64,000 nt of DNA, taken from Candidatus Omnitrophota bacterium. Its GTDB lineage: Bacteria > Omnitrophota > Gorgyraeia > Gygaellales > Profunditerraquicolaceae. Position numbers and translations under genes: made by a program. The first letter of the stretch is position 1. Every line of letters starts with the position of its first letter. Below, piece after piece: positions 1 through 64,000 of the stretch. The notes beneath the pieces were generated by a model that saw nothing but the letters and a program-made list of their open reading frames with translations, did no database searches and was not told the DNA's origin. The stretch covers positions 74,133-138,132 of the forward strand of contig QZKH01000002.1 in the NCBI GenBank assembly GCA_003598025.1. Reading direction: 5' to 3'.

Positions 1-216
1 TATATATGTTGATACAAGCGGGGATACTACAAAAGCAAATTTTGATGCCGCGCTTGAATTATTCGGGCCTAAGCATATTTTATGGGGAAGTGACTGGCCG
101 GCTAAGAAGGATATAAAAGCAGGGATTAATGCGGTGAATAATTTGGAGATTACAGAAGAAGATAGGAAGGGTATTTTAGGTTGTAATTTATTGAGTATTT
201 TTAATTCTATTGATTA
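1..216 (+). CDS. C-terminal fragment of an amidohydrolase-family (TIM-barrel metal-dependent hydrolase) protein; the 5-prime end lies outside the window
   Basis: An open frame runs from position 1 to a TAA near 214-216. It contains ...ILWGSDWP..., which looks like the C-terminal Asp region of amidohydrolase-2 family proteins. Confidence 0.35.
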
Positions 217-337
217 AATTTAAGAAAGCTTAACGATCCGCTTTTGTTGCATAGCACGGAGAGAACTTAAAAAATAATCAAGGTAAGCATAATGTGTTAA
301 GTCTTTCTTATCGTTAGCTAATATTAAGGAGAGCAAA

Positions 338-673
338 ATGAAAGATTTTCTGCAGAAAATAATGAAATCTTGGACTTGTAGACACGATATTTTTATATTA
401 TATATTCTTGTGCTATTGTCCTATATGGGTCTCCTATTGAATTTAAGACTCATATCACGTTTGGCAAATATTATCAATAGGATTTCAGTGGTATTAGACG
501 CTTCCAGGATGAGGACCGAAGTTACATCAATACAATTATCAGAACTCACGCAAAAAATTGACTTGTTAAAGATCAGTTATGAAAATGTTATGACATTAGT
601 TCATACATTCTTAATTATAATAGGTGCTCTTCTTATATTTGTAACAGTCAGTCAATTATTTAAGAAACAGTGA
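338..673 (+). CDS. hypothetical small membrane protein
   Basis: 111-aa ORF with two hydrophobic segments and GGAG upstream of the ATG. No recognisable motif. Confidence 0.3.
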   Translation: MKDFLQKIMKSWTCRHDIFILYILVLLSYMGLLLNLRLISRLANIINRISVVLDASRMRTEVTSIQLSELTQKIDLLKISYENVMTLVHTFLIIIGALLIFVTVSQLFKKQ

Positions 674-758
674 TTTAATAATGAGCTGGATAATTCTATT
701 AATAAGTAAAGTCGATGTTGGAGTCAGTAAGTGATCAAGTAAGCGAAAGGATACAATT

Positions 759-1511
759 ATGCAGATGCAAAAAGAAGTCCATCTGACCGGTAAAGATTTA
801 ACACAAATGGTCCAGCTTAGGCCTGAAGATGTGGGAAAATATGCGATTGTGCCCGGGCCAAAAGACAGGCTCGATGTACTCATGAAAAAAATTGAGAGCC
901 CGATAAAGAATTTCTCATTTATGGAATATACCATGTATACCGGGACTTACCAGGGGATAAAAATTACCGGGATCAACGGCGGAAGGTTTTCAACGGATAC
1001 TGCAATTACTTCCGAAGTCATGTGCAATGCCGGAATAAAAAACATTATCAGGATCGGCACCTGCGGTGCACTGGATGAAAATATAAGAGTCGGCGATCTT
1101 TTCATCGTTGACGAAGTGATCCGGGGAGACGGCGTTACGCCGTATTATGTTGATAAAGATTTTAAGACGCAGGCTAATAAAGAGATAAGCGATGTTGTAT
1201 ACCATATTGCTAAGAGCAAAGGGCTTAATGTGCACCGCGGTACTGCCTGGACAACAGATGCGCTTTTACGCGAGACAAGGGAGATAGTCGAAGCAAAACG
1301 CAAGGAGGGCGCGCGTGCCGTAGATATGGTCTCTTCAACACTTTTAACGATCGCCCAGGTACACAATGTTAAAGCAGGTTCAATTCTGGCAGTAAGCGAC
1401 AATGTTATAACAGGTGAGATGGGCTTTATGAATCCTTTGTATTACATGGCAGAGACAAATCTTATTAATATTGCTTTGGAGGCCGTAAAAGAGCTTGAAG
1501 CCGCTTCTTAA
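759..1511 (+). CDS. PNP/UDP-family nucleoside phosphorylase, probably 5-methylthioadenosine phosphorylase given the gene context
   Basis: 250 aa with PNP/UDP phosphorylase family-1 features (GINGGRFS...E..., IRIGTCGAL). It sits directly upstream of mtnA and a class II aldolase. Confidence 0.6.
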   Translation: MQMQKEVHLTGKDLTQMVQLRPEDVGKYAIVPGPKDRLDVLMKKIESPIKNFSFMEYTMYTGTYQGIKITGINGGRFSTDTAITSEVMCNAGIKNIIRIGTCGALDENIRVGDLFIVDEVIRGDGVTPYYVDKDFKTQANKEISDVVYHIAKSKGLNVHRGTAWTTDALLRETREIVEAKRKEGARAVDMVSSTLLTIAQVHNVKAGSILAVSDNVITGEMGFMNPLYYMAETNLINIALEAVKELEAAS

Positions 1512-1544
1512 TCAAGGAGGGACGGTTCTTAGATTAAAGCAGAA

Positions 1545-2507
1545 GTGTCCCTAATAAAAAGGATATGGCACATGAAATATTCACCACTATTTTGGCCAAT
1601 CAGATTGCAGGGTAATAAAATAATTGTTTTGGATGAAACCCTGCTTCCGCACAAGCTGAACTTTATTACCGTCAGGGATTATAAAGACTCATGCCGCGTA
1701 ATCAAACAGATGAAAACCCGCGCAATAGGCCAGGTCTTGTTAGTTTTCTATACCTTCTTGCTTATCCTCAAGCAAAATAACGCCAAGAAAAACACGTTGC
1801 CATTACTCAAGAAGATAGCTAATGCCTTAAATTCAACACGGCCTACACTTTCATTCAAATATATTACCGATATGGTCTTAAGCTGGGCCCAGGCAGATGG
1901 CAAACTCGAGAAAAAAATATTAAGCTTCCTGGAGATGCTTAAAAACATGCGTATAAGGCAAGCTAAAGACTTAAGTAAATTGATTAAGAATAATGACGCA
2001 ATACTTACCCATTGTAATATCAGCGGGCTCTTAAGCCTTGCAGCGGATTTTTCTAGAAAAGAAAAGAAAAAGATCCGTTTTTATGTTACTGAAACCCGGC
2101 CATACTTACAGGGTTCGCGCCTGACTGCCTGGGAATTAAAGAACTCCGGTTTTGATGTTACGGTAATAGCCGACAATATGGTTGCCCAGGTAATGAAAGA
2201 AGGAAAAATATCAAAAGTTGTCGTCGGTGCAGACCATTTAGCGCGAAACGGAGATATCGCAAATAAAATCGGGACTTACCAGATAGCGTTGCTTGCCAAG
2301 CACTTTAAAATACCTTTTTATGCGGTTTGCCCTCCGGCATCTAACGCCAAGGCAGGGAGCGATATAAAGATTGAAATAAGGCCCGAAGATGAATTACTGG
2401 TTTTTAACGGGAAGAAAATCGCTCCTGAAGGCGTAAACGGTTATTATCCGGCATTTGATATTACGCCCGATAAATTGATCACTAGGCATATTTACATGGG
2501 GATTTAA
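1545..2507 (+). CDS. mtnA: S-methyl-5-thioribose-1-phosphate isomerase (eIF-2B alpha/beta/delta family)
   Basis: Motifs typical of MtnA/eIF2B-related isomerases (LLP, GADHLARNGDIANKIGTYQIALLAKHFKIPFYAVCP). The real start is probably the ATG near 1572. Confidence 0.7.
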   Translation: MSLIKRIWHMKYSPLFWPIRLQGNKIIVLDETLLPHKLNFITVRDYKDSCRVIKQMKTRAIGQVLLVFYTFLLILKQNNAKKNTLPLLKKIANALNSTRPTLSFKYITDMVLSWAQADGKLEKKILSFLEMLKNMRIRQAKDLSKLIKNNDAILTHCNISGLLSLAADFSRKEKKKIRFYVTETRPYLQGSRLTAWELKNSGFDVTVIADNMVAQVMKEGKISKVVVGADHLARNGDIANKIGTYQIALLAKHFKIPFYAVCPPASNAKAGSDIKIEIRPEDELLVFNGKKIAPEGVNGYYPAFDITPDKLITRHIYMGI

Positions 2508-2508
2508 T

Positions 2509-3504
2509 ATGAGTGAAATAGATTTAGCCAAAGAGCAGATAATCAAAACAGGGAAAAGATTATATGAAGCCGGGCTTGCGGTTGCAAAGTCAGGGAATTT
2601 GAGCATAAAGATAGACCCTAAAACTATCCTTATAACAGCTACTTCAACGGCTTTGGGTCAGCTGAGCCCGGAAGATATTGTTTCGGTAGAATTAGATAGC
2701 CTTAAGTGCAGCGATAGAAATAAACCCAGTTCTGAACTCCCCTTGCATAGCCTCATCTATAAGAATTCCGCAGCTTGCGTAGTATTACATGCGCACCCGC
2801 CGTTAATTAACGGTTATTTTGCGGTAAATGATAATCTTGAGGCAATGACTTTTGAAACCAGGTTTTATTTAGGTAATGTCCCGGTCATAAAACAGGATAC
2901 CCCCACCGTTACTAACCCCGCACCCGTAATCGAGGCGCTGAAAAATAGCAATATAGTTGTCTTAAAAAACCACGGTGTGGTGTCTATTGCTGATAATTTT
3001 AAGGATGCACTTGCTTTAGTCGAGGCCCTTGAAGAAGCAATAAAATCAGCAGTGGTTGCCAGGCTGTTCAGCAAAGGCAACTTAAGCAATGCCGAAGAGG
3101 TCATTAAAGAAAGATTATCTTCTGATAAGGTATATCCTATGTTTTCAAAAGAGCATATACAGGCAATAGTCGATTTGGTCAATGATGACGATTTTATTGC
3201 CCAAAAGGGCAAGGAGCTTGATTTGACTGTAAACCTTGCAATAAAGCTTAACGAAACAAATCAGGCGTATAAATTTAATTTTGATAAAGGAAAGATAATC
3301 AGGCTGGACTGTGATGCGGATGCTCCTTTTGTAATTTCAGCTCCTGCGGCAGTCTGGGAACAGGTATTTTTAGGCAAGCTCGATTCATTTGTAGCTGTTA
3401 CGCAGGGGAAGATGAAATTGGAAGGCCAATTGGGCCAGCTTTCAAAATGGTATGTGCCCTTTAGCCGGCTCTTCGAAATATTTAAGCAGGTGAAATTTAA
3501 ATGA
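2509..3504 (+). CDS. class II aldolase/adducin-domain protein (MtnB dehydratase or Ald2-type MTRu-1-P aldolase) fused to a C-terminal SCP2 sterol-carrier-like domain
   Basis: The N-terminal 200 aa have the class II aldolase fold signature (LHAHPP..., HG). The C-terminal 110 aa resemble SCP2 (FVISAPAAVWEQVFLGKLDSFVAVTQGKMKLEGQLGQL). Confidence 0.6.
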   Translation: MSEIDLAKEQIIKTGKRLYEAGLAVAKSGNLSIKIDPKTILITATSTALGQLSPEDIVSVELDSLKCSDRNKPSSELPLHSLIYKNSAACVVLHAHPPLINGYFAVNDNLEAMTFETRFYLGNVPVIKQDTPTVTNPAPVIEALKNSNIVVLKNHGVVSIADNFKDALALVEALEEAIKSAVVARLFSKGNLSNAEEVIKERLSSDKVYPMFSKEHIQAIVDLVNDDDFIAQKGKELDLTVNLAIKLNETNQAYKFNFDKGKIIRLDCDADAPFVISAPAAVWEQVFLGKLDSFVAVTQGKMKLEGQLGQLSKWYVPFSRLFEIFKQVKFK

Positions 3505-4982
3505 ATACTAAATTATTAATAAACGGCCAGCTTATCGAGACGAAGCAAAAGGAAAGAATCCTGAACCCTTCAACAGGCAGGGTTATTGAAGAAGTTTCTC
3601 TTGCTTCAAAGGCTGAACTGGAGAATGCCCTTGAGTCAGCGCGCATTGCTTTTGACCGTGGCCAGTGGCCAAGGCTGGGGTATGATGAAAGAAGGGAATT
3701 CATCCTAAAGATTAAGCAGGGTATTTTGGATAATGCAGCAGAGTTGGCAAAGATAGAGACGCTTAACACCGGCAAGCCGATAAAAGAAACAACATTTATG
3801 GATATCCCGTCTTCGGCTAAGAGCTTTGAGTATATGGCGGATAATTTTGAGAAGTTCCTGAGTGAAGAGAAAATATCTATACAGCAAGAGGCAGAGTGCA
3901 GGCTTATGCGTTCGGCCCGCGGCGTAGCCGTATTGATAATCCCATGGAATTATCCTTTGTTAATCGCCTCCTGGAAACTCGCCTCTGCGCTGTGCGCAGG
4001 TAACACCGTGATTTTAAAACCTTCAAGCCTGACACCTTTAAGTGTTTTAGAATTAGCCAGGATCATACATGATATAGGCTTTCCAAAAGGAGCGGTAAAT
4101 ATTATAAACGCGCCAGGCGCCGAAGCCGGCCAGCTGCTTTGCGCAAGCAAGTCAGTTGATATGGTATCATTTACCGGTAGTAACGAGGTCGGCCGGCAGA
4201 TAATCAATTATACCTCCACTAATGTCAAGAAACTGATAATGGAGTTAGGAGGTAAATCTGCCAGCATTATTATGGATGATGTGGACCTTGATGTTGCAGT
4301 AAACAGCAATCTATGTTCGATATTTCTGAATCAGGGCCAGATGTGCACGGCGATGTCACGCATACTCGTTCATGAAAAAATTTACGATAAGTTTGTTGAA
4401 ACCTTTGTCAGAAAAACCAGGTCAATAAAACTAGGGCAGGGAGAAGATTTTCAGACTCAAATGGGGCCGTTGATCTCGATTTCACAGATAAAGAAAATCA
4501 TTACTTATATAGATAAAGCAAAAAAAGAAGGGGCACACGTTTGTTGCGGAGGCAGGGCGCCGGAAGACCCTTCCTTAAAAAATGGGTTTTATTTTGAACC
4601 GACCGTTATTACTAATGTAAATGCGCACATGGAGGTATTTAAAGAAGAGGTCTTTGGGCCGGTTGTCTGTATTATGAAATTCTCTTCCATAGCTGAAGCG
4701 GTTGAAATAGCTAATAACAGTGATTTTGCTTTGGCAGCGTCTATTTGGACCAATAATAAGGAAGTTTCCGATGAGATAGCAAATAAGATAAACGCCGGCA
4801 TTATCTGGATAAATACTTACGGTATGTTTTACAATCAGGCTCCTTACGGCGGTTTTAAGCAGAGCGGTTTCGGTAAAGAGCTTGGCCGGGAAGGTTTTCT
4901 TGAATATACCGGGCTTAAGAATGTCATAGTTGACCGGAACCCGCAAGGCAAGCCTCTGGTAAACTACTGGTATGGTTTTTGA
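3501..4982 (+). CDS. NAD(P)-dependent aldehyde dehydrogenase
   Basis: 493 aa with the ALDH glutamate motif (ELGGKS) and the catalytic Cys region (GQMCTA). Its start overlaps the preceding gene. Confidence 0.85.
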   Translation: MNTKLLINGQLIETKQKERILNPSTGRVIEEVSLASKAELENALESARIAFDRGQWPRLGYDERREFILKIKQGILDNAAELAKIETLNTGKPIKETTFMDIPSSAKSFEYMADNFEKFLSEEKISIQQEAECRLMRSARGVAVLIIPWNYPLLIASWKLASALCAGNTVILKPSSLTPLSVLELARIIHDIGFPKGAVNIINAPGAEAGQLLCASKSVDMVSFTGSNEVGRQIINYTSTNVKKLIMELGGKSASIIMDDVDLDVAVNSNLCSIFLNQGQMCTAMSRILVHEKIYDKFVETFVRKTRSIKLGQGEDFQTQMGPLISISQIKKIITYIDKAKKEGAHVCCGGRAPEDPSLKNGFYFEPTVITNVNAHMEVFKEEVFGPVVCIMKFSSIAEAVEIANNSDFALAASIWTNNKEVSDEIANKINAGIIWINTYGMFYNQAPYGGFKQSGFGKELGREGFLEYTGLKNVIVDRNPQGKPLVNYWYGF

Positions 4983-5227
4983 TGAAGCTTAAACTGAATT
5001 TATACCCGATAGCATCGGACTTAGAGGGTAAAATAGATGAAATCCTAAATAAAGCAGTTGAGAACCGTGCTAAGCTTATCGAAATAGCTTATGGCAAGGC
5101 GTCAGAGGATATTAAAAAAAGGATACTGAATTTTCTAAACCGTAAAGATAAGCGTATTCTTTACCACCGTCTTGAAAAATCAAAAGAGGGGTGGGGAAGG
5201 ATATACATTCATTTTAGGTGGAAATAA
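4979..5227 (+). CDS. small Smr-domain-like protein whose catalytic residues appear degenerate
   Basis: 82 aa. The pattern LNLYP...IAYGKA...GWGRIYIHF parallels the Smr LDLHG...HGKG...GG..L scaffold but with substitutions. Confidence 0.3.
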   Translation: MMKLKLNLYPIASDLEGKIDEILNKAVENRAKLIEIAYGKASEDIKKRILNFLNRKDKRILYHRLEKSKEGWGRIYIHFRWK

Positions 5228-5649
5228 TTAACAAGGAGGCGGATGTGGGTAATAATTATTCCGGGCAAGAGAGGCGTAAGTTTAAAAGAGTTAAGATAAA
5301 CCTGGTAGTAGTTTATCATCCTGACAGGCCTTTGGACGTGGTGGTCATGCAGGGGTCTAAAGAGGAAAGGGCTACTATGCTTGATATAAGCCAGGGCGGT
5401 ATGTCAATCCTGGCAAAGACAAATATCCCCATTTCAACTAATGTATGGATAAAATTTACGCTTATGAGTTCGGACAAAGACCATGCCGATTTCTATGGCA
5501 ATATGGAAGTGAAAGGGCAGGTGCGTTACGGCATAGCTGAGCCCGGCGGTCGATACAGGCTGGGTATAAGCTTTTTGGGTTTGAACGAAAAAGACAGTAT
5601 AAACATCTCCAGCTTTGTAGAATCGTTAGAAAAAGGCAAAAAGAGTTAA
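5218..5649 (+). CDS. PilZ-domain (c-di-GMP-binding) protein
   Basis: Arg-rich RRKFKRVK motif followed by D.SQGG (LDISQGGMSI), as in PilZ. Confidence 0.55.
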   Translation: MEIINKEADVGNNYSGQERRKFKRVKINLVVVYHPDRPLDVVVMQGSKEERATMLDISQGGMSILAKTNIPISTNVWIKFTLMSSDKDHADFYGNMEVKGQVRYGIAEPGGRYRLGISFLGLNEKDSINISSFVESLEKGKKS

Positions 5650-7167
5650 ATGGATATTATTAAAACACTGCAGGAGCGTATAAACACAGATGCCGATAAA
5701 CCGGCTATAATTTTTCGAGGCGGCCAGATATCTTTTAAGGAATTAATAACCAAGGTATATTCTTTAGCAGACAGCCTCGCAAAAATCGGCGTTAAGAATT
5801 CAGATAAAGTAGCTATATACCTGCCTAATTGCCCTGAATATTTCATAAGCTACCTGGCGGCATGGTGTATGGGGTTGGCGGTTGTCCCCTTAGACTATAT
5901 GCTTACCGAAGATGAATTGAATTCGTGTATTGGGCATTCAGAGGCAAAAGTGCTTATCGCCAGGCAGAAACCGGTGATATCACTAAATAATATAAAATCC
6001 AGAAACACAAAGCTTACCCATATTATTGTATCTAATCCTTCTGATAGCGGATTCCTTAAATTCGATGATATGTGTGTTACCTATAAGGCAGGCCCGAAAA
6101 AAGCTTATTCAGAAAAGGATTATGCGATTATTTTTTACACATCAGGCACTACCGGTAAACCCAAGGGTGTCCTGATAAATTACCGTCAATTAGGCGCTCC
6201 CGTACAATCAATGAGTTTTTTTACGGATTTAAACGACAAGGATATTGCCTTGTGCGCATTGCCCTTTTCTCACCTGGGAGGCCTGATTTATATCTTAAAC
6301 TGTGTTTCTTTTGGCATTACGGTTGTGCTTATGGAGCGGTTTAGCCCGTTAGAGTTCCTCAAAAATATAGAGGCCTTTAAGGTGAGCTGCTTCTGGATAG
6401 TGCCCTCGATGTATTATGCCTTCCTTCAGTTAAAAGAATTTGAAAATATCGATCTTTCTTCGCTCAGATGGATAGTTACTTTCGGGGCCTCAAATTCCCC
6501 CGAGGCATTAAGAAGGTTCCATAAATATTGCCCGAGTGCTTATATTTTAAACGGCTGGGGCCTGACCGAAACGAACGCCCCAACTACGGTTCTGCCTATG
6601 GGCTCAAATAAAATCGAGAGTGTAGGCCGTCCTGCCCCGTGGATCGAAGTGAAGATATTTTCCGCAGAGGGTTTGGATACGCCGGACAAAGAATTGCCAA
6701 GAGGCGAAATAGGCGAAATTGTTGTCAAAAGCTGGGTGGTTACTGACGGATATTATAAAGATGAGAACCTTACGCTTCAGACGATCCGTAACGGATGGTT
6801 CCATACCGGAGACCTGGGCAGGTTTGATGACGATGGGCACCTATACATTGTCGGCAGAAAAAAAGAAATGATAAAAGTCGGGGGAGAAATAGTTTTTGAG
6901 CCCGAGGTTGAATCAGTGATTTACAGCCATCCGGATGTAAGCGAAGCAGCTGTTATAGGAGTAAGCGATAAACTAAGAGGCGAAGTACCCAAGGCCTTCA
7001 TTGTCCTTAAAGAAGGCAGGCAGCTTTCAGAGGAGGACATAAGATTTTTCTTAAGACAGCATCTTGCGCATTTTAAAATCCCGCATTATTTCGAATATAA
7101 GGAAAGTCTCCCTAAGAACCGGACAGGCAAGATTGATAAAGAAGCGCTCAGGACAGGTTCTTATTGA
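5650..7167 (+). CDS. AMP-dependent synthetase/ligase (acyl-CoA synthetase family)
   Basis: YTSGTTGKPKGV AMP-binding motif, plus GWGLTE and a C-terminal ...PKNRTGKIDK. Confidence 0.85.
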   Translation: MDIIKTLQERINTDADKPAIIFRGGQISFKELITKVYSLADSLAKIGVKNSDKVAIYLPNCPEYFISYLAAWCMGLAVVPLDYMLTEDELNSCIGHSEAKVLIARQKPVISLNNIKSRNTKLTHIIVSNPSDSGFLKFDDMCVTYKAGPKKAYSEKDYAIIFYTSGTTGKPKGVLINYRQLGAPVQSMSFFTDLNDKDIALCALPFSHLGGLIYILNCVSFGITVVLMERFSPLEFLKNIEAFKVSCFWIVPSMYYAFLQLKEFENIDLSSLRWIVTFGASNSPEALRRFHKYCPSAYILNGWGLTETNAPTTVLPMGSNKIESVGRPAPWIEVKIFSAEGLDTPDKELPRGEIGEIVVKSWVVTDGYYKDENLTLQTIRNGWFHTGDLGRFDDDGHLYIVGRKKEMIKVGGEIVFEPEVESVIYSHPDVSEAAVIGVSDKLRGEVPKAFIVLKEGRQLSEEDIRFFLRQHLAHFKIPHYFEYKESLPKNRTGKIDKEALRTGSY

Positions 7168-7173
7168 ATCCGG

Positions 7174-8199
7174 ATGAACATAAATAATTTCAACCTTGAA
7201 GAGTTGGAGAAAGTGTTGCGCGAATGTGGTCAGCCTGTTTTTCGCGCCCGGCAGATTTTTGCCTGGGTACATAAGAGGAAAGTCTTTGATTTCGGAAAAA
7301 TGTCGGATATGCCGTCAAGCTTAAGAGAAAAACTCAAAAATAAATATTCTATTCAGGATTTAAGCATAAGGAACATAACACGGTCAAGAGACGGAACGCA
7401 AAAATACCTTTTTTCTTTGAATGATGCCAATCTTATTGAAGCGGTGAATATCCCTGCGGCAGGCAGGGTTACGGGATGCGTTTCTACGCAAGCCGGCTGC
7501 AGGTTTGCTTGTAAATTTTGCGCAAGCGGAATTCAGGGATTTGTCAGGAACCTGGAATGTTCTGAGATAATTGAGCAGATTCTTGTCCTTGACAGAGATG
7601 CTTCCGGCGGCCTCACTAACCTCGTTTTTATGGGCACAGGCGAGCCGTTAGATAATTACGATAATGTTATCAAGGCGGCAAGGATAATAAATTCGCAATA
7701 CAGCATTAATCTTGGCGCAAGGAAGATAACCATTTCAACTTCCGGTGTCATTGCCGGCATAGAGCGTCTCAGTAACGAAGGGCTGCAAATCGAACTATCG
7801 GTTTCTTTGCATGCTGCAGATGATAGGACAAGGTCAAGCCTGATGCCCATAAACAAGGTTTATCCTCTAAGTGATCTGATTAAAGCCTGCAGAAAATATA
7901 CCGAGAAAACTAACCGGCAGATAACTTTCGAATACATCCTTATTAAGGGCATTAATTCTACATTGCAGGATGCGCTTAATTTAGTTAAAGTATTAAAAGG
8001 GTTATCCACAATCAAGGTTAATCTTATAGTATCTAATATCGTAGAAGAATCCGGACTTGAGCCGGCGGGCCTGAAAGATGCCGCTGCTTTTAAAGGGTGC
8101 CTTATTAAACACGGCATAAACGTGACGCTGCGTAAGCCGCGCGGACAGGATATTGATGCTGCCTGTGGGCAATTGAGGTTGAGATATGGGGAAGGATAG
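7174..8199 (+). CDS. rlmN: 23S rRNA (adenine2503-C2)-methyltransferase, radical SAM
   Basis: CRFACKFCASG radical-SAM cysteine motif with the conserved RlmN N-terminus (RARQIF.W) and C-terminal region. Confidence 0.9.
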   Translation: MNINNFNLEELEKVLRECGQPVFRARQIFAWVHKRKVFDFGKMSDMPSSLREKLKNKYSIQDLSIRNITRSRDGTQKYLFSLNDANLIEAVNIPAAGRVTGCVSTQAGCRFACKFCASGIQGFVRNLECSEIIEQILVLDRDASGGLTNLVFMGTGEPLDNYDNVIKAARIINSQYSINLGARKITISTSGVIAGIERLSNEGLQIELSVSLHAADDRTRSSLMPINKVYPLSDLIKACRKYTEKTNRQITFEYILIKGINSTLQDALNLVKVLKGLSTIKVNLIVSNIVEESGLEPAGLKDAAAFKGCLIKHGINVTLRKPRGQDIDAACGQLRLRYGEG

Positions 8200-8866
8200 T
8201 TCACTGTTCATAGTTCATAGTTCATGGATTAAGGCGGCAAATTTTATCTTGGCCTTATTTTTATTCTTTGGGATCATCGGGTGTCAGAAGAGGGATATAA
8301 AGAATATTGATTCTAAGGGCACGAATATCATTTGTTTCGGGGATAGCATAACCTTTGGTTACGGCGTTGACCCGGATAAAAGCTATCCTGCGGTTTTAGC
8401 CGGCATAACGCAGTGGCAGGTCATTAACGCAGGGGTAGATGGCGATACTTCAACCGATGGCTTAAACAGGATTAACAAAGATGTTTTAGAAAAAGACCCC
8501 TTACTTGTTGTTATTGAGTTCGGCGGTAATGATTTTCTCAAGAAAATACCAAAAACGCAAACCGCTGAAAACGTAAATAAAATGATTGATCATATACATG
8601 GACGCGGCTCAATGGTAGCGTTGTTAGATATAAGTACAGGCATTTTACTTAGCGATTACCATAAGCTTTTGAAAGACATAGCATCAGAAAGAGGCGCTAT
8701 TTTTATCCCAAAGATTTTAACAGGAATAATCACTAACCCCAGTATGAAGAGCGATTTCCTGCATCCTAATGAAAATGGTTACGCTGTTATCGCCCAACGT
8801 GTTTACCGCACAATTATCCCTTACCTGAATAGGAATTTTACTTTAAAGAGCATCGCCAGCAAATAA
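8186..8866 (+). CDS. SGNH/GDSL hydrolase lipoprotein (TesA/lysophospholipase L1-like)
   Basis: GDSIT block (IICFGDSITFGYG), a GGNDF block, a C-terminal DxxH-type region and a lipobox (GIIGC). The only in-frame ATG, at 8186, overlaps the rlmN stop and the heptamer repeat array. Confidence 0.7.
   Translation: MGKDSSLFIVHSSWIKAANFILALFLFFGIIGCQKRDIKNIDSKGTNIICFGDSITFGYGVDPDKSYPAVLAGITQWQVINAGVDGDTSTDGLNRINKDVLEKDPLLVVIEFGGNDFLKKIPKTQTAENVNKMIDHIHGRGSMVALLDISTGILLSDYHKLLKDIASERGAIFIPKILTGIITNPSMKSDFLHPNENGYAVIAQRVYRTIIPYLNRNFTLKSIASK
8198..8227. repeat. tandem heptamer array (TTCACTG TTCATAG TTCATAG TTCATGG) belonging to the dispersed GTTCATA/TATGAAC family
   Basis: Read directly in the sequence. 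Four 7-nt units at the rlmN/SGNH junction. Confidence 0.85.
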
Positions 8867-8929
8867 AAGTATCTCTTTATTTTAGCCGGTGTTTTTTGAT
8901 ATAATAATATTTAAGCATATACTTTTATA

Positions 8930-9409
8930 GTGATGAGAAATATCCTTCACACGCCAATCCCTGAGAAAAGATATCGGGCCAGGGCTTTTGCCCTGGTAGA
9001 GACGCTTCTTGCCACGGCGATAATGGTGTTTGGGCTTTGCGCGATACTGATAACCTACATATCCTGCCTTTTACTTATTACTACCGCTAAGAACATTAAT
9101 ATAGCTACTAATGCTACGTTAAGCCTGATGGAGGGGATACGCAGCAGCGATTTTACACAGATATCCGCTAATTATAACGGATTAAATTTTGTTTTAAACG
9201 ATATACCTTTAAGCAGGGGAGTAGTTTATGTTGATGATACAAATGCCGAGCTTTTACAGGTGGATATAAGCGTGTGTTGGCAGCAGGGTAACAGGGTAAT
9301 CGGAGAAGATGCAAATTTAAACGGTATGCTTGATCCGGGAGAAGATGTAAATGGTAACGGGATCATTGATTCCACGGTAAAGGCGACAACTTTAATAGCC
9401 AACAGGTGA
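8930..9409 (+). CDS. minor pseudopilin (type II secretion/type IV pilus, GspH/I- or PilV-like)
   Basis: Prepilin-type N-terminal motif (AFALVETLLA) followed by a hydrophobic helix. 159 aa. Confidence 0.5.
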   Translation: MMRNILHTPIPEKRYRARAFALVETLLATAIMVFGLCAILITYISCLLLITTAKNINIATNATLSLMEGIRSSDFTQISANYNGLNFVLNDIPLSRGVVYVDDTNAELLQVDISVCWQQGNRVIGEDANLNGMLDPGEDVNGNGIIDSTVKATTLIANR

Positions 9410-9410
9410 T

Positions 9411-9932
9411 ATGAAAAGGGGCCTTACACTAATAGAAATACTTGTTGCTTCAAGTATCCTGATATTATTAATACTTGCTGTGTTTCAGGTAATGGAAGCA
9501 GGAAGGAGCGCAGTATTTACCGGGGATTTAACAGTGCAATTGCGCCAGGAGATAATCAGAACTTTTATGAGGATGGAAAGGGAGTTAAAAGAGGCACGCC
9601 CCGCGCTGGTGAGTTTAACAAGCGGCAATAGTAGTTCGACTATCACATTCAGTGTCCCTCAGGATATTAATGGCGACGGGACGGTTTTGGATGATTTTGG
9701 CGCTATTGAATGGTCTGCCGTTATTACATATGCTTTAAACGGTTCTAATCAAATAATCAGGACTTCATCCGGTGTTACTAATGTGCTTGCAAACGATATT
9801 GTCAGTTTACAGTTCAGCAGGCCGCTTTCCCCTGTTAATATCTTACAGATTGATATGACGGCGCGCAAGATTTCTTCTTCTGGCAGGCAGTTACAGGACG
9901 CCGGGCAAATGGTAATAGAAATGAGGAATTGA
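9411..9932 (+). CDS. minor pseudopilin (GspJ/PilW-like)
   Basis: MKRGLTLIEILVA prepilin cleavage/methylation motif plus an N-terminal hydrophobic helix. Confidence 0.6.
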   Translation: MKRGLTLIEILVASSILILLILAVFQVMEAGRSAVFTGDLTVQLRQEIIRTFMRMERELKEARPALVSLTSGNSSSTITFSVPQDINGDGTVLDDFGAIEWSAVITYALNGSNQIIRTSSGVTNVLANDIVSLQFSRPLSPVNILQIDMTARKISSSGRQLQDAGQMVIEMRN

Positions 9933-9935
9933 TAA

Positions 9936-11243
9936 ATGCAATATTTCTTCCCAAGGTTAGCAAATAAAAAGGGAGTAGCTTTAATTACTACATTCTTTGC
10001 AATTACCGTGCTGCTTATTTTTTGCGGGCTTTTTGTTATGGTAAGTATAAGCCAAAATATGGCCTCGGATAGGTTCAGAAGGAGAACGCGCGCTTTTTAC
10101 CTGGCTGAATCGGGTTTAGACAGGGCAATTTTTTGGTTAAGGACGCAACCTTCTCCGCCCGTAGGAGACAAGATTGATCCGTGGGGGGGCGCGCAGAATT
10201 TAGGCGAAGGCAGCTATACAGTTTCTATCTTTGACCTGGGCATGGTGGGAGCCAATTCCAGTATCCGAAGGTACAGGGTAAGGTCTTCAGGGTCTTTTGG
10301 GAATATAACCCGCACTTTGACTAATTATGTACAGGTTGATAACTACGCCCGGTATCTCTGGTTTACGGATCGGGAGGTTTATGGAGGAGTAAATGTCTGG
10401 TTTTGGACGCAGGACAGGCTAAACGGCCCAACGCATACCAATTCTCACTTCAATATTTATGGCAATCCTGTTTTTGAAAGCGAGGTCCGCTCCGTAGACG
10501 ACTATATAAGGTTTTATAATAACGGTATTAATGTTAATTTGCAGCAGACTTCCAATTCACCTTATGATGAACCAGTTTTTCTGGAAGGAGTTGACTTCGG
10601 AGTGCAGCCAACAACAATGCCTAACCAGGCTTTAAGCCTGCGCTCAGCGGCAAATAGCAGCGAAGGCATTTATTTAAGCGGCAATACAAAGGTGGTACTA
10701 AACAGCGACGGGACAATGAGTGTCACTAATTCCAAGAAAAAGTGGAAAGACAAAGATATGCCATTACCGGCAAACGGCGCCCTCTTTGTCAATAACGGTT
10801 CTTTGCATGTTTCCGGAACGCTTAATGGAAGGCTTACGGTCGGTTCCAGCAGTGATGTGGTCATCCCGGATAGCATTGTATACGCCGATGACCCAAAGCT
10901 TAACCCCAATTCCGATGATGTCCTCGGGGTTATTTCCGAAAGAGATATAGTTGTAAGTTATGACGCGCCTCACGATCTTGAGATAGACGCTTGCATGATG
11001 TCCCTGGGTACATCTTTTATGATGGAGGATTGGTGGGTAGGCCCGGCTAAAGGCACATTATCTGTTTATGGCGGTATAATTCAGGATGAAAGGGGTCCCG
11101 TCGGGACTTTTAACAGCCTGGCCGGGACAAAAGTAAGCGGGTACTCAAAAGATTATTCTTATGACCCGAGATTGCTGAGCAACCCGCCGCCTTACATGCC
11201 AACAACCGGCGATTATATAACTTTATCCTGGCAGGAGAATTAA
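9936..11243 (+). CDS. large pseudopilin (GspK/PilX-like)
   Basis: N-terminus KKGVALITTFFAITVLLIF resembles the GspK signature (GVAL...). 435 aa, largely beta-type sequence. Confidence 0.45.
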   Translation: MQYFFPRLANKKGVALITTFFAITVLLIFCGLFVMVSISQNMASDRFRRRTRAFYLAESGLDRAIFWLRTQPSPPVGDKIDPWGGAQNLGEGSYTVSIFDLGMVGANSSIRRYRVRSSGSFGNITRTLTNYVQVDNYARYLWFTDREVYGGVNVWFWTQDRLNGPTHTNSHFNIYGNPVFESEVRSVDDYIRFYNNGINVNLQQTSNSPYDEPVFLEGVDFGVQPTTMPNQALSLRSAANSSEGIYLSGNTKVVLNSDGTMSVTNSKKKWKDKDMPLPANGALFVNNGSLHVSGTLNGRLTVGSSSDVVIPDSIVYADDPKLNPNSDDVLGVISERDIVVSYDAPHDLEIDACMMSLGTSFMMEDWWVGPAKGTLSVYGGIIQDERGPVGTFNSLAGTKVSGYSKDYSYDPRLLSNPPPYMPTTGDYITLSWQEN

Positions 11244-11246
11244 TAT

Positions 11247-11690
11247 ATGAAGCCAAAGACAATATATATTATTACTGCAGCTTTAGCAGCGGTTGTCTTT
11301 TCGCTGACTATGTCCATAAGTTTTAAGGATGATAATAAACAGCCTACATTGATGAAAAGGCAAGCCCGTGTCCATAGAACTGAATTTCCCGGTCCTTCAT
11401 TTACAAGTCAGCAGTCTTATAGCGGGTTTACCTCGGTGCCCGGTATTACCGTTGTAAAACCTCCGAAAAAGAAAGAGCCTGTTGAGTCAGTAATAAATAA
11501 TGAACCTTTATCGGATAAGCAAGATATCATTGATAAACAAAGCGTGGATGTTTCCCAAAAAGAGCCTTCCGGATCCCCGGACGAAAATAACGAAGAAGAT
11601 AATAGCACCTCAGGTATTACCGAGCTAAATAAGCGCCCCCCGGAAAAAGAAGCCCGCGAAATGAATCAACATGGGATTATGATGTGGTAA
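11247..11690 (+). CDS. hypothetical membrane-anchored or secreted low-complexity protein
   Basis: N-terminal hydrophobic segment followed by a Pro/Glu/Ser-rich tail. No motif. Confidence 0.3.
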   Translation: MKPKTIYIITAALAAVVFSLTMSISFKDDNKQPTLMKRQARVHRTEFPGPSFTSQQSYSGFTSVPGITVVKPPKKKEPVESVINNEPLSDKQDIIDKQSVDVSQKEPSGSPDENNEEDNSTSGITELNKRPPEKEAREMNQHGIMMW

Positions 11691-11742
11691 TTCTGCTACG
11701 CCCTAAGTAGGCTCAAGTAGGTAGGGCTTCGCAGCAATATAA

Positions 11743-11825
11743 TGCCGAGAGAGGGAGTTGAACCCTCACGAGGTTGCCCTCACCAGTTTTTGAGACTGGC
11801 GTGTATGCCATTCCACCACCTCGGC
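11743..11825 (-). tRNA. tRNA-Leu (anticodon CAA), class II with a long variable arm
   Basis: The reverse complement folds as a cloverleaf. Acceptor is GCCGAGG/CTCTCGGC. The anticodon stem CCAGT/ACTGG carries loop CTCAAAA. There is a long variable arm, a GAGGG-TTCAACT-CCCTC T-arm and discriminator A. Confidence 0.8.
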
Positions 11826-11946
11826 ATAAGTAGATTTGTTTTGAGGTAAGAATATTTACCAGGAAATGCTAGCTACGGCATTTGCTGATTTGCCTTACTT
11901 TTAGCTACAGCAAATCAATCCTGGGGCCTTTTAGCCCGAAGGATTT

Positions 11947-12270
11947 GGACCGTTTTACGCTCGTTTAGTGCCACTTCAAATTTTCCTTGTCGGAAAATAG
12001 TTATGTGGTGGCGCCGCACTCGCTGCCTCACTTGTCGCTCGGCTACGCTCGTTGCGGCATCCACCAATTTTTTCCTTACCGGAAAATTAAAATCCAAGGC
12101 ACTGAACTCGCTACGGTCCTTGTCGGACCGTTTTACGCTCGTTTAGTGCCACTTCAAATTTTCCTTGTCGGAAAATTAAAATCCAAGGCACTGAACTCAC
12201 TACGGTCCTTGTCGGACCGTTTTACGCTCGTTTAGTGCCACTTCAAATTTTCCTTGTCGGAAAATTTGAA
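11947..12270. repeat. 89-bp tandem repeat of about 3.6 units, each carrying two perfect hairpins that share a CCTTGTCGG core; it fills the spacer between tRNA-Ala and tRNA-Leu
   Basis: Units begin at 11947, about 12036 (diverged), 12125 and 12214. They contain GGTCC-TTGTC-GGACC and TTTTCC-TTGTC-GGAAAA hairpins. The last unit abuts the tRNA-Ala 3-prime end. Confidence 0.8.
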
Positions 12271-12271
12271 G

Positions 12272-12344
<73 letters not shown>

Positions 12345-12408
12345 ATTATTATATTTTGCGTTCGTCCCGAGCTACCTTCTCTTGTCTTATGTACCGAGGA
12401 GCAGCCCC

Positions 12409-12522
12409 ATATTTAAAATTTAAAGCTCAGTATACACTCCCAGTCCCGACGCTCATTTGCATTCGGTCGGGATGCCGACTTCACGTATTTTGTGAACGTC
12501 GGCACTGAGCTACAGCCCCATA
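12409..12522 (-). other. structured leader or pseudo-tRNA element upstream of tRNA-Ala that duplicates the tRNA-Ala 5-prime end
   Basis: CTGAGCTACAGCCCCAT (12506-12522) exactly repeats the tRNA 5-prime end at 12330-12346, and a third partial copy, GCAGCCCCATAT, lies at 12409-12420. A long-range AGCTCAGT/ACTGAGCT stem encloses two hairpins. Confidence 0.4.
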
Positions 12523-12544
12523 TTGGCTTAAATTTAGTGTATTA

Positions 12545-12573
12545 AATATAACATTCGGCTATAGCATTGTCAA
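12545..12573 (-). promoter_or_regulatory. sigma70-like promoter driving the minus-strand leader, tRNA-Ala, repeats and tRNA-Leu unit
   Basis: On the minus strand there is TTGACA (-35), a 17-bp spacer and TATATT (-10). It lies 18 bp downstream, in the minus sense, of the left heptamer array. Confidence 0.5.
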
Positions 12574-12594
12574 TACCTTCTGGCTGCCAAACAA

Positions 12595-12690
12595 GTTCAT
12601 GGTTGATAGTTCAAGGTTCATGGACTATGTTAGCGCTTATAGCTATTAAGATTATCTATGAACTATGAACCATGAACAATGAACTATAAA
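12595..12690. repeat. inverted pair of heptamer arrays (GTTCATG GTTGATA GTTCAAG GTTCATG ... CTATGAA CTATGAA CCATGAA CAATGAA CTATAAA) serving divergent promoters
   Basis: Read directly in the sequence. Left array 12595-12622, right array 12656-12690, with a 33-bp spacer. Confidence 0.85.
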
Positions 12691-12701
12691 CCAAGTAGCC
12701 C

Positions 12702-12730
12702 TTGACGCTCCTTACCCCCTGGGGTATAAT
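12702..12730 (+). promoter_or_regulatory. sigma70-like promoter for nfo
   Basis: TTGACG (12702-12707), a 17-bp spacer and TATAAT (12725-12730). The heptamer array ends 11 bp upstream of the -35 box. Confidence 0.6.
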
Positions 12731-12740
12731 GGGTGAAATT

Positions 12741-13583
12741 ATGATATTAGGGGTCCATGTTTCTGCAGCAGGCAATATTTATGATTCGCTTGAGCGTGCC
12801 TATGGGTTAGGCTGTAATACTATGCAGATATTTTCGCGCAATCCTCAAAGATGGCGCGATAATTTTTTAGGGGAGCACGATTTCGATGAATTTCGTAAGG
12901 CTAAGCAAAAATTTAAAATAAACCCCGTCTTTATCCATATACCTTATTTGATAAACCTGGCTTCTCCTGAGCCGGGGCTTTACCGGGCTTCAATCCGCGC
13001 ATATATTGAAGATATTGTTGAAGCAGATAAACTAGGCGCTGATTTTATCGTAACGCATATGGGCAGCCATAAGAAAACATCTGAAAGCCTCGGGATTAAA
13101 AGATTGACGGCTGCCCTGAATAAAATTGCCTTAGCAACAAAAGATTCCAAAGTCGGGATCCTGCTTGAAAATACATCCGGTTCCGGAAGCTGGCTGGGTT
13201 ATGATTTTACGCACCACAAGCGGGTTTTTGATAATTTGAAGGACAGGCAGCGTTTCGGCATATGCCTTGATACCGCCCATGCTTTTTCTGCGGGATATGA
13301 TATATCGAACAAGCCGGGGCTGGATGCGATGCTTGGGGAAATAGACAGGCTGGTTGGTTTAGGTTTGATCAGGTTGATACATCTGAATGACTCAGCTTCA
13401 AGACTTGGGCAGCACTTTGATAAGCACCAGCATATAGGGAAAGGCTATATCGGCATCCCGGGTATGAAAAATATCATTAACCATAAAGGGCTTAAAGATA
13501 AGCCCTTTATATTAGAAACCCCCAAAGAGTATCAATCTTCCGATATTGATAACTTGGAAACAGTGAGGAAACTGAGAAAATGA
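12741..13583 (+). CDS. nfo: endonuclease IV (AP endonuclease family 2, xylose-isomerase-like TIM barrel)
   Basis: N-terminus MILGVHVSAAG, with metal-ligand His/Asp/Glu blocks (HIPYLINL, HMGSH, HLND). The ORF-track start at 12702 lies inside the promoter, so I use the ATG at 12741. Confidence 0.85.
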   Translation: MILGVHVSAAGNIYDSLERAYGLGCNTMQIFSRNPQRWRDNFLGEHDFDEFRKAKQKFKINPVFIHIPYLINLASPEPGLYRASIRAYIEDIVEADKLGADFIVTHMGSHKKTSESLGIKRLTAALNKIALATKDSKVGILLENTSGSGSWLGYDFTHHKRVFDNLKDRQRFGICLDTAHAFSAGYDISNKPGLDAMLGEIDRLVGLGLIRLIHLNDSASRLGQHFDKHQHIGKGYIGIPGMKNIINHKGLKDKPFILETPKEYQSSDIDNLETVRKLRK

Positions 13584-13987
13584 ACAATGAAAAAAAATTT
13601 AAGATCATGATTGTAGACGATGAGCCTGATGTTATTGAATCCTTGAGTTCCAGGATCGCCAGGGAAGGATACGATGTTTCTTCTGCTTATGACGGACAGG
13701 AGGCATTAGATAAAATGGTAAATGACCTGCCCGATATAGTGCTGTTAGACCTGATGATGCCTAAGCTCAACGGCTTTGACGTGCTTAAGGAGATACGAAA
13801 AAAATATAAAGATAAATGGATACCGGTAATAATCGTGAGTGCCAAGACAGAGCTTGAATCGGTAAAACAATGCTACTCGCTTGAGGCAGACCATTATTTG
13901 ACAAAACCATGTACAATTGAAAAAATATTGCAGGGCATAGAGACGATGATCTCATTGATACCGCTAAGAAGGAACGATAACAAGTAA
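13580..13987 (+). CDS. stand-alone response-regulator receiver (CheY-like) protein
   Basis: DD...D phospho-acceptor pocket (IVDDEPD, LLDLMMP) and a conserved K. There is no output domain. Confidence 0.75.
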
Positions 13988-13988
13988 T

Positions 13989-16406
13989 ATGGAATATGAT
14001 TTTAAGGAAATAGAGAAGAAGTGGCAGGGATATTGGGATAAGAGCGGTCTATACCGCGCTGAATATTCTCCGGGCAATAAGAAATATTATTTGCTTGAGA
14101 TGTTCCCTTATCCTTCGGGCAAGATACATATGGGCCATGTAAGGAATTATGCCATTGCCGACGTTGCCGCAAGGTTTAAGTTGATGCAGGGTTATAATGT
14201 CCTGCATCCGATGGGTTTTGACGCTTTTGGCCAGCCTGCAGAAAACGCTGCAATCAAGAACAAAACCAAGCCCGATGCCTGGACCCATAAATGCATAGAC
14301 TGGATGCGCGTTGAGCTTAAGAAGATGGGTTTTTCTTATGATTGGGCAAGGGAGGTATCTACCTGCGACAGCACTTATTATAAGTGGAACCAATGGATAT
14401 TCCTTAAAATGTTTGAGAAGGGCCTTGCTTACAAGAAAGCCTCGAATGTAAACTGGTGCCCGAACTGCGAAACCACACTTGCTAATGAAGAAGTGATAAG
14501 TGAAGAGTGCTGGAGATGCCATAGCAAAGTTGAGCAGCGTAAACTTGACCAGTGGTTTTTAAAGATCACCGGATATAAAGAACGGCTGCTTGAAGATCTG
14601 GGAAAGCTTAAAAATTGGCCGGAGCGCGTTATTGCAATGCAGTCTAACTGGATCGGCAGGAGCCAGGGCGTGGAGATTTATTTTAAAATTAAAGGCAATG
14701 ATGATATCACGATACCGGTTTTTACCACCCGTGTAGATACTATATTCGGCGCCAGCTACGTAGTTTTAGCACCGGAGCATCCTTTGGTCGAGGATATTAT
14801 AAAAGGCATAGCACATGAGCCAGAGATCAGGAAGTTTATCAATAAGGTAAAGAAAGAAAAAAAGAACATACTCTCCAAAGAAGATGTTAAAAAAGAGGGT
14901 ATTTTCAGCGGCCGTTATTGTATCAACCCGGTGAATAATGAAACTATCCCTGTTTGGATCGGTGATTATGTTTTAATGGAGTATGGCACAGGCGCGATTA
15001 TGGCAGTGCCGGCTCATGACCAGAGGGATTTTCTTTTTGCTAAAGAACATGGGTTACCTATGAGAATAGTTATAAACAGTCCACAGTCCACAGTCCACAG
15101 TCCACAGGAATTGACTGAAGCGTATGAGGGGGATGGTTTCCAGGTTAATTCTGGGCAATTTGATGGATTGGATAACCAAAAGGCAAAGTCCGAGATTGCA
15201 AAGTGGATGGAGGCAAAAGGGATAGGCAAAATCCAGACACACTGGAGGCTGCGCGATTGGCTTATATCAAGACAGCGATATTGGGGTACACCTATACCGG
15301 TTATATATTGTGAAAAATGCGGGATCGTGCCTGTCCCATATCATGACCTGCCTGTTGAATTGCCGGCTGATGCCCCTTTTACCGGTGAGGGTGGCAGCCC
15401 CTTGGCAAAAGTGAAAAAATTTGTAAATGTCAAATGCCCTAAATGCAATGGCTCTGCCAGGCGCGAAACAGATACCATGGCTACTTTTTTTGACTCGTCG
15501 TGGTATTTCCTGAGATTCTGTTCCCCTTCTTTTAATGAGGCGCCTTTTGATAAGCAGGAGGCTAGATATTGGATGCCAGTTGACCAGTATATCGGGGGAA
15601 TAGAGCACGCTATTTTACATTTACTCTATTCACGCTTTTTTACTAAATTTTTCAAAGACCTGGGGATGGTGGAATTTGACGAGCCGTTTACATGCCTGCT
15701 TACACAGGGGATGGTCCTTAAAGAAGGCGAAGTAATGTCAAAGTCAAAAGGTAATATAGTTGACCCAGATTCGATTATAAAGAAATACGGTGCAGATGCC
15801 CTGCGGCTTTTTATACTTTTTGCCGCGCCTCCGGAAACTGAACTGGAGTGGGATGACAGGGGGATTGAGGGAGCATCCAAGTTCTTAAACAGGGTATGGC
15901 GCCTGCAGGATAACCTAAGGGATGGCCCGGCAGATAAATCAGGAGGGCTGGCCACCGCAAAAATACTGCATAAAACAGTTAAGAAAGTAACTGATGATAT
16001 AAATCAGTTTAAATTTAATACCGCGATTGCCAGTTTAATGGAGCTGACAAATGTTTTATATCAGTCCGGGGCAGATAAAGAGGATTATTCTACGTTAGTT
16101 GTGTTGCTGGCCCCGATAGCCCCGCATTTTGCAGAGCAAATTTGGGAGAATTTAGGGAACAAAGAATCTGTATTTAAGGCAAAATGGCCGCAGTATAACC
16201 CGGATTATCTTTTTGATTCTGTTGTTGATATAGTAGTCCAGGTAAATGGTAAGCTGCGCTCTAAGCTCGCAGTCCCGTTTGATGTTAGAGAAGAAGAGTT
16301 AAAAGAATTAGTCTTGCGTGATCAGAAGGTACAACCCTGGATTAGCGGTAAGAATATCAGAAGTTTTATATTCGTGCCCAACAAACTTGTCAACATCGTA
16401 GTCTGA
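13989..16406 (+). CDS. leuS: leucyl-tRNA synthetase
   Basis: HMGH motif ([12 protein letters not shown]) and KMSKS motif (VMSKSKGN). 805 aa with a LeuRS-type CP1/editing insertion. Confidence 0.95.
15077..15107. repeat. 7-nt tandem repeat (CAGTCCA, 4.4 copies) inside the leuS coding sequence
   Basis: Read directly in the sequence. It encodes [10 protein letters not shown] in a variable loop of LeuRS. Confidence 0.85.
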
Positions 16407-16407
16407 T

Positions 16408-16789
16408 TTACCCCTGCCTGTTTTTCAATATATCCTTGATAATAAAGATCAATTTATTATAATCCAACGGTTTTTCGCAATATTCAGCAATCCCGCTTTT
16501 TGCCGCAATATGTTTGTCAATATCCTCTTTTTTCAGTGAAATCGCAATAATCGGTATATCCGTAAGTTTGGGTTCGGCTTTTATGTCTTTTGCAATCCTG
16601 AATCCGCTTTGGTCGGGAAGCATAAGGTCCAACAGAATTATATCAGGCTTGATTCCTCTGACCTTACCCAAGGCTTCTTCGCCGTTACCACATGTAAAAA
16701 CTTCAAACCCTTCGGGTTTAAGAAGGTCCGTTATCTCGCGCACGGTGTTATTGTCGTCGTCGATTACAAGGATCCTGGGGGTGTCCATA
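16408..16789 (-). CDS. stand-alone response-regulator receiver (CheY-like) protein
   Basis: MDTPRILVIDDD...ILLDLMLPDQSGF...K. The ORF-track extension to 16845 runs into the heptamer array, so the likely start is the Met at 16789. Confidence 0.7.
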
Positions 16790-16839
16790 TAAATAATTAT
16801 ACCTAAAATATCTGGCGAATGCAAAGAAAAGGATATTTG

Positions 16840-16936
16840 GTTCATAGTTCATAGATCATGGTTCATAGATAATTTATGCTGACGCTTACATTTATCCATG
16901 CTAAGACAACCAACCATGAACCATGCTCTATGAACC
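16840..16936. repeat. inverted pair of heptamer arrays (GTTCATA GTTCATA GATCATG GTTCATA ... CCATGAA CCATGCT CTATGAA) in the divergent intergenic region between the receiver gene and comEA
   Basis: Read directly in the sequence. Arrays at 16840-16867 and 16915-16936. Confidence 0.85.
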
Positions 16937-16989
16937 AATCCCTGTTAGAAATAACATCTGTATGCGTCTTATATCAGGAGGGCAAAAAT

Positions 16990-17322
16990 GTGCTTTTCTT
17001 AACCAAAGATGAAAAAAAGGCAATAATATTTATTGCGGCGCTTATCTTTATTGGGATCAGCAGTAAAATTTTATTAAAGAAGTGCCAAAAAATGGAAAGA
17101 ATGTATTTTGTTTCTTCCGACGAGTTCAAGCTGGACATAAATAAAGCCAAGTATGAAGATTTATTGGGCATCAAAGGCATAGGGCCTTCTTTGGCTGATA
17201 GGATAATTGAATACAGGAATTTGCAGGGGGGATTTAAAAATATAGAGGAATTAAAAAATATCCATGGTGTCGGAGAAAATAAATTCTGCAGGCTGAAGGA
17301 TTTCTTGAAAGCCGATCAATGA
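16990..17322 (+). CDS. comEA: ComEA-like helix-hairpin-helix DNA-binding competence protein
   Basis: C-terminal tandem HhH (LLGIKGIGPSLADRIIEYR...LKNIHGVGENKF) and an N-terminal TM helix. A GTG at 16990 follows AGGAGG, whereas the upstream ATGs fall in the repeat region. Confidence 0.65.
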   Translation: MLFLTKDEKKAIIFIAALIFIGISSKILLKKCQKMERMYFVSSDEFKLDINKAKYEDLLGIKGIGPSLADRIIEYRNLQGGFKNIEELKNIHGVGENKFCRLKDFLKADQ

Positions 17323-18695
17323 AATATATAAGTTTGTGGATAGCTTTGAGTTTCTGCCTTGGATTGGGCCTTGCTTTTAAGGTAAATCTTGGGCTTATCC
17401 AGTTTTATATTCCGGTTATTATATTATTTGGGTTTTGTTTCTGGTGTATAAATCACGATAGGATTTTTCTGTTAATCATTTTTTTCTTATTTATTTCACT
17501 AGGGGCCTTCGCTTTAGCGGCAGAGCATTTAAGGCCGGATGATGATGCAGCTAATTTTATCAGCCCAAGTTCCAGGGAAATAATTTTAGAGGGTGTTGTT
17601 GCCAGCCAGCCGACAGTATATCCGGGGAAGGTTTCATTTTTCTTTAACGTATACAGCATGAATGTTGATGGATACAGGTGCAAATGCAGCGGGAAATTCC
17701 TGGCGTATATGCAGCAAAAACCGGTTTCCTTTGGAGACAGGCTTTTAGTAGAGGCGCGCCTAATGGATAACCCGGATAGCCGCAAAAAAAGGTTATCAAA
17801 AATTTTTATCATTAAAAGCTGCCCGGCGCAGGAAAAAGCTGCCAGGGGTGTGTTTAATTTTATTTGGTTATCCAAGCTGAGAAGCAAGATAAGCCTGATT
17901 ATCAACTCCAGGCTTTCTCCGGTATCGTCGGCACTGGTAAATGCAATGCTGCTGGGGTTAAAAGATGATTTACCGCTGCAGCTTAAGAAAATGTTTATAA
18001 ACACCGGTACCGGGCACATAATTTCCATTTCAGGCCTGCATTTAAGTGTCATAGTGTTCGTCAGCCTGATATTCCTGAAGTTATTGAGATTGCCTTACGC
18101 ATTGAGGACTTCTTTTTCCGTTATACTATTGATATTTTATTGCCTTTTTGCTGGAGCAAGTAGCCCGCTTATGCGCTCGACAATTATGTTTACGGTTACA
18201 TTATTGGCTTATGTTTTAGAAAGGGAGCCGGATATCTTGAATTGCCTGTCACTGGCCGCTCTAGTAATCCTGGTGCTTTTCCCTTCAGAAATAGCTCAGC
18301 CAAGTTTTCAGTTCACTTTTATAAGTATGCTTGCCATGATAATACTGGTTCCGGCTATCAGATCATTGCCGATATTCGGGTATCTCTTAAAGAATAAATA
18401 CCTTAAATTCCCGGTTTTATTAATTATCTCTTCATTATCTGTTTGGGCAGGGTTGCTGCCGCTAAGCCTGTATTATTTCAAGACCTTTTCTTTAATCGCG
18501 GTTGTGGCAAATGCAATAATCGTACCTTACGCGTCCTTAATTGTTATAAACGGATTAATATTTATAATTTCTGCTCTGTTGTTTAAAGACTTATCATGGG
18601 TCTTCGGCCTTCCCTTGGAACTTATGGTTTTCATTTTGGTAAAAATGATAGCCTTCTTTGACCGTTTCCCGGCAGGCCATTTCCACTTTACTTAG
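17319..18695 (+). CDS. comEC: ComEC/Rec2-family DNA internalisation channel, comprising the DUF4131 and Competence domains only, with no metallo-beta-lactamase domain
   Basis: Polytopic membrane protein with a ComEC-type core (GTGHIISISGLHLSVIV). The start overlaps the comEA stop. Confidence 0.65.
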   Translation: MKYISLWIALSFCLGLGLAFKVNLGLIQFYIPVIILFGFCFWCINHDRIFLLIIFFLFISLGAFALAAEHLRPDDDAANFISPSSREIILEGVVASQPTVYPGKVSFFFNVYSMNVDGYRCKCSGKFLAYMQQKPVSFGDRLLVEARLMDNPDSRKKRLSKIFIIKSCPAQEKAARGVFNFIWLSKLRSKISLIINSRLSPVSSALVNAMLLGLKDDLPLQLKKMFINTGTGHIISISGLHLSVIVFVSLIFLKLLRLPYALRTSFSVILLIFYCLFAGASSPLMRSTIMFTVTLLAYVLEREPDILNCLSLAALVILVLFPSEIAQPSFQFTFISMLAMIILVPAIRSLPIFGYLLKNKYLKFPVLLIISSLSVWAGLLPLSLYYFKTFSLIAVVANAIIVPYASLIVINGLIFIISALLFKDLSWVFGLPLELMVFILVKMIAFFDRFPAGHFHFT

Positions 18696-18710
18696 CCTGC
18701 TATCCGTAAC

Positions 18711-18731
18711 TATGAACTATGGACCATGAAC
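18711..18731. repeat. heptamer array (TATGAAC TATGGAC CATGAAC) upstream of the TPR lipoprotein promoter
   Basis: Read directly in the sequence. A TTGACA at 18756-18761 follows 24 bp later. Confidence 0.8.
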
Positions 18732-18792
18732 AAACCTACTTTGCCTACTTAGCAATTGACAAACATTCTGCTCTATGTTACTTTAATTTAAT

Positions 18793-19743
18793 ATGAAAAA
18801 GGCTTTTTTCTTTATTATAACCATTTCTGTTCTTGCTGTTTTCTTACCGCAGGATGCAGGCGCTTATTGGATTTGGACCCCCAAAACCGGTAAATGGGTC
18901 AATCCAAAGAACCAGGTCAAGGGCACGCCGCAAGAGCAGTTCAAACTTGCTAAAGACCTATATGATTCAGGGCAGTTAGCCGAGGCAGACAGGGAGTTTA
19001 AAAAGCTTATAAAAAGATACCCTAAAGCTTTTGAGGCTTCAGAAAGCCAGTATTACCTGGGTTTAATAGAAGAAAAACAGGGGAATCTTTACGAAGCCTT
19101 CACCGCCTACCAAAAGGTCATTGATAAGTACCCTTTTTCTGAAAGGATACAGGAGATAATTGAGAAGGAATATAAGATAGGCGAAGAGTTTATGTCAGGG
19201 TACAAGCGTAAAGGGCTTGGTGCCACTTTTGCGGTTGAAAACCCGGCAATAGAGATTTTTACAAAAGTAGTTGAAAACTCTACATACGGGCCGTTGGCAG
19301 CCAAAGCGCAATATAAACTGGGTTTGGTGCTTAAAGGGCTTATGCGTTATTATGATGCCGAGGAAGCATTTGATAAAGTCATTAATAATTACCCTGACAG
19401 CGAATGGGTCGAGGCCGCCAAATTCCAGATTGCAGAATGCCGGGCAAGCCTTTCCCGCGGGCCGGACTATGATTTAGGGGCTGCCAAGGATGCCAAGGAC
19501 AGGTTTGAAGACTTTTTAATGGAGCATCCCGATGCGGAATTATCCAGGGAAGCTGAAAAGAATATCCAGGAGCTTAACGAAAAAGAGGCAGAAAGTAGTT
19601 ATAATATAGCTTTCTTTTATGAGAAGCAGAGGGACTTTAAGCCAGCCATGATTTATTATCAGGATATAATTGAAAAATACCCAAATAGTATTTGGGCGGC
19701 AAAGGCTTTAGAGAGAATGAGGGTATTGGAAAGGAAGAAATGA
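18793..19743 (+). CDS. TPR-repeat outer-membrane lipoprotein (BamD/YbgF-like)
   Basis: Signal peptide followed by multiple TPR-like repeats (YYLGL..., YKLGLVL...). Its position next to lptE fits an outer-membrane biogenesis role. Confidence 0.45.
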   Translation: MKKAFFFIITISVLAVFLPQDAGAYWIWTPKTGKWVNPKNQVKGTPQEQFKLAKDLYDSGQLAEADREFKKLIKRYPKAFEASESQYYLGLIEEKQGNLYEAFTAYQKVIDKYPFSERIQEIIEKEYKIGEEFMSGYKRKGLGATFAVENPAIEIFTKVVENSTYGPLAAKAQYKLGLVLKGLMRYYDAEEAFDKVINNYPDSEWVEAAKFQIAECRASLSRGPDYDLGAAKDAKDRFEDFLMEHPDAELSREAEKNIQELNEKEAESSYNIAFFYEKQRDFKPAMIYYQDIIEKYPNSIWAAKALERMRVLERKK

Positions 19744-20321
19744 TAGGTCGCAGAAGACACACTATAAATTATGGCTTATTCATTAAATTTGCAATTTTTT
19801 CAACCATGCTATTCATGACCTTGGCGCTTACCGGATGCGGGTATACAACCCGGTCCATGATTTCGAATAAATACCGTACTATATATATTGCGCCTTTTCT
19901 CAATAAAATAGACATAACCAGGGATACCGATACCGCCAATAAATATAAATTATACAGGCCAAAACTTGAGACAGACGTAACCAGAAAGGTCGTCGATAAG
20001 TATTTGTTTGACGGTAACTTGCGCCCGGTGAATTCCGAAACTGCCGATCTCATTCTAAAGGGTGAGGTGGTTGATTTTCGCAAGGACCCTTTGCGTTACA
20101 CAGAAAGCGATGAAGTCAAGGAATACAGGGTAAGCATAAGCGTAAATATCACCTTGTGGGACCAGAAAGAACAGAAGATGCTTTGGCAGGAAGGAAATTT
20201 TACCGGAGATAATACTTATTTTACCCAGGGCGCACTCAGCAAATCGGAAGCCACGGCTGTAAATGATGCCATTAATGATTTAGCCCGCAGGATAGTCGAG
20301 CGTACAGTTGAGCAATGGTAA
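19740..20321 (+). CDS. lptE: LPS-assembly lipoprotein LptE
   Basis: Lipobox LTGCGY. It is about 190 aa and shows conserved leuS-lptE-holA synteny. Start taken at the ATG that overlaps the upstream stop. Confidence 0.55.
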   Translation: MIGRRRHTINYGLFIKFAIFSTMLFMTLALTGCGYTTRSMISNKYRTIYIAPFLNKIDITRDTDTANKYKLYRPKLETDVTRKVVDKYLFDGNLRPVNSETADLILKGEVVDFRKDPLRYTESDEVKEYRVSISVNITLWDQKEQKMLWQEGNFTGDNTYFTQGALSKSEATAVNDAINDLARRIVERTVEQW

Positions 20322-20983
20322 GAATTGATAACGGGATTTATGTTTTTATAGGAGAAGATCCTTTCTCAAAGGATGCGCAGCTAGGCAGGATAAAAAAAGA
20401 ATTCTTAAATAAGGAAACAGAACAGTTCAATACCGATACTTTCAGCGCCCGCGAAACCAAACTAGCCAATCTTCAAGAAAAATTATTATTCCTTCCCTTT
20501 AAATCCGATAAAAGGATCGTAGTTATAAGGCATGCCCAGCTTCTGGATAAAAGCATACAGGAGTTCATTATCTCTTATGCATCAAAGCCGCATACAAATA
20601 ACCTGCTTATCCTGGATATAGACCGGTTTGAAGCAAAAGACAAGTTTATCCGTCAGGTCATCACAGGAGCCAAAGTCTTCCGTTTCAGGCAGGAGGATCG
20701 GGTTGACACTTTCAATTTAGTAAGGCAGATAGACTCAAAGCATCCTGGATATGCCTTGCGAACGCTTGGGTTATTGCTGGATAAAGGAGAAAAGCCCGAG
20801 CGTATCCTGGGGGGGTTAAGGTACTCCTGGGAGAATTACCGGGGTCCGCTTAAAGATAGGCGAAGGAAGCTTAAATTGTTGCTTGATTGCGATATAGAAA
20901 TGAAAACGGGCAAATTGAAAGCTCAATTTGCCCTTGAAAAACTGGTTGTTAAGTTATGCGCTTTTGGAGATACGCTGCATTAA
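20315..20983 (+). CDS. holA: DNA polymerase III delta subunit (compact form)
   Basis: N-terminus YVFIGEDPFSKDAQLGRI, with synteny after lptE. At 222 aa it is shorter than the usual delta subunit. Confidence 0.55.
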   Translation: MVRIDNGIYVFIGEDPFSKDAQLGRIKKEFLNKETEQFNTDTFSARETKLANLQEKLLFLPFKSDKRIVVIRHAQLLDKSIQEFIISYASKPHTNNLLILDIDRFEAKDKFIRQVITGAKVFRFRQEDRVDTFNLVRQIDSKHPGYALRTLGLLLDKGEKPERILGGLRYSWENYRGPLKDRRRKLKLLLDCDIEMKTGKLKAQFALEKLVVKLCAFGDTLH

Positions 20984-21217
20984 GCGTGATTTCTTGCGGC
21001 TAGCCATACTTTTATGGATTACATTCTTCTTGGCGGCCTTGTCAAGCTTAGAAAAAACCATGCTGAGAAGTTTCTTCGCTTCCTCAATGTTCTTTGCTGC
21101 TGCCAAAGAATTGAATTTTTTAAGGACTTTCTTTAATTCATTTTTTATCTTTAGGTTTCTCAGGCGCCTTTTGCTGTCTGCGCGTTTTCTTTTGATCGAT
21201 GTTCTGCGTCTAGGCAT
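20954..21217 (-). CDS. rpsT: 30S ribosomal protein S20
   Basis: Lys/Arg-rich 87-aa protein with S20 signature (SAKKRHRQ-like: IKRKRADSKRRLRN...KAAKKNVIHK). AAGGAG lies 7 nt upstream. Confidence 0.85.
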   Translation of the reverse strand: MPRRRTSIKRKRADSKRRLRNLKIKNELKKVLKKFNSLAAAKNIEEAKKLLSMVFSKLDKAAKKNVIHKSMASRKKSRLMQRISKSA

Positions 21218-21269
21218 ATCAAATTCTCCTTTTGAATGATTTTAGTAAATATAACATAATTGAATAGAG

Positions 21270-22865
21270 GTGTCAATATTTAACATGGGGACAGAAAATA
21301 CTCATGATTCAAACAGGCAGATAGCTAAATCAAGCGGGATAATCGGCCTTGCTACACTTTGTTCCCGCCTGCTTGGGTTTATCAGGGATATAGTAATAGC
21401 CAGGCTGTTCGGGGTGTATGTTTATGCCCAGGCTTTTGTAATAGCTTTCAGAATACCGAATCTTTTCAGGGATTTAGTGGCAGAAGGTGCTGCAAATTCT
21501 GCTTTTGTGCCTGTTTTTAGCGAATATAAGGTCAAGCATTCAAAAGAAGATTTTTGGGAGCTTGCGAATGTAGTTTTAAACCTGCTTTTAGTGGTATTAG
21601 CCGGAATAACAGTGTTAGGGATTACTTTCTCTCCGGCTATAGTACGTATTATAGCCCCCGGGTTTATAGCCGAACCGGACAAACTGGAAGCAACAATAAG
21701 GTTAAACAGGCTGATTTTCCCTTATATTTTGCTGGTAGGGTTATCTGCTTATTCGGCAGCTATTCTGAATTCACTCCGGCATTTTTCCGTGCCGGCTTTT
21801 TCGCCCTGCATTTTAAATATCTCCATAATAGTATTTGCTTTAATATTCGGCGAGAATATAAAAGGCCTAGCGCTTGGTGTTCTGATAGGAGGCCTGCTCC
21901 AATTAGCTATACAGATTCCCGTTTTATATAAGAAGGGGTTCCGTCTCAGGTTCCCGAAACATTTTAAGCACCCGGCTGCTTTTGAAATAGGCCATCTTAT
22001 GCTGCCCAGGCTGGGTAGCTCGGCAATATACCAGTTAAATACTTTTATTGATTCCGTATACGGCTCTTTATCTTCAATTGTCGGAGAGGGGGGAGTAGCC
22101 GGGTTATATTTCGGCTACAGGCTTATACAATTCCCTATAGGTATATTCAGTAATTCCCTTGCGCAGGTAATATTGCCTACTTTTTCCACGCAGGCATTGG
22201 AAGAAGGGCTCCTGAATTTAAAGAAAACACTCTCTTGGGGGCTGCGGACGGTATTTTTTATAATGATCCCGGCTTCTGCCGGGTTCATGGTTTTATCACA
22301 GCAAATAGTCTTTACGCTTTTCCAGGGCGGGAAATTTGATGCCTATGCAACAGGCTTAACGGCAAGCGCGCTATTTTATTATAGTATCGGCCTTTTTGCT
22401 TACGCAGGCATAAAAATAATCCAATGTTGTTATTTTGCCTTAAAAGATACCGTAACCCCGGCCAAAGTTTCTATTCTTACTTTAGCCTTAAATATAATAT
22501 TCAATACTATTTTTATGTTCCCTTTGAAATTAGCAGGTTTGGCTTTGGCTACCTCTTTATCCGGTATAATCAGCTTTCTGGTGCTGGGAATTATGTTGAG
22601 AAAGAAACTCGGAGGTTTCGGCCTTAAAGAAGTTGTTTTTTCTTTCACAAAGATTTTGCTGGCCAGCATTGCCATGAGCATGGCGCTGTTTTATTGTTCT
22701 AGATATTCATCTTTTGACGGGGCGATGCCGTTAAAATTGTTAAAGATATCGGGGATAGTGTTGATAGGAGCTGTTTTTTATTTGATTTTTTGTTTTTTAT
22801 TCCGCGTAAAAGAGGCGCGGGATTTTTTCAGATGGGTTTTTGAACTCAAAAACAGGCATGGTTAA
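21270..22865 (+). CDS. murJ: lipid II flippase MurJ (MviN)
   Basis: N-terminal ...LSRLLGFIRDIVIARLFG...DAF..AFRIPNL. 14 TM. 531 aa. Confidence 0.85.
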   Translation: MSIFNMGTENTHDSNRQIAKSSGIIGLATLCSRLLGFIRDIVIARLFGVYVYAQAFVIAFRIPNLFRDLVAEGAANSAFVPVFSEYKVKHSKEDFWELANVVLNLLLVVLAGITVLGITFSPAIVRIIAPGFIAEPDKLEATIRLNRLIFPYILLVGLSAYSAAILNSLRHFSVPAFSPCILNISIIVFALIFGENIKGLALGVLIGGLLQLAIQIPVLYKKGFRLRFPKHFKHPAAFEIGHLMLPRLGSSAIYQLNTFIDSVYGSLSSIVGEGGVAGLYFGYRLIQFPIGIFSNSLAQVILPTFSTQALEEGLLNLKKTLSWGLRTVFFIMIPASAGFMVLSQQIVFTLFQGGKFDAYATGLTASALFYYSIGLFAYAGIKIIQCCYFALKDTVTPAKVSILTLALNIIFNTIFMFPLKLAGLALATSLSGIISFLVLGIMLRKKLGGFGLKEVVFSFTKILLASIAMSMALFYCSRYSSFDGAMPLKLLKISGIVLIGAVFYLIFCFLFRVKEARDFFRWVFELKNRHG

Positions 22866-24108
22866 CAAAAAAGAGCTAAGAGAGAAGATAAATGTATTCC
22901 CGGATACACCCGGGGTATATATCTTTAAAGATAGCCTGGGAAACGTATTGTATGTGGGCAAAGCCAAAGCGCTTAAAAAGCGCGTATCTTCTTATTTGCG
23001 TAAGAATATATCCGGCAAAACCCAGGCAATGATGCTTAAAGTCTGTGATGCCGAATATATAGGAGTAAATACAGAAAGCCAGGCAGAGATCCTGGAAGCG
23101 TCTCTTATAAAGGATAAGCAGCCCCCTTATAATATCAGCCAGAAAGATGACAAAAGTTTTCCGCGTATAAAGATAACCAATGAGGATTTTCCGGTTATCT
23201 CTATTTGCCGGAAGAAAACCATAGATAAAAATGATAATGCCGTATATTTTGGGCCTTACACTGATGCCGCATTCCTCAAGCAGGCGCTTAAATTAATACG
23301 TAAAATATTCGGTTTCCGTTCCTGCAAGAATATGCCTCATAAAATGTGCTTGTATGGAAGGATAAAGTTGTGCCCTGCGCCTTGCCAGGGCCGGATACCC
23401 AAACAGCAGTACAATGAGTTGATAGAACAGATAAAATTGTTTTTGAATTCTAAATACCAGGATTTATCTAACAGGCTTAGGCTTAAGATGCAGGAGGCGG
23501 CGGATTCTCATAATTATGAGGAGGCTGCTCATGTCCGCGATCAAATAGGGGCTTTGGCGGCTATCTCTAACTCGGATATACAGGATTTTACTTTAGATAA
23601 TCTGGTTGAACTTAAGAGGGCGTTGGGCCTTAAGAAGACGCCTTACAGGATTGAAGCTTTTGATATCTCCAATATTTCCGGTAAAGAGGCATGCGGCTCG
23701 ATGGTAAGTTTTTATAAAGGATCGCCTGATAAAAACAATTACCGCAGGTTCCGTATAAAGACTATAGATGCAATCGATGATTATGCCATGATAAAAGAAG
23801 TGGTAAGAAGGCGTTATGGGAGGCTTCTTAATAATAGCTTGCCTTTACCGGATTTGATCATTATTGACGGAGGCAAGGGGCATCTTCAGGCTGTTTACGA
23901 AGAGCTGGGTAAGCTCGCTGCACCTATTCCTTTAGCCAGTATCGCTAAAGCCGAAGAGAATATTTATGTCATGGAGAGTAAAGGCCCTGTAAGGTTGTCT
24001 AAAGACTCTGCCGCATTGAATATAGTGCGCAGGATACGCGATGAAGCGCATCGTTTTGCCCTCGCTTATCACCATATCCTGAGAAGAAAAAAAATAATCG
24101 GTAAATGA
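22858..24108 (+). CDS. uvrC: excinuclease ABC subunit C, short form lacking the C-terminal HhH domain
   Basis: GIY-YIG (GVYIF...LYVGKAKALKKRVSSY), a UVR domain (YEEAAHVRDQIGAL) and the RNase-H-like endonuclease domain. It ends right after that domain. Confidence 0.7.
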   Translation: MVNKKELREKINVFPDTPGVYIFKDSLGNVLYVGKAKALKKRVSSYLRKNISGKTQAMMLKVCDAEYIGVNTESQAEILEASLIKDKQPPYNISQKDDKSFPRIKITNEDFPVISICRKKTIDKNDNAVYFGPYTDAAFLKQALKLIRKIFGFRSCKNMPHKMCLYGRIKLCPAPCQGRIPKQQYNELIEQIKLFLNSKYQDLSNRLRLKMQEAADSHNYEEAAHVRDQIGALAAISNSDIQDFTLDNLVELKRALGLKKTPYRIEAFDISNISGKEACGSMVSFYKGSPDKNNYRRFRIKTIDAIDDYAMIKEVVRRRYGRLLNNSLPLPDLIIIDGGKGHLQAVYEELGKLAAPIPLASIAKAEENIYVMESKGPVRLSKDSAALNIVRRIRDEAHRFALAYHHILRRKKIIGK

Positions 24109-24377
24109 TCAGCCCTTTTGCCAGAAAAGTTTATAAAGTAGTTTTGAGTATACCATTAGGCCAGGTGCGCACTTATAAATGGGTGGCCCGCGCCTCCGGC
24201 AGGCCTAAAGCATACAGGGCAGTAGGTTCAATCCTTAGAAAAAATCCCTATCCTTTAATAATACCATGCCATAGGGTAGTGAGTTCCGGCAAGGACATAG
24301 GCGGATATGCTTACGGCAAGAAGAATAAGGGGATACTGTTAAAACTGGAAAGACAAATAAGCAAATTAGTGCTATAA
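24105..24377 (+). CDS. minimal methylated-DNA-protein-cysteine methyltransferase (MGMT/Ogt C-terminal domain only)
   Basis: PCHRVV active-site motif with its Cys retained, and a helix-turn-helix region (YKWVA...GRPKAYRAVGS). 90 aa. Confidence 0.7.
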   Translation: MISPFARKVYKVVLSIPLGQVRTYKWVARASGRPKAYRAVGSILRKNPYPLIIPCHRVVSSGKDIGGYAYGKKNKGILLKLERQISKLVL

Positions 24378-24416
24378 TAAACCACTATTAATATTGAATT
24401 TTTTGGGAGGTGTTAC

Positions 24417-25490
24417 ATGCTGATAAAAGATTTTATAAAAGAGATGGTCGATAAAAAAGCATCTGATTTATTTTTCCGTGCCGGAGGCGTGCCGCACCTG
24501 CGCATAGACGGCAAGGTCATGCCTGTAGGAGACAAGGTATTAAGCCTTGAACAGGTCTTAAAAGCAGTGGATGATATTACTACTCCGAAACAGCGGGAGG
24601 CTTTCAGGCAGAAATTAGATATCGATTTTGCCCTTTACAGCGATGAGATGTCCAGGCGTTTCCGCGTAAGTATTTTTTTGCAGAGGAATTGGCCTTCGAT
24701 TGTAATAAGGAATATTAACAATACGGTATCTAATTTTGAGGAGTTGTTCCTGCCTGCGGATATACTTAAGAAGCTTTGTTCGGAAAGCAGAGGGCTCGTG
24801 CTTTTGACCGGAAGTGCCGGAAGCGGTAAATCCACGACCATAGCAAGCATGATAGAGTATATAAACAGCAACACAAACAGGCATGTCCTTACCGTAGAAG
24901 AGCCGATAGAATATACATTTAAAGACAACCAGTCAATTGTAAACCAAAGAGAGCTTGGCCAGGATGTAAGCTCATATGCGGTAGCGCTGCGTTCTTTCAA
25001 TCTGCAGAGCCCAGATGTGATTTTTATCGGCAATATCATGGATGTCGAGACTATGGCAGCTGCCCTTAGGGCAGCAGAGACCGGGGTCCTGGTTTTAAGT
25101 ACCCTGCATACGGTAAATGCCGCGCAGACTGTGGAAAGAATAATCAATTTCTTTCCGCCGCATCAACACCAGCAGATAAGGATACAGCTTTCCTATTTGT
25201 TAAAAGGAGTTATTTCATTAAGGCTGCTCCCGCTTAATAACCAAGCCGGGCGAATACCGGCTTACGAAGTCATGCTTTTGACTCCGACGATAAGCAGGCT
25301 TATCAGGGAAGCCAAGACCTGGGAGATACCCCAGTTTATAGAAGAAGGCAATATTTTCGGGATGTCTTCTTTTAACCAAAATTTGGTCAGGTTGGTCAGA
25401 GAGGGCAAGATCACCGAAGAAAATGCCAAACGTTTCTCTGATAATGAAGAGGAGCTGGTGCTTTCTTTAAGGGGCATCAGGAAGACTTAA
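24417..25490 (+). CDS. pilT: type IV pilus retraction ATPase of the PilT/PilU family
   Basis: Walker A GSAGSGKSTT, and Asp and His boxes typical of PilT-class secretion ATPases. Confidence 0.8.
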   Translation: MLIKDFIKEMVDKKASDLFFRAGGVPHLRIDGKVMPVGDKVLSLEQVLKAVDDITTPKQREAFRQKLDIDFALYSDEMSRRFRVSIFLQRNWPSIVIRNINNTVSNFEELFLPADILKKLCSESRGLVLLTGSAGSGKSTTIASMIEYINSNTNRHVLTVEEPIEYTFKDNQSIVNQRELGQDVSSYAVALRSFNLQSPDVIFIGNIMDVETMAAALRAAETGVLVLSTLHTVNAAQTVERIINFFPPHQHQQIRIQLSYLLKGVISLRLLPLNNQAGRIPAYEVMLLTPTISRLIREAKTWEIPQFIEEGNIFGMSSFNQNLVRLVREGKITEENAKRFSDNEEELVLSLRGIRKT

Positions 25491-25518
25491 TGAAAGTCAA
25501 AAAGTATAAGGAGTAATA

Positions 25519-26629
25519 ATGTTAGACGAGTTAAAAGCAAGCCTGGCACAGATAGAAATAAAACTTCAGCAACTAAGAGGTTATCTTTGACATAGATAAT
25601 AAGAAGCAGGAAATAGATGCTTTATCTAACCAGATGTCTTCAGCAAGCTTTTGGGATGACAGCATACAATCGGCAAAGACAGTCAAGCAGTTAAAGTTTT
25701 TAAAAGGCATAGTAGAGCCCTGGCAGGCTTCTTATAATAAATTCATAGAGATCAGGGAAATGGCCGGGATAGTTAGCAGCCAGGATAGTTCTTTTTTAAG
25801 CGAATTATCCGGAGAGACTGTCAAGCTTTCTGCGGAATTGGAAAGATTGGAGTTTAAGACACTCCTGGGCGAAGAGTTTGATAAAAATAACGCCATCCTC
25901 AGCATCAATTCAGGGGCAGGCGGCACTGAGTCGTGCGATTGGGCTTCTATGCTTATGAGGATGTATATCCGTTTTGCTGAGAAGCAGGGATATAGCGCTA
26001 AAGTAATGGATGTCCTTCCCGGAGACGAAGCCGGTATAAAAAACGTAACTGTGCTAATGACCGGTGATTACGCTTACGGTTATCTTAAGGCTGAACGAGG
26101 GGTTCACAGGCTGGTGCGTATATCTCCATTCGATGCCAACAAGCGCAGGCATACCTCTTTTGCGTCAGTAGATGTAATTCCTGAGGTAGATGAAGAGATT
26201 GATTTAAAAGTCAGCGAAAGTGATTTACGCATAGATGTATACCGTTCAAAAGGAGCAGGCGGCCAAAGCGTAAATACGACAGATTCGGCGGTGCGTATCA
26301 CCCATGTGCCTACAGGCATAGTCGCCCAGTGCCAGAACGAAAGGTCCCAGCATCAGAACAAACAGATGGCCATGAAGATACTGAAAGCCAGGCTTTATGA
26401 ATACGAGAAATCAAAAAAAGAGCAGGAATTATCCAAGTATTATGATTCTGACAAAAAGAAAATAGAATGGGGAAGCCAAATACGTTCTTATGTCATGCAT
26501 CCTTATAATATGGTCAAGGACCATCGCACAGACTATGAGACAGGAGATGTCTCTAGTGTTATGGACGGAGAATTAGAAAAGTTCATAGAGGCATATTTAA
26601 GAAAAAAAAGAAGCAATGGCAATATATAA
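25519..26629 (+). CDS. prfB: peptide chain release factor 2 with programmed +1 ribosomal frameshift at CTT TGA C (25585-25591)
   Basis: ORF1 [23 protein letters not shown] stops at 25588-25590. The internal SD-like AGAGG and the CUU UGA C slippery site are canonical. The +1 frame continues [10 protein letters not shown]... into the RF2 body, which has the SPF and GGQ motifs. Confidence 0.85.
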
Positions 26630-26631
26630 AA

Positions 26632-29562
26632 ATGTTAGGATTCATCAAGAAAAGATCTTTAGAGAATAAAAAGAGGGTAATAAAACAACGTTATCCTTCT
26701 GCTAAAATAAATTTACACCCCGATATACCCAACCCATCGGTCAATAAAATCGTCGAGCTTGCCGCGATAGTCGAGCAAATCAACTCTCTGGAACCTGTGA
26801 TATCCTCTCTCTCGGACACGGAATTGAAACACAAGACTTCGGAGTTTAGAGAGGCTATTATGAAATCATCTGAGGACTACGAAGCTAGAATAGCTGAGCT
26901 GGAAGACTTATTATCACAGGCCAGCATCCAGGAAGAACGCCAAAACTTAAAAGATAAAATCAAGGTTACGCGCAACAAAATATTTGCCGGCGTTCTGCCT
27001 GAGGCCTTTGCGGTCGTGCGCGAAGCTTCACGCAGGACTATAGGATTGCGCCATTTTGACGTGCAGTTACTGGGGGGCATAGTGTTGCATGAAGGCAAGA
27101 TCGCAGAAATGGCAACAGGCGAAGGCAAAACACTGGTAGCTACACTGCCGGCATATTTAAATGCGCTCCTGGGTAAAGGCGTACATATAGTCACTGTCAA
27201 TGATTACCTGGCAAGAAGAGACCGCGATTGGATGGGCCCCATATTTGAATTCTTAGGCTTGTCCGTCGGGGTGATCCAGCACGATATTTCTGATGAAGAA
27301 AGAAGGCATGCCTATTCCTGCGATATCACCTATGGTACCAATAATGAATTCGGGTTTGATTACCTAAGGGATAATATGAAATACAGTCTTGATGCGTTAG
27401 TCCAGAGGCCGTTTTATTTTGCCATAGTTGATGAGGTAGATTCTATACTTATCGATGAAGCGCGCACACCTTTGATTATTTCCGGTCCCGCAGAAGAATC
27501 AACGGACAAGTATTACATAATCGATAAGATCGTCCCGCGGTTAAGAGGCAGGAGGGTTTTAGAGAAAGAAGAGATTGAAGCAAAACATAAGGGCCAGGAC
27601 CTTTCTAAGGGCTATGATTATATGGTCGATGAGAAAGCCCACACCGCGCATTTAACGGAAGAAGGCGAATCAAAAGTATGCAGCATGCTCAATATCGATA
27701 ACCTGCATGAGATCAGCACTATGGAATGGCGCCATCATGTGATCCAGGCACTCCGCGCCCACAATTTGTATAAGAAGGACGTCGATTATGTTATTAAAGA
27801 CGGGCAGGTGATCATAGTCGATGAATTTACCGGCAGGATGATGCCGGGGAGGCGCTGGTCAGACGGCCTGCATCAGGCAGTAGAAGCAAAAGAGGGCTTA
27901 AAGATCGAAAGGGAGAACCAGACACTGGCTACGATTACCTTCCAGAATTATTTCCGCATGTATGAGAAATTATCAGGCATGACCGGTACGGCATTTACCG
28001 AGGCAAATGAGTTTAAAAATATTTACCAGCTTGATGTCGTAGTATTACCTACCAATAGGCCTCTGATACGCAATAATTTTCAGGATAGAGTTTATAAGTC
28101 AAAAAATGAGAAAATGAAAGCCGTAGTTGATGAGATAGTTGAACTTTATAATACCGGCAGGCCGGTATTGGTGGGTACGATATCTATCGATAAATCAGAG
28201 CTTCTTTCGGAAATGTTAAAGAGGCGCGGGGTCGAACATCAGGTGCTCAACGCTAAGTATCATGAAATGGAAGCCCAGATCGTTGCCCAGGCCGGCAGGT
28301 ATAAAGCAGTGACCATAGCTACTAACATGGCTGGCCGCGGCACAGACATACTGCTGGGAGGCAACCCTGAATTTATTGCCAGGAGTATAATAAACCAGAA
28401 ATTTGAGCGCGCTGACCCAGGCTATGAGGAAGCTTATGGCAAGCTGCTGAATGAATATAAAATCAAAACACAAAAAGAGCATGAAGAAGTAGTTAAGCTT
28501 GGCGGGTTGCATGTCATAGGCACCGAGCGTCATGAGGCAAGGCGTGTAGACAACCAGCTGCGCGGCAGATGCGGCCGCCAGGGAGACCCCGGTTCTTCAA
28601 GGTTCTACGTTTCCTTTGAAGACGACCTTATGAGGCTTTTTGGCTCGGATAGAATATTGAATTTAATGGATAAACTTGGATTAGAGGAAGGGCAGGTCAT
28701 AGATCACCCTTGGGTTTCCAAATCCATTGAGATAGCCCAGAAGAGGGTAGAGGAGCACAATTTTGAAATAAGGAAACAGCTCCTTGAATATGATAATGTG
28801 ATGAATAAGCAGAGGGAGATTATTTACGGCCAGCGCAGGCAGGTTCTTGATGGTGCATCTATGAGGGACGATATACTCTCCGGCTCAGACAAAATACTTG
28901 ATGAATTGTTATCGATATATTTGCCTGCTGAGCCCGGTGCGGAAACTGATATCGAGGGATTATCCAGCGCGATAAAGTCTAAATTCGGCCTTGATCTGGA
29001 GCCGGATTTACGGAGCATAGTCGATAGGGCGGTTTTAGCTGAAAAATTATCCGGGATTATCCGCAGCGCCTATGATGAAAAAGAAAAAGCAATCGGTGCT
29101 GATATGTTAAGGCACCTTGAACGCATGGTTTATCTCCAGATCACAGATGCCAAATGGAAAGACCACCTCTATGCGATGGACAGCCTAAGGGAAGGTATAG
29201 GGCTGCGTGCTTACGGACAAAGGGACCCGTTGATAGAATATAAACGTGAAGCATTTAATATGTTTAGCGAAATGATTTATAAGATTGAAGATGAGGCAGT
29301 TGAGATTTTATTCAGGCTCCAGCCAGCTAAACCAGCCACAGATTTTAAGGGTGTTTTTAAAGAGTCAAGCCAGCAGCTGTTGCATCCCGATAGTAAGTCT
29401 TTTAACCAGCAGCCGGAATCTTTAACACAAGATAGCCTTAGCAGTAGCCAACAAATAAGCCATCAGGCCCTTCCCAATAAATCTTCAGCAGAAAAAGTAG
29501 GCAGAAATGACCCCTGTCCTTGCGGCTCAGGGAAAAAATACAAGAAATGTTGCGGAAAATGA
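26632..29562 (+). CDS. secA: preprotein translocase ATPase SecA
   Basis: 976 aa with Walker A (MATGEGKT) and DEAD-like motifs, and a C-terminal zinc finger ([14 protein letters not shown]). Confidence 0.95.
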
Positions 29563-31073
29563 TTCCCCAAAGGATAAACAAAATTTTTAATCTCGGCAAA
29601 AAAGGTTTTTTCTTAAGTATTCTTTCCGGTATTCTACTGGCATTTTCTTTTCCCTCTTTTAATCTCTGGATAACCGCCTGGGTGGCTTTTATCCCGTTGC
29701 TCTTGGCTATAAGAGGGAAAAATAAGGCGCAATCTTTCGTATCAGGTTATATCTCAGGGCTGGTTTTCTGGTCTATGACAGTTTATTGGCTGAGCCACGT
29801 TACTGTCCCGGGAGTCTTGCTGATGGTTTCTTACTTATCCTTATATTCGGCGTTATTTACTCTGTTTATAAAGCTATTTAGCCGGAATAAAAACTCAGGC
29901 GTAATAATCATCCCGGCATTATGGGTGATGCTGGAATATTTACGCAGCCACGCCTTTACTGGTTTTGGCTGGGCCCTTTTGGGATATTCCCAATATCAGA
30001 ATATTTATATTATTCAAATCGCTGATTTATTTGGCGCCTGGGGAGTATCATTCCTGGTCATGGTTATTAATGTATGTATTTATAATTATCTTATATCAGA
30101 TGCTAAGCCCGGGCTGAGAATAAGGAAACTTCTGTTAGCCGCATCCCTGCTTATCGCAGTTTTGTCCTATGGTTGCTATAAGTCCAAAGCAGTAGAACCC
30201 GGGGAAAATAAAAAAGGGATAAAGATTTCGGTTATCCAGGGCAACATTCCTCAAGAGCTTAAGTGGGATGTTAAATCCAGAGATATGATAATGAACAGGT
30301 TCCTTGGGTTAAGCAGAGAGGTGTTGCCTGATAATCCGGAAATAATAATTTGGCCTGAGGCTGCTATCCCGGTAGTTATCTCGGAAGAGCCATGGTATCT
30401 GGGTAGAGTAAGAAAATTTGCGGATGATAATAAGATCTTTATGCTCCTGGGTGCGGTTGATGCTGTAGGGGAGGCTTATTATAACGAAGCGATTTTGCTT
30501 TCTCCCGGCAAGGAAGACCACACCGTTTATAAGAAACTCCACCTGGTTCCGTTCGGAGAGTACATCCCTCTTAGAAAATACCTGAAATTTCTGGAGCCAT
30601 TTGTGCCCATAGGTGATTTTACCGCAGGCAATGAATATACGGTATTTCCATCTCCGGTTAAATTCTCCGTATTAATTTGTTTTGAGGATAATATTGCTGA
30701 GATCTCCAGAAATTTTGTAAGACGCGGCTCAAGGCTTCTGGTCAATATCACAAATGACGCCTGGTTTAACCTTAGTTCGGCGCCGTATCAGCATATGCAA
30801 TCATCGGTTTTCCGTGCTGTTGAGAACAGGGTTTATGTTATACGTTCGGCAAATACCGGGGTGTCCGGATTTATAGCGCCTACCGGAAAAATATTATCTT
30901 CTGTCAGCGATGCAGGCGGAAACAGGATATTTATCACCGGCTACGCAACCCATGAGATATTTACTTCTATAGATTACTTGAGTTTTTATACGCGATTTGG
31001 AGATTTATTTATAATTTTTTGTATTATGGCGATTTTATATGGTATAATCCCTCCCAAAATCCCGAAGAAATGA
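29559..31073 (+). CDS. lnt: apolipoprotein N-acyltransferase
   Basis: N-terminal polytopic membrane domain plus a CN-hydrolase domain with the E-K-C triad context (ICFEDNI). Confidence 0.8.
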
Positions 31074-31558
31074 AAAAAACATTTATTATTATATTTATAA
31101 TTTCTTTAATCTCTATTCCTGCGGCAATATATTTATTAGATAAAGAAACTTTTCTTTGCCCGATAGAGTATGGCTATGATTTTGTAATACGCAATGATTC
31201 TATGGGAGAGGGCCAATTCGGCGCCAAACGCAGCGGAGGCAGGCTGCATAATGGTATTGACCTATTTGCAGATATCTGGGCTCCGGTGCGGGCAAGTAAT
31301 TGCGGTATAGTTGTAGCTTCTGAGTCGAGCCGTGGAATGGGTAAATTTGTCGTGATCAAACATCCTGGCTCTGTATCTACGGTATACGGGCATCTAAATG
31401 AGTTGTGTGTTAAAGAGGGGCAGTTTGTGCGGCAAGGAGATATAATCGGAAAAGTTGGTAAGACCGGTAATGCAAATTACCGTAGCATGGACGCACATCT
31501 TCATCTTGAAATAAGAAAGAACGGCTCTCCTCAGGAGCCGTTGGATTATCTGGAGTGA
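31070..31558 (+). CDS. M23 (LytM-type) metallopeptidase
   Basis: HxxxD (HNGIDL) and HLH (HLHLEIRKNG) zinc-ligand motifs, with a signal-anchor N-terminus. Confidence 0.75.
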   Translation: MKKTFIIIFIISLISIPAAIYLLDKETFLCPIEYGYDFVIRNDSMGEGQFGAKRSGGRLHNGIDLFADIWAPVRASNCGIVVASESSRGMGKFVVIKHPGSVSTVYGHLNELCVKEGQFVRQGDIIGKVGKTGNANYRSMDAHLHLEIRKNGSPQEPLDYLE

Positions 31559-32709
31559 TTATGCTGAATATAATATTACTGGGAATCACAAGTTTTCTTA
31601 CTGATGTATCAAGCGAGATGGTCTATCCTTTGCTGCCTGTTTACCTGGTAACTGTTCTCGGTGCAGGTCCGGCAGTACTGGGATTAATCGAGGGCGTTGC
31701 AGAGAGCTTGGCAAGCATAACGAAGGTCTTCTCTGGATATTTTTCGGATAAATTGAAGTCCCGCAAGCCATTCACTATATTAGGATATTTTGCTTCCGCA
31801 TTAGGAAAAGTTTTTTTATTTTTGTCAATAGGCTGGGGATTTGTTTTAGTCGGACGTCTGCTTGACAGGTTTGGCAAAGGGGTACGTACTGCTCCGCGGG
31901 ATGCCTTGATTGCCGATAGCACATCGAAAGGTAAGAGGGGCTCTGCTTTTGGCCTGCACCGGGCCATGGATACATGCGGGGCAGCCGTAGGAGTCGTACT
32001 GGCTTATTTCTTGGTTTCTCATTATACGGGCAATTTTAAGCGGGTTTTCTTTTATTCTCTTATTCCTGCTTTTATCGGCGTGTTGGTGCTTTTTTTGGTA
32101 AAAGAGAAGAAAGAAAAGAGAGATGAGCAGCTCGGCAGGAAAAAAATATCTTTCAGCTGGAAAGGCCTGGATAAAAGGCTTAGGCTTTTCTTGATCTTCA
32201 GTTTTATTTTTACTCTCGGCAATTCTTCAAACCAGTTTTTGCTGCTTAAGGCCAAAGACATGGGCAGCCCTGTCACCAGCGTGATTATTTTATACCTTGT
32301 TTTTAATGTTATTCAGGCTGTGGTGATATATCCTGCCTCATGGTTATCTGATAAGATCGGCAAGAAAAAACTTCTTGTAGCCGGATATCTCTTCTACGGT
32401 TTAGTTTACCTTGGGTTTGCTTTAAACAATTCATTAGGCCATTTATGGATTTTGTTTGCCTTGTATGGGATTTATATGGGCCTGACTGAAGGAGTGGAAA
32501 AGGCGCTTATTGCGGATATTTCACCTGCTGGGCTTAGGGCAACTACGATTGGGCTGCATGCTACAATTATCGGGATAGGTTTATTGCCTGCATCTGTGTT
32601 AGCCGGTGTACTTTGGAAATTATTCGGCGCACAGGCTCCTTTTTATTTCGGATCGTTTATGGGAATATTGGCAAGCTGCGGATTCTTTTTTGTGCTGAAA
32701 GGCCTTTAG
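31555..32709 (+). CDS. MFS transporter
   Basis: 12 predicted TM helices. MFS loop motif GRLLDRFGK. Confidence 0.7.
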   Translation: MIMLNIILLGITSFLTDVSSEMVYPLLPVYLVTVLGAGPAVLGLIEGVAESLASITKVFSGYFSDKLKSRKPFTILGYFASALGKVFLFLSIGWGFVLVGRLLDRFGKGVRTAPRDALIADSTSKGKRGSAFGLHRAMDTCGAAVGVVLAYFLVSHYTGNFKRVFFYSLIPAFIGVLVLFLVKEKKEKRDEQLGRKKISFSWKGLDKRLRLFLIFSFIFTLGNSSNQFLLLKAKDMGSPVTSVIILYLVFNVIQAVVIYPASWLSDKIGKKKLLVAGYLFYGLVYLGFALNNSLGHLWILFALYGIYMGLTEGVEKALIADISPAGLRATTIGLHATIIGIGLLPASVLAGVLWKLFGAQAPFYFGSFMGILASCGFFFVLKGL

Positions 32710-33587
32710 TTATTTTCCTTCGGTTCAAGATGCACAATCACGTCTGTAACCCCTTCGATATTTAATTTGATAACGCGTTCTATGTCGTAGCAGACTTTAT
32801 GAGCTTCATCCATATGCATATCCGGGTCTACCTGTACGTGCAGGTCTATATAGATATCATCTGACCTTCCCCGTGTACGTATCTTATGACAGGACCTGAC
32901 TCCTTTTATACGTAAAACCAGATCGACTATTTTTTTAGAGTCTATTATTGCTGCTGTATCACAGAGCACCCTGGAAGATTCCTGGATGATCCTGTACCCA
33001 GAGTAGGCTATAAATAAAGAAATCACCATTGTAACGATAGGATCGATTATAGGGAAGCCTAATTTTATAGCGGCTAAAGCTATAATAACAGATATAGAGG
33101 TGAATATATCTGTCTGCGTATGCATCGAGTCAGAAATGAGGATATCACTCTTCAATTTCAGGCCCTGTTTTTTCTCGTAAATCATGACAGCTAGATTTAT
33201 GCTTAGAGTTGTCAGCATGACAATGAGAGCGCCAAGCCCGATATCAGGGATTACAGGGTTATTTATACGCAATAATCCTACCCTAAACAGATTGAATGCG
33301 ACTATAAACAGGAAAGCGGATATCGCTAACGAGAATAAAGTTTCGTATTTCCTATGCCCGTAAGGATGGTCTAAATCTTTAGGTTTCGAAGCAAGATGAA
33401 TTCCGATAAGCGCAATTATATTAGATGCCCCGTCTGACAGAGAATGAAAGCCGTCAGCGCTTATGCTGGAACATTTGCTTAAAGCGCCATAAACAATCTT
33501 GGCTAAAGCAACTCCCCAGTTAAAGGCAAGGATTATAATCAGTATCTTCTTGATCTCTGCGGTTCTTCTTGATAAATCCTGCTCCAT
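32706..33587 (-). CDS. cation diffusion facilitator (CDF) family divalent-metal exporter
   Basis: TM2 and TM5 HD/DH-type motifs (SDGFHSLSD..., LHVQVDPDMH) and a C-terminal cytoplasmic domain. Confidence 0.8.
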   Translation of the reverse strand: MEQDLSRRTAEIKKILIIILAFNWGVALAKIVYGALSKCSSISADGFHSLSDGASNIIALIGIHLASKPKDLDHPYGHRKYETLFSLAISAFLFIVAFNLFRVGLLRINNPVIPDIGLGALIVMLTTLSINLAVMIYEKKQGLKLKSDILISDSMHTQTDIFTSISVIIALAAIKLGFPIIDPIVTMVISLFIAYSGYRIIQESSRVLCDTAAIIDSKKIVDLVLRIKGVRSCHKIRTRGRSDDIYIDLHVQVDPDMHMDEAHKVCYDIERVIKLNIEGVTDVIVHLEPKENN

Positions 33588-33697
33588 ATAGTAATTATAA
33601 TTGCAGATTCAGGCTAATTCAATAAATATTACTTTTAGTCCGCGGTGCACGGAGCACAGTTCACTGAGCGTAGTTTATAGAAGTATGACCCACATAT

Positions 33698-33711
33698 CCT
33701 CTGTGAACTAT
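33698..33711. repeat. short heptamer array (GTGAACT ATGAACC) upstream of the promoter of gene 33816, with a degenerate inverted copy at 33658-33680
   Basis: Read directly in the sequence. TTGAAC (33730-33735), a 17-bp spacer and TAGAAT follow. Confidence 0.6.
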
Positions 33712-33815
33712 GAACCAATGTACTGCTTATTGAACTCATACTTTTTCCATGATAGAATACAATACAATGAGCAAAAATATTTATTGAGCCACTGATAGAA
33801 TAACTGGAGGTAGCT

Positions 33816-34301
33816 ATGCTGGAATTTAAAAGCGTTAAAATAATTAAACCCCAGGATTTAAATATCATATTAGGCCAGAGCCATTTTATTAAGACTGTGG
33901 AAGATATCTATGAGGTATTAGTCAGCAGTGTGCCGAATATAAAGTTTGGTTTGGCTTTTTGCGAGGCATCAGGCGCCTGTAAAGTAAGAAGCGAAGGCAA
34001 TGACCCCGGATTAAAGAAACTTGCCATTGACAATGCGCTGGAATTGGGCGCCGGGCACAGTTTTATTTTATTTCTGGATCAGGCCTATCCGATCAATGTA
34101 TTAAACGCAATAAAGGCATTACCTGAAGTGTGTTCCGTATATTGCGCATCCGCTAACCCCGTAGAAGTCATTATTGCTCAAACAGATTCGGGGCGCGGGA
34201 TAATGGGTGTGATCGATGGAGCACAGCCAAAAGGCATTGAAACAGAGGAGGATATAAAGTGGCGTAAGGGCCTTTTGCGCAAAATAGGATATAAACTTTG
34301 A
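33816..34301 (+). CDS. conserved hypothetical protein (resembles the small adenosine-specific-kinase/PF04008-like family)
   Basis: 161 aa with conserved blocks GQSHFIKTVEDIYE and GLAFCEASG. The assignment is from memory only. Confidence 0.3.
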   Translation: MLEFKSVKIIKPQDLNIILGQSHFIKTVEDIYEVLVSSVPNIKFGLAFCEASGACKVRSEGNDPGLKKLAIDNALELGAGHSFILFLDQAYPINVLNAIKALPEVCSVYCASANPVEVIIAQTDSGRGIMGVIDGAQPKGIETEEDIKWRKGLLRKIGYKL

Positions 34302-34353
34302 GCATTTATTAAAAAAGGTATTAATTATCAAGTTTGCTGTTATAATAACTGGC

Positions 34354-35904
34354 ATGCGCACGTTTATGAAGAAAGATTTCTCAAGACAGTTCCTTTGCCT
34401 GGTATTTTTTTTACTGGTAGCTTATACAATATTCCTCCAATTCATTGCTCCGGTCCTTTATGGCGAAGACAGCTATTACCATGTGGCTGTAGCTAAATTC
34501 ATAAGGCAATTCGGGCTGCATTATGATTTCCATTGGGCGCAATTTTCCACCTTTAAAGAATTTTTCTCTGATAAGGATTTATTATTCCATGTCCTTATAT
34601 GCCCGTTTACTTATCTAACCGATAATATAGTCCTGGCAGGTAAATACGCAGTCATATTCTTTGATGTATTATTTCTTCTTGCCTATCTCTATATCCTCAG
34701 GAAGTATTTACCGGATTTTTTGGTTGCCTGTTTTTTGATCTTGCCATTTTTATCCGGAGTTTTTTATGCTTATTTTACGTTTTTGAGGCCGACAACTTTA
34801 GCTAATGTTCTATTTATATTCAGTATATATTTCCTGATAAATAAAAATCCCGTCAAACTATTCATAGCCACCGTACTATTTACGCTTTCGCACTTATTTT
34901 TTCCTCTAATATTCATATTCGCGTTGATAACAGAGGCTATAAGATATTTCTCTAAGAAGGAATTTTACCTTAGGAATATTTACAGCGTTTTATTGGGTAT
35001 AGCCTTAGGCACGATTATACATCCTAATTTTCCGAATAATCTGCTATCATTTCATTTAAATGTTATTTTGGTGCCCTATTACTCTTTTTTAAATGTTCCG
35101 ATAAGTTTTGGAGGCGAGCTAAGCAGCGGCCCCACCAAAAACGTGCTTCTTGAAGAGTTCGTCGTCTTTTTTTCTTTCAATATAATTATTTGGTTGTTGT
35201 TGGTGCGGCGCATAAAAATAAGCTTTTCTACCCTGGTTTGGTGGGCTTGCTCCAGTATTTTCATGGCCAGTTCATTCATAAGCAACAGATACTGGTATAA
35301 TAATATTGTTTTATTCCTTGTATTTTTTGCTTCTTTTGTGAAAGATCTGTCAGATACCTTCCAACCGGGCAGAATAATTACAAAGTCCAGATATTTCATT
35401 TTATCGTATTTATGCGTACTTGTTTTATTCCTTAAGGTAGGCCTGGAGCCTATAGTGAAGCTTTTTGAGAGCCAAATAGTCCTAAACGGAGATTATGAAG
35501 AAGTAGGCAAATGGATGCTTAAGAACATACCTGCAAATGAAATGATTTATCATGCCTATTGGAGCGATTCGCCATACTTTATTGCGTTGAACCCTAAAAA
35601 CAACTATTTAGTTGTTCTGGACCCGATGTATATGCTTTACAGATACCCCAAGGAATACATGCTTTATTCTGATATACTGAAAGGCCAGGTACAGCATCCT
35701 TATAAGGATATCCAGGGTACTTTTAAATCGAAGTATGCTTTTACGAGAAAAGAAGCCCCGTTTTATTCCCAGATGAATAATGACCACATGCATTTTAAGA
35801 AGCTGTATGATACTAATTGGTCGGCTGTTTTTGAAATACTTCCGCAAGCAGAGGAAACAGAAAAGGCTAACACAAAAAAAGAAATAAGAACCAAGAAAAA
35901 ATAA
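34354..35904 (+). CDS. polytopic membrane protein with a GT-C-type (ArnT/PMT-like) glycosyltransferase signature and a C-terminal soluble domain
   Basis: About 11 TM helices. GEDSYYH in the first extracytoplasmic loop resembles the DE/DD motif of GT-C enzymes. It lies adjacent to an LpxL-family gene. Confidence 0.35.
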   Translation: MRTFMKKDFSRQFLCLVFFLLVAYTIFLQFIAPVLYGEDSYYHVAVAKFIRQFGLHYDFHWAQFSTFKEFFSDKDLLFHVLICPFTYLTDNIVLAGKYAVIFFDVLFLLAYLYILRKYLPDFLVACFLILPFLSGVFYAYFTFLRPTTLANVLFIFSIYFLINKNPVKLFIATVLFTLSHLFFPLIFIFALITEAIRYFSKKEFYLRNIYSVLLGIALGTIIHPNFPNNLLSFHLNVILVPYYSFLNVPISFGGELSSGPTKNVLLEEFVVFFSFNIIIWLLLVRRIKISFSTLVWWACSSIFMASSFISNRYWYNNIVLFLVFFASFVKDLSDTFQPGRIITKSRYFILSYLCVLVLFLKVGLEPIVKLFESQIVLNGDYEEVGKWMLKNIPANEMIYHAYWSDSPYFIALNPKNNYLVVLDPMYMLYRYPKEYMLYSDILKGQVQHPYKDIQGTFKSKYAFTRKEAPFYSQMNNDHMHFKKLYDTNWSAVFEILPQAEETEKANTKKEIRTKKK

Positions 35905-35982
35905 TTAATACTAAAATATAGGCAAAATTGATCAGGGTTTATTAAGTAATTTTGCCTTTTTAGCATAACTGCGATAATTAGA

Positions 35983-36918
35983 ATGTTATCGAAAGACAGG
36001 CGTAAAAAAATAGGATACTTTATTTCTTGGCTGGCGCTTAATTTTTGTTCCTGGCTGGTTATGGTTATGCCGCGAAAGTTGCATTATATTTTCGCAGCCA
36101 TGATTGCTTCTTTGGGATATAAATTTGCTAAAAAGCAAAGAATAATTGCCCAGGAAAGCCTTAAGCTTGCTTTTGGCAGCCAGAAGGATAGGCAAGAGAT
36201 AGATAAGATTGTCAGAGATTGTTTTCTGGGCATTGCTAAATCAGGGCTTGAGCTGGTATATTTTATGAACAAGCCGAATTTACTTGCCGGATATGTTGAA
36301 ATAACAGGTAAAGATAAACTAGACAAAGCTTTATCGAAAGGCAATGGGGTCATATTGGTAAGCGCGCATTTCGGCAACTTCCCGTTATTATTGGGGCGTT
36401 TAAGCGTAGAGGGGTATAAAACTGCCGGTATAATGCGCCCGATGCGTAACCTAAGAGTAGAAAAATTATTCATGGAGAAAAGGATAAGCTACGGCGTTAA
36501 AACCATACACAGCTACCCGCGGAATGTTTGTGTGAGCAGTTCTCTGCGCAGCCTAAGGGATAATGAGATCCTTTTTATACCTCTTGACCAGAACTTCGGT
36601 ACTTCTGGAGTGTTCGTTAATTTTTTTGGCAGAAAAGCAGCGACTGCAACCGGCCCGGTTATCCTGGCGTCGCGCACCGGCAGCCCAATACTGCCATGTT
36701 TTATCATAAGGCAGGAAGATAACAGCCATAAGATTATATTTGAAGACCCTATTGTAATAGAGGAAAATAAGGTGGATAAGGAAGCTATAATCAAGTATGT
36801 GCAGAGAATAACCGACATTATTGAGTCTTATATCCGGAAGTACCCTGCGGAATGGGGTTGGATACACAGGAGATGGAAGAGCAGGCCGGAGAAGGAAGGA
36901 GGTGTTGAAAATGGCTGA
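35983..36918 (+). CDS. lipid A biosynthesis (Kdo)2-lipid IVA acyltransferase (LpxL/HtrB family)
   Basis: HxxxxD-type acyltransferase context (SAHFGNF) and a C-terminal YPEQYLWLHRRWK-like motif (YPAEWGWIHRRWKSRP). Confidence 0.75.
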   Translation: MLSKDRRKKIGYFISWLALNFCSWLVMVMPRKLHYIFAAMIASLGYKFAKKQRIIAQESLKLAFGSQKDRQEIDKIVRDCFLGIAKSGLELVYFMNKPNLLAGYVEITGKDKLDKALSKGNGVILVSAHFGNFPLLLGRLSVEGYKTAGIMRPMRNLRVEKLFMEKRISYGVKTIHSYPRNVCVSSSLRSLRDNEILFIPLDQNFGTSGVFVNFFGRKAATATGPVILASRTGSPILPCFIIRQEDNSHKIIFEDPIVIEENKVDKEAIIKYVQRITDIIESYIRKYPAEWGWIHRRWKSRPEKEGGVENG

Positions 36919-37129
36919 CGATATTAAACAGGAAGGCAAAAACTGTTGTTTTAGCTCGGGTAAAGTATTTTCAACAATTATTAAGGTGTTTTTGGGCTTT
37001 ACGTTTCTGGTGTTGGGTATTTTGGCAGTAATCAAATGGTTACCGGCGCTTTGGACGATCATTACCGGTTGTATTGGGTTATTTTTGATCCTGGCAGGAA
37101 TAGTTACTTTGGCAGTCGCCAAAGAATAA
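36912..37129 (+). CDS. small two-TM membrane protein
   Basis: 72 aa starting MADDIKQEGK with AGGAAGGAGGTG upstream. It overlaps the lpxL-family stop. Confidence 0.35.
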
Positions 37130-37259
37130 AGTATATCCTCCGATAAAAGGGTTAATAGGAAAAACACCTCCTGTTAGCCCTTTGCCTTTATCAATACATC
37201 TTTACTAAATGTAGATTAAGAGTATAATAGTTGCCAATATTAATTTTACAAATACGGAG

Positions 37260-37832
37260 ATGATTATGGAGACTGTTTTAAGAAGAGAACTTATAGTAGA
37301 TAGGAGAATTTGCAAGATCATTGGGGTGGGGTTTTTTGTCATGGCTACTGCCTTAGGCGCATTTGTGCGTATACCTCTTCCTTTTACTCCTGTCCCTATA
37401 ACGATGCAGACATTCTTCGTCTTGCTTTCCGGGGCTTTCCTTGGTTCGGGTTTAGGGCTTACTTCGCAGGCCATCTACCTTGTAATAGGGTGCTTAGGAC
37501 TGCCTATTTTCTCACAAGGTAATTTCGGTTTTGCTTATATTTTAGGGCCTACCGGGGGGTATATATTAGGTTTTATTATGGCCGCATATTTTATCGGCAG
37601 GTCACTGGATGCCGGCATCAATAAACCCTGGAGAGTATTCCTTTATTTTCTAACCGCAGATTTAATAATTCTTTCTTGCGGGAGCCTATGGCTCTCGAAG
37701 GTATTTAACATAAGTTTATTTAAGGCTTCTTTGCTTGGTTTCCTTCCTTTTGTGCCCGGAAATTTAATTAAAATATCCTTTGCCACTATTTTGTATGGCA
37801 AGCTGAAAAACCGCCTTGAGCAGATATTCTAG
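37260..37832 (+). CDS. bioY: BioY biotin ECF-transporter S component
   Basis: VRIPLPFTPVPITMQTFFVLLSG, which is highly characteristic of BioY. Confidence 0.8.
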   Translation: MIMETVLRRELIVDRRICKIIGVGFFVMATALGAFVRIPLPFTPVPITMQTFFVLLSGAFLGSGLGLTSQAIYLVIGCLGLPIFSQGNFGFAYILGPTGGYILGFIMAAYFIGRSLDAGINKPWRVFLYFLTADLIILSCGSLWLSKVFNISLFKASLLGFLPFVPGNLIKISFATILYGKLKNRLEQIF

Positions 37833-37862
37833 CCAAAACACGCTTTATAAAAAGGAGAAAGT

Positions 37863-38312
37863 ATGAAGATAAAGGAGATAATGGTTAAGGATGTAAAAAG
37901 CATTGCTCCTGATTCTACTGCTCTGGAAGCCATGAATTTATTGTATCAACTCGAAATAAGCGGTTTGCCTGTGATTGATAAAAATAATAAACTTGTAGGT
38001 ATGTTTACGGAGAAGAACATTCTTTCATTTTTATTGCCGAGTTATATAGAAAAGGTCGGCAGGTTTATTTATGAAGATAATCCGAAAGCCACAAAGAAAA
38101 AGCTTAACGAACTTGCCACGGTTAAAGTCGCACAATTGATGAGGAGCGATGTAATTACCGTCAGACAAGATGCAGCTTTGTGCGAAGTAGCAAGGTTGAT
38201 GCTGACTCAAAAAGTACGCCGGGTGCCCGTGGTGGATAATTCCGGATCAGTCGTCGGGATAGTGGCAAGATGTGATGTCTTAAAGGCAATGTTCAGGATG
38301 GCAGGAGAGTAA
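37863..38312 (+). CDS. CBS-domain pair protein
   Basis: Two CBS motifs (GLPVIDKNNKLVGMFT and RRVPVVDNSGSVVGIV). Confidence 0.75.
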   Translation: MKIKEIMVKDVKSIAPDSTALEAMNLLYQLEISGLPVIDKNNKLVGMFTEKNILSFLLPSYIEKVGRFIYEDNPKATKKKLNELATVKVAQLMRSDVITVRQDAALCEVARLMLTQKVRRVPVVDNSGSVVGIVARCDVLKAMFRMAGE

Positions 38313-38325
38313 AAGGCTTAAGAAA

Positions 38326-39702
38326 ATGTTCAAAAAACTATTAACACTAATTTTTATTTCAACCAGTTTGGGTTTTATATCTTCAAGGCTAGGTTTGAAT
38401 TACCATCAGGCCTTGTCCATAGGCATATTCTCAGCATCTATCCTTGGGACCTTGTTATTCTGGGATTTCCGCCTGGCTTTTGCATTTTGGGGCGTGTCAA
38501 TATTAATGCTGACTAAGACCATTGACCTAGAGAATATGATTAAATTCTCTTCATTGGAAGTAATACTCTTTTTAGTAGGTATGATGGTGTTAGTAGGCCT
38601 CTTAAAAGATTCAGGATTCTTTGCCTGGATAGTGCAGCTTATATTGCGTGTCAGGAATATGACTGCGCAGCGGTTTGTAATCATGATCACGCTTATTTCC
38701 GCGATACTTTCTGCTATGACATCAGAGGTTGTATCCATAATATTCATGGTTGCCGCTATTCTTGAAATCTGCGATTATTTTGAAGTTGACCCTGTGCCAT
38801 TTGTTATCATATCGGTTTTAGCTACCAATATCGGAAGCGCTTCTACTGTCTTGGGTAATCCCATAGGTATATTGATCGCCTCAAAAGCAGGTCTTACATT
38901 CGAAGATTTTATAATCAAGGCCTTTCCTCTTGCGATGGTGTGCTTATTTTTCACAATATTTTTGGTCTTATTTTGGTATAGGGACTCGATTAAAAGACTC
39001 AATAAGCACATAAAGGAGATGGGTGCTAATGAAATCCTTATAAGGCTTATTTCTGTCCCACCGGAAAAAGATTTAAAGACAGGGTTGATTATTTTCGGGG
39101 TAACTCTGTTTTTCATTGCCATGCACCACAGGATTGAGTTGCTCTTCAGCCTGGAACATAATACCGTACTTTTAATGATGCCGTTGCTTTCGAGCGGCGG
39201 GGTAATGATGTGGAAATACAATAAAGCCAGGGATTTTATAGAGAAGGATGTTGAGTGGTGGACACTTCTGTTTTTTATGATGCTCTTTGCTCAGGCAGGG
39301 ACACTTAAGTATACCGGAGCCACGGATATTATAGCAGGCAAGCTTGCCCATATCGCCGGGCAGAATCATTTGTCTCTCATTGGTATAGTCTTATGGGTTT
39401 CAGCGATAGGCTCAAGCATCCTGGATAATGTCGTCTTAGTCGCAGCTTTCATACCTGTAATACAGAGTTTTCAGGAGATAAACTTACAGCCTTTATGGTG
39501 GGCGTTACTGTTCGGAGGGTGCCTGGGAGGCAATATTACAATCGTTGGCTCTACAGCCAATATAGTTGCTTTAGGCATCCTTGAGAAAGAACAGAATATT
39601 AGAATGTCTTTCTTGAAGTGGTTCTGGATCGGTCTTTCCGTTGGGTTGATTACGGTAGGGATAGTCTGGGTAGCTTTAATATTTTTACCGTTTTATAATT
39701 AA
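38326..39702 (+). CDS. ArsB/NhaD-superfamily (CitMHS-like) anion permease
   Basis: Hairpin-loop motifs GNPIGILIA and GGNITIVGSTANIVA, repeated in the two halves. Confidence 0.6.
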   Translation: MFKKLLTLIFISTSLGFISSRLGLNYHQALSIGIFSASILGTLLFWDFRLAFAFWGVSILMLTKTIDLENMIKFSSLEVILFLVGMMVLVGLLKDSGFFAWIVQLILRVRNMTAQRFVIMITLISAILSAMTSEVVSIIFMVAAILEICDYFEVDPVPFVIISVLATNIGSASTVLGNPIGILIASKAGLTFEDFIIKAFPLAMVCLFFTIFLVLFWYRDSIKRLNKHIKEMGANEILIRLISVPPEKDLKTGLIIFGVTLFFIAMHHRIELLFSLEHNTVLLMMPLLSSGGVMMWKYNKARDFIEKDVEWWTLLFFMMLFAQAGTLKYTGATDIIAGKLAHIAGQNHLSLIGIVLWVSAIGSSILDNVVLVAAFIPVIQSFQEINLQPLWWALLFGGCLGGNITIVGSTANIVALGILEKEQNIRMSFLKWFWIGLSVGLITVGIVWVALIFLPFYN

Positions 39703-39742
39703 AGTTTATGGATAAATTAACCATCAACAGGAGGATGAAACT

Positions 39743-40192
39743 GTGAGAAAGGGAATTTTCTTAATTCTAATAGCTTTCTTATTTAGTGTCGCCTGCGCAA
39801 ACCTGGTTTTGTCAGAGGAGCTTGCTCCGGAAAAGGCTGTAGAAGAGGTTTCTGCGCCTCAAATAGATTTTCTCTGGGGGCATGTAGTAAGTATAAATAC
39901 TGAAAACGGTACGATTTTGATCGGATATAATGATATCGAAACAAACCAGGATAAGCAGGCAAATATAAGTGTTACCAAAGATACAGTTTTAGAAAATGTA
40001 ACCGAGTTAAAGGAGATAGCCCCGGGTGATTCAGCAAGTATCGATTATACTCTTTCTCCTTCGCAAGACATGATTGCAAAGAGCATATGGATAGAGAAGC
40101 CCCAGCAGAATGAGAGCGAGATATCTCCGGGTGACCTGCAGAATAAAGATGAAGCGGTTGCCATCGAACCTTCGGAAGTTCCAGCAGATTAA
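39743..40192 (+). CDS. hypothetical secreted acidic protein
   Basis: Signal peptide, then an Asp/Glu-rich sequence. No motif. Confidence 0.3.
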   Translation: MRKGIFLILIAFLFSVACANLVLSEELAPEKAVEEVSAPQIDFLWGHVVSINTENGTILIGYNDIETNQDKQANISVTKDTVLENVTELKEIAPGDSASIDYTLSPSQDMIAKSIWIEKPQQNESEISPGDLQNKDEAVAIEPSEVPAD

Positions 40193-40246
40193 CCCTGTTT
40201 TTTAACATTTAATCAGGCAGGATTATATCATCCTGCCTTTTTTAAC

Positions 40247-40885
40247 ATGGCCGAAAATAAACTTTTTATATTTGATTTGGACGGAACATTGATAGACGCA
40301 TATCCGGCGATAATAGATAGCTTTAATTTTACTATGGCAAAACTATGCTTACCATGCGTTTCACCGTCTATTATCCGAAAGAGCGTAGGAAGAGGCGACG
40401 AGAATCTCCTGCTTCCTTTCACAGGCAGGTTATTATTGAAAAAGGCTTTGTCAGTATACAGGAAGCATCATTCAAAAGCCCTGCTTAGCGGATCGAGATT
40501 GTTTCCTCAAACCAGAGAAGTGTTGCGGGGACTAAAAGAAAAAGGTTATCTGCTTGCAGTTGCAAGCAACAGGCCGACAAGATTTTCAGGGATACTCATA
40601 AAACACCTAAGAATAGACAGGTATTTTGATTACGTGCTTTGCGCAGACAAGCTTAAAAGAGGTAAGCCGGACCCGCTTATCCTGAATAAAATAATGAAGC
40701 GTTTGCATGTTAAGCCTTCAAATTCTTTCTATGTAGGTGACATGGTAATAGATGCGCAGGCAGGCAGGCGCGCGGGTGTTAAGTCTATAATCGTAACAAC
40801 CGGCTCCAGCAGCAGGGCTGAGATTAAAAGAGAAAGGCCGTATAAAATTATTCGGCATATCGGCAGCCTTTTAAAGCTGGCGTAA
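40247..40885 (+). CDS. HAD-superfamily hydrolase (phosphoglycolate-phosphatase-like)
   Basis: Motif I (FIFDLDGTLID), motif II (S/T), and a motif III/IV K...GD.V.D. Confidence 0.75.
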   Translation: MAENKLFIFDLDGTLIDAYPAIIDSFNFTMAKLCLPCVSPSIIRKSVGRGDENLLLPFTGRLLLKKALSVYRKHHSKALLSGSRLFPQTREVLRGLKEKGYLLAVASNRPTRFSGILIKHLRIDRYFDYVLCADKLKRGKPDPLILNKIMKRLHVKPSNSFYVGDMVIDAQAGRRAGVKSIIVTTGSSSRAEIKRERPYKIIRHIGSLLKLA

Positions 40886-40938
40886 TATGTTTCTCTTGAC
40901 ATGGGGCGCTTTTAATATATAGTAAAAATGGTGATGAT

Positions 40939-41676
40939 GTGAGGACAAAACTGATTTTATCGTTATTACTGGTCTTTGGTATTGTGGGATGCGCTAAACT
41001 CAATCCCTTTATCAAAGATAAATCCAAAAGGAATGCTTCGCTATCTCTACCTGATTATTCCGGCCTTAAGGCGAGTATGACAGTTGCCGATTTTGAGGTA
41101 AAGAATCAAAATACTGCTGCCGAGGTTGCTGCAAGCCTGCATCGGATGCTCGTAGAATCTCTGAGTAAAACGAACAGGTACGTTATTATTGATCCAAAAG
41201 TGCTTTCAGCAGTTAATGCCGCAAATGAGCAAACTGGCGCCTTGGCACCATCCGAGGGCACGCAAAAAAAGGAAGAGGCTGAGAAGCCGCCGGTGCCTGA
41301 CTTGATAGTATCTGTAAATATAGTTGAATTTCAACCCCAGGCATCCGGGGGTGCTTCAGGCGTAGGCGGAGGCGGAGGAGTAGGTAGCGGTACGCTTGGA
41401 GCTCTTTTAGGGGCAGCCTTAAACAGGGCGCACATGATACTTGATGTAAGGGTAATTGAAAGGGAAACTTCAAAGATTTTAGCCAGCACTAAGATCCAAG
41501 CCCAAGCATCAGATACAAGTGGTCCGATCATGGAGAACCTGCTTGGTGCAACGACACTCGGTAATGGTTTAGGCGCATTTGCCAACACGCCCATGGAAAA
41601 AGTGATTAGGATCTGTCTTAGTGAAACAGTAAGATATATTTATGACACGGTTCCATTAAAATATTACAAACAATAA
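40939..41676 (+). CDS. CsgG-family lipoprotein
   Basis: Lipobox VGC and a VADFEVKN block. SGG-Gly-rich loop followed by ILDVRVIE...ILAST, paralleling the SGGVGA...LRVVNV...ILSS region of CsgG. Confidence 0.5.
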   Translation: MRTKLILSLLLVFGIVGCAKLNPFIKDKSKRNASLSLPDYSGLKASMTVADFEVKNQNTAAEVAASLHRMLVESLSKTNRYVIIDPKVLSAVNAANEQTGALAPSEGTQKKEEAEKPPVPDLIVSVNIVEFQPQASGGASGVGGGGGVGSGTLGALLGAALNRAHMILDVRVIERETSKILASTKIQAQASDTSGPIMENLLGATTLGNGLGAFANTPMEKVIRICLSETVRYIYDTVPLKYYKQ

Positions 41677-41816
41677 ACTGATATGGGAAAACGTAAACGA
41701 AGAGGAAAACTTAACTGGCGCTCCAAGAGGGCCAATAAAGGCAAAAGACCCTGTTTGGGTTCGTAGTCTTTATTTTATAGCCGGATTTATCGTATTAAAA
41801 TTCAGGCTGGTTTTAT

Positions 41817-42560
41817 ATGATGGTTTTAACCTTAAGCCTTATTAGCACAGTCATTGTCAGCCTAATATCTCTCATAGGGATTTTCACCTTATTTATAAAT
41901 GAAAGGCTTTTAGGAAAAATCCTTTTTGGGCTGATTGGTTTTTCTGCCGGCTCGCTAATAGGCGGCGCCTTTCTGCATATCTTACCTGAAGTTTTAGAGC
42001 ATACTCAAGCCAACAGAACATTCTCCTATGTCATCGCAGGCATGGTTATTTTCTTTATTATGGAAAAGTATTTTTACTGGCGGCATTGTCATGAAGGCAA
42101 GTGTGATGTCCACGCCTTTACTTATTTAAACATTATTGGTGATGGTGTGCATAATTTTATTGATGGTATGCTGATAACCGCCAGTTTCTCCGTATCCGCA
42201 GGTTTAGGATTAGTCACGACTACGGCTGTTATTCTTCATGAGATACCGCAGGAGCTGGGCGACTTTGGGGTATTGGTTTATGGAGGCTTTAGCAGAAAGA
42301 AGGCATTATTTTTTAATTTTATTTCTGCTCTTGCAGCGATAATAGGCGCTTTAGTTTCTTATTTTATTATTGGGGCCGTGGAAGGTTTCTCCAATTTTCT
42401 CCTGCCGCTTACGGCAGGAGGTTTTATTTATATAGCTTCTTCGGATCTAATCCCCGAAATCCACAAGGAAGGCAATTTTAGGCGTAGTATTCTAGCCTTT
42501 GGTTCTTTTATACTCGGTCTTGCAGTTATGGCACTGGCCCGTGTCTTTATCCCAGGATAA
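41817..42560 (+). CDS. ZIP-family divalent metal transporter (ZupT-like)
   Basis: HEIPQELGDFGVL signature helix and His-rich motifs. Confidence 0.8.
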   Translation: MMVLTLSLISTVIVSLISLIGIFTLFINERLLGKILFGLIGFSAGSLIGGAFLHILPEVLEHTQANRTFSYVIAGMVIFFIMEKYFYWRHCHEGKCDVHAFTYLNIIGDGVHNFIDGMLITASFSVSAGLGLVTTTAVILHEIPQELGDFGVLVYGGFSRKKALFFNFISALAAIIGALVSYFIIGAVEGFSNFLLPLTAGGFIYIASSDLIPEIHKEGNFRRSILAFGSFILGLAVMALARVFIPG

Positions 42561-42602
42561 CAATACCTGAGCACCCCCCCCATAATATTTCTAAAAAAAT
42601 TC

Positions 42603-42646
42603 TTGACAAAATACAGTTATATGTTATTATTGAAAATGTATTTCAA
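42603..42646 (+). promoter_or_regulatory. promoter (TTGACA, 17 bp, TATTAT) with an overlapping 7-1-7 Fur-family box TTGAAAATGTATTTCAA upstream of the fur-family gene
   Basis: Read directly in the sequence. The box at 42630-42646 sits immediately downstream of the -10 element. Confidence 0.55.
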
Positions 42647-42656
42647 TAATATCTAG

Positions 42657-43103
42657 ATGAAAAAAGAAGTAGAGATTTTCAATAATTATATAAACCGTCG
42701 TAGATTCAGGCATACTCCGCAAAGGATAAAGATATTGGATGTGTTCCTGGAAACCGAGGGACATGTTTCATTCCAGGAGCTGTATAGGCTGGTTAAGAAG
42801 AAGCATCCTGAAATCGGCCTTACCACAGTTTATAGAAGCATGAAGCTTTTTTCAGAATGTGGGCTCTGCAGCGAAATCGATTTTGGCGATGGCGTCTTAA
42901 GGTTTGAGCATAAGTATAATCATAAACACCATGACCACCTTATCTGTACAAAATGCGGCCAGCTTATAGAAGTGGTAAGCCCAAGGCTTGAAAAGATGCA
43001 GGAAGCAATGGCGAAAAAGCATGGTTTTGTTTCATTGAGTCATAAGCTTGAAATATTCGGGATATGTAGCTCTTGTTATGGTCTGAGGTCACCTGCCAGG
43101 TAA
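42657..43103 (+). CDS. Fur-family metalloregulator (Fur/Zur)
   Basis: Winged-helix N-terminus (RHTPQRIKILDVF), HHDH, and C-terminal CxxC pairs (CTKCGQ..., CSSC). Confidence 0.85.
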   Translation: MKKEVEIFNNYINRRRFRHTPQRIKILDVFLETEGHVSFQELYRLVKKKHPEIGLTTVYRSMKLFSECGLCSEIDFGDGVLRFEHKYNHKHHDHLICTKCGQLIEVVSPRLEKMQEAMAKKHGFVSLSHKLEIFGICSSCYGLRSPAR

Positions 43104-43121
43104 ATTTTTTTTGTAATATAG

Positions 43122-43138
43122 TTGAAAATGATTATCAA
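43122..43138 (+). promoter_or_regulatory. second Fur-family-type box TTGAAAATGATTATCAA upstream of the OM-protein/feoB operon
   Basis: Matches the box at 42630-42646 at 14 of 17 positions. It lies 24 bp upstream of the ATG at 43162. Confidence 0.5.
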
Positions 43139-43161
43139 TAACATATAAACAAGGAGGAGAG

Positions 43162-43884
43162 ATGAAAAAAACATACTTGTTACTTTTAACAGTAATTTTA
43201 AATACTGTTATATTTTCTGTTTCTGCTTATGCCGACAACAGAAGCTATGTGTGGACATACGAATACATGACTATGCCTAAGGGGCTTTGGGAGGCAGAGG
43301 TTTATGCAACAACCGAGATCAAGGATATAAACCGGTCGAATATTAACACTGTTAAACATTGGCTTGAGCTTGAATACGGCCTAACCGACAGGCTTGATCT
43401 GGCAGTATACCAGATGTGGAAGACAGGCAATAAAATCTCGGAGAATGATACCGAGTATGACGGGTTTAAGGTCAGGGCTAGGTACCGATTCGGTGAAAAA
43501 GGAAAATTTTTGCTGGACCCGTTAGTATATTTGGAGTATATACGTAACGATGATCTGCATAAACCCAATGTGGGGGAAGCCAAGCTTATCTTGGCACGCG
43601 ATATCGGAAGAGTCAATATAAGCTACAACCAGATACTCAAAGCAAACCTTGAATCTGAGGGCCTGGCTGAATGGGAGTATGCAGCAGGAGGTAGCTATAA
43701 AATAAGCGAAACCTTTCGCTTTGGGCTTGAATCCAAGGGCAGTTATACAAAGGATAAAATTGCTGTCGGGCCAGTGGTTTCTTTCAGATTTGGGAAGAAC
43801 TGGATGGCTTTAGGGTCTGCGTTTGGATTGAATGAGAGGACCGATGATCTGCAGGTTAGGTTGATTGTAGGAATCCCGTTTTAA
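43162..43884 (+). CDS. hypothetical outer-membrane beta-barrel protein
   Basis: Signal peptide, alternating hydrophobic beta-strand pattern and a C-terminal aromatic residue (…GIPF). Confidence 0.35.
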   Translation: MKKTYLLLLTVILNTVIFSVSAYADNRSYVWTYEYMTMPKGLWEAEVYATTEIKDINRSNINTVKHWLELEYGLTDRLDLAVYQMWKTGNKISENDTEYDGFKVRARYRFGEKGKFLLDPLVYLEYIRNDDLHKPNVGEAKLILARDIGRVNISYNQILKANLESEGLAEWEYAAGGSYKISETFRFGLESKGSYTKDKIAVGPVVSFRFGKNWMALGSAFGLNERTDDLQVRLIVGIPF

Positions 43885-43916
43885 TAGTAAACTATATAGT
43901 ATTAGGAAAGGAATTT

Positions 43917-44414
43917 ATGCGTAAGATTGCCATATTCGGCTCTCCAAATGTCGGTAAATCCGTAATGTTTAGTAACCTTACGGGCAGTTATGCCATAGTT
44001 TCTAATTATCCCGGGACAACCGTTGAGGTTTCCCGTGGTAAAGCAAGGATAGGAGATGAAGAATTTGAAGTCATAGATACTCCGGGAGCGTATTCTTTAC
44101 TTCCGGTTACAGAAGAAGAGAGAGTGGCGCGCTCGATATTGATAAACGAAAGGCCTTCTATCGTGCTGCATATGCTAGATGCCAAGAATCTAGAGCGTAT
44201 GCTGCCTTTGACTTTACAGCTTTTAGAGGCGGGTATGCCAGTTATTTTAATATTAAATATAACCGATGAAGCAGAGGACGCAGGCATAAATATAGATGCA
44301 AACCGTCTGGAAAGAGATCTAAGCATACCGGTTTTAGCTACTGTTTCCACTACCGGCAAAGGACTGGATATTTTAAAGGGGAGAATAGAAGAATATGTTA
44401 AGAAACTTTTATAG
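43917..44414 (+). CDS. feoB: FeoB N-terminal GTPase domain as a separate ORF
   Basis: G1 GSPNVGKS, G2 T (PGTT), G3 DTPG and G4 NITD motifs. It stops at 44412-44414. Confidence 0.8.
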   Translation: MRKIAIFGSPNVGKSVMFSNLTGSYAIVSNYPGTTVEVSRGKARIGDEEFEVIDTPGAYSLLPVTEEERVARSILINERPSIVLHMLDAKNLERMLPLTLQLLEAGMPVILILNITDEAEDAGINIDANRLERDLSIPVLATVSTTGKGLDILKGRIEEYVKKLL

Positions 44415-45852
44415 AAAGATAGGTTATGATGATCCTCTGGAGTTGAGTTTATCCAGGCTGGAATCACTTTTATTATCGGACTATACCCTTTCTAAGCGCA
44501 GCATTTCTTTGCTTCTTCTGCAGGAAGATACGGAGATATTAGGCTTGGTCAAAGAAAGAGAGAAAGAGAGATTTTCAGAAATAACCACTATTATAGAAGA
44601 AACAAAAGCACATTATTCTCAGCCGCTTCTGCTTATCATTAGCCAGCGCCGCCAGGAAGAGGCAAGCCGTATAGCTAGAAGCGCCATCAGTCTTAAGGAA
44701 AAGCACAGACGCAGCATCAAGGGATATTTAAGTAAAATCATGATGAATCCTTTGACCGGAGGCCCTATACTTTTGGCAGTGCTTTATTACGGACTGTATA
44801 AATTTGTTGGAACTTTCGGTGCTGGCGTCTTGGTAGATTTTCTGGAGGAAAAGGTATTCGGAAATTTTATCAACCCGTTTATGATTAATATAATCACCCG
44901 CTATATACATTTTGAGCTACTACAGGATCTTCTTGTGGGGGAATATGGCATCATAACTCTTGGGGTCCGTTATGCCGTGGCAATCATATTACCGATTGTG
45001 GCGACATTTTTCTTTGCTTTTGCTATTGTCGAAGATACAGGTTATCTCCCGAGGCTGGCTATGTTAGTAGACAGGATGTTTAAGCGTATAGGCCTTTCCG
45101 GCAGGGCGGTGATACCTCTGGTATTAGGTTTCGGTTGTGATACGATGGCAACCATGGTAACACGGACGTTACCTACTAAACGTGAGCGGATTATCGCAAC
45201 ACTTTTGTTGGCTCTTGCTATTCCTTGTTCTGCACAGATGGGGGTAATCTTAGGGCTTCTTGGAGATAAACCGATTGGTTTGATTGTTTGGCTAGGGGTA
45301 ATAATAGCGGTATTTATGTTTATAGGATATTTGGCGGCGAAAATAATGCCGGGAGAGATGCCTACATTTTATATGGAGATTCCGCCTCTTAGGCTTCCTA
45401 AGTTATCCAATATCCTGCGTAAAACATGGTTTCGTCTTAGATGGTATTTTCTTGAGATATTGCCTATATTCTTGATTGCCAGTTTCATTATCTGGTTGGG
45501 GCAGATTACCGGGGTATTTAATTTCCTAGTGAAGCTTCTTGGTTTTCCTGTACGCTGGATAGGCCTCCCTAATGAGGCTGCAGTTGCTTTTTTATTTGGA
45601 TTCTTCCGCCGTGATTACGGGGCGGCAGGCCTCTATGATTTAAAAAAAGCAGGCCTTTTATCGGGTAATCAATTAGTAATAGCATGCGTTACACTTACCT
45701 TATTTTTACCATGTATCGCTCAATTGATGATAAATGTTAAGGAGCGCGGTATACGCATGGGGATAGCCATGTCTATATTCATTCTATTTTTTTCTTTTGG
45801 CACCGGATACATTCTAAATATACTCTTGACTCTGTTTAGCCTGCACTTATAA
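44395..45852 (+). CDS. feoB: FeoB helical/GDI and membrane (gate) domains as a separate ORF overlapping the G-domain ORF by 20 nt
   Basis: Polytopic membrane region with FeoB gate motifs and a nucleoside-recognition-like repeat. Starts MLRNFYRK in a different frame. Confidence 0.8.
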   Translation: MLRNFYRKIGYDDPLELSLSRLESLLLSDYTLSKRSISLLLLQEDTEILGLVKEREKERFSEITTIIEETKAHYSQPLLLIISQRRQEEASRIARSAISLKEKHRRSIKGYLSKIMMNPLTGGPILLAVLYYGLYKFVGTFGAGVLVDFLEEKVFGNFINPFMINIITRYIHFELLQDLLVGEYGIITLGVRYAVAIILPIVATFFFAFAIVEDTGYLPRLAMLVDRMFKRIGLSGRAVIPLVLGFGCDTMATMVTRTLPTKRERIIATLLLALAIPCSAQMGVILGLLGDKPIGLIVWLGVIIAVFMFIGYLAAKIMPGEMPTFYMEIPPLRLPKLSNILRKTWFRLRWYFLEILPIFLIASFIIWLGQITGVFNFLVKLLGFPVRWIGLPNEAAVAFLFGFFRRDYGAAGLYDLKKAGLLSGNQLVIACVTLTLFLPCIAQLMINVKERGIRMGIAMSIFILFFSFGTGYILNILLTLFSLHL

Positions 45853-45870
45853 TTAAAACAAGGAGATTTT

Positions 45871-46509
45871 ATGTTATCGCAATCGGCGGAAGAAATTTTA
45901 GAGGCATTGGCGGTTCAGCAAGAACAGGGCAAAAAACCGCTGGATCTGGGAGCGTCTCGCGATGACCCTGCGATCGAAGAATTAGTGCGATTAGGGTTTG
46001 TGCGTAAGGACGGCACCCATATACATCTGTTAGAAAAAGGGGAATCTGCAGCCCAGGGTGCTTTACGCAGGCATCGTTTGGCAGAACGCCTTTTGGTTGA
46101 TGTCTTTGATGTGAAAAAAAAGATAATAGATGAGGTAAGTTGCAAGTTTGAACATATCCTTCATGCCGGGCTTGAAGATAACGTCTGTACTATTTTAGGC
46201 CATCCCAGGGTCTGTCCGCACGGCAAGCCTATTCCTCCAGGAAAATGCTGCGGGAAGAAATATAATACTAAATTCCTGAGATTTGTTGCTCGCCTATCTG
46301 AATTGGAGGTGCATGATAAGGGAAATATCGCCTATCTTCAGAGTAAGAATGCCTCGCAAATGCAGAAACTCATCAGTATAGGCGCGCTTCCCGGAATATC
46401 AGTAACCTTAATACAAAAGTTTCCTTCCTATGTTTTTCAATTAGGCCAGAGCCAGTTTGCCATAGACAAGGAGCTGGCATCCGCAATTTATGTTCGCTTG
46501 ACTAAGTAA
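45871..46509 (+). CDS. DtxR-family metal-dependent regulator fused to a C-terminal FeoA (SH3-like) domain
   Basis: N-terminal DtxR-type HTH/dimerisation helices (ALRRHRLAERLL) and a C-terminal FeoA-like beta domain. Confidence 0.6.
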   Translation: MLSQSAEEILEALAVQQEQGKKPLDLGASRDDPAIEELVRLGFVRKDGTHIHLLEKGESAAQGALRRHRLAERLLVDVFDVKKKIIDEVSCKFEHILHAGLEDNVCTILGHPRVCPHGKPIPPGKCCGKKYNTKFLRFVARLSELEVHDKGNIAYLQSKNASQMQKLISIGALPGISVTLIQKFPSYVFQLGQSQFAIDKELASAIYVRLTK

Positions 46510-46532
46510 GAGATAGCCTTATAATAAAATCC

Positions 46533-47537
46533 ATGAAAGCAATAGGACTTATTTCCGGAGGGCTGGATAGTATATTGGCTGCAAGGATAATGAAGGATTC
46601 TGGTATTGAACTGATAGCTTTACATACCAGCAGCCCATTCTGTCTTTGCAACAAGAGAGGTTCTTCGGGATGTGTGCATAGTGCCCAGAAGGCAGCCGAT
46701 GACCTTGGCATCAGGCTTATTAACATAAATGTTTCAAGAGAAATAATTGATATTGTAAAAAAGCCTAAATACGGCTACGGCTCTAATATGAATCCCTGTA
46801 TTGATTGCCGTATCCTGCTTTTTAAGAAAGCAAAAGAAGCTATGAGCAGGGAGAATGCCTCTTTTGTGATTACAGGTGAAGTCCTGGGCCAGAGGCCAAT
46901 GTCGCAAAAAAGAGATATTATGAAGTTAATAGACAGAGAGTCGGGCCTGGAGGGGTTAGTATTAAGACCATTATCAGCCAGGGTTATGGAGCCGACACTT
47001 GCTGAAGAGAAAGGCTGGATTGATAGAAACAAACTCTTGGCGATAAGCGGCAGGGGCAGGAAAGAGCAGATATCGTTAGCCCGCTCATTTGGAGTATATG
47101 ATTATCCTTGCCCCAGCGGAGGATGCCTGCTTACAGACCCTCAGTTCAGCAGACGCTTAAAGGATCTGATTAAATACGGGAATATTGGTTTAAATGAGGT
47201 AAACTTGCTTAAGGTCGGCAGGCATTTCAGGATAAATGACAAGTTAAAGCTTGTTGTGGGGCGCAATGAAAAAGAAAACCAACAGTTGCTGAATTTAGCA
47301 AGCAGCCCGGATATGCTATTTTTACCACCCGATGATATTGCCGGCCCTATCTCCTTAGCCCGCGGGCAGATAGACAATGAATCCAGAGATTTCTGTTGCC
47401 GTATCGTATCCAGGTATTATGACAACCATGATAGCGGTCCTGTTAAGGTGGTATATAAATATTTTGGAGATTCCCAGGGCAAAGAATGCATAATTTCTCC
47501 TGCAGTTGATAAGGAAATTCAGGATATGAAGGTATAA
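46533..47537 (+). CDS. PP-loop ATP pyrophosphatase of the ThiI/MnmA tRNA-thiolation type, no THUMP domain, with CxxC+C candidate Fe-S ligands
   Basis: SGGLDS PP-loop, NPCIDC and YPCPSGGC cysteines, and a TGEVLGQ block resembling ThiI TGESLGQ. Confidence 0.5.
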   Translation: MKAIGLISGGLDSILAARIMKDSGIELIALHTSSPFCLCNKRGSSGCVHSAQKAADDLGIRLININVSREIIDIVKKPKYGYGSNMNPCIDCRILLFKKAKEAMSRENASFVITGEVLGQRPMSQKRDIMKLIDRESGLEGLVLRPLSARVMEPTLAEEKGWIDRNKLLAISGRGRKEQISLARSFGVYDYPCPSGGCLLTDPQFSRRLKDLIKYGNIGLNEVNLLKVGRHFRINDKLKLVVGRNEKENQQLLNLASSPDMLFLPPDDIAGPISLARGQIDNESRDFCCRIVSRYYDNHDSGPVKVVYKYFGDSQGKECIISPAVDKEIQDMKV

Positions 47538-47553
47538 CTTTTATCCAGAAAAG

Positions 47554-48570
47554 ATGAAAGAAGCTTATTTGTATGAAGTTATAAGTGGCGGGTATCTGCA
47601 TTGTTATCTTTGTTCACATAATTGTAAAATTAAAGAAGGGAATTCCGGATTTTGCGGCGTCAGGAAGAATATCGCCGGCAAGCTTTATTCTTTAAATTAC
47701 GGAAATCCGATAGCCATGCAGGTTGACCCGGTTGAAAAGAAGCCGCTTTATCATTTCCTCCCCGGTACAGACACCTTTTCTATAGCGACAATAGGATGTA
47801 ATTTCCGCTGTGGATTTTGCCAAAATTGGCAGATCTCACAGGCCCGGCTCGATGATAAAGCCGCAGCCGAGGGTAAGAAATTAATCCTGCCGGAGGCAAT
47901 TGTAAATTCCGCAATAAGAACCCGCTGCCCCAGTATATCTTATACTTATACTGAACCGACAATATTCTTTGAATATGCATATGATATAGCAAAGATTGCC
48001 AAGGAAAATAAGCTCTGTAATATTTTTGTAACGAATGGCTTCATGTCGAAAGATGCAATATTGATGATTAAGCCGTATCTTGATGCTGCTAATGTGGATT
48101 TAAAATTCTTTGATGATGAGATTTATAAAAAAGACTGTTCCGGAAGGCTCAACCCGGTACTGGATAGCATAAGGCTTATGAAGGAGCTGGATATATGGGT
48201 CGAGATAACAACCCTGATAATACCGGGCGAAAATGATTCGGAGGTTCAATTGAGCGGCATCGCCGGATTTATCTCCGGTATAGATAAAGGTATCCCCTGG
48301 CATATATCAAGGTTTTTCCCTAATTATGAGTTCGGTGACAGGCTGCCCACAGAAGAATCTGTTTTAAATAAGGCCAAGGAGATCGGCCTTGATGCCGGAC
48401 TTAAATACATTTATTTAGGAAATCTGCAAACAGGGGATAATAATACTTATTGCCCGGGATGCAAAAAACTATTGGTAGAAAGAACAGGATTTTCTATGCT
48501 TTCAAACCGGATAAAAGTTGATAGGTGCCCCCATTGTAATTCAACTATTCCTGGAAAGTTTGTCCCTTAA
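47554..48570 (+). CDS. radical SAM enzyme of the AmmeMemoRadiSam-system type
   Basis: N-terminal Cys cluster (C..C..C), CNFRCGFCQNW radical-SAM motif, and a C-terminal CPGC...CPHC. Confidence 0.55.
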   Translation: MKEAYLYEVISGGYLHCYLCSHNCKIKEGNSGFCGVRKNIAGKLYSLNYGNPIAMQVDPVEKKPLYHFLPGTDTFSIATIGCNFRCGFCQNWQISQARLDDKAAAEGKKLILPEAIVNSAIRTRCPSISYTYTEPTIFFEYAYDIAKIAKENKLCNIFVTNGFMSKDAILMIKPYLDAANVDLKFFDDEIYKKDCSGRLNPVLDSIRLMKELDIWVEITTLIIPGENDSEVQLSGIAGFISGIDKGIPWHISRFFPNYEFGDRLPTEESVLNKAKEIGLDAGLKYIYLGNLQTGDNNTYCPGCKKLLVERTGFSMLSNRIKVDRCPHCNSTIPGKFVP

Positions 48571-48574
48571 TAAT

Positions 48575-49135
48575 ATGAAAGTCAGCAAAAATAAACTCAG
48601 TTACACCCGGTCCGGAAAACCAGTAGTTTTATCCGGCAAGGCTTTGTTTAAAGGTAAGCTATTAAATTTACATAAAGCCAGCGTTAATCTGCCGACAGGA
48701 TATGCGGCCGAGCTTGAGATTATAAAACATCCTGGCGCAGCCCTGGTCGTGCCGGTGTTGCCGGGAAATAAGATTGTAATGCTCAGGCAGTTCAGGCCTG
48801 TAATCGGTAAATATATCTATGAATTACCGGCAGGAACATTAGAGAAAGGCGAGAATCCTTTGTCTTGTGCCAGGCGTGAAATAGAAGAGGAAACCGGATA
48901 TCACGCGGATAAATTCAAACGGCTGGGCACTATATTTCCTGTCCCCGGGTATTCTACAGAAAAGATTGAGATATTTAAAGCAACCGGGCTTAAGAAAAGA
49001 AGATTCTCGCCTGAAAGAGATGAAGTAATCTCTGTTTTTGTGGTTACTAAATTACAGATCAGAGAATTATTAAGGAAAGGCAAACTTGTCGATGCAAAAA
49101 CTATTTGCGCGTTTTGTTTGTGCGGATGGATTTAA
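48575..49135 (+). CDS. NUDIX hydrolase (ADP-ribose pyrophosphatase-like)
   Basis: Nudix box GTLEKGENPLSCARREIEEETGY. Confidence 0.75.
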   Translation: MKVSKNKLSYTRSGKPVVLSGKALFKGKLLNLHKASVNLPTGYAAELEIIKHPGAALVVPVLPGNKIVMLRQFRPVIGKYIYELPAGTLEKGENPLSCARREIEEETGYHADKFKRLGTIFPVPGYSTEKIEIFKATGLKKRRFSPERDEVISVFVVTKLQIRELLRKGKLVDAKTICAFCLCGWI

Positions 49136-49205
49136 GTCCTGCGCTTTTTTATTGCAAAGACAAGCAAACCTGGTATATATTAATTGTAACTAACCGAAGA
49201 AAAGC

Positions 49206-49565
49206 ATGAAAAAAGAGTTGATCGTAGTAGGCGACAGGGTTTTAATATTGCCCGATGATAACCAGGATAAGACCGAGACAGGCTTGTATCTTCCTCAAGG
49301 TGTGAGAGAAAAGGAAAAAGTCCAAAGCGGCATTGTTGTCAAAACCGGTCCCGGATACCCTATGCCTGAACCCGGGGCTGTTGATATTGAGCCCTGGCAA
49401 TCTCCTAAGGTGGATAACAGGTATTTTCCACTACAAGCCAAAGAAGGAGACTACTGTATTTTTTTAAGGAGTGCCGGGATAGAGGTTGAGTATGAAGGCA
49501 AAAAGCATATAATCGTTGCTCACTCGGCAATACTGGTTTTACTTAGAAATAACGAAGTATTATAG
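49206..49565 (+). CDS. GroES/Cpn10-fold small protein with no adjacent groEL
   Basis: 119 aa. LIVVGDRVLILP...GLYLP...GIVVKTG...GD...F pattern follows the Cpn10 beta-barrel. Confidence 0.45.
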   Translation: MKKELIVVGDRVLILPDDNQDKTETGLYLPQGVREKEKVQSGIVVKTGPGYPMPEPGAVDIEPWQSPKVDNRYFPLQAKEGDYCIFLRSAGIEVEYEGKKHIIVAHSAILVLLRNNEVL

Positions 49566-49595
49566 AGATTTTTTATGCGTTTAGAGGAATAAAAA

Positions 49596-50867
49596 ATGGA
49601 TCCAAGATTAATTTCAATAACGGTTTTCATTCTAGCGTATCTATTTTTCGTATTATTACCTAACAAAAGGTCGTTGACTGCGGCTGTAGGGGCTTCTTTG
49701 CTTATTTTAACCGGAGTAATCCCTTTAAATAAGGTAATTACTTCAATAAACTGGAATGTCATGGGTATCTTTGTCGGCATGCTTTTTGTAGCAGACATAT
49801 TCATGAAAAGCAGGGTACCGGCTTTTATCGCAGAGGTTTTTGTGAATAATTCCAAGAACACGGCCTGGGCTATATTGTTTATATGTGCGCTGGCTGGTTT
49901 TATTTCCGCATTCGTAGAGAACGTTGCTACGGTCCTGATAATTGCTCCGATTGCGCTATCTTTAGCGAGAAAATTAAAAATAAGCCCTGTAAACATGATG
50001 ATTGCTATAGCTGTCTCTAGCAACCTGCAGGGCACAGCTACACTTATAGGAGATCCTCCCAGTATGTTGCTGGCCGGTTTTGCGAAGATGAACTTTATGG
50101 ACTTCATAATCTATAAAGGCAAGCCAGGTATATTTTTTGCTGTAGAATTAGGAGGCATACTCTCTTTTATAGTACTGTATATGTTCTTCAGAAAACATAA
50201 GGAGAGAGTGAAGTTAGTTTCTGTAGAAAAAATAAATTCCTGGATCCCTACAATTATGCTGGTAATTTTAATAATGGCTCTTGCAATATCTTCTTTCTGG
50301 GATACCGGGTTTTCTTATCTTGCCGGTATAATCTGTATGATATTCGGCATTCTTTCTCTTATCTGGGATAAGTTTGTTAACAAAGCCGCTCTATTTCAAT
50401 CAATAAAAAGCGTGGATTGGGATACTACAATTTTTTTAATAGGGATTTTTATTATAATCGGCAGCCTTACATTGACCGGCTGGATCGATACCATATCAAC
50501 ATCATTGTCTTCAATAGTAGGGGATAGGCTTTTCTTTGGGTATACCATTATAGTAGTTTTTTCCGTTATAATCTCCGGTTTTGTCGATAATGTTCCTTTT
50601 CTGGCTACAATGCTGCCTGTAGCTATATCTATGTCCAGTAAACTTAACATAGACCCGTCATTATTTCTCTTCGGCCTGCTTATAGGCGCTAGCTTAGGCG
50701 GAAACATTACCCCGATCGGGGCATCCGCTAATATCGTAGCATGCGGGCTTCTTAAGAAGGAAGGTTATAAAGTGACCTTCGGGGATTTCATGAAAATAGG
50801 CCTGCCTTTTACTATAGCTGCGGTTTTCGCCGGGTACCTATTCATCTGGTTTGTTTGGGGGAAGTAA
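49596..50867 (+). CDS. ArsB/NhaD-superfamily (CitMHS-like) permease, paralogous in type to the one at 38326
   Basis: Motifs GDPPSML and GGNITPIGASANIVA. Confidence 0.6.
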   Translation: MDPRLISITVFILAYLFFVLLPNKRSLTAAVGASLLILTGVIPLNKVITSINWNVMGIFVGMLFVADIFMKSRVPAFIAEVFVNNSKNTAWAILFICALAGFISAFVENVATVLIIAPIALSLARKLKISPVNMMIAIAVSSNLQGTATLIGDPPSMLLAGFAKMNFMDFIIYKGKPGIFFAVELGGILSFIVLYMFFRKHKERVKLVSVEKINSWIPTIMLVILIMALAISSFWDTGFSYLAGIICMIFGILSLIWDKFVNKAALFQSIKSVDWDTTIFLIGIFIIIGSLTLTGWIDTISTSLSSIVGDRLFFGYTIIVVFSVIISGFVDNVPFLATMLPVAISMSSKLNIDPSLFLFGLLIGASLGGNITPIGASANIVACGLLKKEGYKVTFGDFMKIGLPFTIAAVFAGYLFIWFVWGK

Positions 50868-50876
50868 AGATTTTTC

Positions 50877-50928
50877 TTGACATAGGGTAGGGGGGTATGG
50901 TATATTTGTACAAGGAAGGAGGTACCCT
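50877..50928 (+). promoter_or_regulatory. promoter (TTGACA, 18 bp, TATATT) containing a CsoR-type GC-rich pseudo-palindrome ATAGGGTAGGGGGGTATGGTAT, with the inverted copy TACCCTAT at the start codon
   Basis: Read directly in the sequence. Confidence 0.55.
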
Positions 50929-51213
50929 ATGAAACAGATCACCACTCATGAAGAACAACTCGCCTTTTTAAGGAAGATCGAAGGCCAGATACGCGGTATA
51001 CAGAAGATGATCCAGGATAAGAGGTACTGCGTAGATATAATCACTCAAATCCATTCTATCATTGGCGCGCTATACAGGGTGGAGGATGAAATATTAAGAA
51101 AACACCTTGATGGCTGCGTTGTCAGCGCTCTTAAAGGCAAATCAGATTCAGACAAACAAAAGAAAATAGAAGAGATCATGTCATTGATAACTAAATTCAG
51201 GCGGAGCCCCTGA
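50929..51213 (+). CDS. csoR: CsoR/RcnR-family (DUF156) metal-sensing repressor
   Basis: W-X-Y-Z fingerprint residues C...H...C (RYCVDIITQIHSIIGAL...LDGCV). 94 aa, all-helical. Confidence 0.75.
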   Translation: MKQITTHEEQLAFLRKIEGQIRGIQKMIQDKRYCVDIITQIHSIIGALYRVEDEILRKHLDGCVVSALKGKSDSDKQKKIEEIMSLITKFRRSP

Positions 51214-51217
51214 TATT

Positions 51218-52477
51218 ATGTTGAAGAAGTTATTGATTATAATATTGCTTAGCATATTTATTCTTAACCATCCGGTTTTTGCACAGGGGATATTGTCCCT
51301 GGGGCCGCTTATCGAAGAAGCAAGGGAGAATAACCCTGGTATTCTGGCTGCCAAAAAGCGCTGGGAGGCTGCTTTGGCCCGGGTGCCTCAGGCAAAGTCT
51401 TTACAGGACCCGACTATTGGTATAGCTTTTGAGAAGATTCCGCGCGGAACGTTGAAGTTGAACAAAGTCATGGCAGATGACAGGATGCTTTCACTGCAGC
51501 AATTCTTCCCTTTTTTCGGTAAATTAACTTTGAAAGGCAAGATTGCCATGGTTGAATCTCAGATGTTTGCTGCCGAATATAAGAATAAGGAATTAGAAAT
51601 CATAAACCTTCTCAAAAATGCATATTACGATCTATTCATGAAGCAAAAAGAAATAGAATTAAGCCGCCAGAGCCTCAGGTTATTGCAAAATATCGCCAAT
51701 GTCGCCGAGGCAGGTTATACGGTTGGAGGCATCCCTCAAGAAGAGGTGTATAAAATAAATTCTGAAATAGCCCGTCTTAGTACCAATATTAAAAATTTAG
51801 ACCAGGAAAAATCTGCCAAACAGACATTAATTAATTCCCTTTTAAATAGAGACCCTGAAATGCCATTAGGAGACCCTGATTTAAAAGAAGATGTCTTATT
51901 TGATAAGGATGTCAGGGCTTTATACCAGGCTACTCTTCTTAACCAGCCAGAGCTGGTTATCTTTTCTTATTCTATAGAGAAAAACAAATATTCTAAATCA
52001 TTAGCCAAAAGAAGTTTTTTCCCTGATTTTATGGCAAGTATTGTCCAGCGGGGGATCACTTCCGGGATGCTCGGGCCGTGGGATTTGATGCTGGCTTTTA
52101 ATGTGCCACTATGGTTTTGGACGAAACAGCGTTATGAGATTAAGGAGGCCATTGCCAATTTAGAAGAGGCAGAAGCCGCATATAAGGCAATGCAGAATAA
52201 GGCATTCAGCGAAGTAAAAGACCTGGCTGCGAAGATAGAGGTCTCCAAGAACAAAATCACATTGAATAAAACAAGCTTGATCCCGATGCTGGAAGCCTCC
52301 ATTGAATCTTCGCTGGCGGCTTTTAATTCAGGCAAAGGTGATTTTATGATGCTTTTGGATAGCCAGAGAATGCTTATTGAAACAAAAATGGACTATTATA
52401 GAGCGCTGGTTGAATATAATATGAATCTAGCGGACTTAGAAAGAACTGTAGGCATTCAGCTACAAGAGGAGAAATAA
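51218..52477 (+). CDS. outer-membrane efflux protein (TolC/CusC/CzcC family)
   Basis: Signal peptide, and two OEP repeats with conserved LS/LL...A motifs. Confidence 0.75.
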   Translation: MLKKLLIIILLSIFILNHPVFAQGILSLGPLIEEARENNPGILAAKKRWEAALARVPQAKSLQDPTIGIAFEKIPRGTLKLNKVMADDRMLSLQQFFPFFGKLTLKGKIAMVESQMFAAEYKNKELEIINLLKNAYYDLFMKQKEIELSRQSLRLLQNIANVAEAGYTVGGIPQEEVYKINSEIARLSTNIKNLDQEKSAKQTLINSLLNRDPEMPLGDPDLKEDVLFDKDVRALYQATLLNQPELVIFSYSIEKNKYSKSLAKRSFFPDFMASIVQRGITSGMLGPWDLMLAFNVPLWFWTKQRYEIKEAIANLEEAEAAYKAMQNKAFSEVKDLAAKIEVSKNKITLNKTSLIPMLEASIESSLAAFNSGKGDFMMLLDSQRMLIETKMDYYRALVEYNMNLADLERTVGIQLQEEK

Positions 52478-52478
52478 A

Positions 52479-53663
52479 ATGAATAGAAAGATGCTAGTTA
52501 TTATTTTATCGTTGATTTTTGTTACTGCATACCAGATAGGTTCCCCGGCTTATTCTTTTGCCCAGCACCAAGGCCATACCGACGGAACTTCTTCTAAAAA
52601 AGGCAAGGGTCAGGAACCAGCGCCTATGAAAATATATCGCTGCCCGATGCATCCTCAAGTTGTATCTGATAAGCCTGGTAAATGCCCTATCTGCGGTATG
52701 GTTTTATCTGAGGTTATTGAAAGCGATACAAAAGCCGTAGAAACATCCGGAGAAGGCCCGGTCATTAAAATAAAGGAAAGCCAGGCTGAGCTTATTGGTG
52801 TTGTGACAGAACCTATTGTATCGGTTGGTTTGATGCGCATGATACCTGCGGTTGCCAAAATCGCTTTTGACCCGGAACTCTATCAGGCCCAGGCAGAATT
52901 TATACAGGCCAATAAGACTAAAGATGCCGTAAGCCTGAGTAGCTCTTCCGAAATCAGAGATAGGCTAGAAGCCCTGGTGCTTGCCGCTACTTCCAAGCTT
53001 AAGCTCATGGGTTTATCAGATTCGCAAATTGAAGAACTAAGAAATGAAGAAGAGCCCGATAGTGTTCTTTTGATGTCAAAAGGCCAGAGCTCTTATACTT
53101 GGGCATACTTGACTATTTATGAGCATGATTTAGGTTCAGTAAAACAAGGGGATCATGTTGTATTGAAAGCAATTGCTTATCCGGCAGAAGAGTTTAATGG
53201 CAAGATAGTCGCAATTGATCCTGTCTTAGATACGAATACGCGAAGCGTTCGTGCCCGTGTGCAGGTGGATAATCCGGAAGCAAAACTGAAACCCAATATG
53301 TATGCCGATGCTTTTATCCATGTTGACTTAGGCCAGAGGCTTGCTGTTCCAAGGGAAGCGGTATTGGATACAGGCGTAAGAAAAATTGTGTATGTTGAAT
53401 TAGGCAAAGGGCAATTCAGGCCTCAAGAGGTACAGACAGAGTCAGAAGCAATTGCATTAATTGACGGTAAAGAACGTAAATTTTATCCGGTGTTGTCCGG
53501 GCTTAATGAGAATGATATTGTGGTGACAACCGGAAATTTCTTGATTGACTCGCAAAGCCAGCTTACCGGAGGAATGTCTGCCTTGTGGGGAGCATCAACA
53601 GAGATAAAGCAGGATCAGGTTGAGGGTGTTGCAGGAGAGGTAAAAACGCAACATCGCCATTGA
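52479..53663 (+). CDS. RND efflux membrane-fusion (periplasmic adaptor) protein, CusB/CzcB-like, with an N-terminal metal-binding CxxC region
   Basis: CPMHPQV...CPICGM, and biotinyl/lipoyl-like plus beta-barrel MFP blocks. Confidence 0.75.
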   Translation: MNRKMLVIILSLIFVTAYQIGSPAYSFAQHQGHTDGTSSKKGKGQEPAPMKIYRCPMHPQVVSDKPGKCPICGMVLSEVIESDTKAVETSGEGPVIKIKESQAELIGVVTEPIVSVGLMRMIPAVAKIAFDPELYQAQAEFIQANKTKDAVSLSSSSEIRDRLEALVLAATSKLKLMGLSDSQIEELRNEEEPDSVLLMSKGQSSYTWAYLTIYEHDLGSVKQGDHVVLKAIAYPAEEFNGKIVAIDPVLDTNTRSVRARVQVDNPEAKLKPNMYADAFIHVDLGQRLAVPREAVLDTGVRKIVYVELGKGQFRPQEVQTESEAIALIDGKERKFYPVLSGLNENDIVVTTGNFLIDSQSQLTGGMSALWGASTEIKQDQVEGVAGEVKTQHRH

Positions 53664-53673
53664 AAGGCAAGAT

Positions 53674-56600
53674 ATGATAAATAAAATAATAAATTATTGT
53701 TTAAAGACCCCGTTTGTGGTTTTTGTTGCCTATTCGGCAGTGTTTTTTTGGGGTTTATGGGCAATTACTAATATACCGGTTGATGCGATACCGGATATCG
53801 GCGAGAAACAGGTAATAATATATACCGAATGGCCCGGCCGTTCTGCAAAAGATGTAGAAGATCAGGTTACGTATCCGCTTTCCGTATCCCTACGCGGTAT
53901 CCCCGGAGTAAAGACCATACGCGCATCAAGCGCTTTTGGCTTTTCTGAAGTATACCTTATTTTTAATGACAATATAGATTACTATTGGGCCCGCTCCCGA
54001 GTTTTAGAGAAATTAAATCTTGCCTCCAGCCGCCTGCCAATGGGCGTTATGCCTGTTTTAGGTCCTGATGCCACAGGTTTGGGGCAGATTTTCTGGTATA
54101 CCGTTGAGGGTAAAGGCTACGGTATTGACCAGTTGAGGAGCATTCAGGATTGGTTTATCCGCTATCAGCTTAATTCAGTTCAGGGTGTATCTGAAGTTGC
54201 TTCTATCGGAGGGTTCGTTAAGCAGTACCAGATCGATATCGACCCTAACAAGATGCTGGCTTACAACATTCATTTAGGCCAGATAATGGAAGCGGTTAAA
54301 AAATCGAATATAGATGTAGGAGCTAAGGTCGTTGAAAATAATGCTATGGAATATATTATCCGCGGTTTAGGGTTTATAAAATCCCTGGAGGACATCGAGA
54401 ACATTGCGGTAGGCGAAATAAATGGCGTGCCTATTTATATCAAGAATATTGCCAATGTTCAGCTTGGGCCTGAATTCCGAAGAGGAGCGCTGGATAAAGA
54501 TGGCCAAGAGGCAGTCGGTGGCGTGGTCATTATGCGTTACGGGGAAAACGCAATGCAGGTTATCCATCGTGTAAAAGAAGCCATAAAGGAACTGCAGAAA
54601 GGTTTACCCGAAGGAGTAAAAATAGTTCCCTTTTACGACCGGACAGACCTGATCCATCGCACTATAGGGACTCTTCGCGAAGCCCTCATCTTGGAAATTA
54701 TTATTACCATGGCAGTAGTCGTGCCGTTCCTGGCTCATATCTGGGCAGGCGTAATCATTAGCATTACTTTGCCGTTCTCGGTTTTGATAGCATTTATTGC
54801 GATGTACTATTTAAAAGTAGATTCTAATATTACATCTTTATCCGGTATTGCGATTGCGATAGGAACACTGGTAGATATGGGTATTGTTATGACCGAAAAT
54901 ATTTACCGGCGTTTAATCGAATATAGCGATGATATTAAGAAAGGGGTAAAGTCCAGGCTGGATGTAGTATTTAAGGCATCTTCAGAGGTAGGTTCTGCGG
55001 TTATCACGGCAATACTTACTACGGTAGTATCATTCCTTGCTGTATTTGCACTCGAAGCCCAGGAAGGAAAACTCTTTAAACCACTTGCATATACTAAGAC
55101 TTTTACCCTTTTGGCCTCTGTTACAGTTGCACTTACCTTGACTCCGGTCCTTTGCATGTATCTTCTAAAAGGAAGATTGCGGGCCCCGGAGGAAAACATA
55201 TTGGTGAAGATACTACAGAGGAACTATGAGAAAGTCTTGCGTTGGTGTTTGAATCACAGGGTTACTTTCTTACTCATACCGGCAGTTTTACTTATAACCA
55301 GCATACCTTTTATATTGCCAAAAGATATTACTTCTTTGGCTGTTTTCCTGCTTATTGTTGTAGCGTTACTGGTATTTATTCTGCCTAAGAAGACAAAATC
55401 AGTAATCGCCTCTGTTTTAGTCGTGGTTATAAGCCTGGGCTGGTTCTGGTTTTCACCTCGCATAGGGCGTGAGTTCATGCCTCCATTTGATGAGGGTTCG
55501 ATCCTGTTCATGCCGGTAATGCATCCTTCAGTATCCTTGACCGAAGCAATCCGCGTAATCCAGATACAGGACAAGATAATAAAATCATTCCCGGAGGTAG
55601 AATTGGTAGTAGGCAAGGTCGGCCGGGCAGAATCTGCGACTGACCCTGCTCCGGTTGAAATGTTTGAGACCATAATTACTCTAAAGCCGAAAAAAGATTG
55701 GCGTAAGGGTATGACAAAGGAAAAACTTATCCGCCAGATGGATGCTGCCTTACAAATCCCCGGGGTATCGAATATCTGGACACAGCCTATTGTTAACCGT
55801 ATTGATATGTTAGCTACGGGTATCAGGACCTCTGTAGGTGTAAAGGTTTTTGGGCCTGACCTCAAAAAAATTGAGGAGATTGCAACAGAGATAGAGAAAG
55901 TCCTCAGGGCTGTACCTGGAGCCGTAGATTTATATTCAGAAAAGATTGTAGGTAAGCCCTATATAGAGTTTAAAATCAAAAGAGAGCAATTAGCCCGTTA
56001 TGGCATATCCATACGCGAAGTTCAGGATGTTATAGAGATGGCCATAGGCGGTGAAAATCTCACTACTACTGTTGAAGGTAGGGAGCGTTACCCTGTTCGC
56101 GTACGCTATGCCAGGGAGCTGAGAGATAATATAGATGCCTTAAGAAGGGTCCTGGTATCAACAAAAGATGGTGCTCAAATCCCGATCAGCCAGCTGGTTG
56201 ATATATATTTTGTTACCGGTCCGGCAATGATTAATTCGGAGAACGGGCTTTTGCGCGCCTATGTCTTGATGAATGTCCGCGGCAAAGATATGGTTACATT
56301 TGTCGAAGATGCGTCTAAAATCGTATCTGAAAAAGTAAAATTGCCTGCAGGGTATTTTATTCAATGGTCAGGCCAATTTGAAAATCAAGTCCGGGCCAAG
56401 AAAAAGATAGCCGTGCTTTTACCGGTCAGCCTGTTAATAAACTTTATGCTGATTTATATGAATTTCCGTTCCATAATAAAGTCGGTATTTATTTTTACGG
56501 CTGTTCCTGTGACATTGGCCGGTGGGATATGGCTTTTGGCATTTTCAGGATTTAATTTTTCAGTTGCTGTATGGGTAGGTTTTATCGCACTATTCGGGAT

Positions 56601-56940
56601 CGCTGTTGACGATGGAGTATTGATTACAACGTATCTTGACGACGTATTTGGAGAGAGGAAAGATAAGATAAAAAACAGGCAGGACGTTGTTGAGGCGACT
56701 GTCCATGCAGGTTTAGGTAGGATCAGGCCGGCGTTTCTCACAACTATGACTACTATTGTTGCGCTTCTACCGATTATGTTCTTAAAAGGAACAGGCGCGG
56801 AAGTTATGCAGCCCATGGCTATACCTTCCATAGGCGGGATGGTTTTTGAGATGGTTACCTGGTTTATAGTTCCGGTTTTATATTCATGGCGCGAAGAAAG
56901 AAAGATAGCGAAAGCAAAACCTTTACTATCTAAACCTTAA
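53674..56940 (+). CDS. heavy-metal efflux RND pump (CusA/CzcA, HME family)
   Basis: 1088 aa with 12 TM and two large periplasmic loops. AcrB/CzcA family conserved TM4 region. Confidence 0.9.
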   Translation: MINKIINYCLKTPFVVFVAYSAVFFWGLWAITNIPVDAIPDIGEKQVIIYTEWPGRSAKDVEDQVTYPLSVSLRGIPGVKTIRASSAFGFSEVYLIFNDNIDYYWARSRVLEKLNLASSRLPMGVMPVLGPDATGLGQIFWYTVEGKGYGIDQLRSIQDWFIRYQLNSVQGVSEVASIGGFVKQYQIDIDPNKMLAYNIHLGQIMEAVKKSNIDVGAKVVENNAMEYIIRGLGFIKSLEDIENIAVGEINGVPIYIKNIANVQLGPEFRRGALDKDGQEAVGGVVIMRYGENAMQVIHRVKEAIKELQKGLPEGVKIVPFYDRTDLIHRTIGTLREALILEIIITMAVVVPFLAHIWAGVIISITLPFSVLIAFIAMYYLKVDSNITSLSGIAIAIGTLVDMGIVMTENIYRRLIEYSDDIKKGVKSRLDVVFKASSEVGSAVITAILTTVVSFLAVFALEAQEGKLFKPLAYTKTFTLLASVTVALTLTPVLCMYLLKGRLRAPEENILVKILQRNYEKVLRWCLNHRVTFLLIPAVLLITSIPFILPKDITSLAVFLLIVVALLVFILPKKTKSVIASVLVVVISLGWFWFSPRIGREFMPPFDEGSILFMPVMHPSVSLTEAIRVIQIQDKIIKSFPEVELVVGKVGRAESATDPAPVEMFETIITLKPKKDWRKGMTKEKLIRQMDAALQIPGVSNIWTQPIVNRIDMLATGIRTSVGVKVFGPDLKKIEEIATEIEKVLRAVPGAVDLYSEKIVGKPYIEFKIKREQLARYGISIREVQDVIEMAIGGENLTTTVEGRERYPVRVRYARELRDNIDALRRVLVSTKDGAQIPISQLVDIYFVTGPAMINSENGLLRAYVLMNVRGKDMVTFVEDASKIVSEKVKLPAGYFIQWSGQFENQVRAKKKIAVLLPVSLLINFMLIYMNFRSIIKSVFIFTAVPVTLAGGIWLLAFSGFNFSVAVWVGFIALFGIAVDDGVLITTYLDDVFGERKDKIKNRQDVVEATVHAGLGRIRPAFLTTMTTIVALLPIMFLKGTGAEVMQPMAIPSIGGMVFEMVTWFIVPVLYSWREERKIAKAKPLLSKP

Positions 56941-56952
56941 AAAGGAGGTAAG

Positions 56953-57324
56953 ATGTATATGGCAAGGATTTATTTTCTAAGTTTAGCTGTAGTTTTTGCA
57001 TCGGTTTCTTTGGTATTTGCACAAATGCACGAGCACGCAGATATGCATAAGAATATGATGGAGCAAGCAGAACAAAGTAAGGCCGAGAATGTGGGAAATA
57101 AGATTTGCCCTGTAAGCGGGGAGAAGATAATTGAAGAATTCAAAGCAACATATGAATACAAGGGTAAGATTTACAATTTTTGTTGCGCTTCTTGCGTTGA
57201 AGAATTCAAAAAAGACCCGGAAAAATATATTAAAAAGATAGAGGAAGAGGAAAAAGCAGCTCTCAAAGAAGAGAACAAAGTTACAAAGCCGGATTCAGAC
57301 ACCCATAAGGGACACCAACACTAA
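56953..57324 (+). CDS. YHS/TRASH-domain copper-binding protein with signal peptide
   Basis: CPVSGEKI...KGKIYNFCCASC, a YHS-like motif, plus His/Met-rich termini. Confidence 0.65.
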   Translation: MYMARIYFLSLAVVFASVSLVFAQMHEHADMHKNMMEQAEQSKAENVGNKICPVSGEKIIEEFKATYEYKGKIYNFCCASCVEEFKKDPEKYIKKIEEEEKAALKEENKVTKPDSDTHKGHQH

Positions 57325-57336
57325 AAACACAGTTAT

Positions 57337-58056
57337 ATGGCTAAGAGAATCAGTTTGTTAAATAAATCCATACTTCTAAGCATTATTATGCTATTAGTTG
57401 TTACTGTCATTTCTTTTGCTAAAGATCAGTCTGGGCTTAAAAAGGAGATCTATTCAAAATTAAAGTGTTGTAATTGCGCTGTATCTTTTGAAAAGTGCAC
57501 TTGCGCTGAGGCTAATGAAATAAAACCATATGCAGACAAGCTTATTGCGGATGGATTTAGGCCAGAAGAGATTTTTTATAGGTTAGCTAAACGTTTCTCG
57601 TTGAAGATAATTACTGACCCTCAAATAAAACAACAGGTTGAAAAAAGGCTGATTAAAGAAATGAAAGGTATGTCCCCCAAGATAGCTGTCGAAAATGGGA
57701 CAGTTAATTTAGGGGCTATCAGTAAAAAGAAAAATAAACTTTATAAAAGCAGCTACAAGCTGGTCAATGAAGGCAATGCTGCTTTAAGAATCTCAAACAT
57801 AAAGACATCATGTCCTTGCGTAAGTGTTGCGCTTAAATCAAGAGATTCAGTCACTCCCTATTTTGGAGTGGGGGGTTCAGCAGTAGACTTAGGTGTAACC
57901 ATTGAGCCGGGAAGCTCTGCAGATTTGATGATAATATTTGATTTGACACATCCGAGCGTAAGCAGGGGCAAGCTCATAAGATATATTTTTATAAACAGTA
58001 ACGACCCTTTAACTCCTCAGTTTGAATTGGAATTAACCGCAGATATAATCAAATAG
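57337..58056 (+). CDS. DUF1573-domain protein with an N-terminal Cys-rich segment
   Basis: C-terminal SCPCVS motif in an Ig-like fold typical of DUF1573. N-terminal KCCNCAVSFEKCTCAEA. Confidence 0.45.
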   Translation: MAKRISLLNKSILLSIIMLLVVTVISFAKDQSGLKKEIYSKLKCCNCAVSFEKCTCAEANEIKPYADKLIADGFRPEEIFYRLAKRFSLKIITDPQIKQQVEKRLIKEMKGMSPKIAVENGTVNLGAISKKKNKLYKSSYKLVNEGNAALRISNIKTSCPCVSVALKSRDSVTPYFGVGGSAVDLGVTIEPGSSADLMIIFDLTHPSVSRGKLIRYIFINSNDPLTPQFELELTADIIK

Positions 58057-58122
58057 TATATTTGTTAAAGCATAGCCTATTTAAAAACAAAATAGGACCG
58101 TAAAAAAGATAAATTTTTTTCT

Positions 58123-58148
58123 TGACAAATGATACCATTATGGTATCA
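58123..58148 (+). promoter_or_regulatory. -35 TTGACA followed by a perfect 9-1-9 palindrome TGATACCATTATGGTATCA, a candidate Rrf2/NsrR operator
   Basis: Read directly in the sequence. Confidence 0.55.
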
Positions 58149-58169
58149 TTTAACGAGAAAGGAGGTAAT

Positions 58170-58247
58170 ATGGATATAACTATCAGGTATATGCTTCGGC
58201 CGGTAGCTCACTGCAAAGAAGGTTGTAGTATTTTGTCCTGGGTATGA
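58170..58247 (+). CDS. candidate 25-aa leader/upstream ORF (MDITIRYMLRPVAHCKEGCSILSWV)
   Basis: GGAGGT lies 4 nt upstream of the ATG, immediately after the palindrome and 95 bp before the Rrf2 gene. Confidence 0.2.
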   Translation: MDITIRYMLRPVAHCKEGCSILSWV

Positions 58248-58341
58248 CGTTAAATCGCCCGGCTCGCATTTGCCTGCCGGATGACACTCGGGATCAATCT
58301 GAGTGCTGCCCATTTAACCCCTGATAAATAAAAAGGAAAAT

Positions 58342-58737
58342 ATGAAATTATTAACCAGAGATACGGATTATGCGGTAAGGGCGCTTTGTTTTATAGCAAG
58401 AATGGATAATAAAGTTGTTCCTGTTCCGGAATTAGTCAGGGAGCTTGATGTCCCCAGGCCATTTTTGAGGAAGATCCTGCAGATACTGCACAAAAAGGGT
58501 ATTTTGTATTCTTTTAAAGGTAAAGGAGGCGGATTCTCTTTGGCAAAACCTCCAGATAAGATATTAATTACCGATTTAATAAAGATATTTCAGAATTCTC
58601 TTAAATTAAATGAGTGCATACTGAAAAAAAGAATATGCCCTAATAAGGGCGCCTGTTCTCTAAGGCGTAAGATCGATGGTATTGAAAAGATTGTTGCTAA
58701 GGAGCTAAGTTCTATAACTGTAAAGTCATTAATCTAG
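58342..58737 (+). CDS. Rrf2-family transcriptional regulator (NsrR/IscR-like, three Cys)
   Basis: Rrf2 HTH (DYAVRALCFIAR...) and C-terminal Cys residues (CILKKRICPNKGAC). Confidence 0.8.
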   Translation: MKLLTRDTDYAVRALCFIARMDNKVVPVPELVRELDVPRPFLRKILQILHKKGILYSFKGKGGGFSLAKPPDKILITDLIKIFQNSLKLNECILKKRICPNKGACSLRRKIDGIEKIVAKELSSITVKSLI

Positions 58738-58752
58738 AAAAGGAGTTAAGAA

Positions 58753-60432
58753 ATGAGTAATAAAATGTTTTGCTATCAATGTGAGGAGACTGTAAACGGC
58801 AAAGGATGCACAATCGAAGGCATCTGCGGGAAAACCCATGTAGTAGCTAATTTACAGGACCTTCTTATTTATCTTGCTAAAGGTATATCTGTATATGCAA
58901 ATAAGGCAAGGGAATTAGGCGTAAACAATGCAGAGGTAGACTTATTTGTAATTGAATCGCTGTTTTCGACTGTCACAAACGTTAATTTTGACCAAGATAG
59001 AATGATTGAATTGATAAAAAAAGCGTTCTATTACAGGGATGATATAAAGAATATGTTTTTCGGGGCATATAAAGCTAAGAACGCAAACAAAGGCTTTGAA
59101 GGGAAGCTCCCGGATGCTTGTATCTGGCATTGGGATGGCAGCGTAGACAGCCTTTACACAAAGGCAATAAGCGTAAGTATATTATCTGAGGCCAATGAAG
59201 ATATACGTTCATTAAGAGAATTATTAGTTTACGGGCTTAAAGGGATAGCTGCATATGCAGACCATGCATATATATTAGGTAAAGAAGATAACGATATACT
59301 GGCTTTTGTCGAAGAGGGGCTTGCTGCTACGCTTGATAATACCTTAGGGGCCCAGGAGCTAGTCGGCTTAGTTATGAAAGCCGGTGAATATGCAGTTAAA
59401 ACAATGGCACTTTTAGATAACGCTAATACGTCTGCCTATGGTAATCCTGAAATAACCCAGGTATTTACCGGCACTAAAGAAGGCCCGGCGATACTTGTTA
59501 GCGGACATGATCTGTTGGATTTGGAAGAGATACTTAAACAGACGCAAGGAACCGGTATAAATGTTTATACTCATGGTGAGATGTTGCCTGCAAATGCATA
59601 TCCGAAATTAAAGAAGTATAGCAATCTTGTAGGTAATTACGGTACTTCCTGGTATAACCAGCAAAAAGAATTCGAGGCATTTAACGGGGCTATAGTAATG
59701 ACTACCAATTGCCTCCAGAGGCCAAAAGATTCTTACAGAGACAGGATGTTTACCACAGGCTTAGTCGCATGGCCGCAAGTCCAGCATATTAAGGACAGGG
59801 TAGGCAGCGCTCAAAAAGATTTTTCTGCTGTAATTGAGAAGGCGCTTGCCCTGGGTGGCCTTGAAGAAACCCCAGGTAAATATATTACAATCGGTTTTGC
59901 CCACGTATCTGCTATCAAAGTCGCAGCAAAGATAGTAGATGCTGTTAAATCAGGGAGTATAAAGAGATTTGTGGTAATGGCTGGTTGTGACGGAAGGCAC
60001 AAGGAGAGGAATTATTTCAGTGAGGTAGCAAGGCAACTTCCGGAAGATGCGGTGATATTGACCGCAGGATGCGCCAAATACAGATATAATATGCTGGATC
60101 TCGGAGATATAGGGGGAATACCCAGAGTTATAGACGCCGGCCAGTGCAATGATTCCTATTCTCTGGTTGTGATCGCCCAGGAGCTGGCAAAGGTATTCAA
60201 AGTTAAAGATATAAATGAACTGCCGGTTTCGTTTGATATAGCATGGTATGAACAAAAGGCAGTATGCGTGCTTTTAGCTTTGTTATATCTTGGAGTAAAA
60301 AATATAAGGCTGGGACCGAACCTGCCAGCTTTCATTTCTCCTGCTGTTTTAAAGGTGCTGGTTGAGAAATTCGATATTAAGCCCATCAGTACTCCGGAAA
60401 AAGATATAGAAGCTATGCTGGCGGCTAAATAA
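58753..60432 (+). CDS. hcp: hybrid-cluster protein (hydroxylamine reductase)
   Basis: N-terminal MFCYQCEETVNGKGCT...GICGK cubane-cluster motif and conserved hybrid-cluster ligands. Confidence 0.9.
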   Translation: MSNKMFCYQCEETVNGKGCTIEGICGKTHVVANLQDLLIYLAKGISVYANKARELGVNNAEVDLFVIESLFSTVTNVNFDQDRMIELIKKAFYYRDDIKNMFFGAYKAKNANKGFEGKLPDACIWHWDGSVDSLYTKAISVSILSEANEDIRSLRELLVYGLKGIAAYADHAYILGKEDNDILAFVEEGLAATLDNTLGAQELVGLVMKAGEYAVKTMALLDNANTSAYGNPEITQVFTGTKEGPAILVSGHDLLDLEEILKQTQGTGINVYTHGEMLPANAYPKLKKYSNLVGNYGTSWYNQQKEFEAFNGAIVMTTNCLQRPKDSYRDRMFTTGLVAWPQVQHIKDRVGSAQKDFSAVIEKALALGGLEETPGKYITIGFAHVSAIKVAAKIVDAVKSGSIKRFVVMAGCDGRHKERNYFSEVARQLPEDAVILTAGCAKYRYNMLDLGDIGGIPRVIDAGQCNDSYSLVVIAQELAKVFKVKDINELPVSFDIAWYEQKAVCVLLALLYLGVKNIRLGPNLPAFISPAVLKVLVEKFDIKPISTPEKDIEAMLAAK

Positions 60433-60447
60433 AATACGGGGGAAACT

Positions 60448-61284
60448 ATGCAGAAAAGGAAAATAATAAAAATTGATGAAAATAAATGTACTGGGTGCGG
60501 CCTGTGCATACCGAATTGCCCTGAGGGCGCTATACAGATAATTGATGGTAAGGCGCGCCTCATAAGCGATTTGTTTTGTGACGGTTTAGGCGCATGTATC
60601 GGCCATTGCCCCGAGGGAGCTATAACTATAGAGGAGAGGGAAGCCCAGGCCTACGACGAGGATAAAGTGATGGAAAATATCGTAAAGCAAGGCCCGAATG
60701 TAATAAAAGCCCACCTCCATCATTTAAAAGCTCATGGCGAGGTAAATTATTATAACCAGGCTTTGGCTTTCTTGAAGGAACACAACATCAATATCCCTGT
60801 AGATAAGAAATGCGGCCCCGCTGGCCACGGGCCATCTGGTTGTCCTGGCTCAAGGATGATGGATTTGCGCAAAAAGAAAAAAACAGAACACGATGTAAGC
60901 TCTGCGGCAAAGCAGGAGTCTGAACTTGGCCAGTGGCCGGTGCAGCTTATGCTTGTGCCCAGCTATGCGCCTTATTTGAATAATTGCGATCTTCTGATAG
61001 CTGCCGATTGCGTTCCTTTTGCTTATGCTGATTTTCATCGCGACCTTTTGAAAGGCAAAACTTTGCTCGTGGGCTGCCCCAAACTTGACGATGTTTCAAT
61101 ATATCAGAATAAACTGGAACAGGTTTTTGCCAATAACGATATAAAATCAGTTACTTATGCCCATATGGAAGTGCCTTGCTGTTTTGGTTTGGTTAATATA
61201 ATACAATCGGCGATAGAGAAATCAGGTAAAGCAATACCTTTTAAAGAAGCTGTCATAAGTATAAGCGGAGAGAGGCTAAGATGA
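60448..61284 (+). CDS. 2x[4Fe-4S] ferredoxin-domain protein with a C-terminal Cys-containing domain of unclear function
   Basis: CTGCGLCIPNCP and CDGLGACIGHCP. The C-terminal half has further cysteines, but I cannot place it in a family. Confidence 0.55.
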   Translation: MQKRKIIKIDENKCTGCGLCIPNCPEGAIQIIDGKARLISDLFCDGLGACIGHCPEGAITIEEREAQAYDEDKVMENIVKQGPNVIKAHLHHLKAHGEVNYYNQALAFLKEHNINIPVDKKCGPAGHGPSGCPGSRMMDLRKKKKTEHDVSSAAKQESELGQWPVQLMLVPSYAPYLNNCDLLIAADCVPFAYADFHRDLLKGKTLLVGCPKLDDVSIYQNKLEQVFANNDIKSVTYAHMEVPCCFGLVNIIQSAIEKSGKAIPFKEAVISISGERLR

Positions 61285-62024
61285 TGCTTGGGTGTCCTGG
61301 TTCAGGGCCGTTCAAGCAGCCAAAGCCCGAAGACCTAAAGTGTTCCAGGTGTAATGCTGAAATTGAGATCTGGAGCGATGAAGCCAAGGCTAAATGCCCG
61401 TCTTGCGGAAATATTGTATTACGCAAATTTTCCGGAAACACATGCCTTGACTGGTGTAAAGAAGCCCGTTTCTGCGTCGGAGATAAAGTTTATAAAAATT
61501 ATATTCAGGGCAAGGCAGCATCCTTAAAACAGGGGATAGTCGAAGAGATGGAGCGTTATTTCGGAGATGATACAAAGAGGATAAGGCACGCAAGGAATGT
61601 TATGGGATTTGCTGAAATGATCCTCAAGGAACATAAAGCAGATTGGCATATCGTTATACCCGCTAGCCTATTGCATGATATAGGGATTAAGCGGGCTCAG
61701 GAGAAATACGGCTCAACCTCGGGGCATTACCAGGAGATAGAAGGGCCTGCAATCGCAGAGGCCATACTTAATAAATTGGGGGTCAAAAAAAGCGATATTG
61801 ATGAAATTTGCCAGATTATTGCACATCATCATTCCCCGGGCATAGTTAATACTGAGAATTTTAAAGTCTTATATGATGCTGATTGGCTGGTAAATTTAAA
61901 AGACGAGTATGATATTAAAGACAGGCAAAAACTGATCCGGATTATCGATAGGGTATTTCTGACGGAAACAGGCAAAAGGTTAGCCAACGATACTTACGTT
62001 AACTTAAAAAGGAGTAATCTATGA
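61281..62024 (+). CDS. HD-domain phosphohydrolase with an N-terminal zinc-ribbon
   Basis: CSRC...CPSCG ribbon. HD motifs H...HD...H (RHARNV, LLHDIG, AHHH). Confidence 0.65.
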
Positions 62025-62242
62025 AAGAAAAAGTTTTAGATGTTTTGACAAAAATCCGGCCTATGCTTCAGGCTGACGGAGGGGATGTGGAGTTGGTTGA
62101 GGTTACGCCGGAAAATGTCGTTAAGGTCAGGCTTAAAGGTGCATGCGGAAGCTGTCCCATGAGCCAGATGACTTTAAAAATGGGGGTTGAGAGGCTGTTA
62201 AAAAAGGAAATCCCTGAGATTAAAGAAGTAGTGGCGGTATAG
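62021..62242 (+). CDS. NifU-like (Nfu) Fe-S cluster carrier domain protein
   Basis: GACGSCPMS CxxC motif in the Nfu fold. Confidence 0.7.
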
Positions 62243-62302
62243 TAAATTTATCCCAGGCGGTTAGTTAGCCGTATTAAATAAATAGTGTTTTTAAATAACC
62301 TT

Positions 62303-62344
62303 CCATGAACCACGAACTATGAACTATGAACTATGAACTATGAA
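62303..62344. repeat. heptamer array, six units (CCATGAA CCACGAA then CTATGAA four times), upstream of the flavodiiron gene promoter
   Basis: Read directly in the sequence. TTGACT (62362-62367) and TATAAT (62384-62389) follow. Confidence 0.9.
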
Positions 62345-62414
62345 CTAATATGCTATACCCTTTGACTATTATCAGCCCGCTGTTATAATGGGACAGGATA
62401 GGCGGAGGTGTAAT

Positions 62415-63602
62415 ATGAAGACAGAGATAGCAAAGAATATTTATTCGGTAGGGGTGCTTGATTGGAATATGCGTTCTTTTCACGGGCACACTTATTCAAC
62501 AAGCAGGGGCACGACTTATAATTCTTATCTTATAATCGATGATAAAGTTACCCTTGTAGACGGGGTCTTAGGTTCATTTTCAGGGGAACTGATTAATAAC
62601 ATAAGCGAGATTGTTTCGCCTGAGAAAATAGACTACATTATTGTAAATCACCTTGAAGCTGACCATACGGGGGCATTACCCGAGGTGATTAAGATTTGTC
62701 CTAACGCAAGAATATTTTGCTCCCAGAAATGTAAAGAAGGATTATATAAGCATTATTATGAAAATTGGAATTTTAATGTCGTAAAAACCGGGGATATCCT
62801 TAAGCTGGGAGAAAAAACACTGTCTTTTATCGAGGCCCCCATGATCCATTGGCCGGATAGCATGTTTACATATTGCCGGCAGGACGCCCTGCTTATGCCT
62901 AACGATGCATTCGGACAGCACTATGCAACCAGCCAAAGATTTGATGATCAGGTTGACCAATGCGAACTTATGGATGAAGCTGTAAAATATTACTCAAATA
63001 TTCTTTGGCCGTTGAGTGCAATAATCTCCAAGAAAATAGAGGAGATTGAGAAAATGGATATCCCGATTAAGACAATTGCTCCTAGCCACGGGATAGTATG
63101 GCGTAGGGACCCAGCCAAAATAATAAATGCTTATAAAAAATGGTCTAAAAATGAATCAGAGCCCAAGGTTGTAATCATCTATGAGACTATGTGGGGCTCA
63201 ACTGAGAAAATGGCAAGGGCCATATCGCAGGGGCTTATGGATTCAGGTGTTAAGGTCAAGATTTTCGATGTTGCAGTCTCTGACAGGACGGAGATGACAA
63301 AAGAAATGATGGAGAGCCGGGGCTATTTGTTTGGTTCTTCCACGCATGATAATGATATGCTCCCGACAATGGCGGGATTCATGGAATTCGTAAAGGGCCT
63401 GAAGCCTAAGAACAGGCTGGTTTCAGTTTTTGGTTCTTATGGCTGGGCAGGAGGCGCGGTAAAAGAGATTGAAGGAGTTATAAAAGAGACAGGCCTGAAT
63501 ATAAACCAACCTTCTTTATCAATCCAATATGTACCTGATAACAAGGCTTTAAAAGACTGCTACAATTTTGGCGTAAATTTCAGCAAGCTGGTCAAGTTTT
63601 AA
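62415..63602 (+). CDS. flavodiiron protein (metallo-beta-lactamase plus flavodoxin; FprA/NorV-like without a rubredoxin domain)
   Basis: HxExDH di-iron motif (HLEADHTG) and the flavodoxin signature in the C-terminal half. GGAGGTG RBS precedes the ATG at 62415. Confidence 0.85.
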   Translation: MKTEIAKNIYSVGVLDWNMRSFHGHTYSTSRGTTYNSYLIIDDKVTLVDGVLGSFSGELINNISEIVSPEKIDYIIVNHLEADHTGALPEVIKICPNARIFCSQKCKEGLYKHYYENWNFNVVKTGDILKLGEKTLSFIEAPMIHWPDSMFTYCRQDALLMPNDAFGQHYATSQRFDDQVDQCELMDEAVKYYSNILWPLSAIISKKIEEIEKMDIPIKTIAPSHGIVWRRDPAKIINAYKKWSKNESEPKVVIIYETMWGSTEKMARAISQGLMDSGVKVKIFDVAVSDRTEMTKEMMESRGYLFGSSTHDNDMLPTMAGFMEFVKGLKPKNRLVSVFGSYGWAGGAVKEIEGVIKETGLNINQPSLSIQYVPDNKALKDCYNFGVNFSKLVKF

Positions 63603-63606
63603 GATT

Positions 63607-64000
63607 ATGAGTTTAGAACATACACATCATAACCGGATTGTAAAGATATCCCGCCTGAGGCTGGCGATAGCATTTACCGGACTGGGCATGGTCATTGAAA
63701 TTATCGGTGGTTTCATGTCCAATAGCCTTGCCCTTATTTCCGATGCCGGGCATATGCTTACCCATATGTTTGCTTTGGGGATGAGTTATTTCGCTCTGCT
63801 TTTATCCGGCCGGCCGGCTACTAAAAAACGTACTTATGGCTATTACAGGGCAGAGGTCTTAGCTGCATTTATAAACGGCATAGTCTTGATCCTGATATCG
63901 TTTTATCTTATTTACGAAGCCATCCTAAGGTTTATTTCTCCCGAACCAATAAAAATATCTGAAATGCTTCTGGTCGCCGTTATAGGTCTGGCAATCAACG
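63607..64000 (+). CDS. cation diffusion facilitator (CzcD-like), N-terminal part only; the 3-prime end lies outside the window
   Basis: TM2 motif SDAGHMLTH and a CDF N-terminus. Confidence 0.75.
   Translation, partial: MSLEHTHHNRIVKISRLRLAIAFTGLGMVIEIIGGFMSNSLALISDAGHMLTHMFALGMSYFALLLSGRPATKKRTYGYYRAEVLAAFINGIVLILISFYLIYEAILRFISPEPIKISEMLLVAVIGLAIN

Follow-up and report, generated by a model that had tools for sequence, protein, structure and literature searches.

What controls a copper efflux pump of the CusCBA type whose genes lie directly behind csoR, and what kind of operator would such a repressor read? Work on copper CsoRs has dealt almost solely with repressors that are paired with CopA/CopZ and read palindromic operators of type 2. 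The locus described here, part of a 64,000-nt stretch of Omnitrophota DNA (the window), and its relatives, which number in the dozens among Omnitrophota and anammox Planctomycetota, depart from this picture twofold, in pump type and in operator type. A cytoplasmic Cu(I) sensor appears to stand directly over an envelope-spanning CusCBA pump, a task that falls to CusRS in Escherichia coli, and a copper-type sensor appears together with the kind of operator that is known elsewhere from DmeR, a regulator for Ni/Co. The parts are ordinary and do not imply a new mechanism. We consider it highly probable that they form a native, copper/silver-inducible, autoregulated csoR-cusC-cusB-cusA-YHS operon, possibly with a DUF1573 gene, read from one sigma-70-type promoter.

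A predicted Cu(I)-type CsoR precedes genes for a CusCBA-type pump

Domain and profile matches bear out the gene order that a sequence-only reading of the locus had proposed (csoR, TolC-like, CusB-like, CusA-like, YHS, DUF1573):

50929..51213, forward strand: csoR, 94-aa CsoR/RcnR-family repressor (PF02583, 87.8 bits)
51218..52477, forward strand: outer-membrane factor, CusC/TolC-like (PF02321 OEP in two stretches, 135.6 bits)
52479..53663, forward strand: periplasmic adaptor, CusB-like, with an N-terminal heavy-metal-binding domain, HMBD (PF16576 HlyD_D23, PF19335 HMBD)
53674..56940, forward strand: CusA/CzcA-family heavy-metal RND pump (TIGR00914, 1059 bits against a cutoff of 701)
56953..57324, forward strand: secreted, His/Met-rich YHS/TRASH-domain protein (PF04945 YHS, 40.6 bits)
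57337..58056, forward strand: Cys-rich DUF1573 protein (PF07610)

The regulator belongs to the CsoR/RcnR family, matching PF02583 (DUF156, Trns_repr_metal) over residues 8-89 far above the cutoff of 22.8 bits. A homologue search found an identical protein in an Omnitrophota MAG; the 64-kb window holds no second CsoR paralogue. Its closest solved relatives are the Cu(I)-CsoRs 4M1P and 4ADZ, and C34, H59 and C63 align with the Cu(I) ligands of GtCsoR (4M1P) and SlCsoR (4ADZ), giving the x-C-H-C fingerprint. The second-shell Tyr and Glu that couple Cu binding to DNA release (PMC11672702) are also present: Y33 adjoins C34, and E82, within KIEEIM, is the aligned counterpart of the LRELM Glu of 4M1P. 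This ligand set predicts a Cu(I)-type sensor. The RLXR DNA-contact motif reads FLRK, and the change of its first Arg to Phe counts against the favored reading.

The studied Cu(I)-CsoR/copZA systems (Bacillus subtilis, Geobacillus thermodenitrificans 4M1P, Streptomyces lividans 4ADZ; SSN cluster 1, PMC8643695) are of the same PF02583 fold family and share the x-C-H-C ligands and the second-shell Tyr and Glu with the window CsoR. They, too, combine an autoregulating repressor with a promoter-overlapping operator that carries a G tract and a GTA element, the arrangement predicted for the window. They differ in the DNA-contact motif (RLXR there, FLRK here), in the target (CopA ATPase and CopZ, as against a tripartite CusCBA-type RND pump) and in the operator, which is of type 2, TAC-N9-GTA, whereas the window box (TAG-N9-GTA) is asymmetric, has its G residues on one strand only and is predicted to be of type 1.

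The pump is of the monovalent type by sequence. Its Met triad M613/M663/M712 aligns with M573/M623/M672 of CusA, whose D405 is conserved as well, its TM4 motif is AIAIGTLVDMGIVMTEN, and it scores far higher against E. coli CusA (875 bits) than against ZneA (558 bits). All 29 full-length csoR-adjacent pumps, which are 41-87% identical to the window pump, carry the Met triad and the A-[IV]-G..D..EN motif, and the CzcA-type DFG..DGA..VEN motif occurs in none of the csoR-linked pumps. The adaptor reaches 81 bits with the NCBIfam CusB subfamily model (cutoff 390). The YHS protein, a candidate for a periplasmic copper chaperone that would stand in for CusF, has a signal-peptide-like N-terminus followed by the stretch MHEHADMHKNMM. 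Many related operons also contain its gene, in some cases behind the pump gene and in others between csoR and the gene for the outer-membrane factor. The DUF1573 gene begins 12 nt past the YHS gene; a strong promoter-like site is next seen at 58122. The gene may close the operon, though its membership is weak, and its homologues are operon-linked in few (four) related loci.

E. coli CusCFBA/CusRS shares with the window the CusA-type pump with its three-methionine site and AIG..D..EN motif, the co-operonic adaptor and outer-membrane factor and a small periplasmic metal-binding protein alongside. It differs in control, which is exerted by the periplasm-sensing two-component system CusRS in E. 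coli and would be exerted by a cytoplasmic one-component repressor here. The window adaptor carries an HMBD, and neither a CusF-like gene nor a two-component pair is found in or beside the operon, where the YHS gene and csoR stand instead.

A copA gene, which the sequence-only reading had likewise not seen, is absent from the 64-kb window in that no ORF of at least 300 aa carries the DKTGT motif of P-type ATPases. The copA/copZ neighbourhood of the Cu-CsoR subgroup is thus lacking at this csoR, which a CusCBA-type pump adjoins instead. An 805-aa ORF at 13989 was considered as CopA and rejected, as it is leucyl-tRNA synthetase. We likewise rejected a type 2-like palindrome at 12712-12727 as a second regulon member or a marker of an overlooked copA: the gene whose promoter contains it encodes an nfo-like endonuclease and is followed by a response regulator gene and leuS, and the dyad spacing of the palindrome is N8 rather than N9. 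Matches to a loose type 2 pattern (15 found, 10.8 expected) do not exceed chance.

The description of this wiring as less common holds against the studied organisms, where csoR-copZA is usual, and fails within Omnitrophota, where csoR-cusCBA is the norm: the arrangement was found in 44 of 53 informative loci, and an outer-membrane factor gene stands directly after csoR in 44 of 53 related loci. A literature search found no precedent for CsoR control of an RND pump, and a paper on Pseudomonas putida CsoR assigns control of cusA to CopR. The word "island" does not fit, since nothing marks the locus as foreign; GC content (0.39-0.43) and skew match the neighbouring DNA, and we rejected a foreign origin.

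A conserved 22-bp box fills the csoR promoter

The region upstream of csoR contains the following elements:

50877..50882, forward strand: -35 hexamer TTGACA (promoter scan, 11/12 with TG)
50882..50903, no strand assigned: predicted CsoR operator ATAGGGTA-GGGGGG-TATGGTAT (type 1; from conservation and csoR linkage)
50898..50906, forward strand: extended -10 element TGgTATATT (promoter scan; TATATT at 50901-50906, TG at 50898-50899)
50914..50922, forward strand: Shine-Dalgarno region GGAAGGAGG in a leader of ~16 nt, counted from the predicted transcription start

TTGACA and TATATT are separated by an 18-nt spacer, TAGGGTAGGGGGGTATGG (50883-50900), and the 22-mer ATAGGGTAGGGGGGTATGGTAT occurs exactly at 50882-50903, confirming the promoter with a CsoR-like box in its spacer that had been noticed earlier. 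The box overlaps the final base of the -35 hexamer and the initial three bases of the -10 hexamer. It consists of two AT-rich arms (50882-50889 and 50896-50903), complementary at 5/8 positions, around a G6 tract (50890-50895) that is enclosed by TA...TA; of the 22 nt on its G-rich strand, 14 are G and none is C. Even with 3 mismatches allowed, the 22-mer is unique in the 64-kb window, and none is expected from 100 shuffles. Among promoter-like sites in 49000-62000, the csoR promoter shares the top rank with one other (both 11/12, both with TG); the total of such sites in this interval is not above that in shuffles, so a hexamer match by itself is weak proof. The csoR leader gave no match to an Rfam family of RNA elements at E up to 1. 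Promoter, predicted operator and repressor gene together form a compact module of about 340 bp.

Comparison of 54 species genomes whose CsoR is at least 59% identical to that of the window revealed a sharp footprint. Mean information is 1.80 bits per position in the box and 1.78 in the -35 hexamer, as against 0.28 and 0.34 in the flanks, which cannot be aligned. Each position of the -35 hexamer is kept in 52-53 of the 54 genomes, the -10 element is conserved as TATACT or TATATT, and all 31 bp of the promoter are kept as a single unit. AGGAG-like motifs stand at the equivalent place of the Shine-Dalgarno region in relatives. The box is near-invariant, and 29/54 genomes contain the exact 22-mer. 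Promoter constraint may explain part of the conservation of the right arm, which shares bases with the extended -10 element.

Among 120 exact metagenome matches to the 22-mer, 102 have a csoR homologue downstream (within 150 nt in 97), and four more are followed directly by copZ/copA. At least 110 of the 114 matches with enough downstream sequence are tied to CsoR/RcnR-family genes or their copper targets. The box is far above chance and under strong selection. Together with the Cu(I) residues and the pump's Met triad, this csoR-tied footprint supports the earlier proposal of a CsoR operator in the promoter of an RND operon, a role that remains predicted.

Could the spacer instead be a promoter or structural element that travels with csoR and tunes RNA polymerase, for example by adopting the A-form or folding into a weak G-quadruplex? 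The base composition would permit a two-tetrad quadruplex, and both the coincidence of the right arm with the extended -10 element and the conservation of the promoter as one block would fit. However, promoter spacers normally vary freely, the matches are tied to CsoR/RcnR-family genes or copper targets in the proportion given above, and published operators of the family share both architecture and position (PMC6044271, PMC12724321, PMC3902906). Moreover, distant csoR promoters do not carry random sequence in place of the box: they have the canonical CsoR palindrome ATACCCC-N-GGGGTAT at the equivalent position. We therefore regard a purely structural role as very improbable and retain the box as a predicted operator.

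The box resembles type 1 operators

The sequence-only reading had likened the box to operators of the TACCC...GGGGTA type. This resemblance does not hold, because the left half is G-rich, TAGGG rather than TACCC; a type 2 operator has 5'-TAC-N9-GTA-3' with two G/C tracts, and the box is TAG-N9-GTA. The copZA operator of B. subtilis, which we take to be TACCCTACGGGGGTATGGTA, would differ from the window box by C-to-G changes only. Instead, the G6 tract between TA-ended AT-rich arms, the predicted overlap with the promoter of the repressor's own operon and the co-conservation with csoR assign the box, as a prediction, to the type 1 (RcnR/DmeR-like) operators of the CsoR/RcnR family; the two types and the Cu-driven release mechanism are defined in PMC3902906 and PMC11672702.

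The closest likeness in the arms is to the rhizobial DmeR operator (PMC6044271), which matches the window box at 15/16 arm positions and likewise places a 6-bp central G/C tract between -35 and -10. There the tract lies on the opposite strand (C6 versus G6), and an H-C-H-H (Ni/Co) sensor is paired with a CDF exporter, as against C-H-C (copper) and an RND pump. The operator of Mesorhizobium NreA-nreXY (PMC12724321) also has a type 1 build, with a G tract and inverted AT-rich arms, and fills the -35/-10 spacer of a repressor-first operon; its arms, TATCC..GGATA, differ from those of the window, and NreA senses nickel/cobalt. NreA and DmeR are thus precedents for operators located in the spacer (PMC12724321, PMC6044271). 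E. coli RcnR-rcnA (TACT-G6-N-AGTA, PMC3902906) is again of type 1 with a single G tract, but has other arms (TACT..AGTA) and a nickel/cobalt sensor. In the consensus of Thermus thermophilus TTHA1953, TACNNTACNNNNGTANNGTA (PMC10318464), the same 20-bp frame recurs, and the window's right half GTATGGTA fits GTANNGTA; the left half, TAGGGTAG, shows G where the consensus has its two C's. TTHA1953 is a regulator of sulfur oxidation, and no G tract is present in its site.

In S. lividans CsoR, a base swap at both dyad ends abolished binding (PMC3902906), and these are the same bases that deviate here. That result counts against binding of a TAG-N9-GTA box by CsoR.

We also considered that the box is only a half site, with a second contact at TACCCTATG (50923-50931) and two tetramers bridging promoter and start codon. 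TACCCTATG, which covers the csoR ATG, repeats CATAGGGTA (50881-50889) perfectly in inverted orientation over 9 nt, the two arms lying 33 nt apart; type 2 sites are occupied by two CsoR tetramers, and GTA/TAC motifs outside the site influence binding (PMC3902906). Yet the second arm is missing upstream of other loci, and by our estimate chance would give ~0.1 repeats of this kind in 221 nt. We consider this arrangement hardly credible. A complete type 1 site confined to the 22-mer remains the preferred reading. Two relatives, L058 and L021, carry a fully or nearly symmetric box, TTACCATA-G6-TATGGTAT; the symmetric left arm, as in L058, is ATACCATA, compared with ATAGGGTA in the window.

A model for copper-responsive expression

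At low copper, an apo-CsoR tetramer would occupy the 22-bp box, the AT-rich arms ATAGGGTA/TATGGTAT being read by sequence and the G6 tract mostly by shape. Since the box covers the whole -35/-10 spacer and contacts both hexamers, bound CsoR should keep RNA polymerase out. When cytoplasmic Cu(I) rises, it would bind at the subunit-bridging C34/H59'/C63' site, and the Y33/E82 second shell would relay the change and release the repressor from the DNA. Transcription would then yield the tripartite CusCBA-type pump, which may export Cu(I)/Ag(I) via the three-methionine site of its RND subunit, with the secreted YHS protein probably supplying the pump in the manner of E. coli CusF. The operon would also produce more CsoR and thereby close a negative feedback loop.

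The same box precedes regulators with different ligand sets

The exact 17-mer core of the box extends to Brocadiia/Planctomycetota loci, where CsoR is just 49-54% identical to that of the window. In Brocadiia relatives a gene for a CPC-type CopA directly follows csoR. In four metagenome loci the identical 22-mer stands upstream of FrmR/RcnR-like regulators with H3-C35-H60-H64, followed by DmeF Co/Ni exporters, i.e. it precedes dmeR-dmeF. Occurring ahead of Ni/Co RcnR/DmeR-like regulators as well, the box is uninformative on metal specificity.

These four loci raise the question of whether the box-bound regulator of the window senses a signal other than copper, either Ni/Co (cf. DmeR, RcnR, InrS) or persulfide (cf. 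CstR), which the pump would then serve. The nickel sensor InrS combines C-H-C with one extra His, and a conserved His7 is found in the N-terminus of the window protein, whose best NCBIfam match, the copper sensor RicR, scores 70 bits, far under the 175-bit cutoff. On the other hand, the W position of RcnR and InrS, 32 residues before the Cys, is Lys2 and not His; H59 is present, whereas the persulfide sensor CstR (7MQ1) has Asn at the equivalent position; and the second-shell Tyr and Glu of Cu-CsoRs are in place. Every linked pump has the Cu(I)/Ag(I) Met triad and none the CzcA-type motif, and the CPC-type CopA next to csoR in Brocadiia points the same way. A non-copper signal is accordingly improbable, and we continue to favor Cu(I) sensing.

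A wider reading, which we put forward tentatively and think rather less likely to be right than wrong, is that one near-invariant 22-bp type 1 operator, ATAGGGTA-G6-TATGGTAT, serves regulators of differing sensing chemistry and effectors across several phyla. The pairings would be Cu-type CsoR with CusCBA (Omnitrophota), CsoR with CopA and CusCBA (Brocadiia), copZA, and DmeR with DmeF (Ni/Co). If so, the DNA-reading face of the CsoR/RcnR family would be an ancient fixed module that was repeatedly re-paired with new sensor sites and pumps, and a G/C tract that can flip strands while the arms stay unchanged would be read by shape and the arms by sequence. The clade would contain the first copper CsoRs known with a polar, non-palindromic operator and offer a natural test of how a D2-symmetric tetramer reads an asymmetric site. 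The module is suited to tests of how DNA recognition and metal sensing recombined in the CsoR/RcnR family, and the 22-mer is a ready regulon marker for copper and nickel efflux operons in metagenomes of uncultivated phyla.

Covariation of box type with the RLXR motif was considered and rejected, as no clean pattern emerged: the box of Omnitrophota CsoRs, whose motif is F/A/Y/S-L-[KR]-[KR], is shared by Brocadiia proteins with RL[KR]R, and proteins with YLKK or ALKR are also found with palindromic boxes.

A conserved box in the csoR promoter spacer

Six genes of the efflux locus lie on one strand, tightly packed (spacing about 1 to 12 nt), downstream of a promoter whose spacer holds a 22-nt box.

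Features of the csoR operon, in order (window coordinates)
50877-50906, + strand: promoter, TTGACA, 18-nt spacer TAGGGTAGGGGGGTATGG, TATATT
50882-50903: box, 22-mer ATAGGGTAGGGGGGTATGGTAT
3' of the box, before csoR: ribosome-binding site, GGAAGGAGG
50929-51213, + strand: repressor gene csoR, 94 aa, PF02583
+ strand: outer-membrane factor, second gene of the operon
+ strand: adaptor with HlyD_D23 and heavy-metal-binding (HMBD) domains
+ strand: RND pump, 1088 aa, CusA/CzcA family (TIGR00914, 1059 bits)
+ strand: YHS-domain protein with a signal-peptide-like N-terminus and His/Met-rich stretches
+ strand, ending at 58056: Cys-rich DUF1573 protein, last of the six packed genes

The 22-mer quoted in the sequence-only reading is exact; it occurs once in the window even allowing three mismatches, where chance predicts none. 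With 11 of 12 hexamer matches and a TG two bases 5' of the -10 hexamer TATATT, the csoR promoter is among the two best sigma-70-like matches in a scan of 49000-62000. Shuffled sequence yields at least as many promoter-like matches as this region does in total, and the match by itself is therefore weak evidence. No Rfam family matched the csoR leader. A perfect 9-nt inverted repeat links the left arm of the box, CATAGGGTA (50881-50889), to TACCCTATG (50923-50931), which spans the csoR start codon 33 nt away. An arrangement of two sites, the box and this perfect inverted copy, is nonetheless very doubtful, because the second arm is not conserved, and the repeat is absent, in the related loci inspected.

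A CsoR protein scan with one genome per species returned 80 loci, and an identical protein was found in a Candidatus Omnitrophota MAG. CTTGACATAGGGTAGGGGGGTATGGTATACT forms an island of identity within otherwise unalignable DNA upstream of csoR. In 54 species whose CsoR shares 59% identity or more, mean information is 1.80 bits per position in the 22-nt core and 1.78 in the -35 hexamer, compared with 0.28 and 0.34 in the flanks; the exact 22-mer is present in 29 of these species. The exact 17-mer core also precedes csoR in Brocadiia/Planctomycetota, despite a protein identity of just 49-54% there, and the box DNA is thus better conserved than the gene that follows. Since spacers otherwise have no reason to be conserved, something presumably binds this one. 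The box co-occurs with a CsoR/RcnR-family gene or a metal-efflux target of such a regulator; that it is a purely structural promoter element is highly improbable.

An independent search of metagenome contigs gave at least 120 exact matches to the 22-mer. Among the 120 listed, a csoR homologue (36 to 77% protein identity) lies downstream in 102, within 150 nt in 97; six have no downstream room and twelve others remain. Four of these twelve lie directly 5' of copZ/copA genes. In another four (loci L113, L179, L181 and L192) the 22-mer extends over the ATG of RcnR/DmeR-like genes, which have an H-C-H-H ligand pattern and are followed by DmeF-type CDF exporters; such an overlap implies a transcript with no leader or almost none, and Ni/Co systems therefore share the box. 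Some relatives have two box-like promoters, one locus (L040) with one 5' and one 3' of csoR (TTGACATGGCATAGGGGGGTATTGTATAAA) and another (L064) with a pair of boxes separated by 29 nt. The CsoR/RcnR family has known cases of tandem operators.

The box resembles a type 1 operator

The box had been assigned to the TACCC...GGGGTA pseudo-palindromes. Its right half, GGGGTAT, fits that class, and in more distant csoR promoters this position is occupied by true palindromes (ATACCCCCCAGGGGTAT in locus L056, ATACCCCCATGGGGTAT in L071, ATACCCCCTAGGGGTAT in L078). However, the left half is ATAGGGTAG, so the dyad reads TAG-N9-GTA and not the TAC-N9-GTA that defines type 2; in Streptomyces lividans, swapping that dyad base at both ends abolishes binding (PMC3902906). 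The box instead follows the type 1 pattern, in which AT-rich inverted arms spaced 6-9 bp flank one G/C tract of 3-8 bp (PMC3902906), as ATAGGGTA, G6, TATGGTAT; in loci L058 and L021 the site is fully or nearly symmetric, TTACCATA-G6-TATGGTAT. The rhizobial DmeR operator (PMC6044271) shares 15 of 16 arm positions with the box and differs in layout only in having the central tract on the opposite strand. The box is thus a predicted DmeR-like type 1 operator joined to a copper-type sensor, a pairing outside the characterised range because known CsoR operators are type 2 (PMC3902906). A bolder reading, less likely than not, is that one fixed operator has been reused across phyla and across sensors of different metals, its G tract free to flip strands; if so, this clade would be useful for learning how a CsoR tetramer, itself symmetric, recognises a site that is not.

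No protein residue tracking box type was found among the homologues. The RLXR contact motif does not follow it cleanly: the window CsoR has FLRK, yet Brocadiia proteins with RLKR share the box. Elsewhere in the window, a promoter-like TTGACG-17-TATAAT (12703-12732) encloses a true palindrome, TTACCCC-CT-GGGGTAA (12712-12727), which resembles a type 2 box but with dyad spacing N8 rather than N9; the genes 3' of it (nfo-like AP endonuclease, response regulator, leuS) are not copper-related.

Repressor and pump point to copper or silver

When the repressor is aligned with the solved CsoRs 4M1P (Geobacillus) and 4ADZ (S. lividans), its C34, H59 and C63 fall on their Cu(I) ligands. Also present are Y33 and E82, the two second-shell residues through which copper binding is coupled to release from DNA (ligand and shell roles: PMC11672702, PMC8643695). 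In the persulfide sensor CstR, Asn replaces H59, and the extra-His position of RcnR and InrS is Lys2 here. His7 (TTHEEQ; 50947-50949), at a position different from the W position of RcnR or InrS, is kept in nearly all homologues of the scan loci L001-L080, down to 44% identity.

Scored against Escherichia coli CusA, the pump reaches 875 bits, compared with 558 for the zinc pump ZneA, and it keeps CusA residues M573, M623, M672 and D405. All 29 full-length pumps that were aligned, taken from other genomes in which they follow csoR homologues (41-87% identical to the window pump), retain the three methionines and an A-[IV]-G..D..EN motif, and none has a divalent-type motif; copper/silver is therefore the best-supported predicted substrate. 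Together with conservation of the box alongside csoR, these residues bear out the proposed CsoR-controlled Cu/Ag RND operon.

Very probably, apo-CsoR would occupy the spacer and both hexamer edges and block RNA polymerase, and Cu(I), the predicted effector, bound at C34/H59'/C63' would release it from the DNA. The pump, the periplasmic YHS protein, which may act in a CusF role, and further repressor would then be made. The main uncertainties are that Ni/Co regulators elsewhere use the identical box and that the dyad needed by one studied CsoR is broken. An effector other than copper, which the shared box would permit but the ligand set does not favor, is very unlikely.

Wiring and surroundings of the operon

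Among 53 close relatives with enough downstream sequence, 44 have csoR followed directly by outer-membrane factor, adaptor and pump; in some the YHS gene comes first. The order in Brocadiia is box, variable first gene, csoR, CPC-type copA and pump genes. Full-text literature searches turned up no described CsoR-controlled RND pump, and cusA control in Pseudomonas putida is attributed to CopR. Measured against the literature, the wiring can thus fairly be called less common; within Omnitrophota it is the rule. CsoR, type 1 operator and CusCBA are known parts; their combination is unstudied and common in uncultivated lineages.

As the sequence-only reading had remarked of copA, the window contains no P-type ATPase; a second CsoR paralogue was also sought there and not found. 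The term island does not hold: GC content equals that of the surrounding DNA, which argues for a resident operon rather than a compositionally foreign one.

The next strong promoter-like site after the operon, at 58122 (TTGACA-16-TATCAT with TG), belongs to an Rrf2-hcp operon (58122-61284) encoding an Rrf2-family regulator, a hybrid-cluster protein (Prismane family) and a 4Fe-4S ferredoxin-domain protein, probably for nitrosative or redox stress. Rrf2 and Hcp homologues are likewise near csoR in locus L042. On the 5' side, a CitMHS/ArsB-family permease gene (49596-50867) ends 10 nt before the -35 hexamer. Genes homologous to it (29-70% identity) turn up again within the csoR-pump operon or immediately behind it in seven loci (L035, L039, L042, L060, L145, L165, L196), directly 3' of csoR in L042, which suggests a link to the metal operon.

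The operon appears mosaic across loci L001-L059 and L081-L200. CsoR, at about 70-77% identity, and the outer-membrane factor, at about 60-70%, both stay similar; adaptor and pump fall into separate lineages, the pumps sharing about 85-91%, about 50% or about 43-47% identity with that of the window. These identities suggest that adaptor and pump were exchanged as a pair inside a conserved operon frame.

What the first reader, a model, noticed from the sequence alone, without database searches (positions are those of the whole stretch)
62303..62344. Dispersed heptamer tandem arrays (CTATGAA / GTTCATAG) sit just upstream of the -35 box at six or more promoters
At 8198-8227, 12595-12622 and 12656-12690, 16840-16867 and 16915-16936, 18711-18731, 33698-33711 and 62303-62344 there are two to six tandem copies of a 7-nt unit (consensus YTATGAAC). 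For five of the loci I could identify a -35 box, and each array ends 11-25 bp upstream of it. The promoters are those of nfo, comEA, the TPR lipoprotein, gene 33816, the flavodiiron protein and the minus-strand tRNA unit. Two loci (12.6 kb and 16.9 kb) carry inverted pairs of arrays serving divergent promoters. The placement is consistent and the motif is not a known UP element, Fur-box or OmpR-box. Seven such loci in 64 kb, all intergenic, implies a genome-wide regulon or a promoter-associated repeat family. A 7-bp period is out of phase with the DNA helix, which suggests either binding by a protein that tracks the groove unusually, or slipped-strand copy-number variation that tunes promoter geometry.
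Basis: seen in the sequence. Interest (0 to 1): 0.75.

Follow-up and report, generated by a model that had tools for sequence, protein, structure and literature searches.

The report
Dispersed 7-bp repeat arrays beside promoters
The short 7-base repeats are real and lie just upstream of several promoters in this Omnitrophota genome, but they belong to an already noticed and still unexplained class of bacterial heptamer repeats, and I found no evidence that they form a regulon.

Summary
Eight arrays of the unit YATGAAC (2-6 copies) lie at six loci, and none lies inside a confirmed coding region. YTATGAAC occurs 16 times against 4 expected. Six arrays, plus a doubtful seventh, end 9-24 bp upstream of a sigma-70-like -35 box.

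The window is core chromosome of an uncultured Candidatus Omnitrophota bacterium. Similar arrays turn up in many phyla. In 120 such loci period 7 dominates all tandem repeats, more than 60 different units occur, all 166 ATGAACY arrays are intergenic, and they show no orientation or promoter bias. Inverted pairs always read GTTCAT...ATGAAC, whatever the orientation of the flanking genes.

The literature already records intergenic heptamer repeats as abundant and unexplained (Mrazek 2007, as cited by others; Rehm 2015; MacGregor 2015; Mori 2018).

My best reading is a new family of this repeat class. Slippage would make and resize the arrays, and they would survive only in the free DNA upstream of core promoters in a 93% coding genome. 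Any effect on promoters is probably modest.

A dedicated heptad-binding protein is not excluded. The unit is the same at every locus and its hexamer core is conserved, which slippage alone does not explain.

Novelty: new member of a known kind. Interest is moderate.

The parts
8200..8227 (-). Array of 4 units (CCATGAA CTATGAA CTATGAA CAGTGAA on the minus strand). It starts at the rlmN stop codon, lies inside the 5' end of the GDSL lipase ORF as called, and has no promoter downstream.
12595..12623 (-). Left arm of inverted pair 1, 4 units. It ends 21 bp upstream of the -35 box of the minus-strand tRNA promoter.
12624..12655 (.). Spacer of pair 1, 32 bp. It is not significantly similar to the spacer of pair 2.
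12656..12691 (+). Right arm of inverted pair 1, 5 units. It ends 10 bp upstream of the nfo -35 box.
12545..12573 (-). Sigma-70-like promoter TTGACA-17-TATATT (11 of 12) reading towards the tRNA-Ala region.
12702..12730 (+). Sigma-70-like promoter TTGACG-17-TATAAT (11 of 12) for nfo. The probable start codon is at 12742, which gives a near-leaderless mRNA.
16840..16868 (-). Left arm of inverted pair 2, 4 units. It ends 14 bp upstream of the -35 box of the receiver-domain gene.
16912..16937 (+). Right arm of inverted pair 2, about 3 units (68% matches), upstream of comEA. Only a weak promoter match lies 9 bp downstream.
16796..16825 (-). Sigma-70-like promoter TTTGCA-18-TATAAT (10 of 12) for the CheY-like receiver gene.
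18710..18731 (+). Single array of 3 units. It lies 14 bp after the comEC stop codon and 24 bp before a TTGACA box.
18756..18784 (+). Candidate promoter TTGACA-17-TACTTT for the TPR/BamD-like lipoprotein gene. It is below the scan threshold.
33701..33715 (+). Single array of 2 units (CTGTGAA CTATGAA+C) in the divergent region between the cation-efflux gene and the adenosine-kinase gene.
33730..33758 (+). Candidate promoter TTGAAC-17-TAGAAT, 14 bp downstream of the array.
62303..62345 (+). Single array of 6 units, the last four perfect. It ends 16 bp upstream of the flavodiiron-protein promoter.
62362..62389 (+). Sigma-70-like promoter TTGACT-16-TATAAT (11 of 12) for the flavodiiron protein gene (start codon at 62415).
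15076..15107 (+). Same repeat class but a different unit: a perfect ACAGTCC x4.6 array, in frame, inside the leuS gene. It encodes [11 protein letters not shown] in a variable stretch at or just after the end of the editing domain.

Best explanation
These arrays are a dispersed family of heptanucleotide tandem repeats with the unit YATGAAC. They belong to the class known as cyanobacterial STRR, as 'long simple sequence repeats', and as the GGGAATC and TAACTGA families of Xanthomonas and Beggiatoaceae.

Inferred mechanism:
- Slipped-strand mispairing creates the arrays and changes their length.
- Because 7 is not a multiple of 3, the arrays are purged from coding DNA. The exception is a loop that tolerates an in-frame insert, as in leuS.
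- In this 93% coding genome, with short or absent 5' leaders, the tolerated DNA is the stretch between the upstream gene, or a divergent promoter, and the -35 box. That is why the arrays look promoter-associated.
- Single arrays are structure-free spacer DNA. Inverted pairs are palindromes prone to forming cruciforms. Either may shift promoter strength when copy number changes, but they are not the operator of a regulon.

What is shown: that the arrays exist, where they lie, how they compare with arrays in other genomes, and that they fit this repeat class.

What is inferred: slippage, tolerance by exclusion, and a weak effect on promoters.

What is left open: why one unit dominates the genome.
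For: - Period 7 dominates tandem repeats in 120 loci from many phyla: 382 arrays, against at most 98 for any other period, with more than 60 different units.
- All 166 ATGAACY arrays in those loci are intergenic, with no orientation bias towards gene starts (76 against 68).
- They show no excess of promoter-like sites: 1.3% on either side against 0.9% background.
- A second Omnitrophota genome (L070) carries three different heptamer units in equivalent short gaps, with variable orientation and position.
- A perfect array of another unit lies in frame inside leuS, so heptamer expansion is an ongoing mutational process in this genome and does not depend on promoters.
- The gaps to the -35 box vary from 9 to 24 bp with no common phase. 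They are no closer than random placement in the free DNA would give (my calculation).
- The downstream genes are functionally unrelated.
- Roughly eleven other promoter-like sites scoring 10-11 of 12, in non-coding DNA or just upstream of a gene start, have no array (my selection from the list).
- Two permuted control units also form arrays in viral contigs. I found 50 stretches for ATGAACY, 35 for AAGCTAY and 3 for AGTACAY, so this unit is common but not unique.
- The literature describes the class and attributes it to slippage. Xanthomonas shows length variation at conserved sites and inverted pairs.
Against: - Slippage alone does not explain why eight of the nine heptamer arrays in 64 kb share one unit.
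- Substitutions concentrate at one position of the unit (T19, C11, A4, G1), while ATGAAC is kept in 29-35 of 35 units. This looks like constraint on a hexamer core.
- Array length drops sharply above four full units: 81 arrays with four against 30 with five.
- Inverted pairs obey a strict polarity that hairpin energy cannot explain.
- In this window, four of six arrays with three or more units have a strong promoter match on the forward side and none on the reverse side.
- All three genuinely divergent regions carry arrays (my Fisher-type estimate is p about 0.005).
- Copy-number polymorphism, the key prediction of slippage, could not be tested.
Confidence: 0.5

Rival explanations
1. The arrays are heptad operators. 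A dedicated DNA-binding protein binds one dimer or monomer per 7-bp unit and cooperatively coats three to six units upstream of the -35 box. It thereby activates or silences a dispersed set of promoters. The precedents are omega/ParB of pSM19035 on WATCACW heptads, and ToxR/ToxT/H-NS on the TTTTGAT heptads of the ctxAB promoter. The protein could move horizontally, which would explain the same unit in many phyla.
For: - The same unit occurs at six loci.
- The hexamer core is conserved and one position is free.
- Isolated ATGAAC hexamers are not enriched: 23 and 18 per strand, against about 20 expected from base composition (the expected value is my calculation). Arrays, not single sites, are therefore the unit of occurrence.
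- Array length drops sharply above four units. Omega needs at least four contiguous heptads.
- In this window the arrays sit upstream of strong promoters, on one side only.
- Real heptad-binding systems exist, so a 7-bp period is no obstacle.
Against: - Orientation, distance and promoter association are all absent in 153-166 arrays from other genomes.
- The gaps to the -35 box in the window are variable.
- The downstream genes are unrelated.
- Other heptamer units occupy equivalent places in L070 and in nearly every locus examined.
- The regulators found in the window are CsoR-, Rrf2- and Fur-family proteins, none of which, to my knowledge, binds tandem heptads. The searches covered about 50 of roughly 68 ORFs and found no ribbon-helix-helix protein.
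- The array at 8.2 kb has no promoter.
Confidence: 0.28
2. The arrays are footprints of a directional DNA transaction, not regulatory sites and not plain slippage products. One possibility is a foldback or MITE-like element whose ends are heptamer arrays. Another is repeats added to 3' ends, or made by snap-back synthesis, at a break and then rejoined. On this view inverted pairs are the complete form and single arrays are half-elements.
For: - Seventeen of 17 ATGAACY pairs, and 26 of 26 by a second method, read GTTCAT...ATGAAC.
- Among other units the 5' arm has G>C in 22 pairs, a tie in 4 and G<C in 1.
- The arrangement does not depend on the orientation of the flanking genes.
- The same 'convergent' rule was reported for about 145 GGGAATC pairs in Xanthomonas.
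- Both window pairs span 97 bp, and their arms fold with a z-score of about -5.
- Arms are typically about four units long.
Against: - The spacers of the two window pairs are not similar: alignment score 13 against a null mean of 12.3.
- I saw no consistent target-site duplication and no conserved terminal motif beyond decayed units.
- The roughly 50 of 68 window ORFs scanned against Pfam are all housekeeping genes, with no transposase, reverse transcriptase or integrase.
- No enzyme is known that would add heptamers.
Confidence: 0.12
3. The arrays are a chance pattern or an assembly artefact.
For: The two-unit array at 33.7 kb and the weak right arm at 16.9 kb are individually marginal.
Against: - None of 100 shuffles reached the observed motif count.
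- Even the two-unit site has a chance expectation of about 0.02 per window (my calculation).
- The arrays are at most 44 bp, shorter than a sequencing read.
- The same arrays occur in hundreds of independent assemblies.
Confidence: 0.02

Closest known systems
Heptanucleotide simple sequence repeats of prokaryotes: LSSR of Mrazek et al. 2007 (known to me only as cited in PMC4679880 and PMC4692102) and the intergenic tandem heptamers of Mori et al. 2018 (PMC6344855)
   Same: These are tandem 7-bp units of a few copies, intergenic, and sporadic across phyla. Their function is unknown and slippage has been proposed as the cause.
   Different: The unit YATGAAC and the phylum Omnitrophota do not appear in any paper I could find. 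In this window the arrays sit beside strong sigma-70-like promoters.
GGGAATC repeats of Xanthomonas and GGGGA(C/T)T repeats of Nostoc (Rehm et al. 2015, PMC4692102)
   Same: One dominant unit is dispersed over many intergenic sites, and most arrays have about four units. Many arrays form inverted pairs in a fixed 'convergent' orientation. Between species, sites are conserved while lengths vary. No regulatory role was found.
   Different: Those units are G-rich and form G-quadruplexes. YATGAAC arrays have no predicted structure: 0 kcal/mol as single strands. The Xanthomonas repeats are under-represented between divergent genes, whereas here all three divergent regions carry arrays.
TAACTGA repeats of marine Beggiatoaceae, Cyanobacteria and Bacteroidetes (MacGregor 2015, PMC4679880)
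   Same: A single heptamer is dispersed in sets of 2-6 copies. Related heptamers are not repeated, and isolated copies are not enriched. The same unit is shared by distant phyla, including Cyanobacteria and Bacteroidetes.
   Different: TAACTGA sets lie in forward orientation within a few nucleotides of the start codon and overlap the ribosome-binding site. Here the arrays lie upstream of the -35 box, outside the predicted transcript.
Paired heptanucleotide and octanucleotide arrays annotated as putative global-regulator sites in Geobacter metallireducens (PMC2700814)
   Same: Four or five tandem heptamers occur at tens of loci, mostly as pairs on opposite strands.
   Different: The units are different (MTYCTGA, GGACCGG), and some Geobacter arrays lie within genes. 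The regulator assignment there is also only a prediction.
TTTTGAT heptads of the Vibrio cholerae ctxAB promoter
   Same: These are tandem 7-bp units within the promoter region. Copy number varies between strains and changes promoter activity. ToxR, ToxT and H-NS bind them. That they lie directly upstream of the -35 box is from my own knowledge.
   Different: That is a single locus with a strongly AT-rich unit and identified binding proteins. Here the family is dispersed, no binder is known and no strain comparison is available.
Omega (ParB, ribbon-helix-helix) heptad operators and parS of plasmid pSM19035
   Same: Contiguous 7-bp units are each bound by one dimer, and at least four units are needed for full function. 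This shows that a 7-bp period is compatible with protein binding.
   Different: Omega sites mix direct and inverted heptads with no gap between them, and are plasmid-borne beside the omega gene. That they overlap the promoters they repress is from my own knowledge. Here the arrays are purely direct, the inverted arms are 32-43 bp apart, the DNA is chromosomal, and no ribbon-helix-helix gene was seen in the ORFs scanned.

Membership tests
Heptanucleotide SSR / STRR-type repeat families | Head-to-tail tandem copies of a 7-bp unit | tested here: met
   TRF reports period 7 with 3.4-6.1 copies and 68-91% matches. A unit-based scan agrees.
Heptanucleotide SSR / STRR-type repeat families | The same unit is dispersed at many separate loci of one genome | tested here: met
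   There are eight arrays at six loci in 64 kb. The rest of the genome was not available.
Heptanucleotide SSR / STRR-type repeat families | Strong restriction to non-coding DNA | tested here: met
   Seven of the eight window arrays lie in intergenic gaps that make up about 7% of the window. The eighth abuts a stop codon. In other genomes 166 of 166 arrays are intergenic.
Heptanucleotide SSR / STRR-type repeat families | Inverted pairs with a fixed convergent polarity, as reported for Xanthomonas | tested here: met
   Both window pairs, and 17 of 17 pairs (26 of 26 by a second method) elsewhere, read GTTCAT...ATGAAC. Compare.
Heptanucleotide SSR / STRR-type repeat families | Copy-number variation between strains or species at conserved sites | not testable with these tools
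   No second copy or close relative of this genome could be fetched. The nearest flavodiiron-protein homologue has 71% identity.
Heptad operator arrays (omega/ParB type) | At least 2-4 contiguous heptads with a conserved recognition core | tested here: met
   There are 2-6 units. The ATGAAC core is kept in 29-35 of 35 units.
Heptad operator arrays (omega/ParB type) | A cognate small DNA-binding protein (ribbon-helix-helix) is encoded with the sites | tested here: inconclusive
   Pfam scans of about 50 of roughly 68 window ORFs found CsoR-, Rrf2- and Fur-family regulators but no ribbon-helix-helix protein. The rest of the genome was not seen.
Heptad operator arrays (omega/ParB type) | Heptads overlap or abut the core promoter, with direct and inverted units contiguous | tested here: not met
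   The arrays end 9-24 bp upstream of the -35 box. Units within an array are all direct, and the inverted arms are 32-43 bp apart.
ctxAB-type promoter heptads | A tandem heptad tract directly upstream of the -35 box of the regulated promoter | tested here: met
   This holds for six arrays plus a doubtful seventh, out of eight.
ctxAB-type promoter heptads | Copy number differs between strains and changes expression, and activator or H-NS binding has been shown | not testable with these tools
   There are no strain data and no experiments. The organism is uncultured.
MITE / REPIN-type mobile palindromic elements | A conserved internal sequence between the inverted ends in copies from one genome | tested here: not met
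   The alignment score of the two spacers is 13, against a null mean of 12.3 and a 95th percentile of 17.
MITE / REPIN-type mobile palindromic elements | Target-site duplications or conserved terminal nucleotides | tested here: not met
   The flanks show only decayed repeat units. The two pairs have no consistent direct repeat at their outer ends (my inspection).
UP element | An A/T-tract consensus between -40 and -60, contacted by the alpha C-terminal domain of RNA polymerase | tested here: not met
   The DNA between the arrays and the -35 box is not A/T-tract-like, for example CCAAGTAGCCC. The unit contains G and C and repeats every 7 bp. The consensus itself is from my own knowledge.
SARP / PhoB-type heptamer direct repeats | Heptamer direct repeats spaced at an 11-bp period and overlapping the -35 box | tested here: not met
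   The period here is exactly 7, and the arrays lie upstream of the -35 box. The family definition is from my own knowledge.

The most novel reading that the evidence does not exclude
Heptamer arrays, including this YATGAAC family, could be the product or the binding substrate of a single, still undiscovered DNA transaction shared by many bacterial phyla. Four regularities point that way:
- The polarity of inverted pairs is invariant: the G/T-rich strands converge, whatever the gene context.
- Array length drops sharply above four units.
- The hexamer core is conserved and one position is free.
- One unit dominates each genome.

Candidates are a horizontally mobile heptad-binding protein family, or an enzyme that adds repeats directionally to 3' ends. 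In this Omnitrophota genome the arrays would then be functional modules attached to strong promoters.
Probability: 0.15. Interest if true: 0.8.

Novelty: new member of a known kind. Interest (0 to 1): 0.4.

Why it matters
Tandem heptamers are reported to be the most abundant intergenic tandem repeat in prokaryotes, and their function has had 'no clear clue' (Mori 2018). This window extends the phenomenon to Omnitrophota with a unit I could not find described anywhere.

It also offers compact test cases. These are strong sigma-70-like promoters with 2-6 units directly upstream, and two 97-bp palindromic pairs between divergent promoters.

The comparison across phyla made here shows several things. 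The repeats are strictly intergenic. Their orientation is random with respect to genes. Pair polarity is invariant, and array length falls off sharply above four units. Together these narrow the range of possible mechanisms and argue against reading such arrays as ordinary operator sites in genome annotation.

Tried and rejected
- Fetching a second copy or a close relative, to test copy-number variation and conservation. Exact-protein look-ups for the flavodiiron protein, the adenosine kinase, LeuRS and P0001 found nothing, and one earlier attempt failed on a frame error. Two metagenome scans, one with ComEC and one with the flavodiiron promoter 36-mer, were empty. The nearest flavodiiron homologues have about 70% identity, sit inside operons, and show no ATGAAC arrays in about 86 kb.
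- MITE or REPIN reading: rejected, because the spacers are not conserved and there are no target-site duplications or terminal motifs.
- RNA element: the cmscan run at E<=1 over 11600-12750, which covers only the 12.6 kb pair, gave nothing relevant. Single arrays have no predicted fold.
Those are not tandem 7-mers, are not confined to intergenic DNA, or need associated genes that are absent from the ORFs scanned (my own knowledge).
- TorR 'tor box' CTGTTCATAT and the LexA GAAC motifs share letters with the unit. Their period and arrangement do not fit. These are resemblances from memory and were not pursued.
- A unit-specific literature search found no relevant paper.
- Is ATGAACY uniquely common? 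No. A permuted control unit gave 35 viral stretches against 50.

Full report
**Observation.**
The reported arrays are in the sequence. Tandem Repeats Finder lists period-7 arrays at 8196-8225, 12656-12691, 16840-16868, 16912-16937, 18708-18731 and 62305-62347. A unit-based scan adds a four-unit minus-strand array at 12596-12623 and a two-unit array at 33701-33714. YTATGAAC occurs 16 times against 4.05 expected, and none of 100 shuffles reached 16. That makes six loci and eight arrays.

Across 35 units, the first position is free (T19, C11, A4, G1) while ATGAAC is kept in 29-35 of 35 units.

**Context.**
The window is core chromosome of an uncultured Candidatus Omnitrophota bacterium. Its flavodiiron protein is identical to RJP29578.1. 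Genes include SecA, a class-I release factor (RF-1/PCRF domains), MurJ, UvrC, LeuRS and the delta subunit of DNA polymerase III, and no mobile-element genes were found in the roughly 50 of 68 ORFs scanned. About 93% of the window is coding and 64 of 68 called ORFs are on the plus strand.

The genes next to the arrays are:
- rlmN and a GDSL lipase;
- a tRNA-Ala unit and nfo;
- a CheY-like receiver and comEA/comEC;
- a TPR/BamD-like lipoprotein;
- an adenosine-specific kinase;
- a flavodiiron protein.

**Promoters.**
- Across the whole window I count eight sigma-70-like matches scoring 11 of 12 that lie in non-coding DNA or just upstream of a gene start. Three of them lie directly downstream of arrays: 12573..12545 on the minus strand, 12702..12730 and 62362..62389. 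The array at 16.9 kb (left arm) has a 10 of 12 match.
- Four of the six arrays with three or more units have a match of at least 10 of 12 within 40 bp on the forward side. None has one on the reverse side.
- Weaker candidates follow the arrays at 18.7 kb, 33.7 kb and 16.9 kb (right arm).
- The gaps from the last GAAC to the -35 box are 21, 10, 14, 9, 24, 14 and 16 bp, so there is no fixed distance and no common helical phase.
- The array at 8.2 kb starts at the rlmN stop codon, points the other way and has no promoter.
- Roughly eleven other promoter-like sites scoring 10-11 of 12, in non-coding DNA or just upstream of a gene start, have no array (my selection from the list).
- All three genuinely divergent intergenic regions carry arrays, against two of about twenty tandem gaps (after I set aside two spurious minus-strand ORFs).

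**Is the placement more than exclusion?**
For the three single arrays I compared the observed gap with uniform placement between the upstream boundary and the -35 box. The probabilities are about 0.66, 0.22 and 0.17, which combine to about 0.3. This is my calculation from the coordinates. In the two divergent regions the 97-bp pair fills most of the 119-128 bp between the two -35 boxes. Position alone therefore does not require a promoter function.

**Other genomes.**
The hits came from Cyanobacteria, Bacteroidota, Planctomycetota, Acidobacteriota, Omnitrophota, Methylomirabilota, Poribacteria and other phyla.
- In these loci period 7 dominates all tandem repeats: 382 arrays, against at most 98 for any other period, with more than 60 different units.
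- All 166 ATGAACY arrays are intergenic. The forward side faces a gene start 76 times and a gene end 68 times.
- Strong promoter-like matches are no commoner beside these arrays (1.3%) than at random positions (0.9%).
- Viral contigs hold 50 stretches with the unit. Two permuted controls gave 35 and 3, so the unit is common but not unique.
- Other Omnitrophota at about 70% flavodiiron-protein identity have no such arrays in about 86 kb.
- Omnitrophota locus L070 has three different heptamer units, including an inverted pair, in short gaps with variable orientation and position.

**Evidence for an ongoing mutational process.**
A perfect ACAGTCC x4.6 array lies in frame inside leuS. It replaces a variable stretch at or just after the end of the editing domain, with a net gain of two residues relative to the Thermus thermophilus enzyme.

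**Regularities that plain slippage does not explain.**
- Eight of the nine heptamer arrays in the window share one unit.
- Substitutions concentrate at one position of the unit.
- Array length drops sharply above four full units: 81 arrays with four against 30 with five for other units, and 22 against 9 for bystander ATGAACY arrays. Three-unit arrays are undercounted, so I cannot claim a true mode at four.
- Inverted pairs have an invariant polarity. Seventeen of 17, and 26 of 26 by a second method, read GTTCAT...ATGAAC. For other units the 5' arm has G>C in 22 pairs, a tie in 4 and G<C in 1.
- That polarity does not depend on gene context. The pairs lie between 4 divergent, 3 convergent and 8 tandem gene pairs by my crude ORF calls. 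Those calls file the window's 12.6 kb tRNA/nfo pair as tandem although it is really divergent.
- Rehm et al. reported the same 'convergent' arrangement for about 145 GGGAATC pairs in Xanthomonas.
- The window pairs fold as imperfect hairpins with a z-score of about -5. Single arrays have no predicted structure.
- The two spacers are not related, and the flanks show only decayed units. That argues against a MITE.

**Literature.**
- Mori et al. 2018 found tandem heptamers to be the most abundant intergenic tandem repeat across prokaryotes, with 'no clear clue' to their function.
- MacGregor 2015 described the dispersed TAACTGA family and summarised Mrazek's slippage proposal.
- Rehm et al. 2015 described the Xanthomonas and Nostoc families. 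Sites are conserved and lengths vary between species, and no regulatory role was found.
- The Geobacter metallireducens genome paper annotated paired heptamer arrays as putative global-regulator sites.
- A Nostoc preprint reports modest reporter effects of heptamer repeats near promoters.
- Real heptad-binding systems exist at the ctxAB promoter and in omega/parS of pSM19035.
- No paper mentions the unit CTATGAA or its rotations in this sense.

**Conclusion.**
The finding is a genuine, new family (YATGAAC, in Omnitrophota) of a known but unexplained repeat class.

The best-supported account has confidence 0.5. Slippage makes and resizes the arrays, and they persist only in the free DNA upstream of core promoters in a very compact genome. 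At most they tune promoters modestly.

A dedicated heptad-binding protein has confidence 0.28. It is kept alive by the unit specificity, the conserved core and the drop in array length above four units.

A directional DNA transaction has confidence 0.12. It is kept alive by the polarity rule.

The regulon reading is not supported by the gene content, the geometry or the cross-genome comparison.

Noticed in passing
window 15076-15107: A perfect heptamer array (ACAGTCC x4.6) lies in frame inside the essential leuS gene. It encodes [11 protein letters not shown] in a variable stretch at or just after the end of the editing domain, a net gain of two residues relative to the Thermus enzyme. From memory, the unit rotated to CCACAGT is one base away from the cyanobacterial STRR1 and STRR3 units.
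   Followed up: partly
L001-L213 and window 12595-12691, 16840-16937: Inverted pairs of heptamer arrays obey a fixed polarity across phyla. On either strand the 5' arm is the G>=C version of the unit (GTTCAT before ATGAAC). The left arm has G>=C in 56 of 57 pairs, and this does not depend on the orientation of the flanking genes. It was previously reported only for GGGAATC in Xanthomonas. I have no explanation.
   Followed up: partly
L001-L120: The length distribution of heptamer arrays drops sharply after four full units (81 against 30 for non-ATGAACY units) and has a long tail. Three-unit arrays are undercounted by the detection threshold, so a true mode at four is not shown. Both window pairs span exactly 97 bp.
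   Followed up: partly
window 11947-12266: An 89-bp unit is repeated 3.6 times between tRNA-Leu(CAA) and tRNA-Ala(GGC). On the minus strand each unit carries hairpins CTTCAAATTTTCC-GACA-GGAAAATTTGAAG and ACGGTCC-GACA-GGACCGT. No Rfam family matches. It could be a repeated structured RNA inside a tRNA operon.
   Followed up: partly
window about 12345-12520, minus strand: Two partial copies of the 5' end of tRNA-Ala (ATGGGGCTGTAGCTCAG... and ATGGGGCTGCTCCTCGG...) lie between the array-associated promoter and the intact tRNA-Ala gene.
   Followed up: no
window 12726-12744, 16790-16802, 18779-18795: Several predicted -10 boxes lie only 7-10 nt before the start codon (nfo, the receiver-domain gene, the TPR lipoprotein). 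This suggests leaderless or near-leaderless mRNAs.
   Followed up: no
window 8197-8227; L070 5190-5228: In two Omnitrophota genomes a heptamer array begins exactly at the TAG stop codon of the upstream gene, so the stop codon is part of the first unit.
   Followed up: no
window 58342-63602: There is a cluster of redox and nitrosative-stress genes: an Rrf2-family regulator, a hybrid-cluster protein, a ferredoxin-like protein, an HD-domain protein, a small ORF whose C-terminal residues look NifU-like to me (not scanned against Pfam), and the flavodiiron protein. CsoR-like and Fur-family regulators lie further upstream, at 50929 and 42657.
   Followed up: no
L126-L175 (viral contigs): ATGAACY arrays also occur in 50 stretches of IMG/VR viral contigs, some of them from giant-virus bins. 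I did not examine their context.
   Followed up: no
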